Assembly (NCBI RefSeq): GCF_003334305.1 | Contig: NZ_QOWS01000011.1 | Origin: Escherichia coli | Lineage (GTDB): Bacteria; Pseudomonadota; Gammaproteobacteria; Enterobacterales; Enterobacteriaceae | Reading direction: 5' to 3' (one strand) | Length of the DNA: 64,000 nucleotides | Shown: positions 1-64,000 of the stretch, one piece after another | Position numbering within the stretch: position 1 is the stretch's first letter | Layout: the number at the start of each line of letters is the position of its first letter | Translations under genes and position numbers: made by a program | The notes under the pieces: generated by a model | Told to the model about the DNA's origin: nothing | The model's database searches: none | The model's input: the letters and a program-made list of their open reading frames with translations, nothing else

Positions 1-9945: not shown

Positions 9946-12900
9946 AACGTGTTCTCCGGTTGCGTTGAGGTTGCGCAAAGCCAGCGCGTAATGTGTTGCG
10001 CACAAGCCTGAACGTGGGGGGCTTCCATCATGATTTGCCAGTGGCTGGCTTCAATCACAGCGTCGTCGGCGTTGTTTATCCAGCCCTGCCACTCGGTTTC
10101 TGCTGGCGTCCAGCGCGCGGGTCTCCCGGCGGCATACACCATGAGACAGGGGACCGGAACGCTTTCGCCCGGCGTATGCTCAGTCAGTAAACGCAGCAGA
10201 TGCGCGATGTTGTCGAGCCACGTTTCTGCCGCTTGCAGCGTCAGGTTTTGCGACACCATACCGACCGTTTTAGCGAGGCTGATAAAGTCGGCAAGCTGGC
10301 TGTCGGGCGTCTGCTGGTCGAAATGTTCGGGCAGTGCCAGAGGCGTTTGTCCTTCGGCTAACAGGCGCAGCAGGGCCGCCCGGTTTTCGCAACAGAAATC
10401 CTGTCGGCACACGGGATCGATTAACACCATCCGAACCTGCTTGCCTTTGGCGTACAGGCGCTGTGCGGCGCCCGCCGCAAGAAACGCGCCATACGACCAA
10501 CCCGCCAGCACATAAGGGCCGTGAGGCTGCTGACGACGGATGCACCCGACATACTCATCGATCATCTGGTCGAGCGTGGCAAAGCGCTGCGGCGATTTTG
10601 CTTGCAGGCCGAAAACGCGCCTGTTCAACGCGTTAGCGAGCGGCAGCCAGGCGCTGATATCGCCGTCTGAAGCGTGGAAGACAAACAGGGTTTCCTCACC
10701 GTCGCCCTGGCAAAGGGGTATCGGGTTGTCCTCTCCTGACGTAGCCGCCTGTAGATGGGCGCAGAAGTCGCTCAGCGTCGAATGGTTGAACAGATCCTGA
10801 AGGTTAGCCCTGGCAATCCCTCTCCGGTTTAGCTGCGCGACCATCCTTGTCGCCATCAGGCTGTCGCCGCCCAGTTCGAAAAAGTCGTGATGCCTTGCCA
10901 CGGGGCGAGACAGCAGCGATTGCCAGAGTTCAGCCACCTGTTTTTCCAGCGCCGAATTCCCCCCGGCAACTGGCGTGGGTTTGGCTGGCTCAGTCGGCGC
11001 ATCAGACGGGGCATGGAGCGGCGTAAATAACGCTTCTCTTTGCCGGATCTGTAAAATGGGCAGACCGGTGCCAAAGCGCTGCTGTAAATAGCGGCTCACG
11101 GCTTTTTTATCCGGGCGATTTACGCCAGGCGAACGCGCTACCAGCAGATGCTGGCGCAGCGGCGACGATTCCTGCGCGGGCCACGCCAGCTCGTTTGCAA
11201 ACCCGGCCTGAACGAGAACCTCCTGCCATGCGGAGCGGGTGAGCATCGGTTTCTCATCCCGGCGGCGGAAATCGCGGTATCCGCTTAATCCCTCAATAAA
11301 GCCCACGCTCGCCAGCTGGAATACGCTGTTTCGCTCCGTCGCTTCAACGATCAGCAAACGTCCGCCGGCTTTCAGCAACAGTTTTAATCTGCGCAACGTC
11401 TGGACGACATGGCTGGCGTCGTGGAGCACATTGACGGCAACGATCAGGTCGTAACCCGCCTCCGGGTGGGCGGTGAAATCCAGCGGCTGGTTGATGTCGA
11501 ACAAGGCATAAGACACCTGCGATTCATCATGGAAACGGGCTCTGGCGTCATTGAGGAACTGCGCGGAGACGTCCGTGAAGTGGTACGACTGCCGCGTGTT
11601 CCGCGTGGCCTTCAGCACCGGCGCGGTAGTGGCTGCGGTTCCGGCGCCAACCTCCAGAATCCGTTCTGCGCTGCACAAGGCGGCAATCTGCGCGGTATAG
11701 CGATTCAGACAGGCGCTGGCGGGGTTGTCGCGATACAGCGCGTCGGTAACGCGATGCTGCTCGTTGAACAGCAATTCCAGCGGAGAACACTGCCCGGAGA
11801 AGAGGGCGTCGTGCCGGGCGATGCAGGTTTCCAGATACTGCGCCAGCGCCTGGCTCCATTGGCTTTGCGGGCACGCTTCCTGAGGCTCAGGAATCTCGCT
11901 GAGCGGAATGCGGCAGCGCCAGCTTTCACCTTCGCGGATTAACCACTCTCTTTCCGTCAGACACTGTAGCCACTGGCGCAGCAGACGCTGGTGAGACGCT
12001 TGCGCGGACAGCGCCTGTACTACTGCGCTAAAGCGATGGGCGATCTCCGGCGTGGTAAACAGGCCGTGACGATTTAGCGTAGCCGCGATCCCCTGTAGCG
12101 CACGCGCCTCCAGCCAGCGCCAGGTCGCCTCCAGCTCATCAAGCTGCGCCTGCTCAGGCAACGGCAGCGCCAGTTGGGTAAGTTCGTGCTCATCAGGCAT
12201 CGCCGCTGATGGCGACGGATCGTCGGCCATCACGATATCCAGCGTCAACGCGCCCTGTTCGGTTATTTCCGCTCTGGCCTGCCGGATGCCGGGGTATTCG
12301 AGCGTCGCCTGCTCAATATCCCGCAGGTCGTAGTCCGCCTGCGCGTTCAGCGGCCAGCGTCGGCGGGGAATGTGCCCGGCGATGCCGCTGGCGAGAGTCT
12401 TCAGGCTTTCAGGGGCGGCGATGACGGCTTGCAGGATGGCGCAATAGTCATTAAACATCGCCTCGGCAGCGCCGGGTTCCAGCACGTTGTCCATGCAGTA
12501 CCAGCTAAACATCAACTCGCCGTCGCTCTCCATGACCTGATGATCCAGCCAGACCTGCGGCGTTTGCGTGAATACATAGCAGGGTTCGCCGAACAGATGG
12601 CTCATCGCCTGATCGATAGTCATGCCTTCCAGCGTCATCCCCAGCATACTGGTAAACACTACCGGCATCAGCGGTTGACGTTGTGATCCGCGCAGGCGGC
12701 CCAGCTCACGGATCACCTCAACACCGTTCATTTCACTGTGCGCCATGTTTTGCCAGAGGCGCTGTTGGGTCTGTTGCATCTGCTCTTGCAACGTCACCGG
12801 CGCTGAGAAGTTAAAATCAACCAGCGTGACGGAGGTAAAATCACCAATCAACTGGTTGATTTGCGGATGGATCGGCTGGCGATTGAAGAACGTCAGGTTC

Positions 12901-15900
12901 AGCGTAAATGTTGTGGTACGGCTCCAGCGCTCAAGGGTGGCGGCAAACAGCGTGAGCAGCGCGGCAGACGGTGTGACGCCTTGCTGCTGCCAGCGCTGTT
13001 TCACGGCCTGCCATTCTGTCTTGCCGATCGTCGATTTGAAGGTGGTGAAGTGTGGCGTTTCCGGGGGCGTCTCAACCACCGGCAGCTCTGGCGCTAAGGG
13101 CAGTTGCGGCAGTTTTTCCTGCCAGTAATCCCAGGCATCGTGCCATGCCGATGTCTGTCGGCGCGCCTGTTCAGCCATCACATAATCACGGAAGGTAATA
13201 GCGAGCGGCGCCAGCGTTTCACCGCGCCAGACCTGCGCCAGGTCGTCCATCATGACTTTAAAACTCTGCACATCAAACTGCAAAAGGTCGAGGTTCATAT
13301 GCAGACGGTAATGGCAATCGTCGATTTCGCTGACCACCAGCTCAAAAAGAGGCCACTGGTCGGCAGGCAAAACGCGATAGCTCAGTTCATGCCGCCGTTT
13401 TTCCAGCGCGATGCGCTGTTCTTCCGGGGAAAGCGCGCGCAGATCGTCACGCGGGATGTGATACTCCGGCGTTGTCGCCAGGATTCGCTGCTGCCCGTCG
13501 GCATCAACCACCATACGCAACATATCGTGGCGTGCGATGAGCTGGTTCCATGCTTTCTCCAGTATGGCGAGATCGAACTCATCGTGGCGTTTATCCCACT
13601 CAAACAGGACGTGACAGGCGACGCCGCCATAGCCAATGAGGTGGGTTCGCCCCAGCCAGTAGGCGTGCTGAATGGGCGTCAAAGGGAAGGGCGCATAACG
13701 CTCGTCGGCGTCGTGCCGCAACACTTCCGGCTGCGAAGCGGCAGGCGTCGCCTCTGGCTTAGAACAGATAAGCTGCGTGAGTCCATGAGGAGACAGATCC
13801 TGCCACGCCCGTTCCGCATTGATGCGTACGCCCAGGTAGTGCTGAATATCGCTACTGAGTTCAAGGAAGAGCAGCGAGTCCATGCCGAGTTGCAACAGAT
13901 CCTGGTTTGGATGCAGTGACGCCGGATCGCTCAGCCTTAGCTGAACCGCAATCCGCTTTTTCAGCCATGCCATCACCGCTGTTTCATCGCTCAGGCTGCC
14001 GTTAAAGGCGTTGTCATCAGCAGGAGGAATGACCGGCGTTGCGGCTTTTTCTGTGGCGCTGATGTTAAACAGAGCCTGTTGTAACGGGGGCATTTTGTCG
14101 GTAAAAACGCGCATCGCCAGTCGCCACGGGGCGCCGCGCATCACCGCCTGTTCCAGGTGCCAGCAGCCTTCGGCATCGCTTAACGCGCCCATACCTCGGC
14201 TGGCGAGCGTCGCCAGCATTTCCGGCGTGGCCGCCCGACCGCTTTCTCCCCATGCGCCCCAGGCGACAGAGAGCGTTTTCGGCGCATCAAGGGTGGAAAA
14301 CTGCTGGGCCAGCCCGTCCAGGTAGCCGCAGGCCAGCGCATGGGCGCTCTGACCCGGCGCGCCGAGGGTGGCGGCAGCGGAAGAGTAGAGAATAAGATAG
14401 CGTCCGTCGTGGTTGCGCAGGGTTTGCAACAGCTGGCTTGCCGCCTGCGCTTTTACCGCGAAAACGGCAGCCAGCTGGTGGTCATCAAGCTCCTGCAAGG
14501 GCGCGTCAGCCAATACGCCAGCGGCATGAATCGCTCCGGCAATGCCGCCGTTGGCCGCCAGATCGTCAAGAACCGTGGCCAGTTGCCCGGCATCGCCCAC
14601 ATCACAACGGCAGACGCGCGTCTGCCCGCCCTCCACGTCGCGTAGCCATGACTCATCCACGCGCGGCGCCAGCAGGGCGATGCGTCGCGCCCCTTTTTCT
14701 CTGAGCCAGTTCACGGCAAGGCGGCCTAATCCGCCAAACGCTCCGGTCACCAGATGCCAGCGGCTATCGCCGGTAAACACGTTTGCCGGTAATTCAGCGG
14801 CGCATCCCGTATTGGGCGACAGTGAAGGAAGCCAAAGGGTGTCACCCCGTGCGGCGAGCCAGCGCTGTGATAGTGAGACTGCACTCAACCCTTGATGCAG
14901 CGTTTCCCACGGGGTGTTTTCGGCGAGATCGATGGCGGCAAGCAACCGTTCCGGCTGTTCGTTGGCCGCGACGCGAAGCAAGGCCCATAGCGCGTGATGG
15001 GATGCAGAGAGTGCTTCATTTTCCTCGACTCGCCACGCGCGGCGAGTAACCACAATCAATCCGGCTGCGCTGGCGGTGAGCGCTGCTATCACTTTCTCCG
15101 CTAAGGCCAGCGTATCCTCGCTCTCCTCAACAATCATCAGTCGTGAAGAGGCGTGCGGATCGTGAATGATGCCGTATTGCGCCAGCTCGTCGCTGCGCGC
15201 AAGCGTACCGGCGCTGAAGCTAAAGGTAAGCGGATGGTCAATGCTGGCGACGTTGAGGGGCGTCCAGCGCCATTGATAATGCGTTTGCGGCGCAGGAAGA
15301 GGCGCGGCGGGCGATAGCGGCAGCCACTCGCCAGCAGGATGACGGGCTTCAACGCGCATCTGACCGCGGGAAAAGGCTTCGTTTTGCCAGCTTAAGCGAA
15401 CCTTCCCTAGCCACTCCGGGGCGGCGACGGGGGGCGGTTCCACAGGCAGAGCGTCGCCATGACGCTGTGAAAGCAGACGCCAGGCCTCCTGCCAACGGGC
15501 GTTAAACCGTTCGGGCTGACCTGCGCAATCAGACCAGTCGGCGAGATAATCACCGTTATCCGTCAGCGCCTGCCCCAACACGGGTTCTGATGGCGCGGTG
15601 AATGTTACGGCGCTAACCGCCTGACCGGGCAGCGTGGCGAGAATGATATGTTCGCTCATCCCGGCGGTCGGGCTGCCATCCTGCGGTAGCCACGCCACTT
15701 TGCTGAATCCGGCGTGGCGGCACTGTTGTTGCCACTGAGCGGTGGTGAGGAATAACTCACCTTCGCGGGCGTCGAGATCCTGTAGCGGAAGAACCAGCGG
15801 GCCGAAAACGAAGTCAAACAGACGCATTGGCTGGGTGATTTCGCGCATCAGCAGGCGCCCGCCCGGCTTGAGCAGGGGGCGCAGATTATCGAGCGTGCGG

Positions 15901-18900
15901 CCAATATGGCGGGTGGCGTGAATCACGTTCGCTGCCACGATAAGATCGTAAGACTGTGCCTGGAAACCCTGAGACTGCGCCTCTTTTTCGAGATCCAGCT
16001 CGCTATACTTCACAAAATCATAGTCGGCGAATTTCTGCTGGGCGCGACGGGTGAACAGCGCCGAGATATCGGTGAAATGGTACTCCAGTGCCGGAACGCC
16101 GTTGAGTTCCGGCAGCAGCCACGCGGTGGTGCCGCCGGTTCCGCCGCCAACTTCAAGAATACGCAACGGCTGGCGGGGCTGACGCGTCTGGACAATGCCG
16201 CGTAATACCCCGGCGGCGATTTGGTTGAAATAGCGGCCAAAGCTGAATTCCTGATACAGCACTTCCACGCCGTCGGAGGCGCTTTGCGGGAAGATAATCG
16301 CCACCGGTTCTTCCGCGCCGCTCATCATTTCATATAACCGATCGCCGGCACGGGCGATGGTGTCGGGAATAGCCTGAAAACCTTCACAATAACCGGCAAG
16401 TTCCGTCAGCAGTGATTCCCGCTGTTGATGTTCAATGGGGCGGGCGCGGACGTATCGCCCGTCGGTGCAGCGGTAATCGCCGTCGACCACGCAGTTATTC
16501 AGCAGGCGCTGGAGTAGCTGCTGGTAGCGGGGCAGCAGACGTCCACGGCGCATGATGGTCATGGCGTCCACGCCGTTCTCAATGGCATCGCCGGTACAGC
16601 GTTGTACCAGTTGATCGACGTAGATGGCGTGCAGTCGCGTGGCGCACTGTTTAAGCGCTTCCAGGCGAGGGAGATCGAGCGCTGTCGCGGCGCGACTCGC
16701 CACCTCCAGCCCGGCAGACAGCGCTGCGTCGGCAGGCTCGCAGGCCGGGGAGACGCGCTCTTTCCAGTAACGTTCAGTATCAAACGGATAACATGGCGCA
16801 GCGATACGTTGTCCATCGCCCGCCAGCAGGTCGGCCCACGGTAGGGCGACGCCGGCAGCGTAAAGCTGGAGCAGGGCCTGATTGAGGACATCGCTCGCCT
16901 CTTTGTTACGCCGGGCGCTGGCTATCCAGTATGCGTTATCGCGGTATTCGCGCTGCCCGCAAGCAACCAACTGGGCATCGGGCCCCATCTCCAGAAAAAC
17001 GCGGGCGCCGAGCTGATGCGCCACCTGAATACTCTGGATAAAACGCACCGGCTGGCGCATGTGTCGGCGCCAGTAATCCGCCTGGTTGAGCGTTGACTCA
17101 TCAATGACGTCGGCGGTGAGCGTGGAAATAATCGGTATTTGCCCCGGCTCCGCGTGCAGTCCCGCGCAGGCGTCCTGGAACCGATCGAGTATCGGCTCCA
17201 GTAAAGCGGAGTGCGCCGCACCGGTTACGCTCAGGCGACGATAGTTAATGTCATGCTGCGAGAGCGTGGCGCAAAATACCGCGAGACGGGCTTCCGGCCC
17301 GGAAAATACCGTATGTTGCGTACCGTTGTTGGCGGCGAGATCCAGCTCAAACTGGCGAGCCAGCGGCATCAGCGTGTCTTCGTCTGCAAATACCGCCACC
17401 ATCGCGCCGCTTGCGCACTGCTGCATTAGCGCGCCGCGCCGACAAACCAGTGGCATGACCTGTTCAATCGTATAGTGTCCGCAGACAACGGCAGCGGCAA
17501 ATTCACCGACGGAATGCCCAATGGCGAAGTCTGGCTTCAGTCCTTCAGCACGCCAGTGCGCCGCCATCGCGATTTCAAACGCGACAATCGCCGGCTGCGC
17601 CCAGGCCATATTGTCCAGCTGCGCCGAATCGGGGTTAAACATCGCTTCGCGCAGTGACGGCGTGAGCATTTCGCTACAGGCGGAAAAACAGCGATCCAGC
17701 GTGTCGGCAAACGCCGTTGAGTGCTGGTACATCGTTTGGCCCATAGTGCGCCAGTGCGAGCCCTGGCCGGTAAACAGCCACACCTGCTTGCCGCTGGCGC
17801 CGTGGCCGCTGTATACCTGCGCCCCCGATTTCTCACTAGCCCAGGTGCTGAGCGCGTCGGCGGTTTCACGGTTTAATGGCACCGCCAGGCGGAAAGGAAG
17901 ATCGAGACGGCGCGCGTGCAGGGCCGTGAAGGCCAGATCGCTGGCATCCGCATTCTTCCTCAGCGCCCCGGCATAATCCGTCGCCAGCCGCCGCAACGCG
18001 CTGTCGCTGGCGGCGCTGAGCAGCAGCGCAGTACTTTTTCTGCCGCCATCCGTATTGGGGAGGCGCGCGTTGAGCGCATCGGGCAGCGAGGCGACGATCA
18101 TATGGCAGTTGGTGCCGCCAATACCAAAGGAGGATACGCCCGCATAGCGCATTTCATCCTGCCACGCTTGCGCCGACACTGGTACGGTAAAGGGGCTCTC
18201 CTCAAGCTTCAGCGCCGGGTTGGGGGTGTGGAAATTCAATAAGGGTGGAATTTGTCCGCGACTGACGGCCAGAACGGTTTTCAGCAGTCCGGCAATGCCT
18301 GCCGCGGTATCCAGATGCCCCATATTGCTTTTCACGGAACCGAGCGCACAGCGCCTGTCCTGCGGGCGCGGCGCATAGACGTTGCGTAACGCTTCTATTT
18401 CAATCGCATCGCCCAGCGGTGTGCCGGTGCCGTGGGTTTCAATGTAACCTACCTGCCTGTCGTCGATGGCCGCCAGCATTAACGCCTCTTCGATGACCGC
18501 CTGCTGCCCGGCGACGGAAGGGGCGGTATAGCCGACCTTTCTGTTGCCGTCGTTATTGACCGCGCTGGAGAGGATCACCGAGATAATCGGATCGCCTGAC
18601 AGTAGCGCGTCTTTCAGGCGACGCAGAACCACGCAGCCGAGACCATTACCGGCCCAGGTGCCCTCAGCCGAGGCGTCAAAAGGACGACAGTGGCCATCGG
18701 GAGAGAAAATCATTCCGGGCTGGTAGCGATAGCCCGCCTGCTGGGGGAAAGAGAGCGCCACGCCGCCGGCCACCGCCATATCGGATTCGCCTGCGCGCAG
18801 GCTTTCACAGGCCAGATGCACGGCAACCAGCGAGCTGGAGCAGGCGGTCTGTACCGATAACGCCGGGCCGTGCAGGTTGAGTTTGTACGCGGCGCGGGTG

Positions 18901-19433
18901 GCAATATAGTCTTTATCATTGCCCATCAGAGATTGCAGACCTTTTACCTGCGCGACTTCTGTCACGTTCAATGCTTCGCGACCGGGGTAGGTACTCATCC
19001 GGGAAGAGGCGAAAACGCCGGTCTTATGGGGGACGGCGCCGGGGGCATAACCGGCATGTTCCAGCGCATGCCAGACCGCCTGCAAAAACAGGCGCTGCTG
19101 CGGGTCCATCGACTCCGCTTCCTGTCGCGAATAGCCAAACAGGGTGGCGTCGAAGCAGTCGGCGTTGTCTAACACCGTACCGATATTGACATAATGAGGA
19201 TCGTCAATGATGGCGGCATCCAGACCGACGGCCAGAAGCTCTTCGCGCGTAAAGCGTCGGCTGCATTCACGACCTTCCAGCAGATTTTGCCAGAACGTTT
19301 CGCCATCCGGCGATTCAGGAAAATGGCAGGCGTAGCCGATAACCGCGACAGGTTCGCAGTCCGGGTAGTGTTGAGCGATCGATGCATCAATGGAATCTGC
19401 TGTCGGCGCAGAAGAGAAGCGCAAGTTATCCAT
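9942..19433 (-). CDS. irp1: HMWP1 mixed PKS/NRPS yersiniabactin synthetase
   Basis: 3163-aa ORF with KS (DTACSSSL), AT (GHSVGE), two SAM-methyltransferase motifs (LEVGGGTGG, LEVGAGTAA), carrier-protein sites (LGMDSL, GGDSL), a cyclization DxxxxD motif (NLDLLQFDVQS) and C-terminal thioesterase (GWSYG). Confidence 0.95.
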   Translation of the reverse strand: MDNLRFSSAPTADSIDASIAQHYPDCEPVAVIGYACHFPESPDGETFWQNLLEGRECSRRFTREELLAVGLDAAIIDDPHYVNIGTVLDNADCFDATLFGYSRQEAESMDPQQRLFLQAVWHALEHAGYAPGAVPHKTGVFASSRMSTYPGREALNVTEVAQVKGLQSLMGNDKDYIATRAAYKLNLHGPALSVQTACSSSLVAVHLACESLRAGESDMAVAGGVALSFPQQAGYRYQPGMIFSPDGHCRPFDASAEGTWAGNGLGCVVLRRLKDALLSGDPIISVILSSAVNNDGNRKVGYTAPSVAGQQAVIEEALMLAAIDDRQVGYIETHGTGTPLGDAIEIEALRNVYAPRPQDRRCALGSVKSNMGHLDTAAGIAGLLKTVLAVSRGQIPPLLNFHTPNPALKLEESPFTVPVSAQAWQDEMRYAGVSSFGIGGTNCHMIVASLPDALNARLPNTDGGRKSTALLLSAASDSALRRLATDYAGALRKNADASDLAFTALHARRLDLPFRLAVPLNRETADALSTWASEKSGAQVYSGHGASGKQVWLFTGQGSHWRTMGQTMYQHSTAFADTLDRCFSACSEMLTPSLREAMFNPDSAQLDNMAWAQPAIVAFEIAMAAHWRAEGLKPDFAIGHSVGEFAAAVVCGHYTIEQVMPLVCRRGALMQQCASGAMVAVFADEDTLMPLARQFELDLAANNGTQHTVFSGPEARLAVFCATLSQHDINYRRLSVTGAAHSALLEPILDRFQDACAGLHAEPGQIPIISTLTADVIDESTLNQADYWRRHMRQPVRFIQSIQVAHQLGARVFLEMGPDAQLVACGQREYRDNAYWIASARRNKEASDVLNQALLQLYAAGVALPWADLLAGDGQRIAAPCYPFDTERYWKERVSPACEPADAALSAGLEVASRAATALDLPRLEALKQCATRLHAIYVDQLVQRCTGDAIENGVDAMTIMRRGRLLPRYQQLLQRLLNNCVVDGDYRCTDGRYVRARPIEHQQRESLLTELAGYCEGFQAIPDTIARAGDRLYEMMSGAEEPVAIIFPQSASDGVEVLYQEFSFGRYFNQIAAGVLRGIVQTRQPRQPLRILEVGGGTGGTTAWLLPELNGVPALEYHFTDISALFTRRAQQKFADYDFVKYSELDLEKEAQSQGFQAQSYDLIVAANVIHATRHIGRTLDNLRPLLKPGGRLLMREITQPMRLFDFVFGPLVLPLQDLDAREGELFLTTAQWQQQCRHAGFSKVAWLPQDGSPTAGMSEHIILATLPGQAVSAVTFTAPSEPVLGQALTDNGDYLADWSDCAGQPERFNARWQEAWRLLSQRHGDALPVEPPPVAAPEWLGKVRLSWQNEAFSRGQMRVEARHPAGEWLPLSPAAPLPAPQTHYQWRWTPLNVASIDHPLTFSFSAGTLARSDELAQYGIIHDPHASSRLMIVEESEDTLALAEKVIAALTASAAGLIVVTRRAWRVEENEALSASHHALWALLRVAANEQPERLLAAIDLAENTPWETLHQGLSAVSLSQRWLAARGDTLWLPSLSPNTGCAAELPANVFTGDSRWHLVTGAFGGLGRLAVNWLREKGARRIALLAPRVDESWLRDVEGGQTRVCRCDVGDAGQLATVLDDLAANGGIAGAIHAAGVLADAPLQELDDHQLAAVFAVKAQAASQLLQTLRNHDGRYLILYSSAAATLGAPGQSAHALACGYLDGLAQQFSTLDAPKTLSVAWGAWGESGRAATPEMLATLASRGMGALSDAEGCWHLEQAVMRGAPWRLAMRVFTDKMPPLQQALFNISATEKAATPVIPPADDNAFNGSLSDETAVMAWLKKRIAVQLRLSDPASLHPNQDLLQLGMDSLLFLELSSDIQHYLGVRINAERAWQDLSPHGLTQLICSKPEATPAASQPEVLRHDADERYAPFPLTPIQHAYWLGRTHLIGYGGVACHVLFEWDKRHDEFDLAILEKAWNQLIARHDMLRMVVDADGQQRILATTPEYHIPRDDLRALSPEEQRIALEKRRHELSYRVLPADQWPLFELVVSEIDDCHYRLHMNLDLLQFDVQSFKVMMDDLAQVWRGETLAPLAITFRDYVMAEQARRQTSAWHDAWDYWQEKLPQLPLAPELPVVETPPETPHFTTFKSTIGKTEWQAVKQRWQQQGVTPSAALLTLFAATLERWSRTTTFTLNLTFFNRQPIHPQINQLIGDFTSVTLVDFNFSAPVTLQEQMQQTQQRLWQNMAHSEMNGVEVIRELGRLRGSQRQPLMPVVFTSMLGMTLEGMTIDQAMSHLFGEPCYVFTQTPQVWLDHQVMESDGELMFSWYCMDNVLEPGAAEAMFNDYCAILQAVIAAPESLKTLASGIAGHIPRRRWPLNAQADYDLRDIEQATLEYPGIRQARAEITEQGALTLDIVMADDPSPSAAMPDEHELTQLALPLPEQAQLDELEATWRWLEARALQGIAATLNRHGLFTTPEIAHRFSAVVQALSAQASHQRLLRQWLQCLTEREWLIREGESWRCRIPLSEIPEPQEACPQSQWSQALAQYLETCIARHDALFSGQCSPLELLFNEQHRVTDALYRDNPASACLNRYTAQIAALCSAERILEVGAGTAATTAPVLKATRNTRQSYHFTDVSAQFLNDARARFHDESQVSYALFDINQPLDFTAHPEAGYDLIVAVNVLHDASHVVQTLRRLKLLLKAGGRLLIVEATERNSVFQLASVGFIEGLSGYRDFRRRDEKPMLTRSAWQEVLVQAGFANELAWPAQESSPLRQHLLVARSPGVNRPDKKAVSRYLQQRFGTGLPILQIRQREALFTPLHAPSDAPTEPAKPTPVAGGNSALEKQVAELWQSLLSRPVARHHDFFELGGDSLMATRMVAQLNRRGIARANLQDLFNHSTLSDFCAHLQAATSGEDNPIPLCQGDGEETLFVFHASDGDISAWLPLANALNRRVFGLQAKSPQRFATLDQMIDEYVGCIRRQQPHGPYVLAGWSYGAFLAAGAAQRLYAKGKQVRMVLIDPVCRQDFCCENRAALLRLLAEGQTPLALPEHFDQQTPDSQLADFISLAKTVGMVSQNLTLQAAETWLDNIAHLLRLLTEHTPGESVPVPCLMVYAAGRPARWTPAETEWQGWINNADDAVIEASHWQIMMEAPHVQACAQHITRWLCATSTQPENTL

Positions 19434-19520
19434 AATCGGTCCCGTTTCCTAAGATTCACAAAGTCAATGGAACGCCATGCGTTCGCGATGGCGTTCCGGG
19501 GAAAATCAGTTTGCTTCGCG

Positions 19521-30536: not shown

Positions 30537-31809
30537 TGTTCAGTCGAATGTGAAACCTCTGACGTTGACGACCGGGCGGGTGATTTTTGCTATTGCCGGC
30601 GTCTATGTGACGCAGAGTCTGGTATCGGCGCTGTCTATGCAGTCCTTACCCGCGCTGGTGCGCGCTGCTGGCGGTTCGCTGGCGCTTGCCGGTGCGACAA
30701 CCCTGTTTATGCTGCCCTGGGCGCTGAAGTTTATTTGGGCGCCGTGGATCGAGCGCTGGCGGCTTCCGCCCGGTAGCCAGGAACGCCGTTCCCGCATGTT
30801 AATCCTGCGTGGTCAGGTCGCGCTAGCGGCGATCCTGACTATTGCCGCAGCGATTGGCTGGTTTGGGCGAGAAGGGGGATTCCCCGATACGCAAATCGTC
30901 GCGTTATTTGTTCTGTTTATGGTGGCAGGCACGGTCGCCTCCACCATTGATATCGCCAGCGACGGCTTTTGTGTCGATCAACTGACCCGCACGGGTTACG
31001 GCTGGGGAAACAGCGTGCAGGTCGGCGGCAGCTATCTGGGAATGATGTGCGGCGGCGGGGTGTTCCTGATGCTGTCGGCGGCATCCGGCTGGCCTGTCGC
31101 CATGCTGATGATGGCGGTGCTGATTATGGCGCTGTCACTCCCGCTGTGGCGCATTACGGAGCCGACGCGAACAGCGACTATCCCGCATGTTCCGGCGTTA
31201 GGTTATGCGCTAAGGAGGAAGCAGGCGCGCCTGGGCTTACTGCTGGTATTGATGCTGAATTCAGGCATGCGGTTTGTGCTGCCTCTTCTGGCACCGCTGT
31301 TGTTGGATCATGGGTTGAGCATGTCCGCATTGGGCGCGCTGTTCAGCGGCGGCAATATTGCAGCGGGCATAGCAGGAACGCTGGCCGGCGGATTGCTGAT
31401 GAAATACACCTCACCCGGCAGAGCGCTGTTGACGGCTTATGGCGTCCAGGGGATCGCGCTGCTGGCGGTGGTGATGACGCTCATGATGGCGCCGGGTCAT
31501 CTGCTGCTGCAGATTCTCCAGTGTCTGGTCATTGTCCAGTCCATTTCGCTGGCCTGCGCGCTGGTCTGTCTTTACGCCACGCTGATGTCGCTTTCATCGC
31601 CTTTGCAGGCCGGTGTCGACTTCACCCTCTTTCAATGTACTGACGCGGCAATCGCCATTCTGGCTGGCGTTATCGGTGGCGTTGTTGCTCAACATTTTGG
31701 CTATGCGGCCTGCTTCCTGTTTGCCGGGGCATTCACGTTGCTGGCGGCGTGGGTTGCTTATATCCGGCTGCATTCGGCAAGAGAACTGATGACAAGCGCA
31801 ATTGATTGA
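30529..31809 (+). CDS. ybtX: MFS-type membrane protein of the ybt locus
   Basis: 426 aa from the ATG at 30529 (8-nt overlap with ybtQ stop); polytopic hydrophobic protein. Confidence 0.9.
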   Translation: MSDVQSNVKPLTLTTGRVIFAIAGVYVTQSLVSALSMQSLPALVRAAGGSLALAGATTLFMLPWALKFIWAPWIERWRLPPGSQERRSRMLILRGQVALAAILTIAAAIGWFGREGGFPDTQIVALFVLFMVAGTVASTIDIASDGFCVDQLTRTGYGWGNSVQVGGSYLGMMCGGGVFLMLSAASGWPVAMLMMAVLIMALSLPLWRITEPTRTATIPHVPALGYALRRKQARLGLLLVLMLNSGMRFVLPLLAPLLLDHGLSMSALGALFSGGNIAAGIAGTLAGGLLMKYTSPGRALLTAYGVQGIALLAVVMTLMMAPGHLLLQILQCLVIVQSISLACALVCLYATLMSLSSPLQAGVDFTLFQCTDAAIAILAGVIGGVVAQHFGYAACFLFAGAFTLLAAWVAYIRLHSARELMTSAID

Positions 31810-31836
31810 TCCGGGAATAACACAGAGAGGTAAGGG

Positions 31837-33141
31837 ATGAAAATCAGTGAATTTCTACATCTGGCGTTACCAGAGGAACAATGGCTACCGACGATTTCTG
31901 GCGTTTTACGCCAGTTCGCAGAAGAAGAGTGTTATGTCTATGAGCGTCAACCCTGTTGGTATTTAGGCAAAGGGTGCCAGGCACGGCTGCACATTAATGC
32001 CGACGGAACGCAGGCGACATTTATTGATGATGCTGGGGAGCAAAAATGGGCGGTGGATTCCATTGCCGACTGCGCGCGTCGTTTTATGGCGCATCCTCAG
32101 GTGAAAGGACGTCGGGTATATGGACAGGTTGGGTTCAACTTTGCGGCGCATGCGCGGGGGATTGCCTTTAACGCCGGGGAGTGGCCGCTGCTGACGTTAA
32201 CCGTTCCCCGTGAAGAACTTATTTTTGAAAAGGGAAATGTCACCGTTTATGCGGACTCCGCCGACGGGTGCCGACGTTTGTGCGAGTGGGTAAAAGAGGC
32301 CGGTACAACGACGCAGAACGCACCACTGGCGGTGGATACCGCCCTCAATGGTGAGGCATATAAACAACAGGTTGCGCGCGCCGTTGCGGAGATCCGCCGT
32401 GGCGAGTATGTCAAAGTGATTGTCTCGCGCGCCATTCCCCTGCCATCGCGGATTGATATGCCCGCCACGCTGTTATACGGGCGGCAGGCAAACACGCCTG
32501 TGCGCTCGTTTATGTTCCGTCAGGAAGGACGCGAAGCGCTGGGCTTTAGCCCGGAACTGGTGATGTCAGTGACGGGCAATAAAGTGGTCACTGAACCGCT
32601 TGCGGGCACCCGAGATCGCATGGGAAACCCGGAGCATAATAAGGCGAAAGAGGCAGAACTGCTGCACGACAGTAAAGAGGTGCTTGAGCATATCCTTTCT
32701 GTCAAAGAAGCTATTGCTGAACTGGAGGCTGTTTGCCAGCCGGGCAGCGTGGTGGTTGAAGATTTAATGTCGGTTCGCCAGCGCGGCAGCGTTCAGCATC
32801 TGGGGTCTGGCGTGAGCGGTCAGCTTGCGGAAAACAAGGATGCCTGGGATGCGTTTACCGTGCTGTTTCCGTCGATTACCGCCTCAGGTATCCCTAAAAA
32901 TGCTGCTCTGAACGCGATTATGCAAATTGAGAAGACGCCGCGAGAGCTTTATTCCGGCGCAATCCTGCTGCTGGACGATACGCGCTTTGATGCGGCGCTA
33001 GTTCTGCGTTCCGTATTTCAGGATAGCCAGCGCTGCTGGATACAGGCGGGGGCGGGAATCATCGCGCAATCTACGCCGGAACGCGAACTGACAGAAACCC
33101 GGGAGAAATTAGCGAGCATTGCGCCCTATTTAATGGTGTAG
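31837..33141 (+). CDS. ybtS: Salicylate synthase (chorismate-utilising enzyme)
   Basis: 434-aa ORF with C-terminal chorismate-binding motif (...AGAGIIAQSTPERELTETREK...). Confidence 0.95.
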   Translation: MKISEFLHLALPEEQWLPTISGVLRQFAEEECYVYERQPCWYLGKGCQARLHINADGTQATFIDDAGEQKWAVDSIADCARRFMAHPQVKGRRVYGQVGFNFAAHARGIAFNAGEWPLLTLTVPREELIFEKGNVTVYADSADGCRRLCEWVKEAGTTTQNAPLAVDTALNGEAYKQQVARAVAEIRRGEYVKVIVSRAIPLPSRIDMPATLLYGRQANTPVRSFMFRQEGREALGFSPELVMSVTGNKVVTEPLAGTRDRMGNPEHNKAKEAELLHDSKEVLEHILSVKEAIAELEAVCQPGSVVVEDLMSVRQRGSVQHLGSGVSGQLAENKDAWDAFTVLFPSITASGIPKNAALNAIMQIEKTPRELYSGAILLLDDTRFDAALVLRSVFQDSQRCWIQAGAGIIAQSTPERELTETREKLASIAPYLMV

Positions 33142-33279
33142 GAGTAACTGTTTTCTAACCTCACAACCAGACTGTCCAAAGACAATTGAGTCGCTCTTTG
33201 ATTCCTCTGTGACTCTATTGTCTTCTTTTGGGATAAAATAGGTGTTTTTCGTCATGAAGTTGATAAAAGTCTATATAGA

Positions 33280-33300
33280 ACCACCTCCTGTGGAGGTGGT
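33280..33300. terminator. Hairpin between convergent ybtS and int
   Basis: 9-bp perfect stem accacctcc/ggaggtggt with 3-nt loop; weak T-richness, so terminator function is uncertain. Confidence 0.35.
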
Positions 33301-33334
33301 GGTAATTTGCCAGAGTGTGGGATTCGTTAGTATA

Positions 33335-34597
33335 CTATGGGATAAACTTATTTTTACCAATTGTATAAGGCGGTGCATAAGATTCTCGGCATGCTTCCAG
33401 ATAATCCGACCACCACTGCATCATCGCTTTGCGGGCTTCCAGGTGCTCTGCCTTATGAATATAAGCCATGCGCACGGTATTGCGCTCCTGATGACTCATC
33501 TGGCGTTCTACTGCGTCCTTTGCCCATAAACCCGATTCCATCAGCGCACTGCATGCCATTGCCCGGAAGCCGTGACCGCAGATATCCTTTTTCGTGTCGT
33601 AACCCATCACCCGCAGTGCCTTATTGACCGTGTTTTCACACATTGGCTTATACGGGTTATGGTCGCCGGGGAAGATCAGTTCATTATTACCGGTGATATC
33701 CTTAATCTGTTTCAGAATGGCGATGGACTGTTCTGAGAGGGGGACGATATGCGGCATTCGCATTTTTGCCCCGCGGCCGGAATAATGCACGCCAATAATG
33801 GGTTCTCGCGTCGCGGGTATCGTCCAGACTCGGTTTGTGAAATCAATCTCTGACCAGCGGGCGAAACGCAGTTCACTGGAGCGAATGAACACATGCAGCA
33901 TCAGCAGAACGGCATGCCGGGTCAGTTCACGGCCCTGATGATATGCCCCAATACGTTCAAGCAGTTCAGGCAGCCGCTCCAGCGGCAGGGCAGGATAGTG
34001 CCGTCTGACAGGAGGTGTGGTCACGCCGCCAAGGTTTGCTGCAGGGTTCGTATCGATTAACTCCTGATGGACCGCATGGCGTATTATGTTACTCAGGTGC
34101 TGCCGTGTGCGGGACGCAACCTCCAGCAGACCTTTTTCCTCGATCCCTTTCTGCAGGTCAATGAAATGACGGGGTTTAAGTTCTGATACAGGTAGGTTCC
34201 CGATGACCGGAAAGATGTGATTGTTCAGGCTGGCAAGCAGACGGTCGGCGGTGTTCTGCGACCATTTCCTGTTACTTTTATGCCACGCCAGCGCCACGTT
34301 TTTAAAAACTTTCTCCGGTGTTCGTGAGCCACGTACAGCAGCCCGCTGCTGTACCGGGTTGATATTCAGCGCCAGCATTTTACGGATACCTTCACGTTGC
34401 TGTCGCGCATCAGACAGGGAGATGGCTGGATAGGCACCCAGCGCAATGCGGGATTCTTTACCGCTAATACGGTATTTGAGATACCAGTGGCGGGAGCCAC
34501 CCGGCTTGACCCGCAGATACAGACCGTGAGAATCGGAGACTTTAAAGGGTTTATCAGAAGGCTTGAGGGTGCGGATTTTTGCGTCGGTAAGGGATAT
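33335..34597 (-). CDS. int: P4-family tyrosine integrase of the HPI; canonical start position carries ATA
   Basis: Exactly 420 codons from ATA (34597-34595) to the stop. The N-terminus reads (I)SLTDAKIRTLKPSDKPF... in frame with the 347-aa track ORF; catalytic box ...HGFRAMACS.... The first ATG in frame is at 34378. Confidence 0.85.
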   Translation of the reverse strand: MSLTDAKIRTLKPSDKPFKVSDSHGLYLRVKPGGSRHWYLKYRISGKESRIALGAYPAISLSDARQQREGIRKMLALNINPVQQRAAVRGSRTPEKVFKNVALAWHKSNRKWSQNTADRLLASLNNHIFPVIGNLPVSELKPRHFIDLQKGIEEKGLLEVASRTRQHLSNIIRHAVHQELIDTNPAANLGGVTTPPVRRHYPALPLERLPELLERIGAYHQGRELTRHAVLLMLHVFIRSSELRFARWSEIDFTNRVWTIPATREPIIGVHYSGRGAKMRMPHIVPLSEQSIAILKQIKDITGNNELIFPGDHNPYKPMCENTVNKALRVMGYDTKKDICGHGFRAMACSALMESGLWAKDAVERQMSHQERNTVRMAYIHKAEHLEARKAMMQWWSDYLEACRESYAPPYTIGKNKFIP

Positions 34598-34757
34598 ATG
34601 GGGGTCACTCCATTATCGAACTAACCTGACCCCAGATTTGACCACCAATTTTTCCCGATGCGTAGGGTAAAATCAAAATGCACCGAGAAGAGTTTTCACA
34701 CTAACCTGTTGAATCAACATCAGATAAAGATTCGCAAGGATGCAAGAAAACAGAAAA

Positions 34758-34774
34758 TTGGCTCCTCTGACTGG
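34758..34774. repeat. 17-bp att core at the tRNA-Asn 3' end (single copy)
   Basis: ttggctcctctgactgg overlaps the tRNA 3' end; no second copy found by eye between 3300 and 4320. Confidence 0.6.
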
Positions 34775-34834
34775 ACTCGAACCAGTGACATACGGATTAA
34801 CAGTCCGCCGTTCTACCGACTGAACTACAGAGGA
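34759..34834 (-). tRNA. asnT: tRNA-Asn (GUU)
   Basis: 76-nt minus-strand sequence reads TCCTCTGTAGTTCAGTCGGTAGAACGGCGGACTGTTAATCCGTATGTCACTGGTTCGAGTCCAGTCAGAGGAGCCA; the copy next to mtfA is asnT in K-12. Confidence 0.9.
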
Positions 34835-34934
34835 ATCGTGAGAACGGGGCGCATATTACTTAGCGGTACCTTGTCTGTCAACACTAAATTTCATAAGCCA
34901 TTTCAATTGGTTAATTAATCTGCAAAGTTGTTAA

Positions 34935-35732
34935 TTAATGAACATTCGTCGCCGAAAACGAGTCTGTATCATTAGCGTGATGCAGTCTCTGCAAAGGATC
35001 TTGTTGATAAAATTGGCAGAAACGTTGCCACAATGAAGGGAAACGAGGAGCAAAAAGTTCTGGGGCGCTAAAGAAATATTCAGAAAGTACGGCAAAACAT
35101 TCAGCAGGATCACTGGCAGCATAAGCATCGATGCTCGCCGCATTCTCGCCAACCAATTCGATTTCTTCCTGAATGTTGTTCATTGCAGCATGAAGATCGT
35201 GTTCCCAGCCAGCAACCTCACGCAACGGAATAAAGGGAACTCCGCTGGCGCGATCGCCGTTACGGGTGTCCAGCTTATGAGCGACTTCATGAATAATCAG
35301 GTTAAAACCAGAAGCATCAAAAGAATCTTGTATATCCAACCAGTTCAAAACGATAGGCCCTTGCTGCCAGCTCTGACCTGACTGAACAATACGTTGGTTA
35401 TGCACCAGACCGATATCGTCTTCCCATTCATCATCGACCACAAATGGCGCAGGATAAATTAAGACTTCATGAAAACCATCCAGCCATTCCAGTCCTAACT
35501 CCAGAACGGGCAGGCAAAATAGAAGTGCTATCCGGCAGCTTCTTAATGAATTCAGCTCAAAGCCCTGTAAAGGAACAAGCCGTTTTTGCTGTAAAAAACG
35601 TTCGGCAAGAGTGACTAATTTGCTTTGTTCCTGTTCCGTCAGACACGTTAAAAGGGGGATCGATAGTGCTTCCTGCCAGGGAAGGGCAGTTTGATGTGCT
35701 GATTCTTGTACTTTCCAGGGCCACTTAATCAT
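34935..35732 (-). CDS. mtfA: Mlc titration factor A (zinc-dependent peptidase-like)
   Basis: 265 aa from the internal ATG ([19 protein letters not shown]...) with HEVAH zinc motif; the track ORF extends 13 codons upstream. Confidence 0.9.
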
Positions 35733-35825
35733 CGTTTTGCTCGCAAACTCGTCACTTGAACAAAATTGCACGGACAGGGACTGTTAAAATGCCAAATTTC
35801 CTGGCATCATGGCAACCATCTGAAC

Positions 35826-35915
35826 GGAGAGATGCCGGAGCGGCTGAACGGACCGGTCTCGAAAACCGGAGTAGGGGCAACTCTACCGGGGGTTCAAATC
35901 CCCCTCTCTCCGCCA
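35826..35915 (+). tRNA. serU: tRNA-Ser
   Basis: 90-nt sequence GGAGAGATGCCGGAGCGGCTGAACGGACCGGTCTCGAAAACCGGAGTAGGGGCAACTCTACCGGGGGTTCAAATCCCCCTCTCTCCGCCA with long variable arm. Confidence 0.9.
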
Positions 35916-36461
35916 CTTTATCAATGACTTATCTCCCGACTTCCCGCCTTGCTTTTCCTAAACAGAACAATCGTAGAATATTCTTGAAGGGTTAGATCGT
36001 CACTGTTTTCTGTTCGATACTGTGACATTCAGCACTTGATTCGCTATGGGTCTGACAGGAAGGTTTCGAGCGAAAATCTACAGTTATTCAGTCGTTTTCT
36101 TATCGGTCACCATTATTCTTTTAGACATTGATCCTATGAAACTGCCGCAAAGTTGCTGGCGGGAACTGAAGTTGCGTAGAGAAGGGGTCAATAATTGAGC
36201 CAAAAAAGGAACGCGGCCGTCAGATTAAAGCCGCGGGACAAAGTCCATAATTTCCAAGAGTTGTTGAATTTCCCAGCTTTTTTGAAAGCCTTTGTATCAT
36301 ACTAACAAGTAAAAAAGGTTTAAATACCAAAATTAACCTATATTTCTGGTTAGCTTTACCATGACAGATGACTTGCTCCTGGAGACATTGGCGCAGCCCG
36401 TCTGTATTGGTGAGTTGTGTATTTATTGTTCGCCGTTTTCTCAGTTTTTTTCTACAGACAT

Positions 36462-36496
36462 AATAAAAAAGACACGTCTCAAGCATGAGCGTGTCT
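36462..36496 (-). terminator. zinT terminator hairpin
   Basis: agacacgtctca/tgagcgtgtct stem (one bulge) preceded by aataaaaaa, giving a U-run after the stem on the minus strand; ~90 nt downstream of the zinT stop. Confidence 0.5.
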
Positions 36497-36584
36497 GAGT
36501 TTGTCTTATTTATTTGTCTTGGTAAATTATTGTCGTTACTACCAGGCACTGTTCTGTTAAATAATTGAAGTCAGCGCAAAAAAA

Positions 36585-37235
36585 TCAATGAGACATCATC
36601 TCCTCGACCACTTCTTTGCTACTCAACTGATATGGATAATACGTTGGCCAGTTTTCCATTTCATTCAATAAAGACTGTTGGGTATCATTACCCATAAAAA
36701 TGTGAAAATGAGATGATTTTCGTGGTGCAATTATATGATCGCTAAATTGAATATATTTAGGGGCTTTGCTTTCAGGATCTTTACATTCGAATAAGTAACG
36801 AACGCCTTTCTTGCCTGATTTATAGGTGAGTATTTTGTATCCATCGTAATCATATTTACAGGATGTTGTTTCATTATGTCTATGGAATTCAACAATGCCG
36901 TCCTCAATGCCAATCATCTCGATATCTGTCACATAACCTTTGCGATAATAATCTTTAATTTCAGCAAATGTTTTGGTTTTATCTGCATCCGCTTTCTTCT
37001 GAAAGACGGGGTCAAGTTTGCCACTTTGCAGTAAAGGATAAACGGATTGCCAGACTCCATCCCAGTCACTGAGCGTTCGGTTTTGTACATTGGTATCATC
37101 AAAAACACCATTAGCAGCTTTTTGTTCGACCTCTGTTAAGGGGTTGCCGTGTGAGTGATGACCATGCGAAAAGGCAGGAGCGCTAACAATAAAGACGCCT
37201 AAAGCAACAGCCAGTTTATGAAGACGAATCGCCAA
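36585..37235 (-). CDS. zinT: Periplasmic zinc/cadmium-binding protein
   Basis: 216-aa ORF with signal peptide and His-rich HGHHSHG motif. Confidence 0.9.
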
Positions 37236-37491
37236 AACAGTTTCCTCCAGAGTTAATGTACATGATGTATAATGTTATATTGTAACATATGGCGAAATGC
37301 AATAACTCTTAGGAAACGAGAGCATAGTTTTCTCAGGTGTATTTTCCTATCTTATTGAAATAAAATAAATTATTCTGGTGATGAAAGGTTGATGACAAAC
37401 GAAACATAACTTGATGCGATCTGTGTGGGCCGGATAGGGCGCTCGCGCCGCATCCGGCCGGGATAACGCGTACTTTGTTGGCAATATGAAG

Positions 37492-38127
37492 TTATAGAGA
37501 TAATTTGTTGTGAACCTGCTTGCGTAACTGGTTGAAAAGGGAAAGCAACTTCTTATACCGTAAGGCTAAAAGCAGTACCGCCAGCCCAGCGTAGATGAGT
37601 GGCTGCGGTGAAATAATCTTCACTGACCACAAATAATGTATTGGGGCCAGGATCGCGACAAGATAGACGAAGTTATGCAACTGTTGCCAGTGTTTGCCGA
37701 GTTTTCGCTGCATCGCCTGGGTTGAAGTGAACGCTAACGCAAGCAAAATTACCCAGCTGATAATACCTAACGTTAAATAAGGCCGGGTAATTAACTCCTT
37801 ACCTAATAACGCCAGATTATTCACGCCCAGCTCCAGCAATGCGTAACTGGTTAAATGCAGTGTCGCCCAGGCAAAGCACCATAAGCCTAACAGGCGGCGA
37901 GTGCGTATCAATAACGGCTGTTTTGCGTAGCGTGCCAGAGGTGTGATTAACAAGGTCGCCAGCAAAAATTTCAGTGCAGTGCGACCGGTAAAATGCTGAA
38001 TATCTTTCACCGGATCGGCACCCAGTCCACCGTGATTGATCGCCCAGGCCAGCCAGAGAAACGGCAACAATCCGGCAAGATGCAGGCAAACTTTCAGCCA
38101 TGTCACCTGTTTTGCTGTCAGACGCAT
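37492..38127 (-). CDS. msrQ: Methionine sulfoxide reductase haem-binding membrane subunit
   Basis: 211-aa polytopic ORF immediately downstream of msrP. Confidence 0.9.
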
Positions 38128-39138
<1,011 letters not shown>

Positions 39139-39240
39139 TCACACTTTTTTGTCGTTAGCCAGCAAGAGCCGTTTACTGTTTATCTGTCAGGGAGTGTCCT
39201 CCCTAACAGTAGCAGAGATCTGCTTTTACATATTTATGCA

Positions 39241-39654
39241 TTAACTGCCACGATAGGTTGAATACCCATATTGGCTAAGTAATAAAGGCACATGATAATG
39301 CTCGTTCACTTTATTAATATGAAATTCAACGGGGATCTCAGGGAAGAAACTTTCAAGATTTTGTTTCTTGAAATAGTCCCCGGTTTTAAATACGACACGG
39401 TAATCGCCCGTAGTTGCAGTTTGCTCGGGCCACAGTGCCTTAATTCGTCCATCCTTATCTGTTTTGGCGGTATTAAGTTGTAACCAGCCGTTATCCGCCT
39501 TCTTTTCAAGAGTGACTGTCACGTCAGCAGCGGGTTTTCCTGTTTGCTGGTTCAAAATGTGCACGCTAAGAATGTTTTGTTGTGCGGCATTAACCAAAGA
39601 AGGTAATGAAAATGCTGCCGTTGCTACCGAGAGTACTAAATAACGCTTTAACAT
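39241..39654 (-). CDS. hiuH: 5-hydroxyisourate hydrolase (transthyretin-like)
   Basis: 137-aa ORF with signal peptide and C-terminal YRGS. Confidence 0.85.
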
Positions 39655-39786
39655 GTTTATATCCTTGTCATGTGAATGAGTTTTGAGGATAGCGAAAAAA
39701 CGTCCAGGGTAACCTTACAGCAGCATTACAATTTTGTAATGAACCAGGCTGTTTCTATAACATATGATTTATGGCATATTATTTTC

Positions 39787-40458
39787 ATGAAGATTTTACT
39801 TATTGAAGATAATCAAAGGACCCAGGAGTGGGTAACGCAGGGGCTTTCCGAAGCGGGTTATGTCATCGATGCCGTTTCTGATGGCAGAGATGGGCTTTAT
39901 CTTGCGCTGAAGGATGATTATGCATTGATCATTCTGGATATTATGCTTCCGGGTATGGATGGCTGGCAGATCTTACAAACGTTAAGAACGGCAAAGCAAA
40001 CCCCTGTTATTTGCCTTACTGCAAGGGATTCTGTCGATGACAGAGTCAGAGGGTTGGACAGTGGAGCAAATGATTATCTGGTAAAACCTTTTTCATTTTC
40101 TGAGTTGCTGGCAAGGGTTCGGGCACAATTAAGGCAACATCACGCTTTGAATTCAACATTAGAAATCAGCGGCTTAAGAATGGACTCTGTTAGTCAAAGT
40201 GTGAGCAGGGACAATATCAGTATTACACTGACGCGCAAGGAGTTTCAGTTACTTTGGCTACTGGCCTCCAGAGCAGGCGAAATTATACCCAGAACGGTTA
40301 TTGCGAGTGAAATTTGGGGAATCAACTTTGATAGTGATACCAATACGGTGGACGTCGCCATTCGCAGGCTCCGCGCAAAAGTTGATGATCCTTTTCCTGA
40401 AAAGCTAATCGCCACAATCCGGGGGATGGGCTATTCATTCGTAGCGGTAAAAAAATAA
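39787..40458 (+). CDS. hprR: Two-component response regulator (OmpR family)
   Basis: 223 aa from MKILLIEDN at 39787; receiver motif DIMLPGMDG and winged-helix C-terminus; the track ORF starts 37 codons upstream. Confidence 0.9.
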   Translation: MKILLIEDNQRTQEWVTQGLSEAGYVIDAVSDGRDGLYLALKDDYALIILDIMLPGMDGWQILQTLRTAKQTPVICLTARDSVDDRVRGLDSGANDYLVKPFSFSELLARVRAQLRQHHALNSTLEISGLRMDSVSQSVSRDNISITLTRKEFQLLWLLASRAGEIIPRTVIASEIWGINFDSDTNTVDVAIRRLRAKVDDPFPEKLIATIRGMGYSFVAVKK

Positions 40459-41816
40459 TGAAAAGATTATCTATAACCGTCCGTTTAACCTTGCTTTTTA
40501 TATTGCTGCTGTCTGTTGCTGGCGCTGGAATTGTCTGGACTCTCTATAATGGCCTGGCAAGTGAGTTGAAATGGCGCGATGATACAACACTCATTAACCG
40601 GACAGCGCAGATCAAGCAGTTGTTAATTGATGGGGTAAATCCAGATACGTTACCTGTATACTTTAACCGGATGATGGATGTTAGCCAGGATATCTTGATC
40701 ATTCATGGTGATGGCATCAATAAAATTGTTAACCGGACAAATGTCAGTGATGACATGTTAAATAACATACCTGCTAGTGAGACAATCAGCGCAGCTGGCA
40801 TTTACAGAAGCATTATTAATGACACTGAGATTGATGCTTTACGAATTAATATTGATGAAGTTTCGCCATCATTAACGGTTACTGTGGCTAAATTGGCTTC
40901 AGCCAGACATAACATGCTTGAACAGTATAAAATCAATAGCATTATAATTTGCATTGTCGCCATTATACTGTGCTCAGTATTAAGTCCGCTGTTAATCCGA
41001 ACGGGGTTACGAGAGATCAAAAAGTTGAGTGGTGTAACGGAAGCGCTGAATTATAACGATAGCCGGGAGCCTGTTGAGGTTAGCGCATTACCGAGAGAAC
41101 TAAAACCTCTTGGGCAGGCGTTGAATAAAATGCATCATGCTTTAGTCAAAGATTTTGAGCGTCTAAGTCAGTTTGCTGACGATCTCGCTCATGAACTTAG
41201 AACGCCAATTAATGCATTACTGGGTCAGAATCAGGTTACGCTCAGTCAAACCAGAAGTATCGCTGAATATCAAAAAACAATTGCCGGTAACATTGAAGAG
41301 CTGGAAAATATTTCGCGGTTAACAGAGAACATACTGTTTCTTGCCAGGGCAGATAAAAACAATGTTTTGGTGAAACTGGACTCGCTTTCTCTCAATAAGG
41401 AAGTCGAAAATTTGTTGGACTATCTTGAATATCTTTCAGACGAGAAAGAGATTTGCTTTAATGTCGAGTGCAATCAGCAAATCTTTGCGGATAAAATTTT
41501 ACTGCAACGAATGTTATCGAATCTTATTGTTAATGCCATTAGATATTCACCAGAAAAATCGCGTATTCATATAACCAGTTTTCTTGATACCAACGGATCT
41601 CTTAATATTGATATCGCCAGCCCTGGAACGAAAATTAATGAGCCTGAAAAACTCTTCCGTAGATTTTGGCGGGGAGATAATTCGCGTCATTCCGTAGGTC
41701 AGGGACTAGGCCTTTCTTTAGTCAAAGCGATTGCCGAATTACATGGGGGAAGTGCTACGTATCACTATCTCAATAAGCATAATGTGTTCCGGATTACGTT
41801 GCCGCAAAGAAATTAA
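40458..41816 (+). CDS. hprS: Two-component sensor histidine kinase
   Basis: 452 aa; H-box LAHELRTP and G-box GQGLGLSLVK; start overlaps the hprR stop. Confidence 0.9.
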   Translation: MKRLSITVRLTLLFILLLSVAGAGIVWTLYNGLASELKWRDDTTLINRTAQIKQLLIDGVNPDTLPVYFNRMMDVSQDILIIHGDGINKIVNRTNVSDDMLNNIPASETISAAGIYRSIINDTEIDALRINIDEVSPSLTVTVAKLASARHNMLEQYKINSIIICIVAIILCSVLSPLLIRTGLREIKKLSGVTEALNYNDSREPVEVSALPRELKPLGQALNKMHHALVKDFERLSQFADDLAHELRTPINALLGQNQVTLSQTRSIAEYQKTIAGNIEELENISRLTENILFLARADKNNVLVKLDSLSLNKEVENLLDYLEYLSDEKEICFNVECNQQIFADKILLQRMLSNLIVNAIRYSPEKSRIHITSFLDTNGSLNIDIASPGTKINEPEKLFRRFWRGDNSRHSVGQGLGLSLVKAIAELHGGSATYHYLNKHNVFRITLPQRN

Positions 41817-41923
41817 CATAGGGCTTCAGTACGCCATAAATTAACCGTGAAAAAACGCAGCCACGTCGTGAATACTAACGCGGCTGCGATTGATTATGCG
41901 CTTACATTAAAACGTAACAGGGA

Positions 41924-42775
41924 TTAACCCGCGTAAGCTGCCAGCATTTCCTGCGCCGCCAGTTTACCCAACGCATTCGCTGCGAAAGGACTGTCGCCGG
42001 TGAGAACTTTACGGTCCTTATGTACTCGCCCGGTGATGTCGTCATTAATAATGTTCATGCCCATTTTCTTCAGCTCTTCGCCGAAGTACCAGGTGAGATG
42101 ACCCGGCATATAGCCTATCTCTGGCGTTTGTTTGTCTGCGGCGTCTGGGAATGCGCAAATGGAATAACCATTCAGTGGGTTATCGCCGTGGCGAAGCGCC
42201 AGAAAAGCCGCCGGGCCGTGGCAAAGGGAGATAACAAAACGGTCATTTTTGATTGCCCACTGTAAAGCGGCAGCTACGTCCTGGCTTTCAGGTAAACCAA
42301 TAAGTGCGCCATGACCACCAGGAACAAAGATTGCTGCATATTCGCTATCAGCGTTGAGGCTGGCGACAACATCCGCGAGTTTCTTCGGATTGCGGAACAA
42401 CGATTTATGCTGCTCAAAGAATGGCATTACTTTTTCATCTTTGTGCGGCATAGCCCAGTATTCAAACTTGGTCAACAGGCCGGAAATGGTCGCCACTTCG
42501 AATTCGAAACCTGCAGCATGGAGATGATACAACGGCAGCAACGTTTCAATCGGATGGTTACCGGTCGAGAACAGTTTTCCGTTATCGGTCGGCAAATAAC
42601 GTTCGTCCGCGGCGATCACCAGAATTTTATGTTTACCGCGATACGGTTTTGGATAGTCCACGCCATCAAGATCAGAGACAGGACTGGTATATTGGCTAAG
42701 CGAATATTCTGAAGGGAAGAATGCATTATCTTCAGCAATATCGACCTGCGGATTTTTACTTGTTTGAACAGTCAT
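41924..42775 (-). CDS. hchA: Hsp31 chaperone / glyoxalase III (DJ-1/PfpI family)
   Basis: 283-aa ORF with catalytic-Cys context ISLCHGPAA. Confidence 0.9.
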   Translation of the reverse strand: MTVQTSKNPQVDIAEDNAFFPSEYSLSQYTSPVSDLDGVDYPKPYRGKHKILVIAADERYLPTDNGKLFSTGNHPIETLLPLYHLHAAGFEFEVATISGLLTKFEYWAMPHKDEKVMPFFEQHKSLFRNPKKLADVVASLNADSEYAAIFVPGGHGALIGLPESQDVAAALQWAIKNDRFVISLCHGPAAFLALRHGDNPLNGYSICAFPDAADKQTPEIGYMPGHLTWYFGEELKKMGMNIINDDITGRVHKDRKVLTGDSPFAANALGKLAAQEMLAAYAG

Positions 42776-43284
42776 AGTGTATTCCTTATTGTTGCTTAGT
42801 TAGGGTAGTCACTATATTTGCGACTGAGCTGGTCGCTATTTTTAACCAGGCTGGAAAATTGAGTCAATATATCGAAAGCGGTAGTCGGCGGGTGTAAGTA
42901 TGTAATGATGATGCTGCACTGGTGTTGAATATTATTCACGCCAAATTTTCCTTATTGAGTAACGTCGTCGCAAGTGGCCTCAATGATTTTAGACCATTAT
43001 CAGAGGTACGGGGTGGCGGGGAGAGATTTAGTGCTGTGGAATATTGTGGTGCTGATGAATATTTATATCGCGGATTGGTAGAGAAAAAGCTTATTTCATG
43101 CACTATTTTTGCAAATATTTCTATATGGGAAGCGTGTTTGTTACGGATTAATTCATAAAGAAATGCATTTGGGTGTTAGCTTGAAGAGTAGCTGGTTGAT
43201 GTTATTGTGCCAGGAGGGGCAGGGTAAGGTGCTGTATCGATATGCTTCGGCAATTGCGTGTGCCGCAGATGGAGATGAAATGCC

Positions 43285-43324
43285 AATAAAAAAGCCTGAG
43301 TTCGATGAGGGACGAACTCAGGCT
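43285..43324 (-). terminator. yedS rho-independent terminator
   Basis: 12-bp perfect stem agcctgagttcg/cgaactcaggct with 8-nt loop, followed on the minus strand by UUUUUUAUU; ~45 nt after the yedS stop. Confidence 0.7.
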
Positions 43325-43366
43325 AGTGTTAAGTTTTACAGTAACACGCCGCAGCGAGTTGGCTGA

Positions 43367-44482
43367 TTAGAACTGGTAGACGATACCAACTGCAAACTGG
43401 TCATCAGCTGCTGCGCCAGTAATGGCGGCGTCATCTTTATCCAGCATGTTGAATTTGTATGCAGTATAAACGTTCATGTTCTTATTAAAGTAGTACCAGG
43501 TACCAACTTCAATGTAGTTCACACGGTCAGCGTCAACATATCTATGTCCAGGTACCCCTTTGATATCTTTACCTTTAGAGTACACATAACCTAAGGACGG
43601 ACGCAGACCAAAGTCGAATTGATACTGAACAACCGCTTCAAAGTTCTGGGTTTCATTGATAAGTTGATCACGCATTATTGTATTGCCTTCTCGATCGGCA
43701 ACACCTGTATCAATAGAACCCGGAGTCATATTACGAGTTTCGCCGTACATTACAGCTGCGTAGACATTGTTCGCGTCATACTTTGCAGCCAATGACCACA
43801 GTTCAGCATTTGAACCGTTTCCATCGGCAACTTGATCGTTGGTGCGATCAGATTTGCTATATGCACCAACGATACCAAAACCATTGATGTTATAGTCTAC
43901 AGACAACGCATAGCCGTCACCATTTTGTTTCTTAGTGCTACGGTTGCTGTTTTTGCCTTGGTACTGAATCGCAAAATCAAGACCATCAACCAGGCCAAAG
44001 AAATCATAGTTACGGTAGGTTGCAACACCGTTGGTACGACCATTCATGAAGTTGTCAGCGGAAGCCCAGGAATCGCCACCCCATTCAACTAACATATCGG
44101 TATAAGCTGCGGCATCATAAGCAACACCGTAGTTACGGCCATAGTCAAATGATCCTAACTCGTTATATTTCAAACCGGCGAAGGTTAAACGGGTTTTTTC
44201 CTGGTTTTCACCTTCGGGCTTGCTGGCGTCGAGGTTGTATTCAAACTGACCAAAACCAGTCAGTTCGCTGGTGATTTGGGTTTCACCTTTAACACCGAAA
44301 CGAGCATAGGAGGTATCTTCGTTTTCGCTGTTATTATCATCAGTATTTGACCAGATGCGTTCGCCAACCATCTTGCCGTAGAAATCAACTTTATTGCCAT
44401 CTTTATTATAAATTTCAGCCGCATTTGCTGCGCCAGCAACTAATAACGCCGGGACCAGCATTGCCAGAACTTTTCTTTTCAT
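43367..44482 (-). CDS. yedS: OmpC/OmpF-family outer-membrane porin (intact)
   Basis: 371 aa from [21 protein letters not shown]; porin-like beta-strand periodicity and C-terminal ...AVGIVYQF. Confidence 0.85.
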
Positions 44483-44793
44483 TATGTATTCCCTTGTGAT
44501 TATAATCTTCATGAATATATCAATAAGTGCCGTTATCCAAAAAAAAGCACATTTGGATACTATTCTATGAAGTTCATTTTATTTTAAGGATTACATGTAA
44601 CAAATGTATTTAAAAGATTTCAAAGTGTTTCTAATATATTTAATATAATTCAGGATTATGAATTCTGAATATAAACATTCATGAAGATTATAAATGTATA
44701 TCAATAAGTTATGAGTTGAACTGAAAGATAGGGAGTATCAATGATCGTTGCGCTAAACGGCTGGTGTGATCACGCGCACATTAATGAAGGCAT

Positions 44794-44884
44794 AAAAAAA
44801 AGCCGGCATCATGCCGGCCCAAAAAATATAAACAAGACGATAAAAGGCTAATAACGGAGGCATCATGACACAGAATAATAAAAA
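44794..44884 (-). ncRNA. rseX: Small RNA in the yedS-yedR spacer, probably RseX; ends approximate
   Basis: Minus-strand hairpin GCCGGC-AUGAU-GCCGGC followed by U8 with no CDS upstream; TACAAT-like -10 box (44896-44891) about 90 nt upstream; contains an anti-Shine-Dalgarno stretch (CAUGAUGCCUCC). RseX maps to this spacer in K-12 (from memory). Confidence 0.5.
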
Positions 44885-45030
44885 GGTATAATTGTAATCA
44901 GTGCTAATATATTGATTGAATGAATTAATAAAGCCGATATCAAAGATAAATAAAATCGCTCAAAACGATTTTTCTTGTATTCACTGCCGTTGCGCAAAAA
45001 TTATCTATTTGTTCAAAAAATGATTGAGTC

Positions 45031-45414
45031 TTGACTGGCTCATTCAATGTGGAAAAATGTGATTTTTATCACATAATAGTACTAAGTCTGAATTTTCCGG
45101 GTTATCTCAAAATGGAATACGGTTCGACAAAGATGGAAGAGAGACTCTCTCGCAGCCCTGGTGGCAAACTGGCTTTGTGGGCTTTCTATACATGGTGTGG
45201 CTATTTCGTCTGGGCAATGGCGCGTTACATCTGGGTGATGAGCCGGATCCCCGATGCCCCCGTGTCGGGATTTGAAAGCGATTTAGGCTCTACCGCGGGA
45301 AAGTGGTTAGGGGCACTGGTCGGATTTTTATTTATGGCTCTGGTCGGGGCATTGTTAGGCAGCATTGCCTGGTACACCCGACCTCGTCCCGCACGTAGCA
45401 GACGCTATGAATAA
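45031..45414 (+). CDS. yedR: Small inner-membrane protein
   Basis: 127-aa ORF with two hydrophobic segments; alternative starts at GTG 45049 or ATG 45112. Confidence 0.75.
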   Translation: MTGSFNVEKCDFYHIIVLSLNFPGYLKMEYGSTKMEERLSRSPGGKLALWAFYTWCGYFVWAMARYIWVMSRIPDAPVSGFESDLGSTAGKWLGALVGFLFMALVGALLGSIAWYTRPRPARSRRYE

Positions 45415-45453
45415 AAACTGCTAAGGTGGCGACTCTTTGGCAACGGAGCGCGT

Positions 45454-46149
45454 ATGGACTTACAACACTGGCAGGCAGAGTTCGAAAACTGGTTGAAAAA
45501 CCATCATCAGCACCAGGACGCGGCCCATGACGTGTGTCATTTTCGCCGCGTCTGGGCTACGGCACAGAAGCTGGCGGCAGATGATGACGTCGATATGCTG
45601 GTGATTTTAACCGCCTGTTATTTTCACGATATTGTGAGCCTGGCGAAAAATCATCCGCAACGGCAGCGTTCTTCAATCCTGGCGGCAGAAGAGACGCGTC
45701 GCCTGCTCCGTGAAGAGTTCGTGCAATTTCCGGCGGAGAAAATTGAGGCCGTTTGTCATGCCATTGCCGCTCACAGTTTCAGCGCGCAAATCGCCCCCTT
45801 AACAACGGAAGCTAAAATCGTCCAGGATGCGGATCGGCTGGAAGCCCTGGGGGCGATTGGCCTGGCGCGCGTGTTTGCCGTTTCAGGGGCATTGGGCGTG
45901 GCGCTGTTTGATGGCGAAGATCCGTTCGCACAGCATCGCCCGCTTGATGATAAACGCTACGCGCTGGATCATTTCCAGACAAAGTTACTGAAATTACCGC
46001 AAACCATGCAAACCGCAAGAGGCAAGCAGCTGGCGCAGCACAACGCGCAATTTTTAGTCGAGTTTATGGCGAAGCTCAGTGCCGAACTGGCGGGGGAGAA
46101 TGAAGGTGTCGATCACAAGGTGATAGATGCGTTTTCACCCGCGGGCTGA
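45454..46149 (+). CDS. yedJ: HD-domain phosphohydrolase
   Basis: 231-aa ORF with HD motif (CYFHDIV). Confidence 0.85.
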
Positions 46150-46215
46150 GCGCGTGGCCCTAAATGGCTGTAATTATGTTAACCTGTCGGCCATCTCAGA
46201 TGGCCGGTTAAATCT

Positions 46216-47634
46216 ATGCAGGAAAATATATCAGTAACCGATTCATACAGCACCGGGAATGCCGTTCAGGCAATGCTGGAGAAACTGCTGCAAATTTATG
46301 ATGTTAAAACGCTGGTGGCGCAGCTTAATGGTGTGGGTGAGAATCACTGGAGCGCGGCAATTTTAAAACGTGCACTGGCGAATGACTCGGCATGGCACCG
46401 TTTAAGTGAGAAAGAGTTCGCCCATCTGCAAACGTTGTTACCCAAACCACCGGCACATCATCCGCATTATGCGTTTCGCTTTATCGATCTATTTGCCGGA
46501 ATTGGCGGCATCCGTCGCGGTTTTGAATCGATTGGTGGACAGTGCGTGTTTACCAGCGAATGGAACAAACATGCGGTACGCACTTATAAAGCCAATCATT
46601 ATTGCGACCCGGCGACGCATCATTTTAATGAAGATATCCGCGACATCACCCTCAGCCATCAAGAAGGCGTGAGTGATGAGGCGGCGGCGGAACATATTCG
46701 TCAACACATTCCTGAACACGATGTATTACTGGCCGGTTTTCCTTGTCAGCCATTTTCGCTGGCTGGCGTATCGAAAAAGAACTCGCTCGGGCGGGCGCAC
46801 GGTTTTGCCTGCGATACCCAGGGCACGCTGTTCTTTGATGTGGTGCGCATTATCGACGCGCGTCGTCCGGCGATGTTTGTGCTCGAAAACGTCAAAAACC
46901 TGAAAAGTCACGACCAGGGTAAAACGTTCCGCATCATCATGCAGACGCTGGACGAACTGGGCTATGACGTGGCTGATGCAGAAGATAACGGGCCGGACGA
47001 TCCGAAAATCATCGATGGCAAACATTTCCTGCCGCAGCACCGTGAACGCATCGTGCTGGTGGGTTTTCGTCGCGATCTGAATCTGAAAGCCGATTTTACC
47101 CTGCGTGATATCAGTGAATGTTTCCCTGCGCAGCGAGTGACGCTGGCCCAGCTGCTGGACCCGATGGTCGAGGCGAAATATATCCTGACGCCGGTGCTGT
47201 GGAAGTACCTCTATCGTTATGCGAAAAAACATCAGGCGCGCGGTAATGGCTTCGGTTATGGAATGGTTTATCCGAACAATCCGCAAAGCGTCACGCGTAC
47301 GCTGTCTGCGCGTTATTACAAAGATGGCGCGGAAATTTTAATCGATCGCGGCTGGGATATGGCCACGGGTGAAAAAGACTTTGACGATCCGCTGAATCAG
47401 CAACATCGTCCACGTCGGTTAACGCCTCGGGAATGCGCGCGCTTAATGGGTTTTGAAGCGCCGGGAGAAGCGAAATTCCGCATTCCGGTTTCGGACACTC
47501 AGGCTTATCGCCAGTTCGGTAACTCGGTGGTCGTGCCGGTCTTTGCCGCGGTGGCAAAACTGCTTGAGCCAAAAATCAAACAGGCGGTGGCGTTGCGTCA
47601 GCAAGAGGCACAACATGGTCGACGTTCACGATAA
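46216..47634 (+). CDS. dcm: DNA cytosine-5 methyltransferase
   Basis: 472-aa ORF with FAGIGG (SAM binding), GFPCQPFS (catalytic Cys) and ENV motifs. Confidence 0.95.
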
Positions 47635-48085
47635 GGCCACCCGCAGCAAAAATATGCGCGCGATTGCCACGCGTGATACGGCGATTGAGAAGCGCCTCGC
47701 CAGTTTGTTAACTGGGCAGGGCCTTGCGTTTCGCGTTCAGGACGCCAGTCTGCCCGGACGCCCGGATTTTGCCGTTGATGAATATCGCTGCGTGATATTT
47801 ACCCATGGCTGCTTCTGGCATCATCATCACTGCTATCTGTTTAAAGTGCCTGCGACTCGAACCGAGTTCTGGCTGGAGAAGATAGGTAAAAATGTTGAGC
47901 GCGATCGCCGCGATATCAGTCGCTTGCAGGAACTCGGCTGGCGCGTATTGATTGTCTGGGAGTGCGCGTTACGTGGGCGCGAGAAGCTGACGGATGAAGC
48001 GCTTACCGAGCGTCTGGAAGAGTGGATCTGCGGCGAAGGTGCCAGCGCGCAGATCGACACGCAGGGGATACATTTACTCGCTTGA
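47615..48085 (+). CDS. vsr: Very-short-patch repair endonuclease
   Basis: 156 aa from the ATG at 47615, overlapping the dcm 3' end by 20 nt in another frame. Confidence 0.9.
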
Positions 48086-48994
48086 TGCGTCCTGAATAAC
48101 TGGCGCAACTACGGGTTTTGCCGGAAAGAGATATTTTCCCAACGTGACCAGTACCACCGCGAAGACAATTACGCCGAGCGCCAGCCATTCAATCTTCGAC
48201 AACGTCTCTCCGCCCAGTCCCGTACCCAGCAAGACCGCGACCACCGGGTTAACGTAAGCGTAGCTGGTGGCGAGAGCCGGACTGACATTACGGATTAAAT
48301 ACATATAAGCGTTGATGGCGATAATCGAACCAAACAGCGCCAGATAGCCGACCGCAAGGAAGCCTGAAAGGGAAGGAAGCGCCGTCAGTTTTTCACCCGC
48401 AATCATCGACGCGATCATTAACACCACGCCTGCCGCCAGCATCTCAATCGCACCCGCCATCATCCCTACAGGTAAGGTAATGCGCGAGCCATAAACTGAG
48501 CCAAACGCCCAGCTAATCGAGCCGATTAAAATCAGAATCGCGCCCCATGGATTGCCGCTTAAGTTTCCACCGCTATTGAGCATGATGATTCCGGCAAGCC
48601 CAATGGCGATACCCACCCATTCCAGTTTGCGCGTTTTAATGCCAAACAGGCGGCTGAAGCACAGGGTAAAAAGGGGCACGGTTGCAACCACTACGGCGGC
48701 GATGCCGGAAGGAACATTTTGATGTTCGGCAACCGTCACCATGCCATTACCGACAGCCAGCAATAACAGGCCAATCAGCGCGGCATTGAGCAGCGGACGT
48801 GGCGGGGGAAGTTTGTGTCCGCGCAGTAGCAAAAATGCCAGCAATAAAATACCGGCTGCCAGGAATCGAACGCCCGCCATCATTAACGGAGGCCAGCTTT
48901 CCACGCCAATCCGAATGACAAAATAGGTTGAGCCCCAAATGATATACAACGCAAACAGCGCGCCAAAAAGCGGTAACAACTGGCGGAAACGCAT
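48074..48994 (-). CDS. yedA: EamA-family (DMT) transporter
   Basis: 306-aa polytopic ORF. Confidence 0.85.
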   Translation of the reverse strand: MRFRQLLPLFGALFALYIIWGSTYFVIRIGVESWPPLMMAGVRFLAAGILLLAFLLLRGHKLPPPRPLLNAALIGLLLLAVGNGMVTVAEHQNVPSGIAAVVVATVPLFTLCFSRLFGIKTRKLEWVGIAIGLAGIIMLNSGGNLSGNPWGAILILIGSISWAFGSVYGSRITLPVGMMAGAIEMLAAGVVLMIASMIAGEKLTALPSLSGFLAVGYLALFGSIIAINAYMYLIRNVSPALATSYAYVNPVVAVLLGTGLGGETLSKIEWLALGVIVFAVVLVTLGKYLFPAKPVVAPVIQDASSE

Positions 48995-49166
48995 AATCCC
49001 TCACGGTGGAAATAAAAAGGTGGTTCATAGTAAACGTGAAAATCATTCTGCTGGCGAGAGATATAATTGCACTTGATTGTTAAAAAAATGTTGACCTGTG
49101 AAGCAAGTATCAGAGCTGCCGTTTTTGCTTCATACTTACACCCTTCAACAATAAAAATGAGAGGGA

Positions 49167-50084
49167 ATGCTTTTGGCCGGGAGTAGTTTACTGACGTTGC
49201 TCGATGATATCGCCACACTGCTGGACGATATCTCCGTGATGGGCAAACTGGCGGCGAAGAAAACCGCCGGTGTATTAGGGGATGATTTATCGCTCAATGC
49301 GCAACAAGTTTCAGGCGTGCGGGCCAACCGGGAACTTCCCGTGGTCTGGGGCGTGGCGAAAGGATCGCTGATCAATAAAGTGATTCTGGTGCCGCTGGCG
49401 CTGATCATCAGTGCGTTTATCCCGTGGGCGATTACGCCACTGTTGATGATTGGCGGCGCGTTTCTCTGCTTTGAAGGGGTAGAGAAAGTGCTGCATATGC
49501 TGGAGGCGCGTAAACATAAAGAAGATCCGGCGCAGAGTCAGCAGCGTCTGGAGAAGCTGGCGGCGCAGGATCCGCTGAAGTTTGAAAAAGACAAAATAAA
49601 AGGGGCGATTCGTACCGATTTTATATTGTCTGCGGAAATCGTCGCCATCACGCTGGGGATTGTGGCAGAAGCGCCGTTGCTTAATCAGGTGCTGGTGCTT
49701 TCAGGCATCGCGCTGGTAGTGACCGTGGGCGTCTACGGTCTGGTAGGGGTTATCGTTAAGATTGATGACCTGGGGTATTGGCTGGCGGAAAAATCCAGCG
49801 CGCTGATGCAGGCATTAGGTAAAGGGTTATTGATCATTGCGCCCTGGTTGATGAAAGCGTTATCGATTGTCGGCACGCTGGCGATGTTCCTCGTCGGCGG
49901 CGGGATTGTGGTACATGGTATTGCGCCGTTGCATCACGCCATTGAACATTTCGCCGGGCAGCAAAGTGCAGTGGTGGCGATGATATTACCGACTGTTTTA
50001 AATCTGATTCTTGGATTTATCATCGGCGGCATCGTGGTGCTGGGAGTGAAAGCCGTAGCGAAAATGCGCGGTCAGGCACATTAA
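49167..50084 (+). CDS. yedI: DUF808 inner-membrane protein
   Basis: 305-aa ORF. Confidence 0.8.
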
Positions 50085-50162
50085 TACTCGCACAGGCTAT
50101 TATGCAAAATTCGCCATCTTCAACTAAGGTGAACAAGTTTCACTCGAAAAAAGGAGGCGAGT

Positions 50163-50345
50163 ATGAGCTTTATGGTTAGTGAGGAAGTTACGGTTAAAGA
50201 GGGCGGCCCGCGGATGATTGTCACTGGATACTCCAGCGGTATGGTTGAGTGTCGTTGGTATGACGGGTACGGGGTCAAGCGGGAAGCTTTTCATGAAACC
50301 GAGCTTGTTCCGGGGGAGGGGAGTCGTTCTGCGGAAGAAGTTTGA
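50163..50345 (+). CDS. yodC: Small protein YodC
   Basis: 60-aa ORF MSFMVSEEVTVKEGGPRMIVTGY... Confidence 0.75.
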   Translation: MSFMVSEEVTVKEGGPRMIVTGYSSGMVECRWYDGYGVKREAFHETELVPGEGSRSAEEV

Positions 50346-50500
50346 AAGGGTATCATTAACACCAGGCCGGATCACATCCGGCCTGGTGTGCCAATGCCTG
50401 CAATGAATGATAGTCGCGTCTTATCATGCCACCATTATAAAATTATCGCTGTTTTGCGGTACGTTATCGCCGGGTTATGCCAGAATCATAAAAAAGCAGG

Positions 50501-53040
<2,540 letters not shown>

Positions 53041-53219
53041 TTACCAGGATGATTCTCAAAACAGCACAAATTATCAAAGATGATTTTTTCGGGAGCGATC
53101 CCGTTGACGCCAGAGCCACCAAGGGGTGACGCGCGTCACATTTCTATTCATAAGTAGCGTTAATCATTCATATCACGAATATTTTCTTGTCAGCGAAAAA
53201 AATTGCGGATAAGGTGATG

Positions 53220-53306
53220 AACACATCAGATTTCCTGGTGTAACGAATTTTTTAAGTGCTTCTTGCTTAAGCAAGTTTCATCCCGACCCCCTCAGGGTCG
53301 GGATTT
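53220..53306 (+). ncRNA. dsrA: DsrA small regulatory RNA
   Basis: AACACATCAGATTTCCTGGTGTAACGAATTTTTTAAGTGCTTCTTGCTTAAGCAAGTTTCATCCCGACCCCCTCAGGGTCGGGATTT matches DsrA as I remember it; three stem-loops with a terminal hairpin plus T-run on the plus strand and no plus-strand CDS upstream. Confidence 0.85.
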
Positions 53307-53319
53307 TTTTATTGTGCAT

Positions 53320-53547
53320 TCAACGATTCACTTCAGAGACGCTGAAGTCATGAATATCCAGTTCGAAGGCATCCGCCAATTCACGCCATGTATGATATTC
53401 ACGTCCATCGACGCTAACGTGTTCAGAATCGTTCTGGCTGCGATGAACTTCGCTCTCGCTAATTTCATTGATCGCCGCCAGCAGGGCATCGACATCGACG
53501 CTGACCTCACGTTTTGCGGTATCGCTGTACTCTTTTGCGGTTTTCAT
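53320..53547 (-). CDS. yodD: Small stress-induced protein YodD
   Basis: 75 aa from MKTAKEYSDTAKREV... Confidence 0.8.
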   Translation of the reverse strand: MKTAKEYSDTAKREVSVDVDALLAAINEISESEVHRSQNDSEHVSVDGREYHTWRELADAFELDIHDFSVSEVNR

Positions 53548-53619
53548 CATCTTTCCTCGCAACCGTTACTCTGTTGTTGCCGCCAGTCGTTAAGTCCGCC
53601 TGGCATCTCTTAAGTATAG

Positions 53620-53898
<279 letters not shown>

Positions 53899-53941
53899 TC
53901 TAATTCAGCCTGACTGGTGGGAAACCACCAGTCAGAATGTG

Positions 53942-54565
53942 TTAGCGCATGTTGACAAAAATACCATTAGTCACATTATCCGTCAGTCGGACGACATGGT
54001 AGATAACCTGTTTATTATGCGTTTTGATCTTACGTTTAATATTACCTTTATGCGATGAAACGGTCTTGGCTTTGATATTCATTTGGTCAGAGATTTGAAT
54101 GGTTCCCTGACCTGCCATCCACATTCGCAACATACTCGATTCGGTTCGGCTCAATGATAACGTCGGCATATTTAAAAACGAGGTTATCGTTGTCTCTTTT
54201 TTCAGAATATCGCCAAGGATATCGTCGAGAGATTCCGGTTTAATCGATTTAGAACTGATCAATAAATTTTTTCTGACCAATAGATATTCATCAAAATGAA
54301 CATTGGCAATTGCCATAAAAACGATAAATAACGTATTGGGATGTTGATTAATGATGAGCTTGATACGCTGACTGTTAGAAGCATCGTGGATGAAACAGTC
54401 CTCATTAATAAACACCACTGAAGGGCGCTGTGAATCACAAGCTATGGCAAGGTCATCAACGGTTTCAATGTCGTTGATTTCTCTTTTTTTAACCCCTCTA
54501 CTCAACAGATACCCGGTTAAACCTAGTCGGGTGTAACTACATAAATCCATAATAATCGTTGACAT
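53942..54565 (-). CDS. rcsA: Colanic-acid capsule regulator (LuxR-type auxiliary activator)
   Basis: 207-aa ORF with C-terminal LuxR-type HTH and a long AT-rich upstream region. Confidence 0.9.
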
Positions 54566-54854
54566 GGCATACCCTCACTCAATGCGTAACGATAATTCCC
54601 CTTACCTGAATATTTCATCATGACTAAACGGAACAACATGGGTCACCTAATGCGCCACTCTCGCAATTTTTCAGGCGGACTTACTATCCCGTAAAGTGTT
54701 GTATAATTTGCCTGGAATTGTCTTAAAGTAAAGTAAATGTTGCGATATGTGAGTGAGCTTAAAACAAATATTTCGCCGCAGGAGTATCCTGGAAGATGTT
54801 CGTAGGTATTATTTTTCGGATAATCCTTAGGATAACATGATAAACGTTACGGAA

Positions 54855-55640
54855 TTATATTAATGGCAATTCACTAATAATATCAGCCAGCAAATTAAAC
54901 ATCTCACTGAATAAATGTTCGCAAAAAGGCGCAATTAACGGCATTAATGCCGCCATTAAAGAGATGCCGACAGTCAGAGTTAATGGAAATCCAATAACAA
55001 AAATGGATAATTGCGGGGCCATACGATTAAGTAAGCCTAATACCAGATTCAGGGTCAGCAGCAGAGTAATGAGCGGTAATGCCAGCATCAGCCCGTTAAG
55101 GAAAATCAAACTCCCTGCTTTGGTGAGTGCCAGAAACGCATTGCTGTTCAACGGTTCGCCACCAATTGGCAGGGTGTGAAAGGTATCGACCAGCAGTGAA
55201 ATCAACCATAAATGACCGTTAAATGTCAGGAACAGCAGTAACGCCAGCATATCCATGATACGCGCTAAAACGGGCATATTGAGATGGCTGGCCGGATCGA
55301 CAAACGTCGCAAATGACAGCCCCATTTGCAGACCGATAATTTCACCAGCGGTTCGCACAGCGGCAAAGGCAAATTGCATGGTAAAACCAAGCGCAATGCC
55401 GATCAGGATCTGCTGCACGGCCAGCCACAGAGCAAAGAACGAAAAAACAGGAACATCGTTGGCAGGTAATGATGGGGCAATAGCGAACGTGATCATCATT
55501 GCCAGACCCAGTTTTACCCGTTTCGGCACGCTGCGTTCGCTCAGAATTGGTGCGGTAGAAATGAGCGCCAGCACGCGCAGTAACGGCCAGAAGTACAGGC
55601 TTAACCAGGAAAGCCATTGATCGCTTGTTACCTGCATCAT
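54855..55640 (-). CDS. fliR: Flagellar export apparatus protein FliR
   Basis: 261-aa polytopic ORF at the end of the fliLMNOPQR operon. Confidence 0.9.
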
Positions 55641-55648
55641 TGTACGGC

Positions 55649-55918
55649 CTACCCGATGATATACGGCAGGTTAGTGAACAAGGTGCGGACGTAATCCAGC
55701 AACAGATTGAGCATCCACGGTCCGGCAATAATAATGGCGATAAATACGGCGATGATTTTCGGAATAAACGACAGCGTCATTTCGTTGATCTGCGTGGCGG
55801 CCTGCAAAATACTGATGATAAGGCCCGTGACCAGCGCCACCAGCAACAGCGGGGCAGCCAGTGCCAGCGCGACTTTCATCGCTTCAGTCCCCATCATCAT
55901 GACCGATTCAGGTGTCAT
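55649..55918 (-). CDS. fliQ: Flagellar export apparatus protein FliQ
   Basis: 89-aa hydrophobic ORF. Confidence 0.9.

Positions 55919-64000: not shown

Follow-up and report, generated by a model that had tools for sequence, protein, structure and literature searches.

An ATA codon at the integrase start of a truncated HPI in Escherichia coli most likely reflects neutral decay after immobilisation

[quoted passage not shown] The codon corresponds to a G to A change at 34595 and is evident from the sequence, from the comparison of alleles and from the start of the RefSeq CDS. Taken together, the data make it highly probable that int is the relic integrase of an immobilised HPI and that ATA arose by neutral decay after immobilisation and is not the cause of fixation. 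In the best reading, the change is a neutral step of pseudogenisation that is at most mildly advantageous. RefSeq already lists the ATA allele, which standard reference strains also carry, and that the HPI is fixed is textbook knowledge; a literature search on an ATA start in HPI int returned no relevant description, and in one preprint the 'highly variable intA' was left out of the analyses (10.1101/2025.09.17.676721).

To describe the start region, the minus strand reads TAA (34615-34613), TGG AGT GAC CCC CAT and ATA (34597-34595), followed by TCC CTT ACC GAC GCA AAA ATC CGC, and its translation runs *WSDPH, isoleucine at ATA and then SLTDAKIRTLKPSDKPF. The frame extends over 420 codons from ATA to the last sense codon and, including the TAG stop that ends at 33335, comprises 1263 nt. 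According to the program-made ORF list and the sequence, no in-frame ATG, GTG or TTG occurs between the TAA and codon 74, which is the first in-frame ATG (34376-34378, minus strand). This codon is preceded by a weak GAAGG 10 nt upstream, and the ORF list begins a 347-aa ORF at this position. The original prediction, that int has ATA where a start codon is expected and that 420 codons lead from there to the stop with no ATG, GTG or TTG after the upstream TAA, was thus borne out by the minus-strand sequence and the ORF list. Other starts were also considered. None of the five codons between TAA and ATA provides an upstream or near-cognate start, and an out-of-frame GTG at 34608, which opens an 80-aa ORF, was rejected as a rescue, as it directly abuts the GGAG described below and lies in another frame.

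The leader between the tRNA gene and int (34598-34758, minus strand) is 161 nt long and holds, in addition to the in-frame TAA, a Shine-Dalgarno-like GGAG at 34611-34608, 10 nt before ATA. The leader was identical among genomes with ATA and differed by 1-3 nt in genomes with ATG. It also contains a mini-ORF of three codons, ATG GAG TGA (34606-34614, minus strand), which overlaps both the in-frame TAA and the GGAG of int and is conserved in ATG alleles as well.

The gene (int/intB; 33335-34597, minus strand) encodes an HPI P4-type tyrosine integrase of 420 codons plus stop and is open throughout, as determined by translation, Pfam analysis and RefSeq (WP_024165620.1). Pfam identified Arm-DNA-bind_3 (PF13356) at residues 3-87 (E = 5.8e-24), Phage_int_M at residues 98-191 (E = 1.3e-22) and Phage_integrase at residues 224-384 (E = 1.6e-19). 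Hence, the arm-binding, core-binding and catalytic domains of a P4-type tyrosine integrase are all present, and the gene adjoins the att-bearing 3' end of a tRNA gene. The position of tRNA-Asn immediately upstream and of ybtS through fyuA downstream confirmed the earlier assignment of the gene as HPI integrase. An integrase of the lambda/P4 type without its arm-binding domain is incapable of arm-dependent recombination. In the window, the arm-type DNA-binding domain (PF13356) is encoded at 34337-34591 (minus strand) and would mostly be lost with a start at M74. The claim that a start at the ATG at 34378 removes about 74 residues including this domain held for most of the domain, while the number of residues is 73.

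Databases hold this one gene in two forms. Where a genome is identical to the window, the CDS annotated by RefSeq/PGAP is 1263 nt long, begins at ATA (WP_024165620.1), bears no pseudogene flag and gives a 420-aa product, whereas many GenBank submitters have annotated the 347-aa ORF from M74, a product which occurs on at least 1000 contigs. Neither the 420-aa nor the 347-aa record is evidence of mobility of the island.

With respect to transcription, a promoter scan yielded a sigma-70-like match upstream of asnT at 34881-34853. In ICEKp1/ICEEc1, read-through from the tRNA-asn promoter transcribes the integrated int, subject to attenuation by stem-loops in the 161-nt leader (PMC13023037). By analogy, int of the window is expected to be co-transcribed from the tRNA promoter. 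A pattern scan of the window leader detected no structured terminator or attenuator, and its fold was unexceptional (z = -0.55). In E. coli reporters, AUA, AUU, AUC and CUG initiate at about 1-2% of AUG (bioRxiv 10.1101/063800). Judging from the sequence, the remaining options for int are initiation at AUA or a start at M74 behind the weak GAAGG, the latter giving a product without most of Arm-DNA-bind_3. That these are the only options had been anticipated, and the ORF list, the sequence and the Pfam domains are in agreement with this. Either way, far less functional integrase must be made, at a level that we infer, and with an open frame and an intact GGAG, a trace of full-length Int may still be produced from ATA.

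The island is integrated at the tRNA-Asn gene asnT (34759-34834, minus strand), which was identified by ARAGORN and by the RefSeq annotation of an identical genome. A 17-bp att core, CCAGTCAGAGGAGCCAA, is located at 34758-34774 at the 3' end of tRNA-Asn, with int at a distance of 161 nt. No second 17-bp core was found in the 64-kb window with up to 3 mismatches allowed, so only attL is present. The yersiniabactin cargo (4312-33141) is intact according to the ORFs and the RefSeq annotation and consists of ybtS, ybtX, ybtQ, ybtP, ybtA, irp2, irp1, ybtU, ybtT, ybtE and fyuA; the annotation of the cargo and of the region downstream was taken from a genome with 3 differences to the window in 30,901 bases. 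The gene order at asnT, i.e., int, ybtS-X-Q-P, ybtA, irp2, irp1, ybtU-T-E and fyuA, is that of the fixed HPI. Next to fyuA follow a fused inverse-autotransporter fragment, an Ig-like pseudogene, a glycosyltransferase gene, shiA and amn, in this order, and between fyuA and shiA the annotation contains neither an AlpA/Hef-type directionality factor (excisionase) nor a transfer module. The window thus displays the right-border deletion of the fixed E. coli HPI, with one att core, no excisionase and no transfer genes, and has neither the pair of attL and attR nor the recombination directionality factor (Hef/AlpA family) of an excision-competent HPI or ICE.

The truncated right end (3300-4311) was delimited by alignment with ICE-type and fixed HPIs, by annotation and by the att search. 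In the alignment, homology to the ICE-type elements stops at about 3300-3310, inside an ORF at 2912-3718. In addition, a 222-bp deletion relative to ICE-type HPIs was found at window position 4018/4019, about 290 nt downstream of fyuA. Both this deletion and the right-end junction are common to the window, a Nissle-type island with ATA (L012) and two islands with ATG (L013 and L015). The 222-bp deletion is therefore a second shared deletion marking the fixed lineage, present in all four fixed HPIs examined. As ATG and ATA islands have one and the same junction, the truncation predates the ATA codon. The ORF at 2912-3718 (minus strand), to which RefSeq gives the name 'inverse autotransporter beta domain-containing protein', crosses the right-hand junction between HPI and chromosome at about 3300-3310. 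It looks like a chromosomal remnant fused to an island ORF, which in ICE-type HPIs is a 927-nt hypothetical gene. The Ig-like domain gene that follows is a frameshifted pseudogene.

These features agree with earlier descriptions from this species. Nearly all HPIs of E. coli are truncated and fixed, and all but one of the HPIs in the ECOR collection have a unique right-border deletion in common, have lost the direct repeat and are fixed (PMC2606025; PMC8209727). The window resembles the fixed HPI at asnT (Schubert et al., PMC2606025) in insertion site, in the order from int to fyuA, in the loss of the right repeat and in the chromosome junction, and no structural difference from it was found.

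For comparison with elements that retain mobility genes, E. coli and Raoultella elements were used. In Raoultella planticola, the same leader precedes the same gene, which starts with ATG. The HPI of E. coli EC31 is ICE-type, with an AlpA-family gene and a type IV secretion module after fyuA, and ATG is the first codon of its int; E. coli Ryan-0026 shares this arrangement and likewise has an ATG start. The AlpA-family excisionase gene is present at the ICE-type loci L014 and L016. When one genome per species was scanned with an exact 23-nt pattern of the int 5' end, only Raoultella planticola was returned. In the proposed comparison of the int 5' end with other HPIs, the ICE-type elements of E. 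coli and Raoultella have ATG, and truncated islands carry either ATG or ATA. The int of the window differs from the Raoultella allele by 7 nt and from the EC31 allele by 10 nt. Compared to the ICE-type reference, it displays M1I at the start, five further amino-acid changes (L29R, E88V, L149Q, M172I and R271H) and one synonymous change. The integrases of ICE-type HPIs, i.e., ICEEc1 of ECOR31-like strains and ICEKp1 of Klebsiella, show few residue differences to that of the window and have the same leader and tRNA-asn context. ICE-type HPI elements are flanked by att repeats (PMC8209727; PMC2801613). They keep the ATG, the AlpA-family excisionase gene and the type IV secretion module, whereas the window has none of these.

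Damaged integrases also occur in other islands of this kind. In the HPI of Yersinia enterocolitica 1B, int contains a premature stop. Enterobacter hormaechei carries an intB in which bp 124-470 are deleted and a truncated intB2 (PMC2801613). These are likewise P4-type integrases of asn-tRNA islands with a small disabling lesion and intact cargo; in the window, the lesion is the loss of the start.

To determine how widespread the ATA codon is, a 461-nt query spanning the end of the tRNA gene, the leader and codons 1-99 was run against 5,426 complete E. coli genomes. Matches were obtained in 2,330 genomes, in 1,994 of them over at least 80% of the query length. Alleles were counted by 36-nt queries, in which the variable base lies inside every possible 28-nt megablast seed. 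The ATA version was present in 930 of the 5,426 genomes, always on the chromosome and in a single copy, and amounts to about 47% of the HPI-positive complete genomes (930 compared to about 1,994 with the int 5' end); the carriers include Nissle 1917 and UTI89. The ATG version was found in 1,287 genomes, a count that includes a paralogous asn-tRNA island integrase in strains such as UTI89. A sequencing error, which had been named as a possible objection, was ruled out, since the same base is present in 930 independent complete genomes. The ATA codon could mark one major lineage of the HPI, although no fewer than four int haplotypes carry it.

UTI89 and other B2 genomes possess a second, related asn-tRNA island integrase about 44 kb from the HPI int, at a position outside the window. 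In strains with ATA in the HPI int, 34 of 36 nt match around the intact ATG of this second gene, and in UTI89-like strains it is probably the integrase of the pks island.

The distribution of the ATA base among alleles is not that of a single event. At least four int haplotypes carry it. Seven derived sites, spread over the island, are common to the window-type and Nissle-type islands and, as judged from the sequences, suggest a shared ancestor that already had ATA; other sites of the island conflict with this grouping. The D5S haplotype (GAC to AGC) has ATG in 542 genomes and ATA in 9 (L004/L013 compared to L024), and int codons 1 and 5 accordingly display all four gametes. As the two sites are 10 nt apart, the start-codon base must have mutated at least twice, be it by a second loss or by a reversion. 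The number of haplotypes, the conflicting shared-derived sites and the four gametes led us to reject the idea that ATA arose once on a clean tree. A synonymous C>T change at position 369 is also recurrent and, as is the start-codon change, a G:C to A:T transition. Such transitions are the commonest class of spontaneous mutations in E. coli. We read the recurrence at both sites as recurrent mutation under relaxed constraint.

To estimate selection on int, twelve genes were extracted from four fixed islands; the alleles were chosen by BLAST ranking and are a non-random sample, and the estimate for int comprises 17 sites. In int, 3 synonymous and 14 non-synonymous segregating sites were counted, corresponding to a pN/pS of about 1.5. 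In the eleven ybt, irp and fyuA genes, there were 166 synonymous and 112 non-synonymous sites, with pN/pS values between 0.05 and 0.63 per gene. The difference between int and the yersiniabactin genes was significant (Fisher exact p = 0.0008). Hence, in this small sample, int has a ratio near 1, unlike its neighbours, as expected for relaxed constraint. When the divergent ICE-type allele at L016 was added, the pN/pS of int dropped to 0.25, as the extra differences were mostly synonymous. This is consistent with purifying selection having acted on int along the branch to the ICE-type allele and having been relaxed in the fixed islands, as far as can be judged from sequence comparison.

Besides the start loss, ten int alleles from fixed islands together displayed 21 missense changes and 1 nonsense change, compared to 4 synonymous changes. 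The ratio of 22:4 non-synonymous to synonymous changes is compatible with neutrality (one-sided P = 0.22 against the neutral expectation). Within the arm domain, 12 non-synonymous and 0 synonymous changes were found (P about 0.03, uncorrected). The missense changes include the radical substitutions L204P, L121R, G156D and R329W. The int of UTI89 (L018) equals the window allele with S21F and Q394* (CAG to TAG) in addition and is flagged by PGAP as a pseudogene with an internal stop. In nine of the ten sampled alleles the 420-codon frame is open, and with about 7 substitutions each, these alleles have accumulated too few changes for a chance stop to be expected; the open frame is thus of little weight in either direction. 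In the ATA haplotype WP_024175719.1, which is present in the E. coli strains 1002W03 (L022) and AHB24 (L023), the internal start has also changed from ATG to ATA (M74I), and neither the canonical nor the fallback start is left in these strains. An apparent enrichment of substitutions at the N-terminus was dropped, because the first alleles had been picked by identity over codons 1-99 only, which is a sampling bias.

Based on these findings, the following sequence of events is proposed. An ICE-type ancestor would have integrated at asnT, and a single deletion would then have taken the right end, together with attR, the gene for the AlpA/Hef-type excisionase and the genes for conjugation. From then on, site-specific excision would have been impossible, and vertical inheritance and homologous recombination of large fragments would have been the only ways for the island to spread. 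The integrase, left without a substrate, would have drifted neutrally, and within one large sub-lineage, to which the window belongs, ATG would have changed to ATA. An mRNA arising by read-through from asnT would be translated from AUA at about 1-2% of the AUG level or yield an M74 protein without the arm-binding domain. Neither product would have any recombination to carry out, as attR and the directionality factor are gone. We infer the order of these events on the tree. Under this proposal, int represents a clean and quantifiable case of neutral drift of an integrase once its island has lost the second attachment site.

An alternative that we regard as improbable is that ATA and the changes in the arm domain have been positively selected and represent a recurrent adaptive silencing of the integrase. 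Residual integrase made from the strong asnT transcript would, according to this explanation, destabilise the asn-tRNA cluster with the HPI, the pks island and free att sites, and a related HPI integrase has been inferred to excise neighbouring att-flanked islands in trans (PMC2801613). The four gametes formed with D5S, with their implication of at least two events at the start base, the excess of non-synonymous changes in the arm domain and the loss of the internal ATG in one ATA allele would also fit. However, over the whole gene the ratio of 22:4 is no different from the neutral expectation, and 369 C>T, the second site of recurrent change, likewise belongs to the G:C to A:T transitions, which fits mutation bias. 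In addition, ATG persists in over half of the fixed islands, 542 genomes of one haplotype among them, which argues against strong selection.

Even less probable is that the start-codon mutation itself decreases or abolishes excision and thereby contributed to the fixation of the island, as the original prediction had proposed. The loss of ATG must lower the output of Int sharply, a start at M74 would leave a protein without the arm-binding domain, and the ICE-type HPIs that retain mobility genes have kept their ATG. However, the right end is truncated in the same way in islands whose ATG is intact, and these likewise possess neither attR nor excisionase, and in the window no second att core is present, so that fixation is explained without ATA and is older than ATA. 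As attR and the excisionase had already been lost and the ATG islands are equally truncated, ATA is not needed to explain fixation. The claim that ATA helps to fix the island is thus not supported, given that attR, excisionase and transfer genes are missing and that the junction is common to ATG and ATA islands. The change is better seen as following from immobilisation or, at most, as incidental to it. A functionally proven int allele with ATA, which had been named as a finding that would speak against the claim, was not found. The literature credits the right-border deletion for the fixation of the HPI in E. coli (PMC2606025; PMC8209727), and this accepted explanation is unchanged by the ATA finding.

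A further comparison concerns the AUU start of infC and other near-cognate starts. As in these cases, the codon in the window is an AUN behind a Shine-Dalgarno sequence, and both NCBI table 11 and PGAP accept it as a start. The AUU of infC is conserved and regulatory; in contrast, the ATA in the window is derived and polymorphic, and its gene displays no purifying selection. That AUA is used deliberately to hold a still-useful integrase at a very low level, as in infC, is hardly credible: RefSeq annotates the full 420-aa product from ATA as a non-pseudogene, the Shine-Dalgarno sequence and frame are intact and integrases of integrated elements are normally held at a low level (PMC13023037), but the enzyme has no substrate with attR and RDF missing, pN/pS is about 1 or more, radical substitutions (L204P, L121R, G156D, R329W) and a nonsense allele occur within the clade, and the ICE-type relatives that retain mobility genes use ATG.

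Some minor observations were made on the islands and their surroundings. In E. coli CP131_Sichuan, a pig isolate (L019), an IS1 element is located about 90 nt past the int stop, where ybtS should begin; this strain has kept an int with ATA, and the position of the IS element suggests that the yersiniabactin cluster is partly or wholly disrupted or deleted. A frameshifted tyrosine recombinase pseudogene by tRNA-Ser, on the upstream side, is present at the HPI-positive loci L003, L004, L007, L010 and L021 and is missing from the window and from identical genomes, where its expected place would be to the right of 35915. Finally, eighteen derived sites are clustered within about 300 bp of irp2 (window about 20730-21030, at a distance of about 13.7-14.0 kb from the island's tRNA end). 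These sites are common to the islands of UPEC 26-1 (L012) and Ecol_656 (L013), not to that of the window, and the cluster looks like a small recombination patch.

Follow-up and report, generated by a model that had tools for sequence, protein, structure and literature searches.

The zinT-serU spacer of Escherichia coli as a two-allele locus: a probably ancestral form lacking yodB and a yodB cassette in the same slot

The spacer between zinT and serU in Escherichia coli is a common, old and species-wide two-allele locus, and no peculiarity of one strain or of K-12. In the stretch of DNA analysed here (64,000 nucleotides, hereafter the window), the spacer has the yodB-less allele, which would have kept the original 222-bp 3' flank of zinT. 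In the other allele, one event would have swapped these 222 bp for a 995-bp cassette containing yodB with its own upstream region. From the sequence comparisons below, we consider it very likely that the arrangement seen in the window is the ancestral one, with the yodB cassette as a derived replacement.

The yodB-less spacer is an ordinary, already-known gene-content polymorphism in a known hotspot (serU/asnT). Indeed, yodB is an accessory gene with an uncharacterised function, any E. coli pan-genome shows where it is present and where it is absent, and it has served as a clone-specific qPCR marker in ST410 (PMC10786849). However, K-12 should not count as the reference state at this locus, since the yodB-less form is common (42% of complete genomes) and probably ancestral. 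Two further points are corrective: the alleles differ by the replacement of a segment rather than by an indel, and the spacer is without a hidden gene.

Contents of the zinT-serU slot in the window and in K-12

Over its full 64 kb, the window shows no difference from E. coli strain A7 (NZ_CP028767, from orangutan faeces; 100% identity). The features used in this work are the following, msrQ and msrP lying beyond zinT.

34759-34834, minus strand: asnT
34935-35771, minus strand: mtfA
35826-35915, plus strand: serU, tRNA-Ser(CGA), detected by ARAGORN and as an Rfam tRNA (57 bits); the K-12 serU is identical in the alignment
35854-36193: 340-bp stretch (the 3' 62 nt of serU and the next 278 bp), also present in the serU-type lambdoid phages ev099, mEp332 and PhiR70_1
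35902-35915: final 14 nt of serU, which serve serU-integrating islands as junction and duplicated repeat; unoccupied in the window
35916-36584: zinT-serU spacer, 669 bp
35916-36362: shared non-coding part of the spacer, 447 bp, in both E. coli alleles
36046-36198, plus strand: 50-aa ORF, judged non-coding
36220-36549, minus strand: 109-aa ORF crossing the zinT terminator and the allele junction, judged non-coding
36363-36584: allele-specific segment, 222 bp, the 3' flank of zinT and the slot of the 995-bp yodB cassette in K-12
36464-36496, minus strand: predicted intrinsic terminator of zinT, ∼88 nt downstream of the stop codon: a bulged hairpin (7+4 bp) with a U-run behind it
36585-37235, minus strand: zinT, metal-binding protein ZinT (216-aa ORF, annotated zinT in strain A7)

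The first-pass annotation of this DNA had claimed that no yodB-like gene lies between serU and zinT, and this was borne out by TBLASTN, by an ORF check and by the annotation of A7. The TBLASTN search with YodB, which had been named as a check, found no homologue in the interval, where just chance matches of 12-14 residues were obtained, and the K-12 protein gave nothing in the whole 64-kb window either (best E-value 0.11, at 41688-41810). The spacer has no ORF of ∼175 aa with four hydrophobic transmembrane helices; its longest ORFs are of 109 and 50 aa, with peak 19-residue hydropathy values of 1.31 and 1.69, respectively, compared with 2.33 for YodB. The PGAP annotation of A7 contains no feature between serU and zinT. 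The related statement that the spacer holds only short ORFs and the zinT terminator, without any membrane-protein ORF, agrees with the ORF list, the hydropathy values and the RNA fold.

In K-12 MG1655 (NC_000913), the order is zinT (b1973), yodB (b1974, 531 bp), serU (b1975) and mtfA, in agreement with the first-pass annotation. The two loci are alike in the order and orientation of hprRS, hiuH, msrPQ and zinT, then serU, mtfA and asnT, and the 447 bp beside serU are common to both (96.8% identical), as is the terminator hairpin of zinT. They differ in the slot next to zinT, where the window has 222 bp and K-12 an unrelated 995-bp cassette that includes yodB (encoding a 176-aa cytochrome b561, PF01292), and in that the window carries the High-Pathogenicity Island (HPI) at asnT, which is missing from K-12. 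The spacer measures 1442 bp in K-12 versus 669 bp in the window.

The alignment of positions 35916-36584 with the K-12 interval, also proposed beforehand, revealed that the yodB slot is filled by 222 non-homologous bp. On the serU side, window positions 35824-36362 match K-12 in a 539-bp HSP at 96.8% identity (blastn), the shared 447 bp being K-12 L001:5022-5468; on the other side, the last 126 bp of zinT are 94.4% identical to K-12. Between them lie the 222 bp of the window (36363-36584) or the 995 bp of K-12 that include yodB (L001:4027-5021). These two segments gave no global alignment beyond that of shuffled sequences (z=0.9 and -1.4), and their sole match, found by both blastn and alignment, is a stretch of 28-37 nt that corresponds to the zinT terminator hairpin. 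The K-12-type allele, with the 995-bp cassette separating the stop codon of zinT from the shared 447 bp, is not present in the window. A clean indel was ruled out by MAFFT and blastn, since two non-homologous segments share one slot; segments that occupy the same slot and cannot be aligned argue for a replacement, not for simple presence or absence.

The divergence between the window and K-12 amounts to 5-6% in the 130-300 bp that border the replaced block on each side and to 0-2% further out, the drop in identity to 94-95% being confined to the ∼130-300 bp abutting the junctions. At the nucleotide level, the zinT genes of the window and of K-12 share 97.1% identity, compared with 97.3-97.8% for msrP and msrQ. 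A joint import of zinT and yodB from a distant species is unsupported, since zinT is no more diverged than msrP and msrQ.

The terminator hairpin common to both alleles (36470-36496, minus strand), which is followed by UUUUUU, has a minimum free energy of -20.1 kcal/mol (z -3.7 versus shuffles). A hairpin with a U-run of this kind corresponds to an intrinsic (Rho-independent) terminator, and we regard it as the predicted terminator of zinT. Its stem is kept in K-12, where it lies 92 nt from the stop codon (window: 88 nt), and E. albertii has a compensated stem. A rule-based consensus scan missed this terminator, presumably owing to the bulge in the stem.

Frequency of the two alleles and their link with the HPI

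Allele counts were obtained from 5,426 complete E. coli genomes. The 447-bp part was present in 5,421 of these genomes, the 222-bp segment in 2,305, with identities of 92.8-100%, and the K-12 cassette in 3,114 (57%), nearly all at ≥98% identity; together, the two forms account for 5,419 genomes. The complete 669-bp spacer was covered to at least 80% in 2,282 genomes. The diversity of the 222-bp form within E. coli indicates that it is old. Among the carriers of the yodB form are K-12, ATCC 8739 and O157:H7, and among those of the yodB-less form are CFT073 (phylogroup B2) and an O2:H6 strain. All yodB-type matches listed, which include K-12 derivatives, O157:H7 and others, end at query position 447; this shared junction points to a single founding event for the yodB-type genomes compared. 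A few genomes show secondary partial deletions of the cassette, such as H90, in which cassette positions 820-995 are kept.

The first-pass annotation had proposed either a lineage-specific deletion or an insertion in K-12. The insertion side comes closer, but both are too simple for a replacement with such a wide spread. In particular, yodB would have been acquired in the K-12-type lineage and not lost here, but the replacement is common to 57% of the genomes and is no K-12-only insertion. The term 'lineage-specific' has to be abandoned, neither allele being narrowly so (2,305 versus 3,114 genomes).

In the window, a complete yersiniabactin HPI is located at asnT (∼2311-34597, from the A7 annotation mapped via L089), with the integrase gene, ybtS-X-Q-P-A, irp2, irp1, ybtU-T-E and fyuA. 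A fragmented inverse-autotransporter (yeeJ-like) pseudogene lies beyond it.

The HPI at asnT is ∼1.6 kb from the allele junction. The HPI integrase stretch was found in ∼2,340 genomes, of which at most 394 have an adjacent yodB, a figure that probably takes in other integrases at asnT. Most HPI carriers thus appear to be yodB-less and most yodB-less genomes to carry the HPI, an association obtained by subtraction of counts rather than from a per-genome table and confounded by phylogeny, as B2 strains have both traits. Comparable observations come from ST410, in which the sister clones differ jointly in both markers: clone B5 is fyuA-positive and yodB-negative, and clone B4 is yodB-positive and fyuA-negative (PMC10786849). 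Moreover, the HPI is transferred together with the yeeI (mtfA) flank, which is replaced by RecA-dependent recombination (PMC2606025). Since the spacer lies just 1-1.8 kb from asnT, the allele would probably travel with the HPI when the island spreads by flank recombination; the association of the HPI with the absence of yodB and the joint change in ST410 suggest that the allele hitch-hikes with the HPI flank.

Such a transfer may also explain the history of this particular strain, its yodB-less allele having been imported with the HPI by homologous recombination of the asnT-mtfA-serU-zinT flank. We hold this possibility only tentatively. The short distance between island and junction in the window, the genome counts, the ST410 clones and the RecA-dependent co-transfer of the HPI with mtfA all speak for it. 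However, vertical descent from a yodB-less phylogroup is equally possible for A7, the association is confounded by population structure, and the mtfA gene of the window is 99.1% identical to that of the HPI-free K-12, with no obvious signal of an imported flank. An import of this kind concerns the history of this strain only and is compatible with a derived yodB cassette at the species level.

Direction of the replacement

To which of the two alleles the ancestral state belongs was assessed with relatives of E. coli. An outgroup scan with ZinT, using one genome per species, retained two other Escherichia, E. albertii and Escherichia sp. MOD1-EC7003. A separate ZinT protein search added no outgroup, as clustering at 90% merges the Escherichia species. 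The polarity is read from one informative outgroup, E. albertii.

In E. albertii NBRC 107761 (L003), the gene order is hiuH-msrP-msrQ-zinT-serU-mtfA, without yodB. The 3' flank of zinT in this species is colinear with the 222 bp of the window, with 145 of 218 positions identical (67%; z=15.4, range 15-17), whereas the K-12 cassette has no similarity to the E. albertii spacer (z=0.7). E. albertii thus shares with the window the absence of yodB, the zinT-serU-mtfA order, the colinear 222-bp flank and the terminator hairpin, in compensated form. It differs in the allele segment being only 67% identical, in the length of the spacer (567 bp versus 669 bp in the window) and in the middle of the spacer (window 36046-36312), which has no clear counterpart there; within the 447-bp part, clear conservation is limited to positions 35916-36045 (∼93%).

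In Escherichia sp. MOD1-EC7003, yodB is also absent, but the informative segment has been secondarily deleted. At this locus (L002, 6649-6816), everything between the stop codon of zinT and window position 36061 is gone. Outside Escherichia, none of 76 zinT loci has a YodB homologue beside zinT. The colinearity of the 222 bp with the yodB-less E. albertii indicates that the state of the window is most likely the ancestral one.

The opposite scenario, in which zinT-yodB-serU is ancestral and yodB was deleted in the lineage of the window and in the other yodB-less lineages, seems to us quite improbable. It would fit with yodB being the majority state (3,114 of 5,426 genomes) and with the occurrence of secondary partial deletions of the cassette, as in H90. 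However, what remains after a deletion should be part of the K-12 sequence, but the 222 bp have no counterpart in the 995-bp cassette, and they are colinear with E. albertii, which likewise lacks yodB. In addition, the yodB-less allele is more diverse (92.8-100%) than the yodB allele (almost all ≥98%), as would be the case for the older of the two.

If the yodB cassette is the derived allele, the strain studied here most likely lost nothing: either yodB was never at the site, or the ancestral allele was regained by recombination. A single simple insertion does not account for everything, since the hairpin is conserved at the same offset in both alleles and flanked by DNA that cannot be aligned. 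Two or more events may have given rise to the K-12 allele, or it may be an import from a diverged relative.

Origin of the cassette, spacer ORFs and the serU end

The cassette would stem from horizontal transfer out of a pool of YodB-like cytochrome b561 cargo genes in enterobacterial prophages. YodB is 99% identical within E. coli and at most 77% identical elsewhere, the next relatives (72-77%) being found in Citrobacter portucalensis, Hafnia paralvei, some Salmonella and metagenomic contigs. Of six contexts of YodB homologues that were examined, four are prophages: P0010 (Citrobacter portucalensis), P0009 (Hafnia paralvei), P0004 and P0035. In P0010 and P0004, the gene lies between the lysis genes (holin, lysozyme, spanin) and the HNH and terminase genes, and in P0009 and P0035 it adjoins lysis genes. 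The gap between lysis and HNH/terminase genes is a classic slot of phage cargo genes. The other two contexts, Salmonella P0028 and Citrobacter P0014, are small chromosomal islets, which counts against a phage origin. The genes most closely related to the missing one are such YodB-like cargo genes in prophages of Citrobacter, Hafnia and E. coli (61-77% amino-acid identity), and none is present in the window. Loci with such cargo genes include L084 (4001-4540), L088 (969-1502), L091 (4001-4540) and L095/L096.

In the prophage copies, homology to K-12 yodB includes the ∼90 bp upstream of the start codon, where the motif AATAACAAATT...TAAGGATTTGTTAAG is conserved, so that the transferable unit seems to be the promoter with the gene. 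In the rest of the K-12 segment, beyond the yodB coding sequence and these ∼90 bp, no phage or prophage homology was detectable, and the cassette junctions showed neither repeats nor recombinase footprints. Both the donor of the cassette and the way in which it was inserted are thus inferred. That yodB is a remnant of a serU-integrated prophage was also considered and rejected: the cassette lies 447 bp past the serU att repeat, and the rest of the segment is without phage homology.

Taken together, a long-lived two-allele locus, with a domesticated phage cargo cassette as the derived allele and with both alleles reshuffled by HPI hitch-hiking, is a speculative but possible picture, in which YodB might be a superoxide oxidase like CybB. 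If the hitch-hiking is true, gain of the HPI would usually mean loss of yodB. No account of yodB together with zinT was found in the literature searched. The recurrent YodB-like cargo of prophages and the strong association of the HPI with one allele are leads on how accessory genes enter core intergenic regions.

The two ORFs of the spacer were compared between strains and alleles. The 50-aa ORF has nine nucleotide differences to K-12, which lead to nine amino-acid changes, and in phage ev099 it is cut short by an early stop codon in frame. In the 109-aa ORF, 14 nucleotide differences to the B2 copy lead to 10 amino-acid changes, and this ORF is broken at 36362/36363 in all yodB-type genomes. 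Neither ORF gave any sign of purifying selection across alleles and strains, as would be required of a small-protein gene; since the differences between strains are almost all non-synonymous, both were judged not to be genes. In the Rfam search (E≤1), only the two tRNAs were above threshold. A candidate hidden RNA, sX4, was rejected, with 25.6 bits for a threshold of 70 and an overlap with a tRNA. The consensus scan gave four promoter-like sites versus 4.3 expected from shuffles, that is, no enrichment.

It is therefore highly improbable that a small protein or small RNA has escaped annotation in the spacer, whether as a functional substitute for yodB or with another role: both ORFs exist, the longer one stays open in a B2 strain, the 447-bp part is found in nearly all E. 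coli and promoter-like hexamers occur on the minus strand, but the changes in the ORFs are mostly non-synonymous (9/9 and 10 from 14), the 109-aa ORF spans the terminator and is broken in 57% of the genomes, PGAP makes no call there among the genomes listed, Rfam returned only tRNAs and sub-threshold noise, and promoter-like sites are no more frequent than expected.

At the other end of the spacer, the serU attachment site is empty in the window. No integrase or insert is present between serU and zinT, and serU runs directly into the spacer. In contrast, CFT073 has an island of ∼22.5 kb (L099, 4348-26840) between a copy of window positions 35902-35915, on the zinT side, and an intact serU. Besides an integrase and a relaxase, this island carries a type IV pilus and tcpC, a TIR-domain gene. 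CFT073 resembles the window in having the yodB-less 222-bp allele contiguous with zinT (97.2% over 1,444 bp) and the HPI at asnT, and it differs in this integrase/tcpC island at the last 14 nt of serU, the site that is empty in the window. In B2 strains, the yodB-less allele adjoins the serU island. The breakpoint at 35902 recurs in the O2:H6 strain PG20180057 (L082, 655-2040) and in MOD1-EC7003 (L002). Past the serU 3' repeat, the latter has non-homologous DNA; no tRNA lies within 5.4 kb, and another island is probably present at its serU.

The 340-bp stretch that begins within serU is found in phages at 96.7-97.1% identity to both the window and K-12 (blastn), at positions 2941-3278 in mEp332 (L097) and 2939-3278 in ev099 (L098). 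It lies in the attP/integrase region, between a tail-fibre assembly gene and AraC, IS and integrase genes. The first 130 bp of the flank contained in it are also present in E. albertii. The simplest reading is that a phage lineage captured host flank DNA. The match of 340 bp between phage and host is far above the usual length of a tRNA att core, and it would permit RecA-mediated integration or excision.

Finally, some observations concern zinT itself, which is AT-rich (G+C 39%). It adjoins msrQ only in Escherichia, as compared with 76 other Enterobacterales loci, and no homologue of msrP, msrQ, hiuH or mtfA was found within 6 kb of zinT in these 76 non-Escherichia loci; the position of zinT may thus be a lineage-specific acquisition of its own. 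The zinT-msrQ intergenic region (window 37236-37491) has a REP-like palindromic element, and an naRNA4/REP match at 37428-37493 stayed below the Rfam threshold (33 bits for a threshold of 59.5). This region is the most diverged stretch relative to K-12, one 150-bp bin being 89.3% identical.

Follow-up and report, generated by a model that had tools for sequence, protein, structure and literature searches.

Escherichia coli K-12 carries a broken porin gene, yedS, between hchA and rseX, and an unbroken porin gene at the same place in another E. coli raises the question of whether it is the K-12 gene without its lesions, and hence a peculiarity of one strain, or a different gene. The gene lies in a 64,000-nucleotide stretch of contig NZ_QOWS01000011.1 (hereafter, the window). 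A sequence-only reading of this stretch had described yedS as fragmented in K-12 and had proposed that the strain may express an additional OmpC-like porin from an intact yedS, possibly under the control of an adjacent RseX-like RNA.

The minus strand at 43367-44482 holds a single porin open reading frame (ORF) of 371 codons plus a stop codon (1116 nt), and neither the ORF list nor the translation contained an internal stop or frameshift, as that reading had stated without naming the strand. The longest form of the ORF starts at 44512 and encodes 381 aa; RefSeq places the start at the ATG at 44482 and names the 371-aa product (WP_000824355.1) “porin”. The region 43200-44800 is 100% identical to that of E. 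coli A7, from orangutan faeces (NZ_CP028767.1). Alignment to OmpF, OmpC and PhoE showed that the N-terminus, consisting of the signal peptide and the start of the mature protein, agrees with those of other porins and that the C-terminal end reads VGIVYQF with Phe as the last residue, the usual signal for outer-membrane assembly. The signal peptide, which is the same in every aligned yedS allele of either type described below, would be a Sec signal peptide cut after ANA. The strong terminator described earlier was also present: it begins 43 nt beyond the stop codon, and the predicted fold of the 91-nt terminator region had an energy of -33.4 kcal/mol, with a z-score of -6.45 relative to dinucleotide shuffles. 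Feature coordinates are given in Table 1.

Table 1. Features of the yedS locus in the window, with the evidence on which each assignment rests.
Feature	Position	Strand	Evidence
Intrinsic terminator of yedS	43293..43324	minus	12-bp stem with 7 G-C pairs, then a T-run
yedS-locus porin CDS, 371 aa	43367..44482	minus	ORF and translation; 100% match to the A7 annotation; PF00267; OmpK35 (PDB 9hn1)
Divergent cassette, coding part of the mature protein	43385..44410 (boundaries approximate)	minus	Sliding identity, 7-strain alignment
Allele-specific insertion, 13-20 residues	43661..43720	minus	Alignment to OmpF mature residues ~240-250
Loop-3 constriction motif LVEWGGD (OmpK35 type)	44072..44092	minus	Protein alignment
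Signal-peptide coding part, 21 residues	44420..44482	minus	Alignment; 96-100% nt identity across alleles
Shine-Dalgarno AAGGGA, 7 nt upstream of the ATG	44490..44495	minus	Read from the sequence
Candidate sigma-70 promoter TTGTTA-16-TAAAAT	44576..44603	minus	Consensus match only
Phased OmpR-box-like repeats GAAACACTTTGAAATCTTTTAAATACATTTGTTACATGTAATCC	44588..44631	minus	Likeness to known ompF/ompC box sequences
CRP-like palindrome TGTGATCACGCGCACA between rseX and yedS	44765..44780		Sequence match
RseX sRNA gene with its own terminator (44820-44800)	44795..44884	minus	Rfam RF01401, full length

The gene order hchA - porin - rseX - drpB - yedJ - dcm - vsr is the same in A7 and in a K-12 MG1655 derivative, and the porin gene sits between hchA and rseX/drpB, which is the yedS position; the assignment of the gene to this locus was therefore correct. 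RefSeq flags K-12 yedS as “frameshifted; internal stop”. Aligning the K-12 gene to an intact 397-aa allele of its own type, from strain 2017.06.05CC, placed two lesions in it: C484T, which turns codon 162 from CAG into TAG, and the loss of one nucleotide at nt 663. These two lesions fit the three fragments (b1964-b1966) into which we take K-12 yedS to be divided. The K-12 gene is thus broken, as had been stated, and the frame in the window is free of frameshifts.

Several other features of the window and of the neighbouring genes were recorded alongside. The 590-nt spacer between hchA and yedS (42776-43366) has a strong positive GC skew of up to 0.45; no gene is annotated there in A7, and a “hypothetical protein” is annotated in the spacer of one strain (L007 432-644). 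The cell-division gene drpB is annotated as a pseudogene or as split in several strains (L005 2471-2739, L006 2609-2872 and L007 2590-2879): APEC E19019 has an internal stop in it, strain 136 has a frameshift, and 2017.06.05CC has the gene in two pieces. The cytochrome b gene yodB, which is present in K-12, is missing between tRNA-Ser (35826-35912) and zinT (window 35916-36584), where ~220 nt replace ~1 kb of K-12 sequence. The window also contains tRNA genes at 34762-34834 (minus strand) and 35826-35912 (plus strand) and a full-length DsrA sRNA gene at 53220-53306 (plus strand; Rfam, 102.5 bits).

Shared position did not translate into shared sequence. The window CDS is 68% identical to the K-12 yedS CDS at the nucleotide level, and its protein is 61-62% identical to intact K-12-type alleles, 60% identical to OmpF and 58% identical to OmpN. 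The protein is therefore no nearer to K-12 YedS than to OmpF, and the two YedS types fall into separate clades of a neighbor-joining (NJ) tree, so orthology by sequence was not found. The window gene and K-12 yedS have in common their place between hchA and rseX-drpB, together with a 5′ UTR, Shine-Dalgarno sequence, signal peptide and 3′ flank that are 96-100% identical. By contrast, the window protein differs from the K-12 type in loop 3 (LVEWGGD instead of LPEFGGD), in a short OmpF-like L4 region and in length (371 aa instead of 397 aa). The expectation that the porin would be K-12 yedS minus its lesions thus failed; judged by these comparisons, the window allele is not a repaired K-12 gene but rather a positional allele of another lineage.

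To which porins, then, is it closest? The 100%-identical protein is assigned to PF00267 (Porin_1), and the NCBIfam models for OmpF, OmpC and PhoE aligned to it end to end (E 1e-124 to 1e-135). The scores fell below the curated cut-offs, at 449.9 bits against 583 for OmpF (NF007446), 417.4 against 484 for OmpC (NF007841) and 414 against 599 for PhoE, so the protein belongs to neither the OmpF nor the OmpC subfamily as these are defined, although OmpF was the best of the three models; nor is its location, between hchA and rseX, that of ompF between asnS and aspC. In the alignment, the window protein lacks the insertion in L4 that characterizes OmpC and OmpN. The best match among solved structures was OmpK35 (9hn1, E = 8.7e-145, full length), and the window porin is therefore OmpF-like rather than OmpC-like. 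The label OmpC-like, given by the sequence-only reading, fits instead the lineage to which K-12 YedS belongs (lineage II, below).

In Klebsiella, the major OmpF-type porin is OmpK35, encoded at the ompF locus. The window protein is ~66% identical to it and shares with it (9hn1, 5o77) the LVEWGGD motif, where OmpF, OmpC and K-12 YedS have LPEFGGD, as well as a (T/A)AYKFN strand and the constriction residues. It differs from OmpK35 in being encoded at the yedS locus, in its L1 and in being 13 residues longer at the position of OmpF L6. With OmpF, OmpC, PhoE and OmpN of K-12 the protein shares PF00267, the style of the signal peptide, the C-terminal YQF and the pore-lining residues; it differs from them in locus and has 57-60% identity to them. 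All eight constriction residues in OmpF numbering (K16, R42, R82, R132, D113, E117, G119 and G120) were kept in the alignment, and the protein would therefore form a trimer with water-filled channels through which small hydrophilic solutes can diffuse. The level of identity to OmpK35 and the full-length alignment to the structures of OmpK35, PhoE and OmpF point to a trimer of 16-stranded beta-barrels. The allele-specific insertion aligns with a part of OmpF that we take to be surface loop L6, and the remaining indels between alleles likewise lie in loop regions, a pattern that would arise if diversifying pressure acted on a surface antigen or receptor. We are confident that the window gene is an intact and very common yedS-locus allele, whose product is probably a general-diffusion porin of the classical type represented by the OmpF/OmpC/PhoE family.

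The differences between alleles are concentrated in one block, which has sharp edges at the signal peptide and at the 3′ end. Against K-12, 60-nt windows of the divergent cassette were 27-76% identical, with a single conserved window reaching ~88%, while in the sliding comparison the strains were 96-100% identical in hchA and the 3′ flank as well as in the 5′ UTR and the codons of the signal peptide. Because identity collapses between conserved flanks in this way, the yedS locus acts as a cassette exchanged by recombination. The 357-aa allele of strain A12 matched the window allele at 95-100% over the 5′ half and at 11-79% over the 3′ half; therefore, alleles are also internally mosaic.

The NJ tree split the yedS-locus porins into two lineages. 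Lineage I comprises the 371-aa (window), 357-aa and 352-aa alleles of E. coli together with porins of other genera, and OmpK35 forms the next branch. Identity to the window protein was 85% for the member from E. fergusonii, 77% for those from Citrobacter and Enterobacter hormaechei, 74% for that from Leclercia and 73% for that from K. oxytoca. The relatives in E. fergusonii, Citrobacter and K. oxytoca adjoin drpB and/or yedJ-dcm-vsr, and lineage I is therefore the porin at the yedS position across genera. Lineage II, with lengths of 387-404 aa, groups with OmpN and OmpC; its members are the K-12 type, of 397 aa, and an allele of 387 aa. When an intact lineage II allele was used as the protein query, the best 120 matches came only from Escherichia and Shigella. 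Among 60 genomes taken at even spacing from the 4884 with a detectable yedS match, the window allele accounted for ~18%, the 357-aa allele for ~15% and the 352-aa allele for ~23%, giving ~57% for lineage I and ~43% for lineage II. K-12 yedS is often linked to OmpS1 of Salmonella, a link that goes back to source annotations (“outer membrane protein S1”, “yedS (ompS1)”).

We also considered whether the two lineages are the survivors of an ancestral tandem pair, and rejected this idea: E. fergusonii has two porin genes from drpB to hchA, but the second porin is NmpC-like and not of lineage II, with a different signal peptide and 51-62% identity to all porins tested. This extra porin (369 aa, L018 6663-7772) and a TrkH-family gene lie between the yedS ortholog and hchA of E. 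fergusonii, and both are absent from the window. Within lineage II, the 387-aa allele (WP_000824375.1) carries R42E, R82K and E117V at the OmpF constriction positions. It is intact and widespread, occurring in E. coli CUVET24-CCU25 (L008 768-1931) and, as the same protein, in two further loci (L026 and L027); the three substitutions suggest an altered pore or a non-channel role.

An intact gene at this position proved to be common. The identical 371-aa protein was present on at least 1000 public contigs, and the 90% cluster of the window protein contained 1321 member sequences. A search with the window CDS gave a match in 4884 of the 5426 complete E. coli genomes; identity was at least 99% in 463 genomes and 95-99% in 564, so that the window allele, at 95% identity or more, occurred in ~1027 of the 5426 (~19%), with UTI89 at 99.3% and LY180 at 99.9%. 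By comparison, 60-nt probes centred on each of the two K-12 lesions matched exactly in 357 and 371 genomes (~7%), mostly laboratory derivatives; the examples listed were mainly K-12 derivatives such as ER1709, MG1655, MC4100 and Origami. Lineage frequencies were estimated from the 60-genome sample and BLAST identity bands, and intactness was inspected at 16 non-K-12 loci, of which 14 were annotated as intact. One of the other two, from a cattle strain grouped by similarity with O157:H7, carried an independent frameshift, and the other, from the clinical strain XDL, was truncated by IS903B. Because the broken copy is largely a feature of K-12 laboratory strains, intact yedS is the normal state in natural isolates. 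The strain studied here is thus not exceptional in having an intact gene; intact yedS is ordinary and already known, being annotated in thousands of genomes.

The sequence upstream of yedS bears on whether the gene is used. The spacer between rseX and yedS contains 28% G+C, compared with 53% for the whole window. Its sigma-70 promoter is a weak candidate, because promoter-like sites in the region were not enriched over shuffles. OmpR-box-like repeats (TGAAATCTTT, TAAATACATT and TGTTACATGT; 44588-44631) overlap the candidate -35 element, and the repeat block is conserved upstream of the orthologs, at 88% over 83 nt in Citrobacter and at 72% in K. oxytoca; from their likeness to the known ompF and ompC boxes, we infer that the phased repeats may be OmpR boxes. 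The K-12 equivalent of TGTGATCACGCGCACA is listed as an in vitro CRP footprint assigned to yedS (PMC12871828, a 2026 preprint). A second CRP-like palindrome, TGTGATTTTTATCACA, lies just upstream of drpB at 45058-45073.

According to published work, H-NS/StpA silences rseX “and surrounding areas”, and expression of native rseX can be detected only when hns has been removed (PMC8313858). Given this nearby repression and the low G+C content of the promoter region, expression of the porin in laboratory culture is probably low. Could the gene then be an intact but dead relic, silenced for good, expressed at no time and on its way to the pseudogene state of K-12 and O157? The AT-rich upstream region, the silence of native rseX and the independent inactivations in K-12 (nonsense mutation and frameshift), the O157-like strain (frameshift) and XDL (IS903B) are what such a relic would leave behind. 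A relic accords poorly, however, with the intact ORFs, 352-404 aa long, that thousands of genomes and several genera keep at this position, with pore-lining residues that are all kept and with a proximal promoter block conserved in Citrobacter. Functional YedS was, moreover, reportedly found by Warner et al. in 2013 in some clinical isolates, where it is said to affect carbapenem susceptibility. Proteomics of an O26:H11 strain also detected a porin with “50% homology” to K-12 YedS (PMC9731836), and a passage on carbapenem resistance in PMC11267920 cites Warner 2013 for YedS. We therefore regard a dead relic as very unlikely and keep to the reading of a probably functional general-diffusion porin. 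Since the ORF is intact and lies at the yedS locus, the strain could make an additional general porin, as had been proposed, albeit one of the OmpF-like type; such a porin would contribute to permeability upon de-repression or after loss of OmpF and OmpC.

The RNA encoded next to yedS, earlier called RseX-like, proved to be a true RseX, scoring 99 bits with RF01401 against a gathering score of 50 and covering model positions 1-94. Its gene has the same orientation as yedS, and its 3′ end lies 312 nt upstream of the yedS start codon. This placement would suit control of yedS by RseX, as would the fact that porin mRNAs are known RseX targets, ompA and ompC both being repressed (PMC8313858). The duplex searches, which used 30-nt windows and mononucleotide shuffles and are crude in that they ignore accessibility and Hfq, gave a best RseX-yedS duplex of -15.4 kcal/mol at positions -56 to -33, at a distance from the ribosome-binding site. 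Of the shuffled versions of RseX, 17-30% did as well. The same searches recovered the known controls, RseX-ompC at -19.5 kcal/mol (-25 to +5; shuffle fraction, 0.07) and MicF-ompF at -22.2 kcal/mol (-17 to +8). MicF-dependent regulation of YedS was reportedly also described by Warner et al. in 2013; in the windowed search, the best MicF-yedS pairing reached -9.8 kcal/mol, which was worse than shuffles. Full-length RseX or MicF, when paired with 165-nt leaders, formed long unrealistic duplexes that were not distinguishable from shuffles. At the locus in other species, RseX scored 68.8 bits in E. fergusonii whereas neither blastn nor the Rfam model at its gathering threshold found it in Citrobacter or K. 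oxytoca, both of which keep the porin. The proposed control of yedS by RseX thus gained no support from these comparisons, and RseX probably does not act on yedS.

That this strain is unusual in keeping an intact, OmpC-like K-12 yedS controlled by RseX through base pairing is hardly tenable: an intact frame set against the K-12 pseudogene and an rseX gene close by on the same strand speak for it, but intactness is the common state, the protein is only 61% identical to K-12-type YedS with OmpF and OmpK35 scoring best, and the predicted duplex was no better than shuffles in searches whose positive controls worked.

The arrangement of the locus resembles known porin-sRNA pairs. Chen et al. in 2004 reportedly described ompC-micF and ompN-micC as pairs of a quiescent porin and a neighbouring sRNA, and ompS1 of Salmonella is silenced by H-NS and depends on OmpR and LeuO. 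As in ompC-micF and ompN-micC, the porin gene at yedS adjoins an Hfq-dependent sRNA that represses the mRNAs of other outer-membrane proteins; unlike the genes of those pairs, which diverge, rseX and yedS are tandem genes on one strand. An AT-rich control region with OmpR-box-like repeats is common to yedS, the quiescent porin-sRNA pairs and ompS1. By analogy with micF/ompC and micC/ompN, RseX would repress other outer-membrane proteins (ompC and ompA). We tentatively suggest, as a possibility that we do not favour strongly, that yedS is a maintained cassette polymorphism of two lineages, one OmpK35-like and the other OmpN/OmpS1-like, which may form with RseX an H-NS-silenced “porin swap” module. 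In the searchable literature mentioning yedS, we found no description of the two-lineage dimorphism. The polymorphism is modest in scope, and its pattern is familiar from other surface-protein genes.

An intact yedS matters little by itself, because it is usual in natural E. coli, RefSeq already contains its protein, and a functional YedS with an effect on carbapenem susceptibility was reportedly described in 2013. What usefully needs correcting is the identity of the gene in the window, which is an OmpK35/OmpF-like porin of lineage I and not the lineage II gene of K-12 repaired; “yedS” is the name of a position and not of one gene, a distinction that surfaces in PGAP annotations as “porin” for lineage I and “porin OmpC” for lineage II. 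If the porin swap is real, it would replace the major porins with a strain-specific one, and susceptibility to phages, colicins and antibiotics would differ between strains. Porin studies usually score just ompF and ompC, and a view centred on K-12 hides the fact that most strains have one more intact general porin, their fourth or fifth, which belongs to either of two very different types. This bears on antibiotic resistance through porin loss, on the range of phage and colicin receptors and on outer-membrane vaccine antigens.

Follow-up and report, generated by a model that had tools for sequence, protein, structure and literature searches.

The closest described counterparts of the control region analyzed here are those of the porin genes ompF and ompC, in which three tandem 20-bp boxes of phased 10-bp half-sites (F1–F3 in ompF, C1–C3 in ompC) are accompanied, further upstream, by IHF sites in ompF and by an IHF site in ompC. 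Two other kinds of element have some features in common with it: fimS-type elements, in which short inverted repeats surround a promoter segment of a few hundred bp, and the footprints of MITEs and IS elements. A further porin gene, Salmonella ompS1, is quiescent and is under the control of OmpR, H-NS/StpA and LeuO (PMC4264507); upstream of it, two copies are reported of TGTWACAW, a motif derived from OmpR ChIP-seq peaks in S. Typhi (PMC3586657).

We examined the region upstream of the porin gene yedS in a stretch of Escherichia coli DNA of 64,000 nt (the window). Window positions 44400–45050 are 100% identical to E. coli strain A7, in which yedS is annotated as 'porin'; its homologues carry the Pfam domain Porin_1. 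The locus is composed as follows.

43367..44482, minus strand: the yedS porin gene (open reading frame and translation), an intact 371-aa allele with its ATG at 44482–44480.
44795..44884, minus strand, the same as yedS: the rseX small RNA gene (Rfam RF01401, 99 bits, E 9e-14).
44800–44820, minus strand: the rseX terminator (terminator scan), nine pairs followed by a T run, strong.
Other side of the spacer from yedS, plus strand: drpB (yedR).

The MG1655 annotation of rseX in this spacer agrees with the window. Since rseX lies in the yedS–drpB spacer and delimits the yedS control region on its upstream side, that region comprises 311 nt (44483 to 44794), with an A+T content of 72%. The adjacent rseX is reported to be silenced by H-NS, with StpA as a backup (PMC8313858). 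A link between YedS and carbapenem susceptibility has been described, and the yedS–yedR spacer serves microbial source tracking (PMC11267920).

Like ompF and ompC, yedS is preceded by three tandem 20-bp boxes with phased 10-bp half-sites and, further upstream in AT-rich DNA, by an IHF-consensus site, and rseX adjoins yedS as micF adjoins ompC, a regulatory small RNA gene standing next to a porin gene in both cases. The following elements could be assigned.

44593..44652, minus strand: three tandem 20-bp OmpR-like boxes, TGAATTATAT/TAAATATATT, AGAAACACTT/TGAAATCTTT and TAAATACATT/TGTTACATGT.
44562..44567, minus strand: putative −10 hexamer TAGAAT, chosen for its position beside the OmpR-like boxes and its cross-genus conservation.
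44699..44711, plus strand: predicted IHF binding site, an exact match to WATCAANNNNTTR (TATCAATAAGTTA).
44765..44780: CRP site TGTGA-N6-GCACA, between the rseX terminator and the distal repeat block described below; half-sites invariant in Escherichia.

OmpR would probably bind at the three boxes, whose phased half-sites (GAAAC/GAAAT/ATAC/GTTAC), of the kind usual in OmpR sites, we read from the sequence and which are almost invariant across Escherichia and largely retained in Citrobacter and Klebsiella. A match to TGTWACAW at 44595–44603 falls within the last OmpR-like unit; the window holds six such matches against 5.8 expected, that is, the motif is not enriched. From TAGAAT at 44567–44562 we infer a transcription start near 44555 and thus a leader of about 73 nt (44483–44555), about as long as those of ompF and ompC. 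Relative to this putative start, the boxes would occupy about −97 to −38, next to a weak −35 element, and the IHF consensus about −144 to −156. For 'yedS', an in vitro CRP footprint is on record at MG1655 2033766 (ggTGTGAtcaggcGCACAtta; PMC12871828), to which the CRP site corresponds. On the yedS strand there is also a TATAAT hexamer at 44686–44691, from which the CRP site would fall at about −93, the geometry of class I CRP activation. We set aside an upstream promoter on this hexamer, which has a poor −35 and becomes CATAAA or TATAAA in other Escherichia lineages. A marbox-like sequence, ACGGCACTTATTGATATATT, over the proximal direct repeat (about 12 of the 14 specified positions by eye) was likewise set aside, as it is misplaced for any plausible −10.

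With Salmonella ompS1, yedS has in common the TGTWACAW OmpR motif, naming, a high A+T content and H-NS silencing, which is documented for the adjacent rseX; in some annotations the K-12-type yedS allele bears the name 'outer membrane protein S1'. The upstream regions of ompF and yedS can be aligned around the Shine-Dalgarno sequence and start codon only. Wider homology between them, including a 9-mer (ACTTATTGA) present in both leaders, was rejected, because the OmpR-box regions scored no higher than shuffles.

Superimposed on this layout are two exact repeats, which have one copy each in a block close to yedS (the proximal block, 44500–44528) and in a block upstream of the boxes (the distal block, 44677–44709).

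44500..44516: proximal inverted-repeat arm, exact; TTATAATCTTCATGAAT on the plus strand, ATTCATGAAGATTATAA in the yedS sense; 18–34 nt upstream of the yedS ATG.
44516..44528: proximal direct-repeat copy, exact; TATATCAATAAGT, in the yedS sense ACTTATTGATATA.
44677..44693: distal inverted-repeat arm, exact; ATTCATGAAGATTATAA on the plus strand, in variable DNA.
44697..44709: distal direct-repeat copy, exact.

The arms of the 17-nt inverted repeat are separated by 160 nt, and the copies of the 13-nt direct repeat are spaced 181 nt apart. Relative to the putative start, the proximal block would extend from +28 to +56 (direct-repeat copy +28 to +40, arm +40 to +56) and the distal block from −122 to −154 (arm −122 to −138, direct-repeat copy −142 to −154). 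A first-pass annotation of this DNA had noted two copies of shared blocks in shuffled order, about 180 bp apart, together with an inverted repeat that it took to be 15 bp long. The repeats and the blocks are there, but the inverted repeat measures 17 nt, and the swapped order is no separate observation: it is the inverted repeat itself, because TTCATGAA and TTATAA are each self-complementary, such that the reverse complement of ATTCATGAA-GA-TTATAA gives the same words in swapped order.

When the 311-nt intergenic stretch was shuffled 5,000 times with dinucleotides preserved, an inverted repeat of at least 17 nt with non-overlapping arms never occurred (longest, 15), and a direct repeat of at least 13 nt occurred in 17. 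The inverted repeat is also the sole exact one of at least 14 nt in the 64-kb window whose arms lie more than about 20 nt apart. Thus, for this haplotype only, the repeat is beyond chance. To our knowledge, neither ompF nor ompC carries this repeat pair. Elsewhere in the window, TTCATGAA occurs at 35286 and 35466, likewise 180 bp apart; both copies are within coding DNA, and we regard this pair as unrelated. We also considered TTCAT/ATGAA as a recurring site (8 occurrences in the spacer against 2.5 expected, a number reached in 3 of 2,000 shuffles) and rejected it, since the motif was picked post hoc and fails multiple-testing correction over all pentamers.

We then compared strains. Among 5,426 complete E. 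coli genomes, 4,902 contain the spacer. The exact 33-nt distal block is limited to 55 of about 4,900 (~1%); 147 match it at 95–99% identity and 2,916 at 90–95%, with 31/33 as the mode. When 60-nt queries were used, just 54 genomes matched the distal one at 99% identity or more, as against 3,852 of 4,880 for the proximal one; the whole 651-nt query reached at least 99% in 52. With the exact distal block in 55 genomes and 52 genomes at least 99% identical over 651 nt, the perfect repeat is the property of one haplotype with a frequency of about 1%. The strain comparison thus shows the proximal block to be widely kept, but not the perfect pair.

The distal block of K-12 has two mismatches, and these are precisely the two bases that break the two repeats. 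At position 44707, the window has A and K-12 has T, so that ACTTATTG of the window becomes ACATATTG in the yedS sense of K-12; at 44686, the window has G and K-12 has A, and TAATCTTC, again in the yedS sense, becomes TAATTTTC. G at 44686, where the other aligned Escherichia sequences have T, A or C, completes the inverted repeat to 17/17, and A at 44707 completes the direct repeat to 13/13. The common E. coli allele carries a 16/17 inverted and a 12/13 direct repeat.

For a wider comparison we collected orthologous spacers from E. coli SCPM-O-B-8794, strain E69, two Escherichia sp. genomes, E. whittamii and E. albertii, and, through exact-protein look-up, from E. fergusonii, Citrobacter and one genome of the Klebsiella oxytoca group. 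The gene order dcm-yedJ-(drpB)-porin is kept in all loci compared, with drpB uncalled in both of the Citrobacter loci. Across Escherichia there is hardly any variation between a point about 170 nt 5′ of the ATG and at least nucleotide 43 of the coding sequence (roughly 44440–44652, ~210 bp). Identity between the window and E. albertii varies along the region as follows.

44483–44646, core and leader: 159/164.
Proximal block: 32/32.
First 43 nt of the coding sequence: 43/43.
Distal block: 23/33.
Spacer 44712–44794: 53/83 (~36% divergence).

The two arms of the inverted repeat differ in conservation. The proximal arm is invariant in 12 of 12 aligned Escherichia sequences, and Citrobacter and Klebsiella retain ATTCAT-N4-AATTAT alone. 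The distal arm matches the proximal arm of its own genome to a varying extent.

This haplotype: 17/17.
K-12 and NDM_11.16372: 16/17.
Other sampled E. coli and Escherichia sp. MOD1-EC7003: 13–15/17.
Divergent lineages SCPM-O-B-8794, E69 and E1V33, E. whittamii and E. albertii: 10–14/17.
E. fergusonii: 9/17.
Citrobacter and Klebsiella: 6–7/17.

Within Escherichia, ATAA and TGAAT are the only invariant parts of the distal arm. The proximal direct-repeat copy is invariant in Escherichia save for strain E69; it is altered in E. fergusonii and missing from Citrobacter and Klebsiella, though these retain the promoter core. In a shuffle test across species with a looser ungapped score that also counts palindromes, neither repeat rose above shuffles in a B2-like E. 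coli strain, E. albertii, Citrobacter or Klebsiella, and E. whittamii and Escherichia sp. E1V33 gave marginal direct-repeat scores only (9 and 11 of 300 shuffles equal or better). The inverted repeat of E. fergusonii scored 18 under this same palindrome-counting score. Duplicated sites for one regulator do not fit this pattern, in which the proximal member is invariant, the distal arm drifts from 17 to 6/17 and the pair is not conserved. Thus, the blocks have not been kept together as a pair. At the same time, the 16/17 and 12/13 of the common allele and the 10–14/17 of other Escherichia, as against 6–7/17 in other genera, show that some of the similarity predates E. coli, and two recent SNPs alone do not explain all of it.

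What is constrained in the distal block follows another pattern. WATCAA-N4-TTR is the classical core consensus of IHF, and TATCAATAAGTTA is one of five exact matches to it in the 64 kb, where 2.15 are expected. At −230 to −233 from the ATG, an exact consensus is present in 15 of 19 orthologous regions, including that of E. fergusonii, with CTTA, CATA, TATA, CGCA, CACA, CTAT, CTCA or GCCA as the N4 on the yedS-sense strand. Strain KK19-02, E. albertii and Citrobacter, the exceptions, have one-mismatch versions, and by eye the aligned Klebsiella sequence also comes near the consensus in a one-mismatch form. Among 12 Escherichia sequences, 2 of 108 cells of the alignment vary at consensus positions, 15 of 48 in the N4 and 95 of 360 in the flanks. 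The difference between consensus and N4 (Fisher p = 3e-7) is indicative only, as the sequences are related and the cells not phylogenetically independent. A constrained consensus around a free N4 is the signature expected of an IHF site, which this element is predicted to be. The strongest conserved island in the fast-evolving distal DNA coincides with the direct repeat; the SNP that perfects this repeat, at 44707, is at one of the free N4 positions. The proximal copy of the direct repeat departs from the consensus at TTR (TATCAA-TAAG-TGC). A literature search found no published IHF data on 44699–44711.

Several other accounts of the repeat pair have to be weighed against these data. Perfect 17-bp inverted repeats bracketing exactly the segment with the putative promoter could flip those 160 bp, OmpR boxes and promoter included, and so make yedS phase-variable as fimS is, to whose short repeats and segment of a few hundred bp the arrangement is similar. 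We inverted 44517–44676 artificially and searched the result against the 5,426 complete E. coli genomes: 0 of the 4,902 covered the inverted 160-bp segment to at least 80%, and the best match was in the native orientation, in two pieces with 75% coverage. In strain A7, the annotation of the flanking 9 kb on each side lists no gene for a recombinase, integrase or transposase; the genes there include mtfA, zinT, msrPQ, hiuH, hprRS, hchA, the porin gene, drpB, yedJ, dcm, vsr, yedA, yedI, dgcQ and rcsA. Unlike fimS, then, yedS shows neither an alternative orientation nor a nearby recombinase gene, and its inverted repeat is imperfect in about 99% of strains; RecA-mediated recombination, for its part, usually needs more than 17 bp. 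Such a switch is scarcely credible. A mobile element or dispersed repeat was rejected as well, since 60-nt stretches spanning each block occur at a median of one place per genome and neither target-site duplications nor mobile-element ends accompany them; further copies of the blocks in the 64-kb window are chance look-alikes in coding DNA with two to three mismatches. The 13-bp direct repeat bracketing about 168 bp is a likeness to MITE/IS footprints, but unlike in these, the bracketed 168 bp are a conserved promoter, present in all genera examined, with no terminal inverted repeats at its boundaries. The rearrangement scar that the first-pass annotation had proposed as one option thus finds no positive support in this single-copy sequence. 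Another account places the pairing in RNA. If rseX were read through, or if transcription started upstream of 44693, the distal arm might pair with the leader arm beside the Shine-Dalgarno sequence and control translation or stability, and this stem does appear in the minimum-free-energy fold of a hypothetical 342-nt transcript. The distal arm, however, lies upstream of the putative start and behind the strong rseX terminator, the stem is neither conserved nor accompanied by compensatory changes, and folding of the leader by itself does not surpass that of shuffles (z = 0.35). A cross-genus alignment fold of the leader yielded an invariant 5-bp UUCAU/AUGAA pairing only, with no covariation. 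We consider a long-range stem highly improbable. Two small RNA partners of the leader were rejected: pairing with RseX (−27.9 kcal/mol) was no better than the shuffle mean (−29.7), and pairing with the MicF seed region gave −11.1 kcal/mol against a shuffle mean of −12.6 and −27.4 for ompF as the positive control. MicF is presumably a regulator of yedS, but direct pairing in this allele does not support this.

The two remaining accounts take the likeness of the blocks to reflect a common origin or a common ligand. About 30 bp of the leader may have been copied some 180 bp upstream with the 3′ half inverted, in the Escherichia ancestor after the split from E. fergusonii, and the distal copy would have drifted ever since, this haplotype having come close to the original by chance. 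The step from 6–9/17 in E. fergusonii, Citrobacter and Klebsiella to 10–16/17 in most Escherichia agrees with this, as do the roughly three to four differences per lineage, about what a once-perfect copy would show at ~36% spacer divergence. Yet the IHF core is found at the same position in E. fergusonii and, with one mismatch, in Citrobacter and Klebsiella; since it was already present outside Escherichia, the direct-repeat half was not made by an Escherichia-specific duplication. Furthermore, the ancestral distal arm, estimated by eye, matched at only ~13–16/17, with majority states differing from the proximal arm at several positions; there are no target-site duplications, mobile-element ends or second copy elsewhere, and we know of no mechanism that would yield a direct copy of 13 bp beside an inverted copy of the neighboring 17 bp. 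An old duplication is therefore improbable, slightly more so than an operator pair, in which one protein, H-NS/StpA or a dimeric regulator of the TTCATGAA palindromes, binds both blocks, loops out the promoter and silences yedS; this, too, we consider unlikely. The blocks do bracket the putative promoter, at a spacing of 170–181 bp (~16–17 helical turns), and TGAAT and ATAA of the distal arm, invariant within Escherichia, mirror words of the proximal arm. TCGWTWAATT is the high-affinity (nucleation) consensus of H-NS, and both direct-repeat copies overlap 8/10 matches to it. Near-matches to this motif number 9 in 44474–45007 against about 1.5 from the window average, a roughly sixfold density that is expected at 72% A+T; they are weak. 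Silencing of rseX by H-NS/StpA (PMC8313858) and control of Salmonella ompS1 by H-NS/StpA and LeuO (PMC4264507) speak for such a pair, and so does a genomic SELEX peak of the LysR-type regulator PgrR listed as yedX/yedS (PMC5934670). Against it, the distal arm is unconserved beyond Escherichia, Citrobacter and Klebsiella lack the proximal direct-repeat copy, distal substitutions are unmatched by proximal ones, the proximal copy never varying, and constraint in the distal block follows the IHF consensus rather than the repeat. Less likely still is the specific form in which the TTCATGAA blocks, at about −130 and +45, truly act as paired operators through which a silencer of the H-NS/StpA or LeuO/PgrR type loops out the promoter. 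Were this the case, the distal SNPs would tune the tightness of yedS silencing, with the tightest loop in this haplotype, and would thereby affect the permeability of the outer membrane, the entry of carbapenems included; the SNPs lie in a region used as a host-source marker.

We favor, at a probability of about 0.58, the explanation that each block belongs to a different, ordinary cis-regulatory element of yedS, an ompS1-type porin gene, the two not being copies of one unit, and that the long exact repeat is a coincidence of these two elements in an ordinary OmpR/IHF-type porin control region. The distal block overlaps the predicted IHF site just upstream of the three OmpR-type boxes. By analogy with ompF and ompC, IHF would bend the AT-rich upstream DNA and might thereby modulate OmpR-dependent activation, H-NS silencing or both. 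The proximal block would lie in the 5′ untranslated leader and may be constrained for promoter-proximal or mRNA-level reasons. The likeness of the two would come from AT-rich words common to both regions (TTGATA, TATAAT/ATAA and TTCAT/ATGAA, two of them self-complementary), which two SNPs, both at positions that vary elsewhere (44686 and 44707), would have sharpened to 17/17 and 13/13. The first-pass suggestion of duplicated regulator binding sites is thus borne out loosely, in that the distal block overlaps an IHF consensus and the proximal one lies in a conserved leader, but not as regards a duplicated pair; the motif comparison with porin regulators that it had called for brought up the OmpR-like boxes and the IHF consensus.

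The repeats, their distribution among strains and species, the footprint of the IHF consensus and the absence of an inversion are observed here; what is new for the poorly studied yedS is the predicted IHF site and the probable promoter layout. As this locus illustrates, a statistically striking repeat of a single genome may vanish when viewed across a population. Our analysis provides a sequence-level map of yedS control, with a CRP site, an IHF consensus, three OmpR-like boxes and a leader conserved genus-wide. The map sorts natural polymorphisms into those at constrained and those at free positions, and in showing the distal block to be mostly free-drifting DNA round a putative IHF core, it may aid the reading of SNPs in the source-tracking marker.

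Sequence comparison showed that the segment 44440-44652 (~210 bp), which reaches into the start of the yedS porin gene, is near-invariant among Escherichia species. Between E. coli and E. albertii, identity across the segment was 159/164 plus 43/43, as against just ~64% in the spacer upstream of it. Past this conserved start, the yedS coding sequence exists as highly divergent alleles, a 371-aa OmpF-like form in the window and a 395-aa K-12-type form; in K-12-type strains, the BLAST alignment to the window starts only ~110 nt inside the coding sequence, near 44373. The segment and the elements of the yedS-drpB spacer are as follows.

Features of the yedS-drpB region
44440-44652: conserved segment taking in the OmpR-like boxes and the inferred promoter, together with the leader and the initial 43 nt of the yedS coding sequence
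44647-44664: inverted repeat AATTCAT...ATGAATT, close upstream of the first OmpR-like box
44737-44745: 9-bp palindrome ATCATTGAT, between a CRP site and an IHF consensus
44765-44780 and ~45058-45073: CRP sites, both matching in vitro Footprint-seq entries (PMC12871828)
44865-44892, plus strand: near-consensus sigma-70 promoter ATGACA-16-TATAAT (11/12 positions match)
44905-44917, minus strand: second exact IHF consensus, AATCAATATATTA, close upstream of the rseX start

The E. fergusonii locus carries a tandem pair of porin genes (2501-3586 and 4163-5272 in the coordinates of that locus) downstream of drpB, whereas E. coli has a single porin gene at that position.

The arms of the inverted repeat at 44647-44664 are kept in Escherichia and its centre is variable: the K-12 version is a perfect 18-bp palindrome, AATTCATAATTATGAATT, and the window version has two central mismatches. 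This repeat may be the site for a dimeric regulator, perhaps of the LysR type; a genomic SELEX peak of PgrR is listed as yedX/yedS (PMC5934670). The shorter palindrome ATCATTGAT forms a conserved island amid the variable spacer. As for CRP, one of the two in vitro entries is listed for yedS and the other for yedR (PMC12871828), and the site at 44765-44780 would lie at about -93 if the start were directed by the TATAAT (44686-44691, yedS strand) of the distal block, the repeat copy far from yedS. Elsewhere in the window, TTCATGAA also occurs at 35286 and 35466, 180 bp apart, within coding DNA ~9 kb away; this pair appears to be coincidental and unrelated.

Around the small RNA gene rseX, the sigma-70-like promoter runs antisense across the rseX 5′ end and is oriented toward drpB. 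The IHF consensus at 44905-44917 is kept in about half of the sampled E. coli sequences. Since RseX reportedly represses ihfB translation (PMC8313858), a feedback loop connecting IHF, RseX and yedS is conceivable.

Follow-up and report, generated by a model that had tools for sequence, protein, structure and literature searches.

The window analysed here, a stretch of 64,000 nucleotides of Escherichia coli DNA (RefSeq assembly GCF_003334305.1, contig NZ_QOWS01000011.1), carries the gene order hchA - yedS(-) - rseX(-) - drpB(+) - yedJ - dcm, which is also the order found in K-12. The rseX gene occupies positions 44794..44884 on the minus strand, with the 5' end of its 91-nt RNA at 44884 and the 3' end at 44794; the minus-strand sequence from 44884 to 44794 is UUUUUAUUAUUCUGUGUCAUGAUGCCUCCGUUAUUAGCCUUUUAUCGUCUUGUUUAUAUUUUUUGGGCCGGCAUGAUGCCGGCUUUUUUUU. 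It is placed in the spacer between drpB (formerly yedR) and yedS and is co-oriented with yedS, as in K-12. The downstream neighbour, yedS (43367..44482, minus strand), appears in the open reading frame list as an intact general porin gene of 371 aa. Its product matches the NCBIfam models for OmpF, OmpC and PhoE, in every case below the equivalog cut-off, and the PGAP annotation of a strain that is identical over a 901-nt query around the site calls it 'porin'. On the other side lies drpB (K-12 b1963; 45112..45414, plus strand), a divergent cell-division gene recognized by the NCBIfam DrpB model NF038392 with a score of 151.6 bits (cut-off 50). No plausible minus-strand coding sequence precedes rseX, in keeping with the preliminary description of this region, which had remarked on a terminator with no gene in front of it.

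The start of drpB is drawn differently in different records: in the strain that matches the 901-nt query without a difference, PGAP uses the third candidate (45133..45414, 93 aa), and K-12 now has the 100-aa form. Experimental mapping has located the drpB promoter between the former start GTG-1 and ATG-22 (PMC7648144), and a promoter-like sequence on the plus strand at 45050..45077 (TGGAAA-16-CATAAT, 9/12) falls inside that interval.

The name RseX had been put forward as probable for this spacer, and both database comparison and alignment bear it out. When the whole window was scanned with Rfam 15 at the gathering thresholds, the rseX model RF01401 matched from 44884 to 44795 on the minus strand with 99.0 bits, twice the gathering score of 50 (E 1.9e-12), over model positions 1-94 of 94 and without truncation; no other Rfam model matched at 44794..44884. 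The curated ncRNA gene rseX (b4603) of K-12 MG1655 (NC_000913.3, 2033649..2033739), which lies in the corresponding yedR-yedS spacer, aligns with the window at 90 of 91 positions and has the same ends, and the extent first proposed for the element, 44794..44884, is exactly that of the K-12 feature (44795..44884 in the Rfam placement). The sole difference within the gene is at nt 26, which is C in the window (44859) and U in K-12, and one further position differs in the 46 nt upstream. The two loci thus share the length of 91 nt, the ends, the drpB(yedR)-yedS spacer, the terminator and the -10 region, and they differ in the U26C substitution in the loop of the 5' hairpin and in the state of yedS, intact in the window and a pseudogene in K-12.

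What places the locus beyond chance is homology, in the form of the 99-bit covariance match, the identity at 90 of 91 positions and the conserved synteny, rather than any pattern scan. We have hardly any doubt that it is E. coli rseX, a gene with a weak promoter and a strong terminator whose product is described in K-12 as a 91-nt, Hfq-dependent repressor acting in trans and silenced by H-NS. Gene and location are both already known, and the single-base variant seen here is a common natural one.

The signals that delimit the transcript can be read directly from the sequence. The TACAAT-like -10 box that had been noticed upstream is present at 44896..44891 on the minus strand and, with a 6-nt spacer, would set the +1 position at 44884; in K-12 the 5' end of RseX was determined by 5' RACE, according to the citation of Douchin 2006 in PMC8313858. 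The accompanying -35 element, TTCAAT at 44920..44915, is weak (3/6, 18-nt spacing), and because it is so poor the rseX promoter was not listed by the promoter scan. The -10 hexamer itself differs among Escherichia species, where TAAAAT, TACCAT, TTCAAT and TACGAT are found.

At the other end, a Rho-independent terminator occupies 44794..44820 on the minus strand and has the form GGGCCGGCA-UGA-UGCCGGCUU, with the stem at 44820..44800 and the U8 tract at 44801..44794. The stem comprises nine pairs in the terminator scan, six of them G-C, closed by a 3-nt loop, and the GCCGGC arm is followed by eight U residues, just as first described. The hairpin is present in both the minimum free energy (MFE) and the centroid folds, and the G-C core of its stem is invariant in 13 Escherichia sequences. 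It was the only terminator-like site on either strand of 44300..45400; since shuffles of this region yield 0.9 such sites on average, the terminator scan alone is not significant. A U-rich stretch upstream of a terminator, here nt 51-64, is together with that terminator the usual Hfq-binding module. The RNA has the usual features of an Hfq ligand, namely the terminator hairpin, the U8 tail and the upstream U-rich tract; binding in the window is a prediction, and the role of Hfq comes from published work (PMC8313858).

A terminator lying ahead of a co-oriented gene could in principle belong to a leader, and we considered whether the RNA is the 5' leader or attenuator of yedS, in which the hairpin stops transcription and read-through is conditional. 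The shared orientation, the distance of only 311 nt from the terminator end to the yedS start codon, the intact state of yedS in this strain and the AT-richness of the whole spacer, which is probably silenced as a unit, are what such an arrangement would show. The terminator, however, is strong (9-bp stem, six G-C pairs, U8), and three promoter-like sites on the minus strand at 44669..44576, between rseX and yedS, mean that yedS could be transcribed without the rseX promoter. Plasmid-borne RseX, moreover, acts in trans in K-12, a strain whose yedS is a pseudogene (PMC8313858). We therefore regard a leader function as very improbable. Regulation of yedS by pairing with RseX was also considered and set aside: the most favourable duplex with the yedS leader reaches -13.5 kcal/mol, a value equalled by 17 of 60 shuffled sRNAs.

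A coding function is more doubtful still. An ATG-initiated open reading frame of 37 codons does exist on the minus strand (44866..44753), so that translation from the AUG at RNA nt 19 might give a small hydrophobic protein beginning MMPPLLAFYRLVYIFWAG. This frame, however, runs across the terminator, leaving the 91-nt RNA without a stop codon, and its AUG has no Shine-Dalgarno sequence before it. Indels of 1 nt and 2 nt in the U-run at RNA nt 55-59 shift the frame in other Escherichia alleles, and hydrophobicity would result from translating any U-rich sequence. With the frame crossing the terminator here and broken by indels elsewhere, we rejected the small protein, which is scarcely credible beside an untranslated RseX RNA.

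Of 5426 complete E. coli genomes, about 4877 carry the 91-nt rseX sequence; 241 have exactly the window allele and 1623 exactly that of K-12. The 901-nt query around the site, to which E. coli strain A7 is identical throughout, is present in 4910 of the same 5426. About 10% of these genomes (roughly 550 of 5426) gave no rseX match; two of the matches are plasmid-borne, and one genome carries the gene twice. For comparison across species, one genome per species was scanned with a sequence pattern and the matches were confirmed with RF01401. This gave six Escherichia genomes with rseX (E. albertii, E. whittamii, two further Escherichia species and two labelled E. coli), scoring 87-95 bits. The remaining pattern matches were discarded, about 30 being chance matches in unrelated phyla and one a Pluralibacter contig that the rseX model did not match. 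The literature records an RseX homologue in Salmonella (PMC3632133, PMC1804206); it was not recovered by the cross-species scan, whose pattern required exact matches.

Aligned with one another, the Escherichia sequences divide the RNA into constant and variable parts. The single-stranded stretch CGUUAUUAGCCUUUUAUCGUCUU (44834..44856, minus strand; RNA nt 29-51) is invariant in 13 sequences apart from one U31A change, and nt 10-23 are nearly so, with changes at nt 12 and nt 21 only. The variable positions are nt 6-9 and, most of all, loop nt 24-28, which read GCCUC, GCUUC, AACUC, AGCCC, AACCG, AACGA or ACUUA. The search pattern itself imposed part of the cross-species invariance, that of nt 33-54; among the E. 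coli alleles, picked by megablast rank alone, the same invariance is seen. Constancy of nt 29-51 and the terminator, set against variation in the loop, the 5' end and the flanking spacer, is the pattern expected of purifying selection on the RNA.

The fold of the 5' half is less secure than that of the 3' end. The Rfam consensus structure and the MFE fold both contain a weak 5' hairpin (44847..44871, minus strand; RNA nt 14-38), with an inner stem of nt 19-23 paired with nt 30-34, and this hairpin is missing from the centroid fold. Covariation was sought for both helices in the 13 Escherichia sequences and none was found, the stems being either invariant or altered only by pair-breaking changes, of which the 5' hairpin has three cells. 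The RNA as a whole is no more stable than its shuffles (z -1.13). With no covariation, pairs broken in some sequences and no place in the centroid fold, the 5' hairpin is a tentative feature; the terminator is solid.

It is in the loop of this hairpin, nt 24-29, that the window departs from K-12, with GCCUCC against GCUUCC. The preliminary description had singled out the anti-Shine-Dalgarno stretch CAUGAUGCCUCC, which is indeed there, at RNA nt 18-29 (44867..44856), and had suggested that it could pair with porin ribosome-binding sites. Its CCUCC motif is, however, specific to certain alleles and sits in the variable loop, K-12 having CUUCC, so that it is not the conserved element. The motif is nonetheless widespread: with 30-nt queries and exact matches only, loop alleles containing CCUCC were found in at least 2098 of the 5426 complete E. 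coli genomes. Over nt 21-29, the window allele GAUGCCUCC occurs in 1157 of these genomes, CAUGCCUCC in 941 and the K-12 allele GAUGCUUCC in 1725. The C at position 26 completes a perfect anti-Shine-Dalgarno tetranucleotide beside the conserved stretch.

We examined the pairing proposal by taking RseX nt 1-64 in windows of 22 nt and computing, for each against the ompA and ompC leaders of K-12, the hybridization energy together with the opening energies of both partners, a purely thermodynamic calculation. These windows replaced a global duplexfold on the whole leaders, which had returned unrealistically long, loop-ridden duplexes. Porin pairing as such is predicted for both mRNAs, with the best sites falling in the conserved stretch of nt 30-50, just downstream of the segment first suspected. 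For ompA, the best predicted site is the same for both alleles and pairs RseX nt 37-50 (GCCUUUUAUCGUCU) with positions -21..-7, spanning the GAGG Shine-Dalgarno sequence. For ompC, the predicted site involves nt 30-44 and positions -14..+1 with the K-12 allele, and nt 25-43 and positions -28..-9 with the window allele, where CCUC comes to lie opposite GAGG. The hybridization energies of the window allele are -19.3 kcal/mol for ompA, better than 58 of 60 shuffled sRNAs, and -19.0 kcal/mol for ompC, better than all 60. Between the alleles, the predicted energy is about 2 kcal/mol lower for that of the window, in which a G-U pair against GAGG becomes a G-C pair.

These calculations suggest that nt 29-51 are probably the region that pairs with the ompA and ompC ribosome-binding sites. 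The conserved linker, and not the loop, is then likely to be the core of target recognition in this model, with C26 extending the duplex. The published prediction for ompA likewise lies in the interior of RseX, away from the 5' end that serves for fimB and ihfB (PMC8313858), and the two placements agree in outline.

RseX first came to notice as a computational prediction and was later recovered as a multicopy suppressor that rescues the otherwise lethal deletion of rseP (PMC8313858, PMC7648144). It is a 91-nt primary transcript that reduces expression of ompA and ompC, an effect that requires Hfq (PMC8313858, PMC7648144), and fimB and ihfB are further validated targets, both repressed (PMC8313858). 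The repression of ompA and ompC was demonstrated for the K-12 allele only (PMC8313858). All of the experiments concern that allele, and a very common natural allele differs from it at one loop position beside the pairing region; we would expect the window allele to behave as the K-12 allele does.

Combining these data with the anatomy of the locus, we envisage that a weak sigma-70 promoter would start the RNA at 44884 on the minus strand and that the intrinsic terminator would stop it near 44794, releasing a free-standing 91-nt RNA. Hfq would bind the U-rich 3' end, and the single-stranded segment of about nt 30-50 would pair across the Shine-Dalgarno region of ompA and ompC, other parts of RseX pairing with fimB and ihfB. 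Such pairing would block translation and cut down the mRNA, so that fewer outer-membrane proteins are made and there is less need for the sigma-E envelope stress pathway. In its AT-rich spacer, rseX would normally be kept silent by H-NS and StpA. The identity of the gene, its anatomy and synteny, the conservation pattern and the in-silico pairing come from the present analysis; the transcription start, the Hfq dependence, the targets and the H-NS silencing in this scheme are taken from the literature.

In this mode of action RseX resembles MicA, RybB, MicC, MicF and OmrA/B, which are likewise short, free-standing, Hfq-dependent repressors of porins with a Rho-independent terminator and a U tail. 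Their pairing sites on omp mRNAs, too, lie at the ribosome-binding site or close to it; ompA is a target of MicA as well, and ompC of MicC and RybB (PMC1804206). They are nevertheless unrelated to RseX in sequence, and the stretch is matched by the rseX model alone. RseX also differs from these sRNAs in its control, since it belongs to neither the sigma-E nor the OmpR regulon and is silenced by H-NS (PMC8313858; PMC1804206).

The silencing raises the question of whether the gene does anything in wild-type cells. Native RseX becomes detectable in K-12 only once hns is deleted (PMC8313858), and in Salmonella no RseX signal was seen (PMC1804206). The H-NS occupancy and de-repression at rseX are K-12 results (PMC8313858); in the window, GC content is 27-33% across 44350..45100 against about 45-55% in the flanks, a composition that would fit H-NS silencing. 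One could see rseX as a relic without function in the wild type, permanently silenced by H-NS and kept by linkage, a notion with which the failure to detect the RNA in wild-type E. coli or Salmonella (PMC8313858; PMC1804206), the weak -35 element and the absence of the locus from about 10% of complete E. coli genomes would all accord. Yet nt 29-51 and the terminator are conserved across Escherichia species amid variable surroundings, and a transposon study reported RseX to be required for competitive growth of S. Typhimurium (PMC3632133). We consider a functionless relic improbable, and the question bears on physiological relevance, not on the identity of the locus as rseX.

A second promoter-like element overlaps the start of the gene on the opposite strand. 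The sequence ATGACA-16-TATAAT at 44865..44892 (plus strand) is a near-consensus sigma-70-like site (11/12), and neither strand of the 64-kb window has another that scores 11/12 or more; about 6.7% of random spacers comparable in size and composition have one. Two base pairs are shared between its -10 hexamer and that of rseX, and its -35 hexamer is complementary to RseX nt 15-20, a segment that does not vary across Escherichia. As far as its sequence goes, the site might be a divergent or competing promoter. It was rejected as the drpB promoter, the mapped promoter of that gene lying some 160-220 bp farther downstream (PMC7648144). Two speculations about the locus, to both of which we give rather long odds, are that the loop alleles (CCUCC, CUUCC and others) tune the strength or target choice of RseX and, separately, that the plus-strand site competes with the rseX promoter and so helps to silence it.

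RseX already has an Rfam family and a K-12 gene entry, so the significance of the present locus beyond its correct annotation is slight. The feature is missing from the automated RefSeq (PGAP) record of every non-K-12 E. coli inspected, and the curated K-12 record alone annotates it. Since automated annotation leaves the gene unmarked, scans of raw sequence would keep rediscovering it.

Other RNA genes are also apparent in the window. A full-length match to RF00014 at 53220..53306 (plus strand, 102.5 bits) marks the small RNA DsrA, and the Rfam tRNA model identifies tRNA genes at 34762..34834 (minus strand, 72.6 bits) and 35826..35912 (plus strand, 57.0 bits), the latter with a long variable arm; asn tRNA genes lie near this region on the K-12 map (PMC7648144, Table 1). 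Finally, the hchA-yedS spacer at 42850..43300, which contains no obvious gene, has a strong plus-strand skew of G over C (GC skew up to 0.45).

Follow-up and report, generated by a model that had tools for sequence, protein, structure and literature searches.

The window, a 64,000-nucleotide stretch of Escherichia coli DNA, contains a dcm-vsr gene pair in which vsr starts inside the 3′ end of dcm. We put at roughly 0.85 the probability that this is an ordinary E. coli dcm-vsr pair in which Vsr is made from the ATG at 47615 and not from the TTG at 47453, both genes share one transcript and translation of vsr is coupled to that of dcm. The overlap itself is already known: it is the textbook arrangement of E. 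coli K-12, found here in a minority allele, and every defining feature that can be read from DNA is present.

The dcm and vsr genes and their overlap

The genes and overlaps at this junction are as follows.

46216..47634, + strand: dcm, DNA-cytosine (C5) methyltransferase, 472 aa, stop codon TAA at 47632-47634; annotated by RefSeq on identical DNA
47615..48085, + strand: vsr, very-short-patch repair T:G mismatch endonuclease, 156 aa, ATG start; annotated by RefSeq
47615..47634, + strand: dcm/vsr overlap, ATGGTCGACGTTCACGATAA, 20 nt, with vsr in the +1 frame relative to dcm
48074..48085: convergent overlap of the vsr and yedA 3′ ends, 12 nt (yedA at 48074..48994 on the − strand); also present in the RefSeq annotation (vsr 3016..3486 and yedA 3475..4395 in locus L001) and in K-12

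The first-pass annotation had placed the vsr start within the last 20 nt of dcm in a different frame, and had described the products as a methyltransferase and the endonuclease that repairs the mismatches it causes. The placement agrees with the coordinates, with RefSeq on identical DNA and with K-12 MG1655, and the two identities are borne out by matches to the profiles NF007772 and TIGR00632 and to Vsr structures. In profile searches, Dcm scored 951.1 bits against NF007772 (‘DNA cytosine methylase’; cutoff 710) and 350.9 bits against TIGR00675 (cutoff 100.65). The C5-methyltransferase motifs that were checked, namely I (FxGxG), IV (PCQ, with the catalytic Cys), VI (ENV), VIII (QxRxR) and X (GNS/AV), are all intact (DLFAGIGG at residue 91, GFPCQPFS at 174, ENVKNL at 224, QHRERI at 274 and GNSV at 435). 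Dcm methylates the inner cytosine of CCWGG, and the match of 470 of 472 residues to the K-12 protein predicts the same CCWGG specificity for the Dcm of the window. Vsr scored 180.1 bits against TIGR00632 (‘DNA mismatch endonuclease Vsr’; cutoff 97.85), with model positions 1-119 falling on residues 1-118, and among solved structures it matches the E. coli Vsr chains 1cw0, 1vsr and 1odg; residues 2-155 of the 1cw0 chain correspond to Vsr residues 3-156 with V53A as the single difference. The catalytic, zinc-binding and intercalating residues of the E. coli enzyme all occupy their expected positions, and D51, T63, H64, C66, F67, W68, H69, H71, C73 and C117 were each found. We take the full list for 1cw0 to be D51, T63, H64 and H69 as catalytic, C66, H71, C73 and C117 as zinc-binding, and M14, I17, F67 and W68 as intercalating residues. 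Vsr nicks DNA 5′ of the T in T:G mismatches that arise by deamination of 5-methylcytosine and so starts very-short-patch repair; from its 98.7% identity to the characterised K-12 protein, the Vsr of the window would be expected to nick 5′ of the T in a T:G pair within CTWGG/CCWGG.

Since (47615-46216) mod 3 = 1, the two genes are read in different frames. On the vsr side the overlap takes in codons 1-6 and the first 2 nt of codon 7, and on the dcm side the final 2 nt of codon 467, codons 468-472 and the stop. The dcm stop codon follows the vsr start by 17 nt. Both the dcm stop position and the vsr start are retained in 16 of 16 orthologous overlapping junctions, drawn from five genera and one unassigned metagenome genome, and given this retention the overlap exceeds chance. 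Vsr codons 6-7 (GAT-AAG or AAT-AAG) contain the dcm TAA, and Vsr thereby sets its position. Variation within the overlap is found at vsr third positions, besides two A/G exchanges at vsr first positions and a T at 47619 in the window. The Dcm tail that the overlap encodes differs among orthologues (HGRRSR, HGGRSR, DGGRSR, NDGCAQ, HGGCSR and HGGRTR), as expected if this tail were a by-product dictated by vsr codons.

Comparison with K-12 and other E. coli

The first-pass annotation had proposed the K-12 annotation as a check on the overlap. In K-12 MG1655, vsr occupies 2030448-2030918 and dcm 2030899-2032317, which gives the identical 20-nt out-of-frame overlap. The K-12 pair (b1961-b1960) is like that of the window also in having yedJ upstream, yedA convergent downstream, products of 472 and 156 aa and the same frame relation. 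The two alleles differ at 28 of 1419 nt in dcm and at 10 of 471 nt in vsr, and at the protein level by A17V and K149Q in Dcm and by A2V and V53A in Vsr. The A2V change is due to the T at 47619 (C in K-12). This T is within the overlap and leaves the dcm product unchanged; its position is the sole variable one in the overlap that is third in a dcm codon and second in a vsr codon, and among the 16 orthologous junctions the T occurs only in the window. Many RefSeq E. coli chromosomes matched a 2.1-kb query spanning the junction at 100% identity, and the query was found in 5368 of 5426 complete genomes; identity of at least 99% over the 2.1 kb was seen in 51 of the 5368 matching records, and by this measure the window carries the dcm-vsr allele of a minority E. 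coli lineage. The remaining 58 of the 5426 complete genomes gave no match to the dcm-vsr region, and two matching places were on plasmids.

The wider surroundings fit a K-12-like chromosomal neighbourhood, with the following RNA genes detected by Rfam/ARAGORN.

53220-53306, + strand: DsrA sRNA
44795-44884, − strand: RseX sRNA
34759-34834, − strand: tRNA-Asn(GTT)
35826-35915, + strand: tRNA-Ser(CGA)

The junction in other Enterobacterales

Species-representative genomes were scanned with a degenerate pattern, which returned 37 loci. We excluded five of these from the junction analysis: three were unrelated short open reading frames matching the pattern TTYTGGCAYCAYCAYCAYTGYTA (L008, L014 and L018), and two were loci that end at the motif (L015 and L022). 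The three unrelated matches are open stretches of 25-27 codons in Schleiferiaceae, Bacteroidetes and Desulfobacula and are not Vsr, and L008 and L014 encode a near-identical peptide. On the retrieved loci, Dcm, Vsr, YedJ and YedA were mapped by tblastn and the junctions were inspected. The order yedJ-dcm-vsr followed by convergent yedA, with a 20-nt overlap ending in TAA, was found in Escherichia, Salmonella, Citrobacter, Klebsiella and Enterobacter. In Raoultella and one Enterobacter the overlap is probably 17 nt, with the likely start (GTG or ATG) one codon later. Among the species-representative genomes retrieved, the overlap is restricted to these six genera.

Unlike E. coli, Shimwellia, Cedecea, Buttiauxella, Mixta and Pantoea have dcm and vsr as neighbours without overlap. 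The proteins of the non-overlapping pairs are orthologous, with identities of 65-73% for Dcm and 64-81% for Vsr, and most of these pairs also lie in the yedJ...yedA neighbourhood. In Shimwellia a TGA, which aligns approximately with CAG 47599-47601, stops dcm some 13 nt before the GTG start of vsr. The dcm frame beyond this TGA is open to the TAA inside vsr, so that a single stop codon separates the overlapping from the non-overlapping state. The gap between the genes is 10 nt in Cedecea, 35 nt in Buttiauxella sp. B2 and about 200 nt in Mixta, and in the other Buttiauxella (L016, L026 and L031) dcm and vsr are about 1 kb apart. In one of the latter (L016, 3366-3884), the opposite strand between dcm and vsr contains an ORF of 172 aa, the N-terminus of which resembles a signal peptide (MKLYKALFIPALLLSGIFNSNAGA...). 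In Pantoea septica and P. latae (L010 and L038), dcm is on the opposite strand, and it and vsr diverge from a gap of about 230-260 nt; the Shine-Dalgarno sequence of vsr is strong in both (AAAGGAGG/AAAGGAGA). In the NCBI taxonomy, Mixta and Winslowiella belong to the Erwiniaceae, and Shimwellia, Cedecea and Buttiauxella to the Enterobacteriaceae; Pantoea we take to belong to the Erwiniaceae. Judged by these non-overlapping, separated and even divergent arrangements, a dcm-vsr pair can do without the overlap, which looks like a derived, clade-restricted state.

Two loci carry a damaged dcm next to an intact vsr and an intact 20-nt junction. In Klebsiella indica (L020, about 9036-9651) a dcm remnant with 51 aligned residues is left, and in Escherichia sp. 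MOD1-EC7003 (L037, about 2588-3623) dcm has an internal deletion of about residues 38-306. Because dcm is reduced to remnants, vsr would have no working partner methylase at either locus.

Ribosome-binding site, transcription and probable coupling

The sequence upstream of the vsr ATG contains one further feature.

47603..47608, + strand: Shine-Dalgarno-like AAGAGG, inside dcm codons; GAGG with a 6-nt spacer to ATG 47615

The duplex of this element with the 3′ end of 16S rRNA has a predicted energy of -5.8 kcal/mol. Across the loci, the median energy for vsr was likewise -5.8 kcal/mol where the genes overlap (n=19) versus -8.45 kcal/mol where they do not (n=14), a difference (Mann-Whitney p = 0.015, uncorrected for phylogeny) in which the two ranges overlap and which is confounded by phylogeny and by the position of the element inside dcm coding sequence. 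In some Citrobacter and Escherichia of the overlapping clade the energy is only -3.0 to -3.6 kcal/mol. A consensus scan, which is weak evidence on this point, gave no sigma-70-like promoter match inside dcm or before vsr. At the other end of the pair, no intergenic room is left for a terminator between vsr and yedA because their 3′ ends overlap by 12 nt, and a consensus scan found no terminator-like site at 48074-48085.

Efficient translation of vsr is said to require translation of dcm, as Dar and Bhagwat reportedly found in 1993. Our full-text literature searches for translational coupling of vsr and for an 18 kDa product returned no match. Published work assigns dcm and vsr to one operon (PMC4924334, PMC12907096). 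One paper further states, crediting Dar & Bhagwat 1993, that vsr activity is lost as well in dcm-6, which has a nonsense mutation at codon 45 (PMC4444293); this loss could be due to transcriptional polarity instead of translational coupling. The first-pass annotation had called the arrangement coupled. From the literature and from two indirect observations that agree with coupling, the weaker Shine-Dalgarno duplexes of overlapping genomes and the lack of a promoter match inside dcm, co-transcription and translational coupling of dcm and vsr are most likely. We propose that one transcript, starting upstream of dcm, would carry both genes, and that ribosomes finishing dcm would cross the weak vsr ribosome-binding site (AAGAGG, 47603-47608) and terminate just past it. 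Initiation at vsr would thereby be enabled, either by local re-initiation or by the site being kept unfolded. If ribosomes arriving from dcm enable vsr initiation in this way, Vsr synthesis would therefore be tied to, and remain below, Dcm synthesis.

The main rival holds that Vsr initiates independently at its own Shine-Dalgarno sequence and ATG, and that the overlap, having no function in coupling, is a neutral consequence of the chance position of the next stop in the dcm frame. The GAGG 6 nt upstream of ATG 47615 is what such a reading would call for, and three of the comparative observations agree with it: the Dcm tail varies freely, as if dictated by vsr codons, one stop codon separates the overlapping from the Shimwellia state, and non-overlapping and divergent arrangements occur. 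Against it, the Shine-Dalgarno sequence is weaker in the overlapping clade, reaching the low values given above, vsr activity is lost in dcm-6 and the overlap is stable across six genera. On this evidence we prefer the reading in which ribosomes coming from dcm bring about coupling, and we regard purely independent initiation as unlikely. Some independent initiation at vsr is nevertheless plausible, given a recognisable GAGG that is well spaced from ATG 47615.

A different basis for coupling would be a hairpin (at about 47584-47644) that hides the vsr Shine-Dalgarno sequence, the AUG and the dcm stop and yields only to ribosomes that translate dcm. In the minimum-free-energy fold of 47555-47675, GGCGGUGGC (47584-47592) does pair with GCCACCCGC(C) and all three elements are enclosed, and alignment columns 35/84 show G-C, C-G and U-A variants. 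However, the stability of this fold does not stand out from that of shuffled sequence (z = -1.16), and 33 of 200 shuffles equalled it. In 18 orthologues no measure of covariation rose above shuffles: 74.7% of the cells were paired versus 74.6%, the score was reached by 72 of 500 shuffles, and the RNAalifold covariation term was +0.23 kcal/mol. Conservation of the stem arms can be explained without structure, because both arms consist of conserved codons. The hairpin thus has no support beyond chance, and as an explanation of coupling we keep it at low confidence, as distinctly improbable.

The vsr start codon and the 210-aa reading frame

The frame of vsr is open well upstream of its ATG, as the following features show.

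47453..47614, + strand: extension of the vsr frame, 54 codons, the 3′ part of dcm read out of frame; produces a mechanical ORF of 210 aa
47444..47446, + strand: TAA closing the vsr frame upstream, formed from the dcm codons TTA-ATG in the conserved ...ARLMGF... segment

The frame is thus open from 47447, that is, for 56 codons upstream of ATG 47615, and the mechanical ORF list contains a 210-aa ORF from TTG 47453 to 48085. The first-pass annotation had remarked that the six-frame track merges vsr into this longer ORF; the ORF list, recoding of dcm and stops in orthologues bear out that the merger is an artefact. Vsr is translated from ATG 47615, and the 210-aa ORF is a chance product of six-frame translation. 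When dcm was recoded synonymously with the window's own codon usage, 32% of the recodings kept the vsr frame open over all 56 codons, so the ORF is not beyond chance. Similarly, about one third of the +1-frame codons in the long ORFs of the window fall in open runs of at least 56 codons. A profile search with the 54 extension residues (47453-47614) found no protein family match, and the match of the 210-aa translation to 1cw0, 1vsr and 1odg begins only at residue 57, leaving the extension unmatched. Three upstream starts were considered, TTG 47453 and the in-frame candidates at 47543 and 47564; no Shine-Dalgarno element precedes any of them, they are not conserved and the frame has stops in relatives, and all three were rejected.

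Orthologues retain the start context M-x-D-V-H, but anything from 0 to 71 codons of open frame precede it. Stops in the vsr frame occur in 7 of 16 orthologues, and in six of these they lie between the TTG equivalent and the ATG (E. albertii, Salmonella arizonae, Salmonella diarizonae, Enterobacter soli and two Escherichia lineages); the equivalent of TTG 47453 is TCG in a Klebsiella genome. We also determined the fraction of non-consensus nucleotides at each codon position in 16 ungapped orthologous junctions, in which dcm positions 1/2/3 correspond to vsr positions 3/1/2.

Upstream 56 codons: dcm positions 1/2/3 = 0.10/0.08/0.34
Overlap: dcm positions 1/2/3 = 0.17/0.04/0.01
Downstream, vsr only: dcm positions 1/2/3 = 0.34/0.02/0.02

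Upstream of the ATG the variation is dcm wobble, which falls on vsr second positions (53 of the 56 vsr-frame second-position columns in the extension vary); the overlap is dominated by the vsr frame, and downstream the variation is vsr wobble. ATG 47615 marks the exact point at which the codon position that varies is no longer that of dcm but that of vsr. The first-pass annotation had named use of the upstream start, 47453, as the observation that would speak against its reading; such use is contradicted by the in-frame stops in orthologues, the loss of the TTG and this substitution pattern.

A 210-aa protein made from TTG 47453, or from another upstream in-frame start, as a real or alternative Vsr product would draw on the 56 open codons in the window and on the frame being open in 9 of the 16 orthologous junctions as well. 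We consider such a product extremely improbable: in addition to the missing Shine-Dalgarno elements, the unmatched extension, the orthologue stops and the TCG in Klebsiella, substitutions cluster at vsr-frame second positions, close to a third of the recodings are open by chance, and RefSeq and the K-12 annotation both give a 156-aa protein.

A programmed +1 frameshift near the end of dcm, which would exploit the same open frame across the final 56 dcm codons to yield a Dcm-Vsr fusion protein, is hardly credible and was rejected, since the only X XXY YYZ heptamer, G GGT TTT at 47448-47454 (of the -1 slippery form in the dcm frame and most likely a chance occurrence), shifts -1 into the third frame and not into that of vsr, the comparative data contain no upstream dual-coding signal, and the vsr-frame stops directly before the ATG in Salmonella would confine any shift to the 20-nt overlap, which has no slippery motif.

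Discussion

The results serve mainly as a quality check: the 210-aa six-frame ORF should stay unannotated, and ATG 47615 is the true vsr start. They leave the known biology of Dcm and Vsr unchanged, and the comparative observations are minor additions to it. As a side-result, the comparison amounts to a small natural experiment on the evolution of overlapping gene ends and of translational coupling, its elements being the restriction of the overlap to one clade, a stop position set by vsr codons and a weaker ribosome-binding site where the genes overlap.

We tentatively suggest, while holding it doubtful, a history in which the overlap was derived in the group of Escherichia, Salmonella, Citrobacter, Klebsiella, Enterobacter and Raoultella. 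Loss of the original dcm stop, which Shimwellia would have retained as its TGA, would have extended dcm to the TAA in the conserved codons for Vsr D6-K7, the vsr ribosome-binding site would then have decayed, and synthesis of Vsr would have come to depend obligatorily on ribosomes translating dcm. If the overlap is derived and the dependence obligate, this arrangement would offer a possible lever for the reported growth-phase dependence of the Vsr level despite co-transcription with dcm.

Bacterial operons commonly contain short same-strand overlaps of the ATGA or TAATG type, at which termination and re-initiation couple the translation of neighbouring genes. The dcm-vsr junction resembles these in that the downstream start lies just upstream of the stop of the upstream gene, in another frame and probably on the same transcript. 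It differs in length: at 20 nt, the dcm-vsr overlap is longer than the usual overlaps of 1 or 4 nt.

Follow-up and report, generated by a model that had tools for sequence, protein, structure and literature searches.

A perfect palindrome between the divergent genes yedP and dsrA of Escherichia coli as the probable inner part of a single upstream CRP site

Introduction

The classical class I positions of sites for the cAMP receptor protein (CRP) are -61.5, -72.5, -82.5, and -92.5, to which -41.5 is added if class II promoters are included, and upstream sites of this type include that of lac at -61.5 as well as those of araBAD and ansB near -90 to -93. Among the genes for small RNAs, the CRP site of spf overlaps the promoter, and that of cyaR occupies a standard activating position.

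The locus considered here lies between the divergent genes yedP and dsrA and was analysed within a 64-kb stretch of E. coli DNA (the window), whose first base is position 1 of all coordinates given below. A perfect palindrome in this region had been put forward as a candidate binding site for a dimeric regulator, which proved right, the regulator being the CRP homodimer according to a ChIP-seq peak in enterotoxigenic E. coli (ETEC) and Footprint-seq in K-12. The palindrome is very probably the inner part of a single CRP site that would serve as a class-I-type upstream element for the divergent pair. CRP binding at the site is already known from ChIP-seq (2015) and Footprint-seq (2026), and the site, as one of several hundred catalogued CRP sites, is nothing new by itself. 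Its remaining value is that of a test case. DsrA has long been thought to have LeuO as its sole transcriptional regulator, with a paper of 2016 naming LeuO as the only known regulator of dsrA; direct CRP input to DsrA, if true, would connect the RpoS and H-NS circuits with catabolite signalling.

The Palindrome and Its Neighbours

The two genes that frame the region are the following.

52207–53022, minus strand: yedP, an open reading frame of 271 amino acids with its ATG at 53022; identical DNA is named yedP by RefSeq
53220–53306, plus strand: gene of the small RNA DsrA (Rfam RF00014, 102.5 bits, E = 7e-20)

Both neighbours had been named correctly in the original prediction, as borne out for yedP by the open reading frame together with the RefSeq annotation of identical DNA and for DsrA by the Rfam family. 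The same annotation describes the yedP product as a HAD-type mannosyl-3-phosphoglycerate phosphatase-related protein. The region between the divergent genes comprises 198 bp. Within it, the claimed perfect palindrome of 14 bp, GTGACGCGCGTCAC, was recovered at 53126–53139, where it is the sole copy within the window even if up to two mismatches are allowed. The distances of about 105 bp to the yedP start and about 80 bp to the DsrA 5' end that had been proposed are likewise accurate, since the palindrome, measured from its near edges, is 104 bp away from the yedP ATG and 81 bp away from the 5' end of DsrA. With 100% identity, the 501-bp segment that surrounds the site recurs in several complete genomes, and altogether it has a match in 5,341 of 5,426.

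Perfect palindromes of at least 14 bp occur seven times in the window, as against a mean of 5.4 expected from a Markov-1 simulation of 64 kb, and 99.5% of the simulations contained at least one of them. Palindromes of this kind are thus found at the chance rate, and the symmetry alone is no evidence of function. The longest perfect palindromes of the window are two of 18 bp, GGCAGACGCGCGTCTGCC at 14609–14626 and ATCCAGGCCGGCCTGGAT at 25476–25493.

Match to the CRP Motif and Published Binding

The palindrome and its flanks can be resolved into the following elements, none of which is assigned to a strand.

53125–53140: 16-bp core of the cAMP-CRP site, GGTGA-CGCGCG-TCACA, centred at 53132.5 and based on weight matrix, ChIP-seq, and Footprint-seq
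53125–53129: left half-site GGTGA, with the outermost base mismatched to the consensus TGTGA
53130–53135: spacer CGCGCG of 6 bp, not sequence-specific, which in this lineage completes the perfect palindrome
53136–53140: right half-site TCACA, a perfect consensus match, followed by TTT at 53141–53143 as in the 22-bp consensus

The 14-bp palindrome is the inner part of the 16-bp core, which is obtained by adding one base on each side. Nine of the ten half-site bases match the consensus, the half-sites are inverted, and the spacer measures exactly 6 bp. Likewise, the extended site aggGGTGA-CGCGCG-TCACAttt departs from the consensus aaaTGTGA-N6-TCACAttt by a single mismatch, which affects the least important outer base. 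Each CRP subunit reads one GTGA/TCAC half-site, and the six central bases are left unread. The proposal of a dimeric-regulator site in the divergent region therefore stands with regard to kind and place; its extent has to be revised, as the functional unit is a CRP site of 16–22 bp, GGTGA-N6-TCACA plus TTT, rather than the 14-bp palindrome, the inner bases of which are not conserved.

For scoring, a symmetrised CRP weight matrix was derived from 106 other sites of the ETEC ChIP-seq table, with the present site left out. On this matrix the site reaches 13.1 bits, the median of the 106 bound sites being 13.0, and it ranks third among the 63,985 positions of the window. Three 16-mers of the window score at least 13.1 bits, as against 0.7 expected per 64 kb, and thus the match to the CRP matrix, unlike the palindromic symmetry, exceeds chance. 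The two stronger matches, TGTGATTTTTATCACA (45058–45073, 19.1 bits) and TGTGATCACGCGCACA (44765–44780, 14.6 bits), are, by sequence, the counterparts of two entries, (yedR) and yedS, among the novel high-affinity CRP sites tabulated in the Footprint-seq study (PMC12871828).

Occupancy in vivo follows from published data for ETEC H10407, in which a high-confidence CRP ChIP-seq peak at 2201816 with the site GGTGACGCGCGTCACA was assigned to ETEC_2057/yedP (Haycocks et al., 2015, Table 1; PMC4287617); this 16-mer is identical to that of the window. Binding in vitro is documented for the K-12 allele by Footprint-seq with purified CRP, where the entry at 2025391, aaTGTGAcgcacgTCACCcct, is listed for dsrA/yedP with a Kd of 6.3 nM (Wang, Stringer and Wade, 2026, Table 1; PMC12871828). 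According to the K-12 sequence, which was read directly, this entry represents the same site with the spacer CGTGCG and differs from the window in the spacer only. Its motif centre, NC_000913.3:2025400.5, lies 9.5 bp from the published footprint centre, which is within the resolution stated by the authors (PMC12871828).

Promoter Geometry and the Target of the Site

The promoters to which the position of the CRP site can be related are listed below.

53187–53215, plus strand: dsrA core promoter, read from the sequence, with the -35 hexamer TTGTCA (53187–53192), a 17-bp spacer, and the -10 hexamer TAAGGT (53210–53215)
53049–53077, minus strand: predicted yedP promoter with the -35 hexamer TTGATA, a 17-bp spacer, and the -10 hexamer AATCAT; a weak call of a consensus scan with one match against 0.7 expected

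TSS-seq data assign dsrA a transcription start with 694 reads that is located 3 nt inside the annotated 5' end (Kim 2012, supplement). The annotated DsrA 5' end, AACAC..., is found at 53220 and the TSS-seq start coincides with its fourth base, 53223, which shifts all upstream positions by 3. Relative to the annotated DsrA +1 the CRP site is centred at -87.5, a value that does not agree in phase with the classical class I positions. Only if the TSS-seq start is used does the centre move to -90.5, a near-fit, which is close to the upstream CRP sites known at -90 to -93.

On the opposite side, the predicted yedP promoter would lead to a start at about 53042 and to a CRP position of about -90.5, and an alternative candidate -10 hexamer, GATAAT at 53075–53070, would place CRP at about -70. 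With regard to the yedP start, the supplement of Kim 2012 offers only a start with 2 reads located 464 nt upstream, which is not credible, and the Cappable-seq and SMRT-Cappable-seq supplements contain nothing for the region. A literature search on yedP regulation yielded nothing beyond two CRP tables (PMC4287617, PMC12871828), and no demonstration of a regulatory output for yedP or dsrA was found in the literature consulted.

With little glucose and a high level of cAMP, CRP at the site would act on one or both of the divergent promoters as a class-I-type element lying upstream, with the bound protein presumably contacting the C-terminal domain of the RNA polymerase alpha subunit. We infer yedP to be the preferred target with about even confidence, because it is the gene of a sugar-phosphate phosphatase and possesses a weak promoter with a poor -35 hexamer for which no credible start was found.

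An effect of the site on dsrA, as claimed by one preprint, is possible and is suggested here tentatively. This preprint of 2025 includes DsrA among the small RNAs that are regarded as directly CRP-regulated and describes CRP, DsrA, and rpoS as a coherent type-2 feed-forward loop, with Northern blotting carried out at 30 °C (bioRxiv 10.64898/2025.12.22.696124). This typing of the loop implies that CRP represses dsrA. It is rather unlikely that dsrA is even the main target, with CRP at about -90 modulating DsrA, presumably by the repression just mentioned, cAMP being tied in this way to RpoS and H-NS translation and yedP being a bystander. In its favour, the Footprint-seq table names dsrA as an associated gene (PMC12871828), the preprint lists DsrA with a loop type of repression, and the distance of -87.5 to the DsrA +1 is fixed in all Escherichia. 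Against it, the site is located 54 bp upstream of the -35 hexamer, which does not allow for repression by occlusion. In addition, the blocks of the dsrA promoter, which are invariant in Escherichia, are conserved across genera, including those without the CRP site. Furthermore, in the work of Repoila and Gottesman the minimal dsrA promoter was reportedly sufficient for its regulation, which also counts against dsrA as the main target. The preferred reading continues to be an upstream CRP site with yedP as the favoured target.

Conservation Across Escherichia and Other Genera

Conservation across the Enterobacteriaceae had been proposed as a check for the palindrome. A DsrA-anchored pattern search with one genome per species provided 90 loci, in 57 of which yedP is found in divergent orientation about 195–215 bp upstream of DsrA. 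The CRP site reaches 13.1–17.6 bits in the representatives of all six Escherichia species and is always centred at -87.5 from the DsrA +1. GTGA and TCACA are invariant in eight Escherichia lineages, and the first base of the left half-site is T, which corresponds to the full consensus, in Escherichia sp. MOD1-EC7003. The spacers found in Escherichia comprise CGAAAG (E. albertii), CGGAAG, CGCGGA (E. whittamii, strain E1V33), CGCGCA, and CACGCA. The alignment of the eight lineages was evaluated by columns.

Half-sites: 9 of 10 columns invariant
Spacer: 1 of 6 columns invariant (Fisher p = 0.008 versus half-sites)
Rest of the intergenic region: 106 of 181 columns invariant (Fisher p = 0.054 versus half-sites, borderline)

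The evolutionary signature of CRP sites, i.e., constrained half-sites around a free spacer, is thus present within Escherichia only. In the 79 DsrA loci from outside Escherichia no CRP site was detected, the best scores having a median of 4.0 and a maximum of 8.3 bits, which cannot be distinguished from shuffled sequence (median 4.2, 95th percentile 9.2). In these other genera, the aligned position holds unrelated sequence. The outcome of the check is therefore divided: the site is kept throughout Escherichia, and none of the other sampled genera, Salmonella, Citrobacter, and Enterobacter among them, possesses it. As binding has been shown experimentally, the absence elsewhere marks a genus-specific site and does not refute it. 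Moreover, the CRP site is missing in genera that keep the arrangement and spacing of yedP and dsrA, and consequently it is not needed for the basic expression of either gene.

The same distribution bears on the question whether CRP binds here without any regulatory consequence, perhaps with a minor architectural role in DNA bending, which is considered unlikely. Such a silent site would agree with its absence from all other genera with the same gene arrangement, with the off-phase position of -87.5 from the annotated DsrA start, and with the fact that no effect on yedP expression is documented; besides, the very preprint that claims regulation points out that a response to cAMP need not follow from a confirmed CRP site (bioRxiv 10.64898/2025.12.22.696124). 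Against a silent site stand the half-sites, whose position is unchanged in eight Escherichia lineages despite the turnover of the spacer between them. Likewise, CRP binds this intergenic site with high affinity (6.3 nM), and most or all intergenic high-affinity CRP sites are argued to be regulatory by the authors of the Footprint-seq study (PMC12871828).

Building on the preferred reading of a regulatory upstream CRP site, a further-reaching scenario would be an innovation of Escherichia, in which the site, almost midway between the DsrA start (53220–53223) and the predicted yedP start (about 53042), controls both promoters from about -90. In this case cAMP would act through DsrA on RpoS and H-NS translation in Escherichia and not in Salmonella or Enterobacter, and yedP would have been rewired away from the RcsAB-type box found upstream of it in other genera. 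The scenario in its entirety is improbable to much the same degree as a silent site.

Other Conserved Elements of the Region

Three neighbouring features, namely a block around -124, an RcsAB-like element, and a repeat of Enterobacter and Lelliottia, seem better conserved between genera than the CRP site does. The first of them is contained in TTTTTCGGGAGCGATCCCG at 53085–53103, which holds the longest invariant run (53085–53098) between yedP and dsrA in Escherichia. The core of this block, tGGnAnCGATCCCg, forms an imperfect inverted repeat with GATC and is located at about -124 (-123 to -126) from the DsrA +1 in Escherichia, Salmonella, Citrobacter, Enterobacter, Lelliottia, and Leclercia, and at -113, i.e., one helical turn less, in two Citrobacter loci. 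The distance of the core to the yedP ATG mostly amounts to 71–91 bp, with extremes of 64 and 111 bp. In its strict form, it was found in 28 of the 57 loci with yedP and in 4 of the 29 without, the latter four having the end of dgcQ at about -180 to -215. This block looks like a better cross-genus candidate for a regulator site than the CRP palindrome.

Closer to yedP, an element resembling the RcsAB box (consensus TAAGAATATTCCTA) occurs at 53045–53058 of the window and at the homologous position in loci L007–L091, 23–42 bp upstream of the yedP ATG. It shows no or one mismatch in 13 of 55 loci and at most three in 29 of 55, as compared to 1 of 275 random pieces, and the E. coli copy, CAGGATGATTCTCA, is degenerate with four mismatches. 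In other genera yedP is possibly a member of the Rcs regulon, and in Escherichia the gene may have been rewired. The third feature is a different inverted repeat, e.g., tatGTTATTGCGGATAACAaaa, which is present at -87.5 from the DsrA +1 in Enterobacter and Lelliottia (L007, L027, L036, L048, L086). This repeat at the position of the Escherichia CRP site scores 0.7–5.1 bits for CRP.

In addition, 29 of the 86 loci having at least 260 bp upstream of DsrA contain no yedP within about 1.4 kb upstream of dsrA, so that the pairing of yedP and dsrA is not universal in Enterobacteriaceae. The loci without yedP include those of the Citrobacter freundii group, Klebsiella, Kluyvera, Cedecea, and Trabulsiella (L003, L012, L025, L037, and others). 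In seven of eight checked loci without yedP, dgcQ reaches to about 180–350 bp from the DsrA +1, and no DgcQ match was obtained in L003.

Variation Within E. coli

Spacer alleles were counted by exact 34-mers in complete E. coli genomes, with the common ones differing at the central CpG (53132–53133).

CGCGCG: 2,190 genomes, central CG, perfect palindrome
CGTGCG: 1,467 genomes, central TG, including K-12 and O157:H7
CGCACG: 1,601 genomes, central CA

Rarer spacers, e.g., CGAGCG with a central AG, are found in about 50 further genomes. A 76-bp query centred on the site matched 5,308 E. coli genomes, of which about 41% possess the perfect palindrome and about 58% feature CGTGCG or CGCACG in place of CGCGCG. 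The half-sites are unchanged in 12 aligned E. coli sequences (ten sampled genomes, the window, and K-12), and the two central bases are the sole common polymorphisms of the site. About 99% of the 5,308 genomes agree in the 32 bp around the central CpG. The CpG itself, which is not under constraint, shows a transition polymorphism that is either recurrent or ancient. As the six central bases are not read by CRP and drift freely, the perfect 14-bp symmetry is a lineage-specific accident, and the case illustrates how a perfect palindrome can mislead, because only the outer 4–5 bases of each arm are functional.

This variation leads to the rejection of a reading in which the palindrome is an operator read over its full length by some dedicated dimeric protein different from CRP. 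Perfect inverted symmetry within a divergent control region would suit such a protein; its presence here is very improbable, since the inner bases vary among E. coli genomes and give way to different ones elsewhere in Escherichia, with only the CRP half-sites being fixed, since perfect 14-bp palindromes occur at the chance rate in the window, and since CRP binding already accounts for the site.

A role as RNA hairpin, terminator, or attenuator on one strand is practically negligible and was rejected, although a simple scan calls the sequence terminator-like with a 5-bp stem, a 4-nt loop, and the tail ATTTCTATTC, as the hairpin attains only -6.2 kcal/mol (z = -0.64 versus shuffles) with a poor tail, is not used in the minimum-energy fold of the minus strand, is not read into by any gene on the plus strand, and has invariant arms, hence no compensatory changes and no covariation.

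Comparison With Known CRP Systems

The site resembles the class I type sites of lac, araBAD, and ansB in its architecture of TGTGA-N6-TCACA with an unread 6-bp spacer, in its A/T flank, its nanomolar affinity, and its intergenic location. It differs from them in that the phase from the annotated DsrA start (-87.5) is not classical and that the promoter on the yedP side is a predicted one. A distance of about 90 bp from a start is shared with CRP sites of the ETEC ChIP-seq study, whose commonest distances are about 40.5 and 92.5 (PMC4287617). Moreover, the arrangement of one CRP dimer site in a short divergent region with both neighbours listed is likewise known from ygcW/yqcE, garP/garD, and ycfQ/bhsA (PMC4287617, PMC12871828), from which the present pair is distinguished by having a small-RNA gene as one of its members. 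In this respect it is comparable to the genes of Spot 42 (spf), CyaR, and McaS, in which a CRP site is located upstream of the gene of an Hfq-dependent small RNA, CRP dependence of DsrA being claimed in the preprint (bioRxiv 10.64898/2025.12.22.696124). Unlike in spf and cyaR, the CRP site is situated about 90 bp upstream, and in contrast to Spot 42, CyaR, and McaS, the control of DsrA is dominated by temperature and LeuO.

Follow-up and report, generated by a model that had tools for sequence, protein, structure and literature searches.

The DsrA RNA of Escherichia coli K-12 is entered in the curated MG1655 record as 'small regulatory RNA DsrA' (dsrA, b1954; 2025223-2025313, minus strand). 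In the published model its stem-loop 1 and the sequence after it open an inhibitory hairpin in the rpoS leader, activating translation, and pairing of part of Linker1 and of stem-loop 2 with the hns, mreB and rbsD mRNAs blocks translation, with Hfq assisting (PMC5766208). Hfq is bound by DsrA and, upon that binding, stem-loop 2 unfolds (PMC5766208). Temperature control of DsrA expression has been reported, with induction at low temperature (PMC4152358), and low pH induces it as well (PMC5766208; PMC4152358). The sequence of the spacer in the dsrA promoter influences both its activity and its regulation (PMC2613000). RprA and ArcZ, which also activate rpoS translation, are like DsrA in being Hfq-dependent and in opening the ribosome-binding site by pairing with the upstream arm of the hairpin in the rpoS leader (PMC3937726). 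They differ from it in being products of other genes, with other sequences, Rfam families, chromosomal loci and inducing signals.

The stretch of E. coli DNA analysed here, 64 kb in all and referred to at that full length as the window, carries at 53220-53306 on its plus strand what is, with practical certainty, the chromosomal dsrA gene encoding the small RNA DsrA. Compared with its K-12 counterpart, the RNA is identical, as are the core promoter and the terminator tail, the neighbours and their orientation are the same, the same three stem-loops are predicted and the complementarity to rpoS and hns is the same (the targets being taken from K-12). The only difference is three substitutions 45-88 nt 5′ of the start in the allele of the window. 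There is nothing novel in the RNA itself: DsrA is already known, and the E. coli copy is ordinary.

Covariance-model match and distribution

The whole window was searched with all 4227 Rfam families under the curated thresholds, which gave four matches. The best of these is to RF00014 (DsrA) at 53220-53306 (+), with a score of 102.5 bits, where the gathering score is 60, and an E value of 1.5e-18; it spans model positions 1-85 of 85 and is not truncated. The DsrA model already encodes cross-species covariation, and by its boundaries the length of the RNA is 87 nt. No other sRNA family among the 4227 overlaps 53220-53306. The K-12 feature is 91 nt, with four extra T's, and is equivalent to 53220-53310 of the window. 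When window positions 53130-53330 (201 nt) were aligned to the reverse complement of the K-12 MG1655 stretch, identity was 100% over the DsrA RNA, the T-tail, 44 nt 5′ of the start and 20 nt past the T-run. The initial annotation had called DsrA at exactly the coordinates of the RF00014 match, and had pointed to an Rfam scan and an alignment to K-12 dsrA as ways of checking the call. Both bear it out, the former with a full-model match above the gathering score and the latter with complete identity over RNA and T-tail, and nothing contradicting the identification was found in the checks run.

The 87-nt sequence is found in 5339 of 5426 complete E. coli genomes, with at least 99% identity in 4974 of them; DsrA is near-universal and near-invariant in the species. 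Two of the approximately 5340 matches (in the searches with dsrA and with its upstream region) are on records classed as plasmids and not on chromosomes. Such matches may come from replicons assigned to the wrong class or from pieces of chromosome that plasmids have captured.

Elsewhere in the window, RseX at 44795-44884 (−) gives a full-length match to RF01401 (99.0 bits, gathering score 50, E value 1.9e-12). In strain A7 the equivalent place, between drpB and a porin gene, is without a feature in the PGAP record, as is that of dsrA.

Fold, terminator and target complementarity

The minimum free energy fold of DsrA, at −31.9 kcal/mol, consists of three hairpins, all of which are also in the centroid fold; shuffled sequences had a mean of −16.7 (z −4.67), and none of 200 folded as well. 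Stem-loop 1 (nt 4-22; 53223-53241, +), with its AUUUC pentaloop, is in both this fold and the Rfam consensus structure and, together with the linker that follows, makes up the rpoS-pairing region, the best local duplex involving nt 9-41. Its limits match those of the NMR-defined stem-loop 1, nt 4-22 (PMC5766208). The A/U-rich linker (AACGAAUUUUUUAAG) and stem-loop 2 occupy 53242-53278 (+) and hold the hns-pairing nucleotides 31-43, which are window positions 53250-53262. Stem-loop 3 has 10 pairs, 7 of them G-C, and a 5-nt loop followed by TTTTTTT. The terminator scan gives its stem at 53280-53304 and the T-run at 53304-53310 (feature 53280-53310, +), with T53304 being both the final base of the stem and the first of the tract. 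Its form is that of the Rfam consensus structure, and it fits the NMR-based account in PMC5766208, where stem-loop 3 is the Rho-independent terminator. The terminator-like site found by the scan is in keeping with the plus-strand rho-independent terminator that had been noted from the letters. An AUUUC-loop stem-loop 1, a stem-loop 2 and a GC-rich stem-loop 3 with its U-tract are all present, as are the A/U-rich linker and the 3′ U-tail.

The yodD stop codon (53320-53322, minus strand) is close to the terminator hairpin of DsrA, at a distance of only about 10 nt. In the direction of yodD transcription the hairpin is followed by ATGAAACTTG, with no U-run. With this sequence in place of a U-run on the yodD side, the hairpin lacks the look of a canonical bidirectional terminator.

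Neither rpoS nor hns is in the 64-kb window, and the target sequences used were those of K-12 and not of the strain of the window. Duplexes of full-length DsrA with the whole rpoS leader or hns mRNA, when left unconstrained, contained very large interior loops and were dropped as uninformative (for rpoS the duplex barely beat its controls, with 62 of 300 shuffles as good). Therefore 35-nt local windows of the target were tried against DsrA nt 1-60, and perfect runs of pairing were counted. In the 597-nt rpoS leader the best duplex pairs DsrA nt 9-41 with −127 to −96 at −33.0 kcal/mol, to be set against a mean of −23.0 (sd 3.0) for mononucleotide shuffles, a null somewhat weaker than that of dinucleotide-preserving ones; z is −3.3, and 2 of 200 shuffles reached the energy. 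Within this duplex is a perfect run of 12 nt, nt 20-31 with −118 to −107, matched by 3 of 1000 shuffles. For hns the longest perfect run is of 13 Watson-Crick pairs, DsrA nt 31-43 with +7 to +19, directly after the start codon, and was matched by 1 of 1000 shuffles. By duplex energy alone hns is not distinctive (z −1.4, with 18 of 200 shuffles reaching it); what speaks for this site is the unbroken pairing of 13 nt, placed as it is at the start codon.

Complementarity to both the rpoS leader and the initiation region of hns is present when the K-12 targets are used, and the positions of predicted pairing fit the published model of DsrA (PMC5766208; PMC4152358). That DsrA would act on rpoS and hns, as the initial annotation had it, is supported by this complementarity and by its agreement with PMC5766208.

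Promoter region and its upstream allele

A putative core promoter of dsrA, read by eye and identical to that of K-12, is at 53187-53215 (+). It comprises a −35-like TTGTCA (53187-53192), a 17-nt A/T-rich spacer and a −10-like TAAGGT (53210-53215), with the RNA starting at A53220. TTGTCA and TAAGGT are presumably the elements of the dsrA promoter dealt with by Repoila and Gottesman in 2003. The dsrA promoter was not reported by a consensus promoter scan, because TAAGGT matches TATAAT at just 3 of 6 positions, and the miss is no evidence against it.

The sole differences from K-12 in the 201 nt aligned are at 53132 (C, where K-12 has T) and at 53174-53175 (CA, where K-12 has GG). They are at −88 and −46/−45 relative to the start of DsrA, and so outside the RNA and outside the core promoter from −35 to +1, which is the same as in K-12. 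The 90 nt upstream of +1 (53130-53219) are present at 99% identity or more, which for a query of this length is an exact match, in 1155 of the 5426 complete E. coli genomes; the other genomes have the upstream 90 nt at 95-99% identity. An allele found in so many genomes is a common natural variant. The substitutions might mark a natural allele of the dsrA promoter, carried by approximately one fifth of sequenced E. coli, that alters the amount of DsrA or its response to temperature and so shifts the balance of RpoS and H-NS between lineages. We regard this as improbable and see no reason for the allele to matter.

The same three substitutions (53132, 53174-53175) could in principle touch an upstream regulatory site, and this is the one opening for the view that dsrA has become an inactive pseudogene, or has been silenced, in the strain of the window. 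It is a very slender one. No base separates this copy from the functional K-12 gene in the RNA, in the core promoter (−35 to +1) or in the terminator, and on this identity decay or silencing was rejected; in addition, the locus is intact and syntenic, and many complete genomes (approximately 1155 of 5426) have exactly the same 90-nt upstream allele.

Locus, annotation gap and proposed action

The open reading frames of the window were matched to the annotated genes of strain A7 (NZ_CP028767.1), which is 100% identical. The gene order dgcQ, yedP, dsrA, yodD, dsrB, rcsA, fliR is the same in the window, in K-12 and in strain A7; in K-12 dsrA is flanked by yodD (b1953) and yedP (b1955), with dsrB and rcsA past the former and dgcQ past the latter. 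In the window the corresponding coordinates are 52207-53022 (−) for yedP, 53320-53547 (−) for yodD, 53710-53898 (+) for dsrB and 53942-54565 (−) for rcsA, with fliR next. Transcription of dsrA is divergent from yedP and convergent with yodD. The gene is in the orthologous position, downstream of rcsA and between yodD and yedP, as a stand-alone unit. Its placement between yedP and yodD had been given correctly at the outset, and so had the lack of a plus-strand coding sequence upstream: yedP is read from the minus strand, and between dgcQ and dsrA no plus-strand coding sequence is annotated.

PGAP-annotated RefSeq records show no feature at dsrA (the outcome for the 87-nt query is 'none', and the record of strain A7 is without an ncRNA line). 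Its absence from an ORF track, as given in the initial annotation, is what would be expected of a gene for a non-coding RNA that PGAP leaves unlabelled. That a small protein is encoded here instead of, or besides, the RNA regulator is scarcely credible: the six-frame list does hold two open reading frames, of 33 codons on the minus strand (53173-53274) and of 116 codons on the plus strand (53263-53613), but both have TTG starts, neither is annotated in the curated K-12 or PGAP records, the longer is merely the antisense of yodD, the DsrA sequence is without an ATG, and the conservation is fully explained by the Rfam match together with the strong signal of RNA structure. Coding potential was rejected as negligible on both strands.

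Further away in the window, at 10000-34900, is the yersiniabactin cluster (irp1, irp2, ybtQ, ybtP, ybtS and others), which is the High Pathogenicity Island. It adjoins tRNA-Asn (GTT) at 34759-34834 (−), the classic site of integration for this island. Several strains match the island stretch at 100% identity, and 2233 of the 5426 complete E. coli genomes contain 80% of it or more. A tRNA-Ser (CGA) at 35826-35915 (+), found by both Rfam and ARAGORN, is separated from the tRNA-Asn by mtfA, the same as in strain A7. The island, present in the strain of the window about 18 kb from dsrA, is not known from K-12; it is unrelated to dsrA.

With DsrA as the product of the locus, its action can be proposed from the literature on an RNA of identical sequence. 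Its gene would be a stand-alone unit with its own promoter, transcribed away from yedP toward yodD and ending at stem-loop 3, and the RNA would act in trans and be Hfq-dependent. In the rpoS leader, the inhibitory hairpin would have its upstream arm paired with stem-loop 1 and the linker, which would free the ribosome-binding site and allow more RpoS to be synthesized. This 'anti-antisense' activation of rpoS would be expected mainly at low temperature and acid pH. At the first codons of hns, pairing by the linker and stem-loop 2 region would block translation, giving less H-NS, and silencing would then be relieved at H-NS-repressed genes, probably including the nearby rcsA, which encodes a capsule activator. 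The link between DsrA and rcsA through relief of H-NS silencing reportedly has its source in work by Sledjeski and Gottesman in 1995 (PNAS 92:2003; reference 14 of PMC5766208).

The value of recognising dsrA here is for annotation only, and no new biology is offered. A scan restricted to open reading frames sees an apparently empty gap of 300 bp at this place, and recognition of the gene keeps the gap from being taken for something new. What occupies it is a textbook regulator, one that connects the general stress response governed by RpoS, and silencing by H-NS, with temperature and acid stress.
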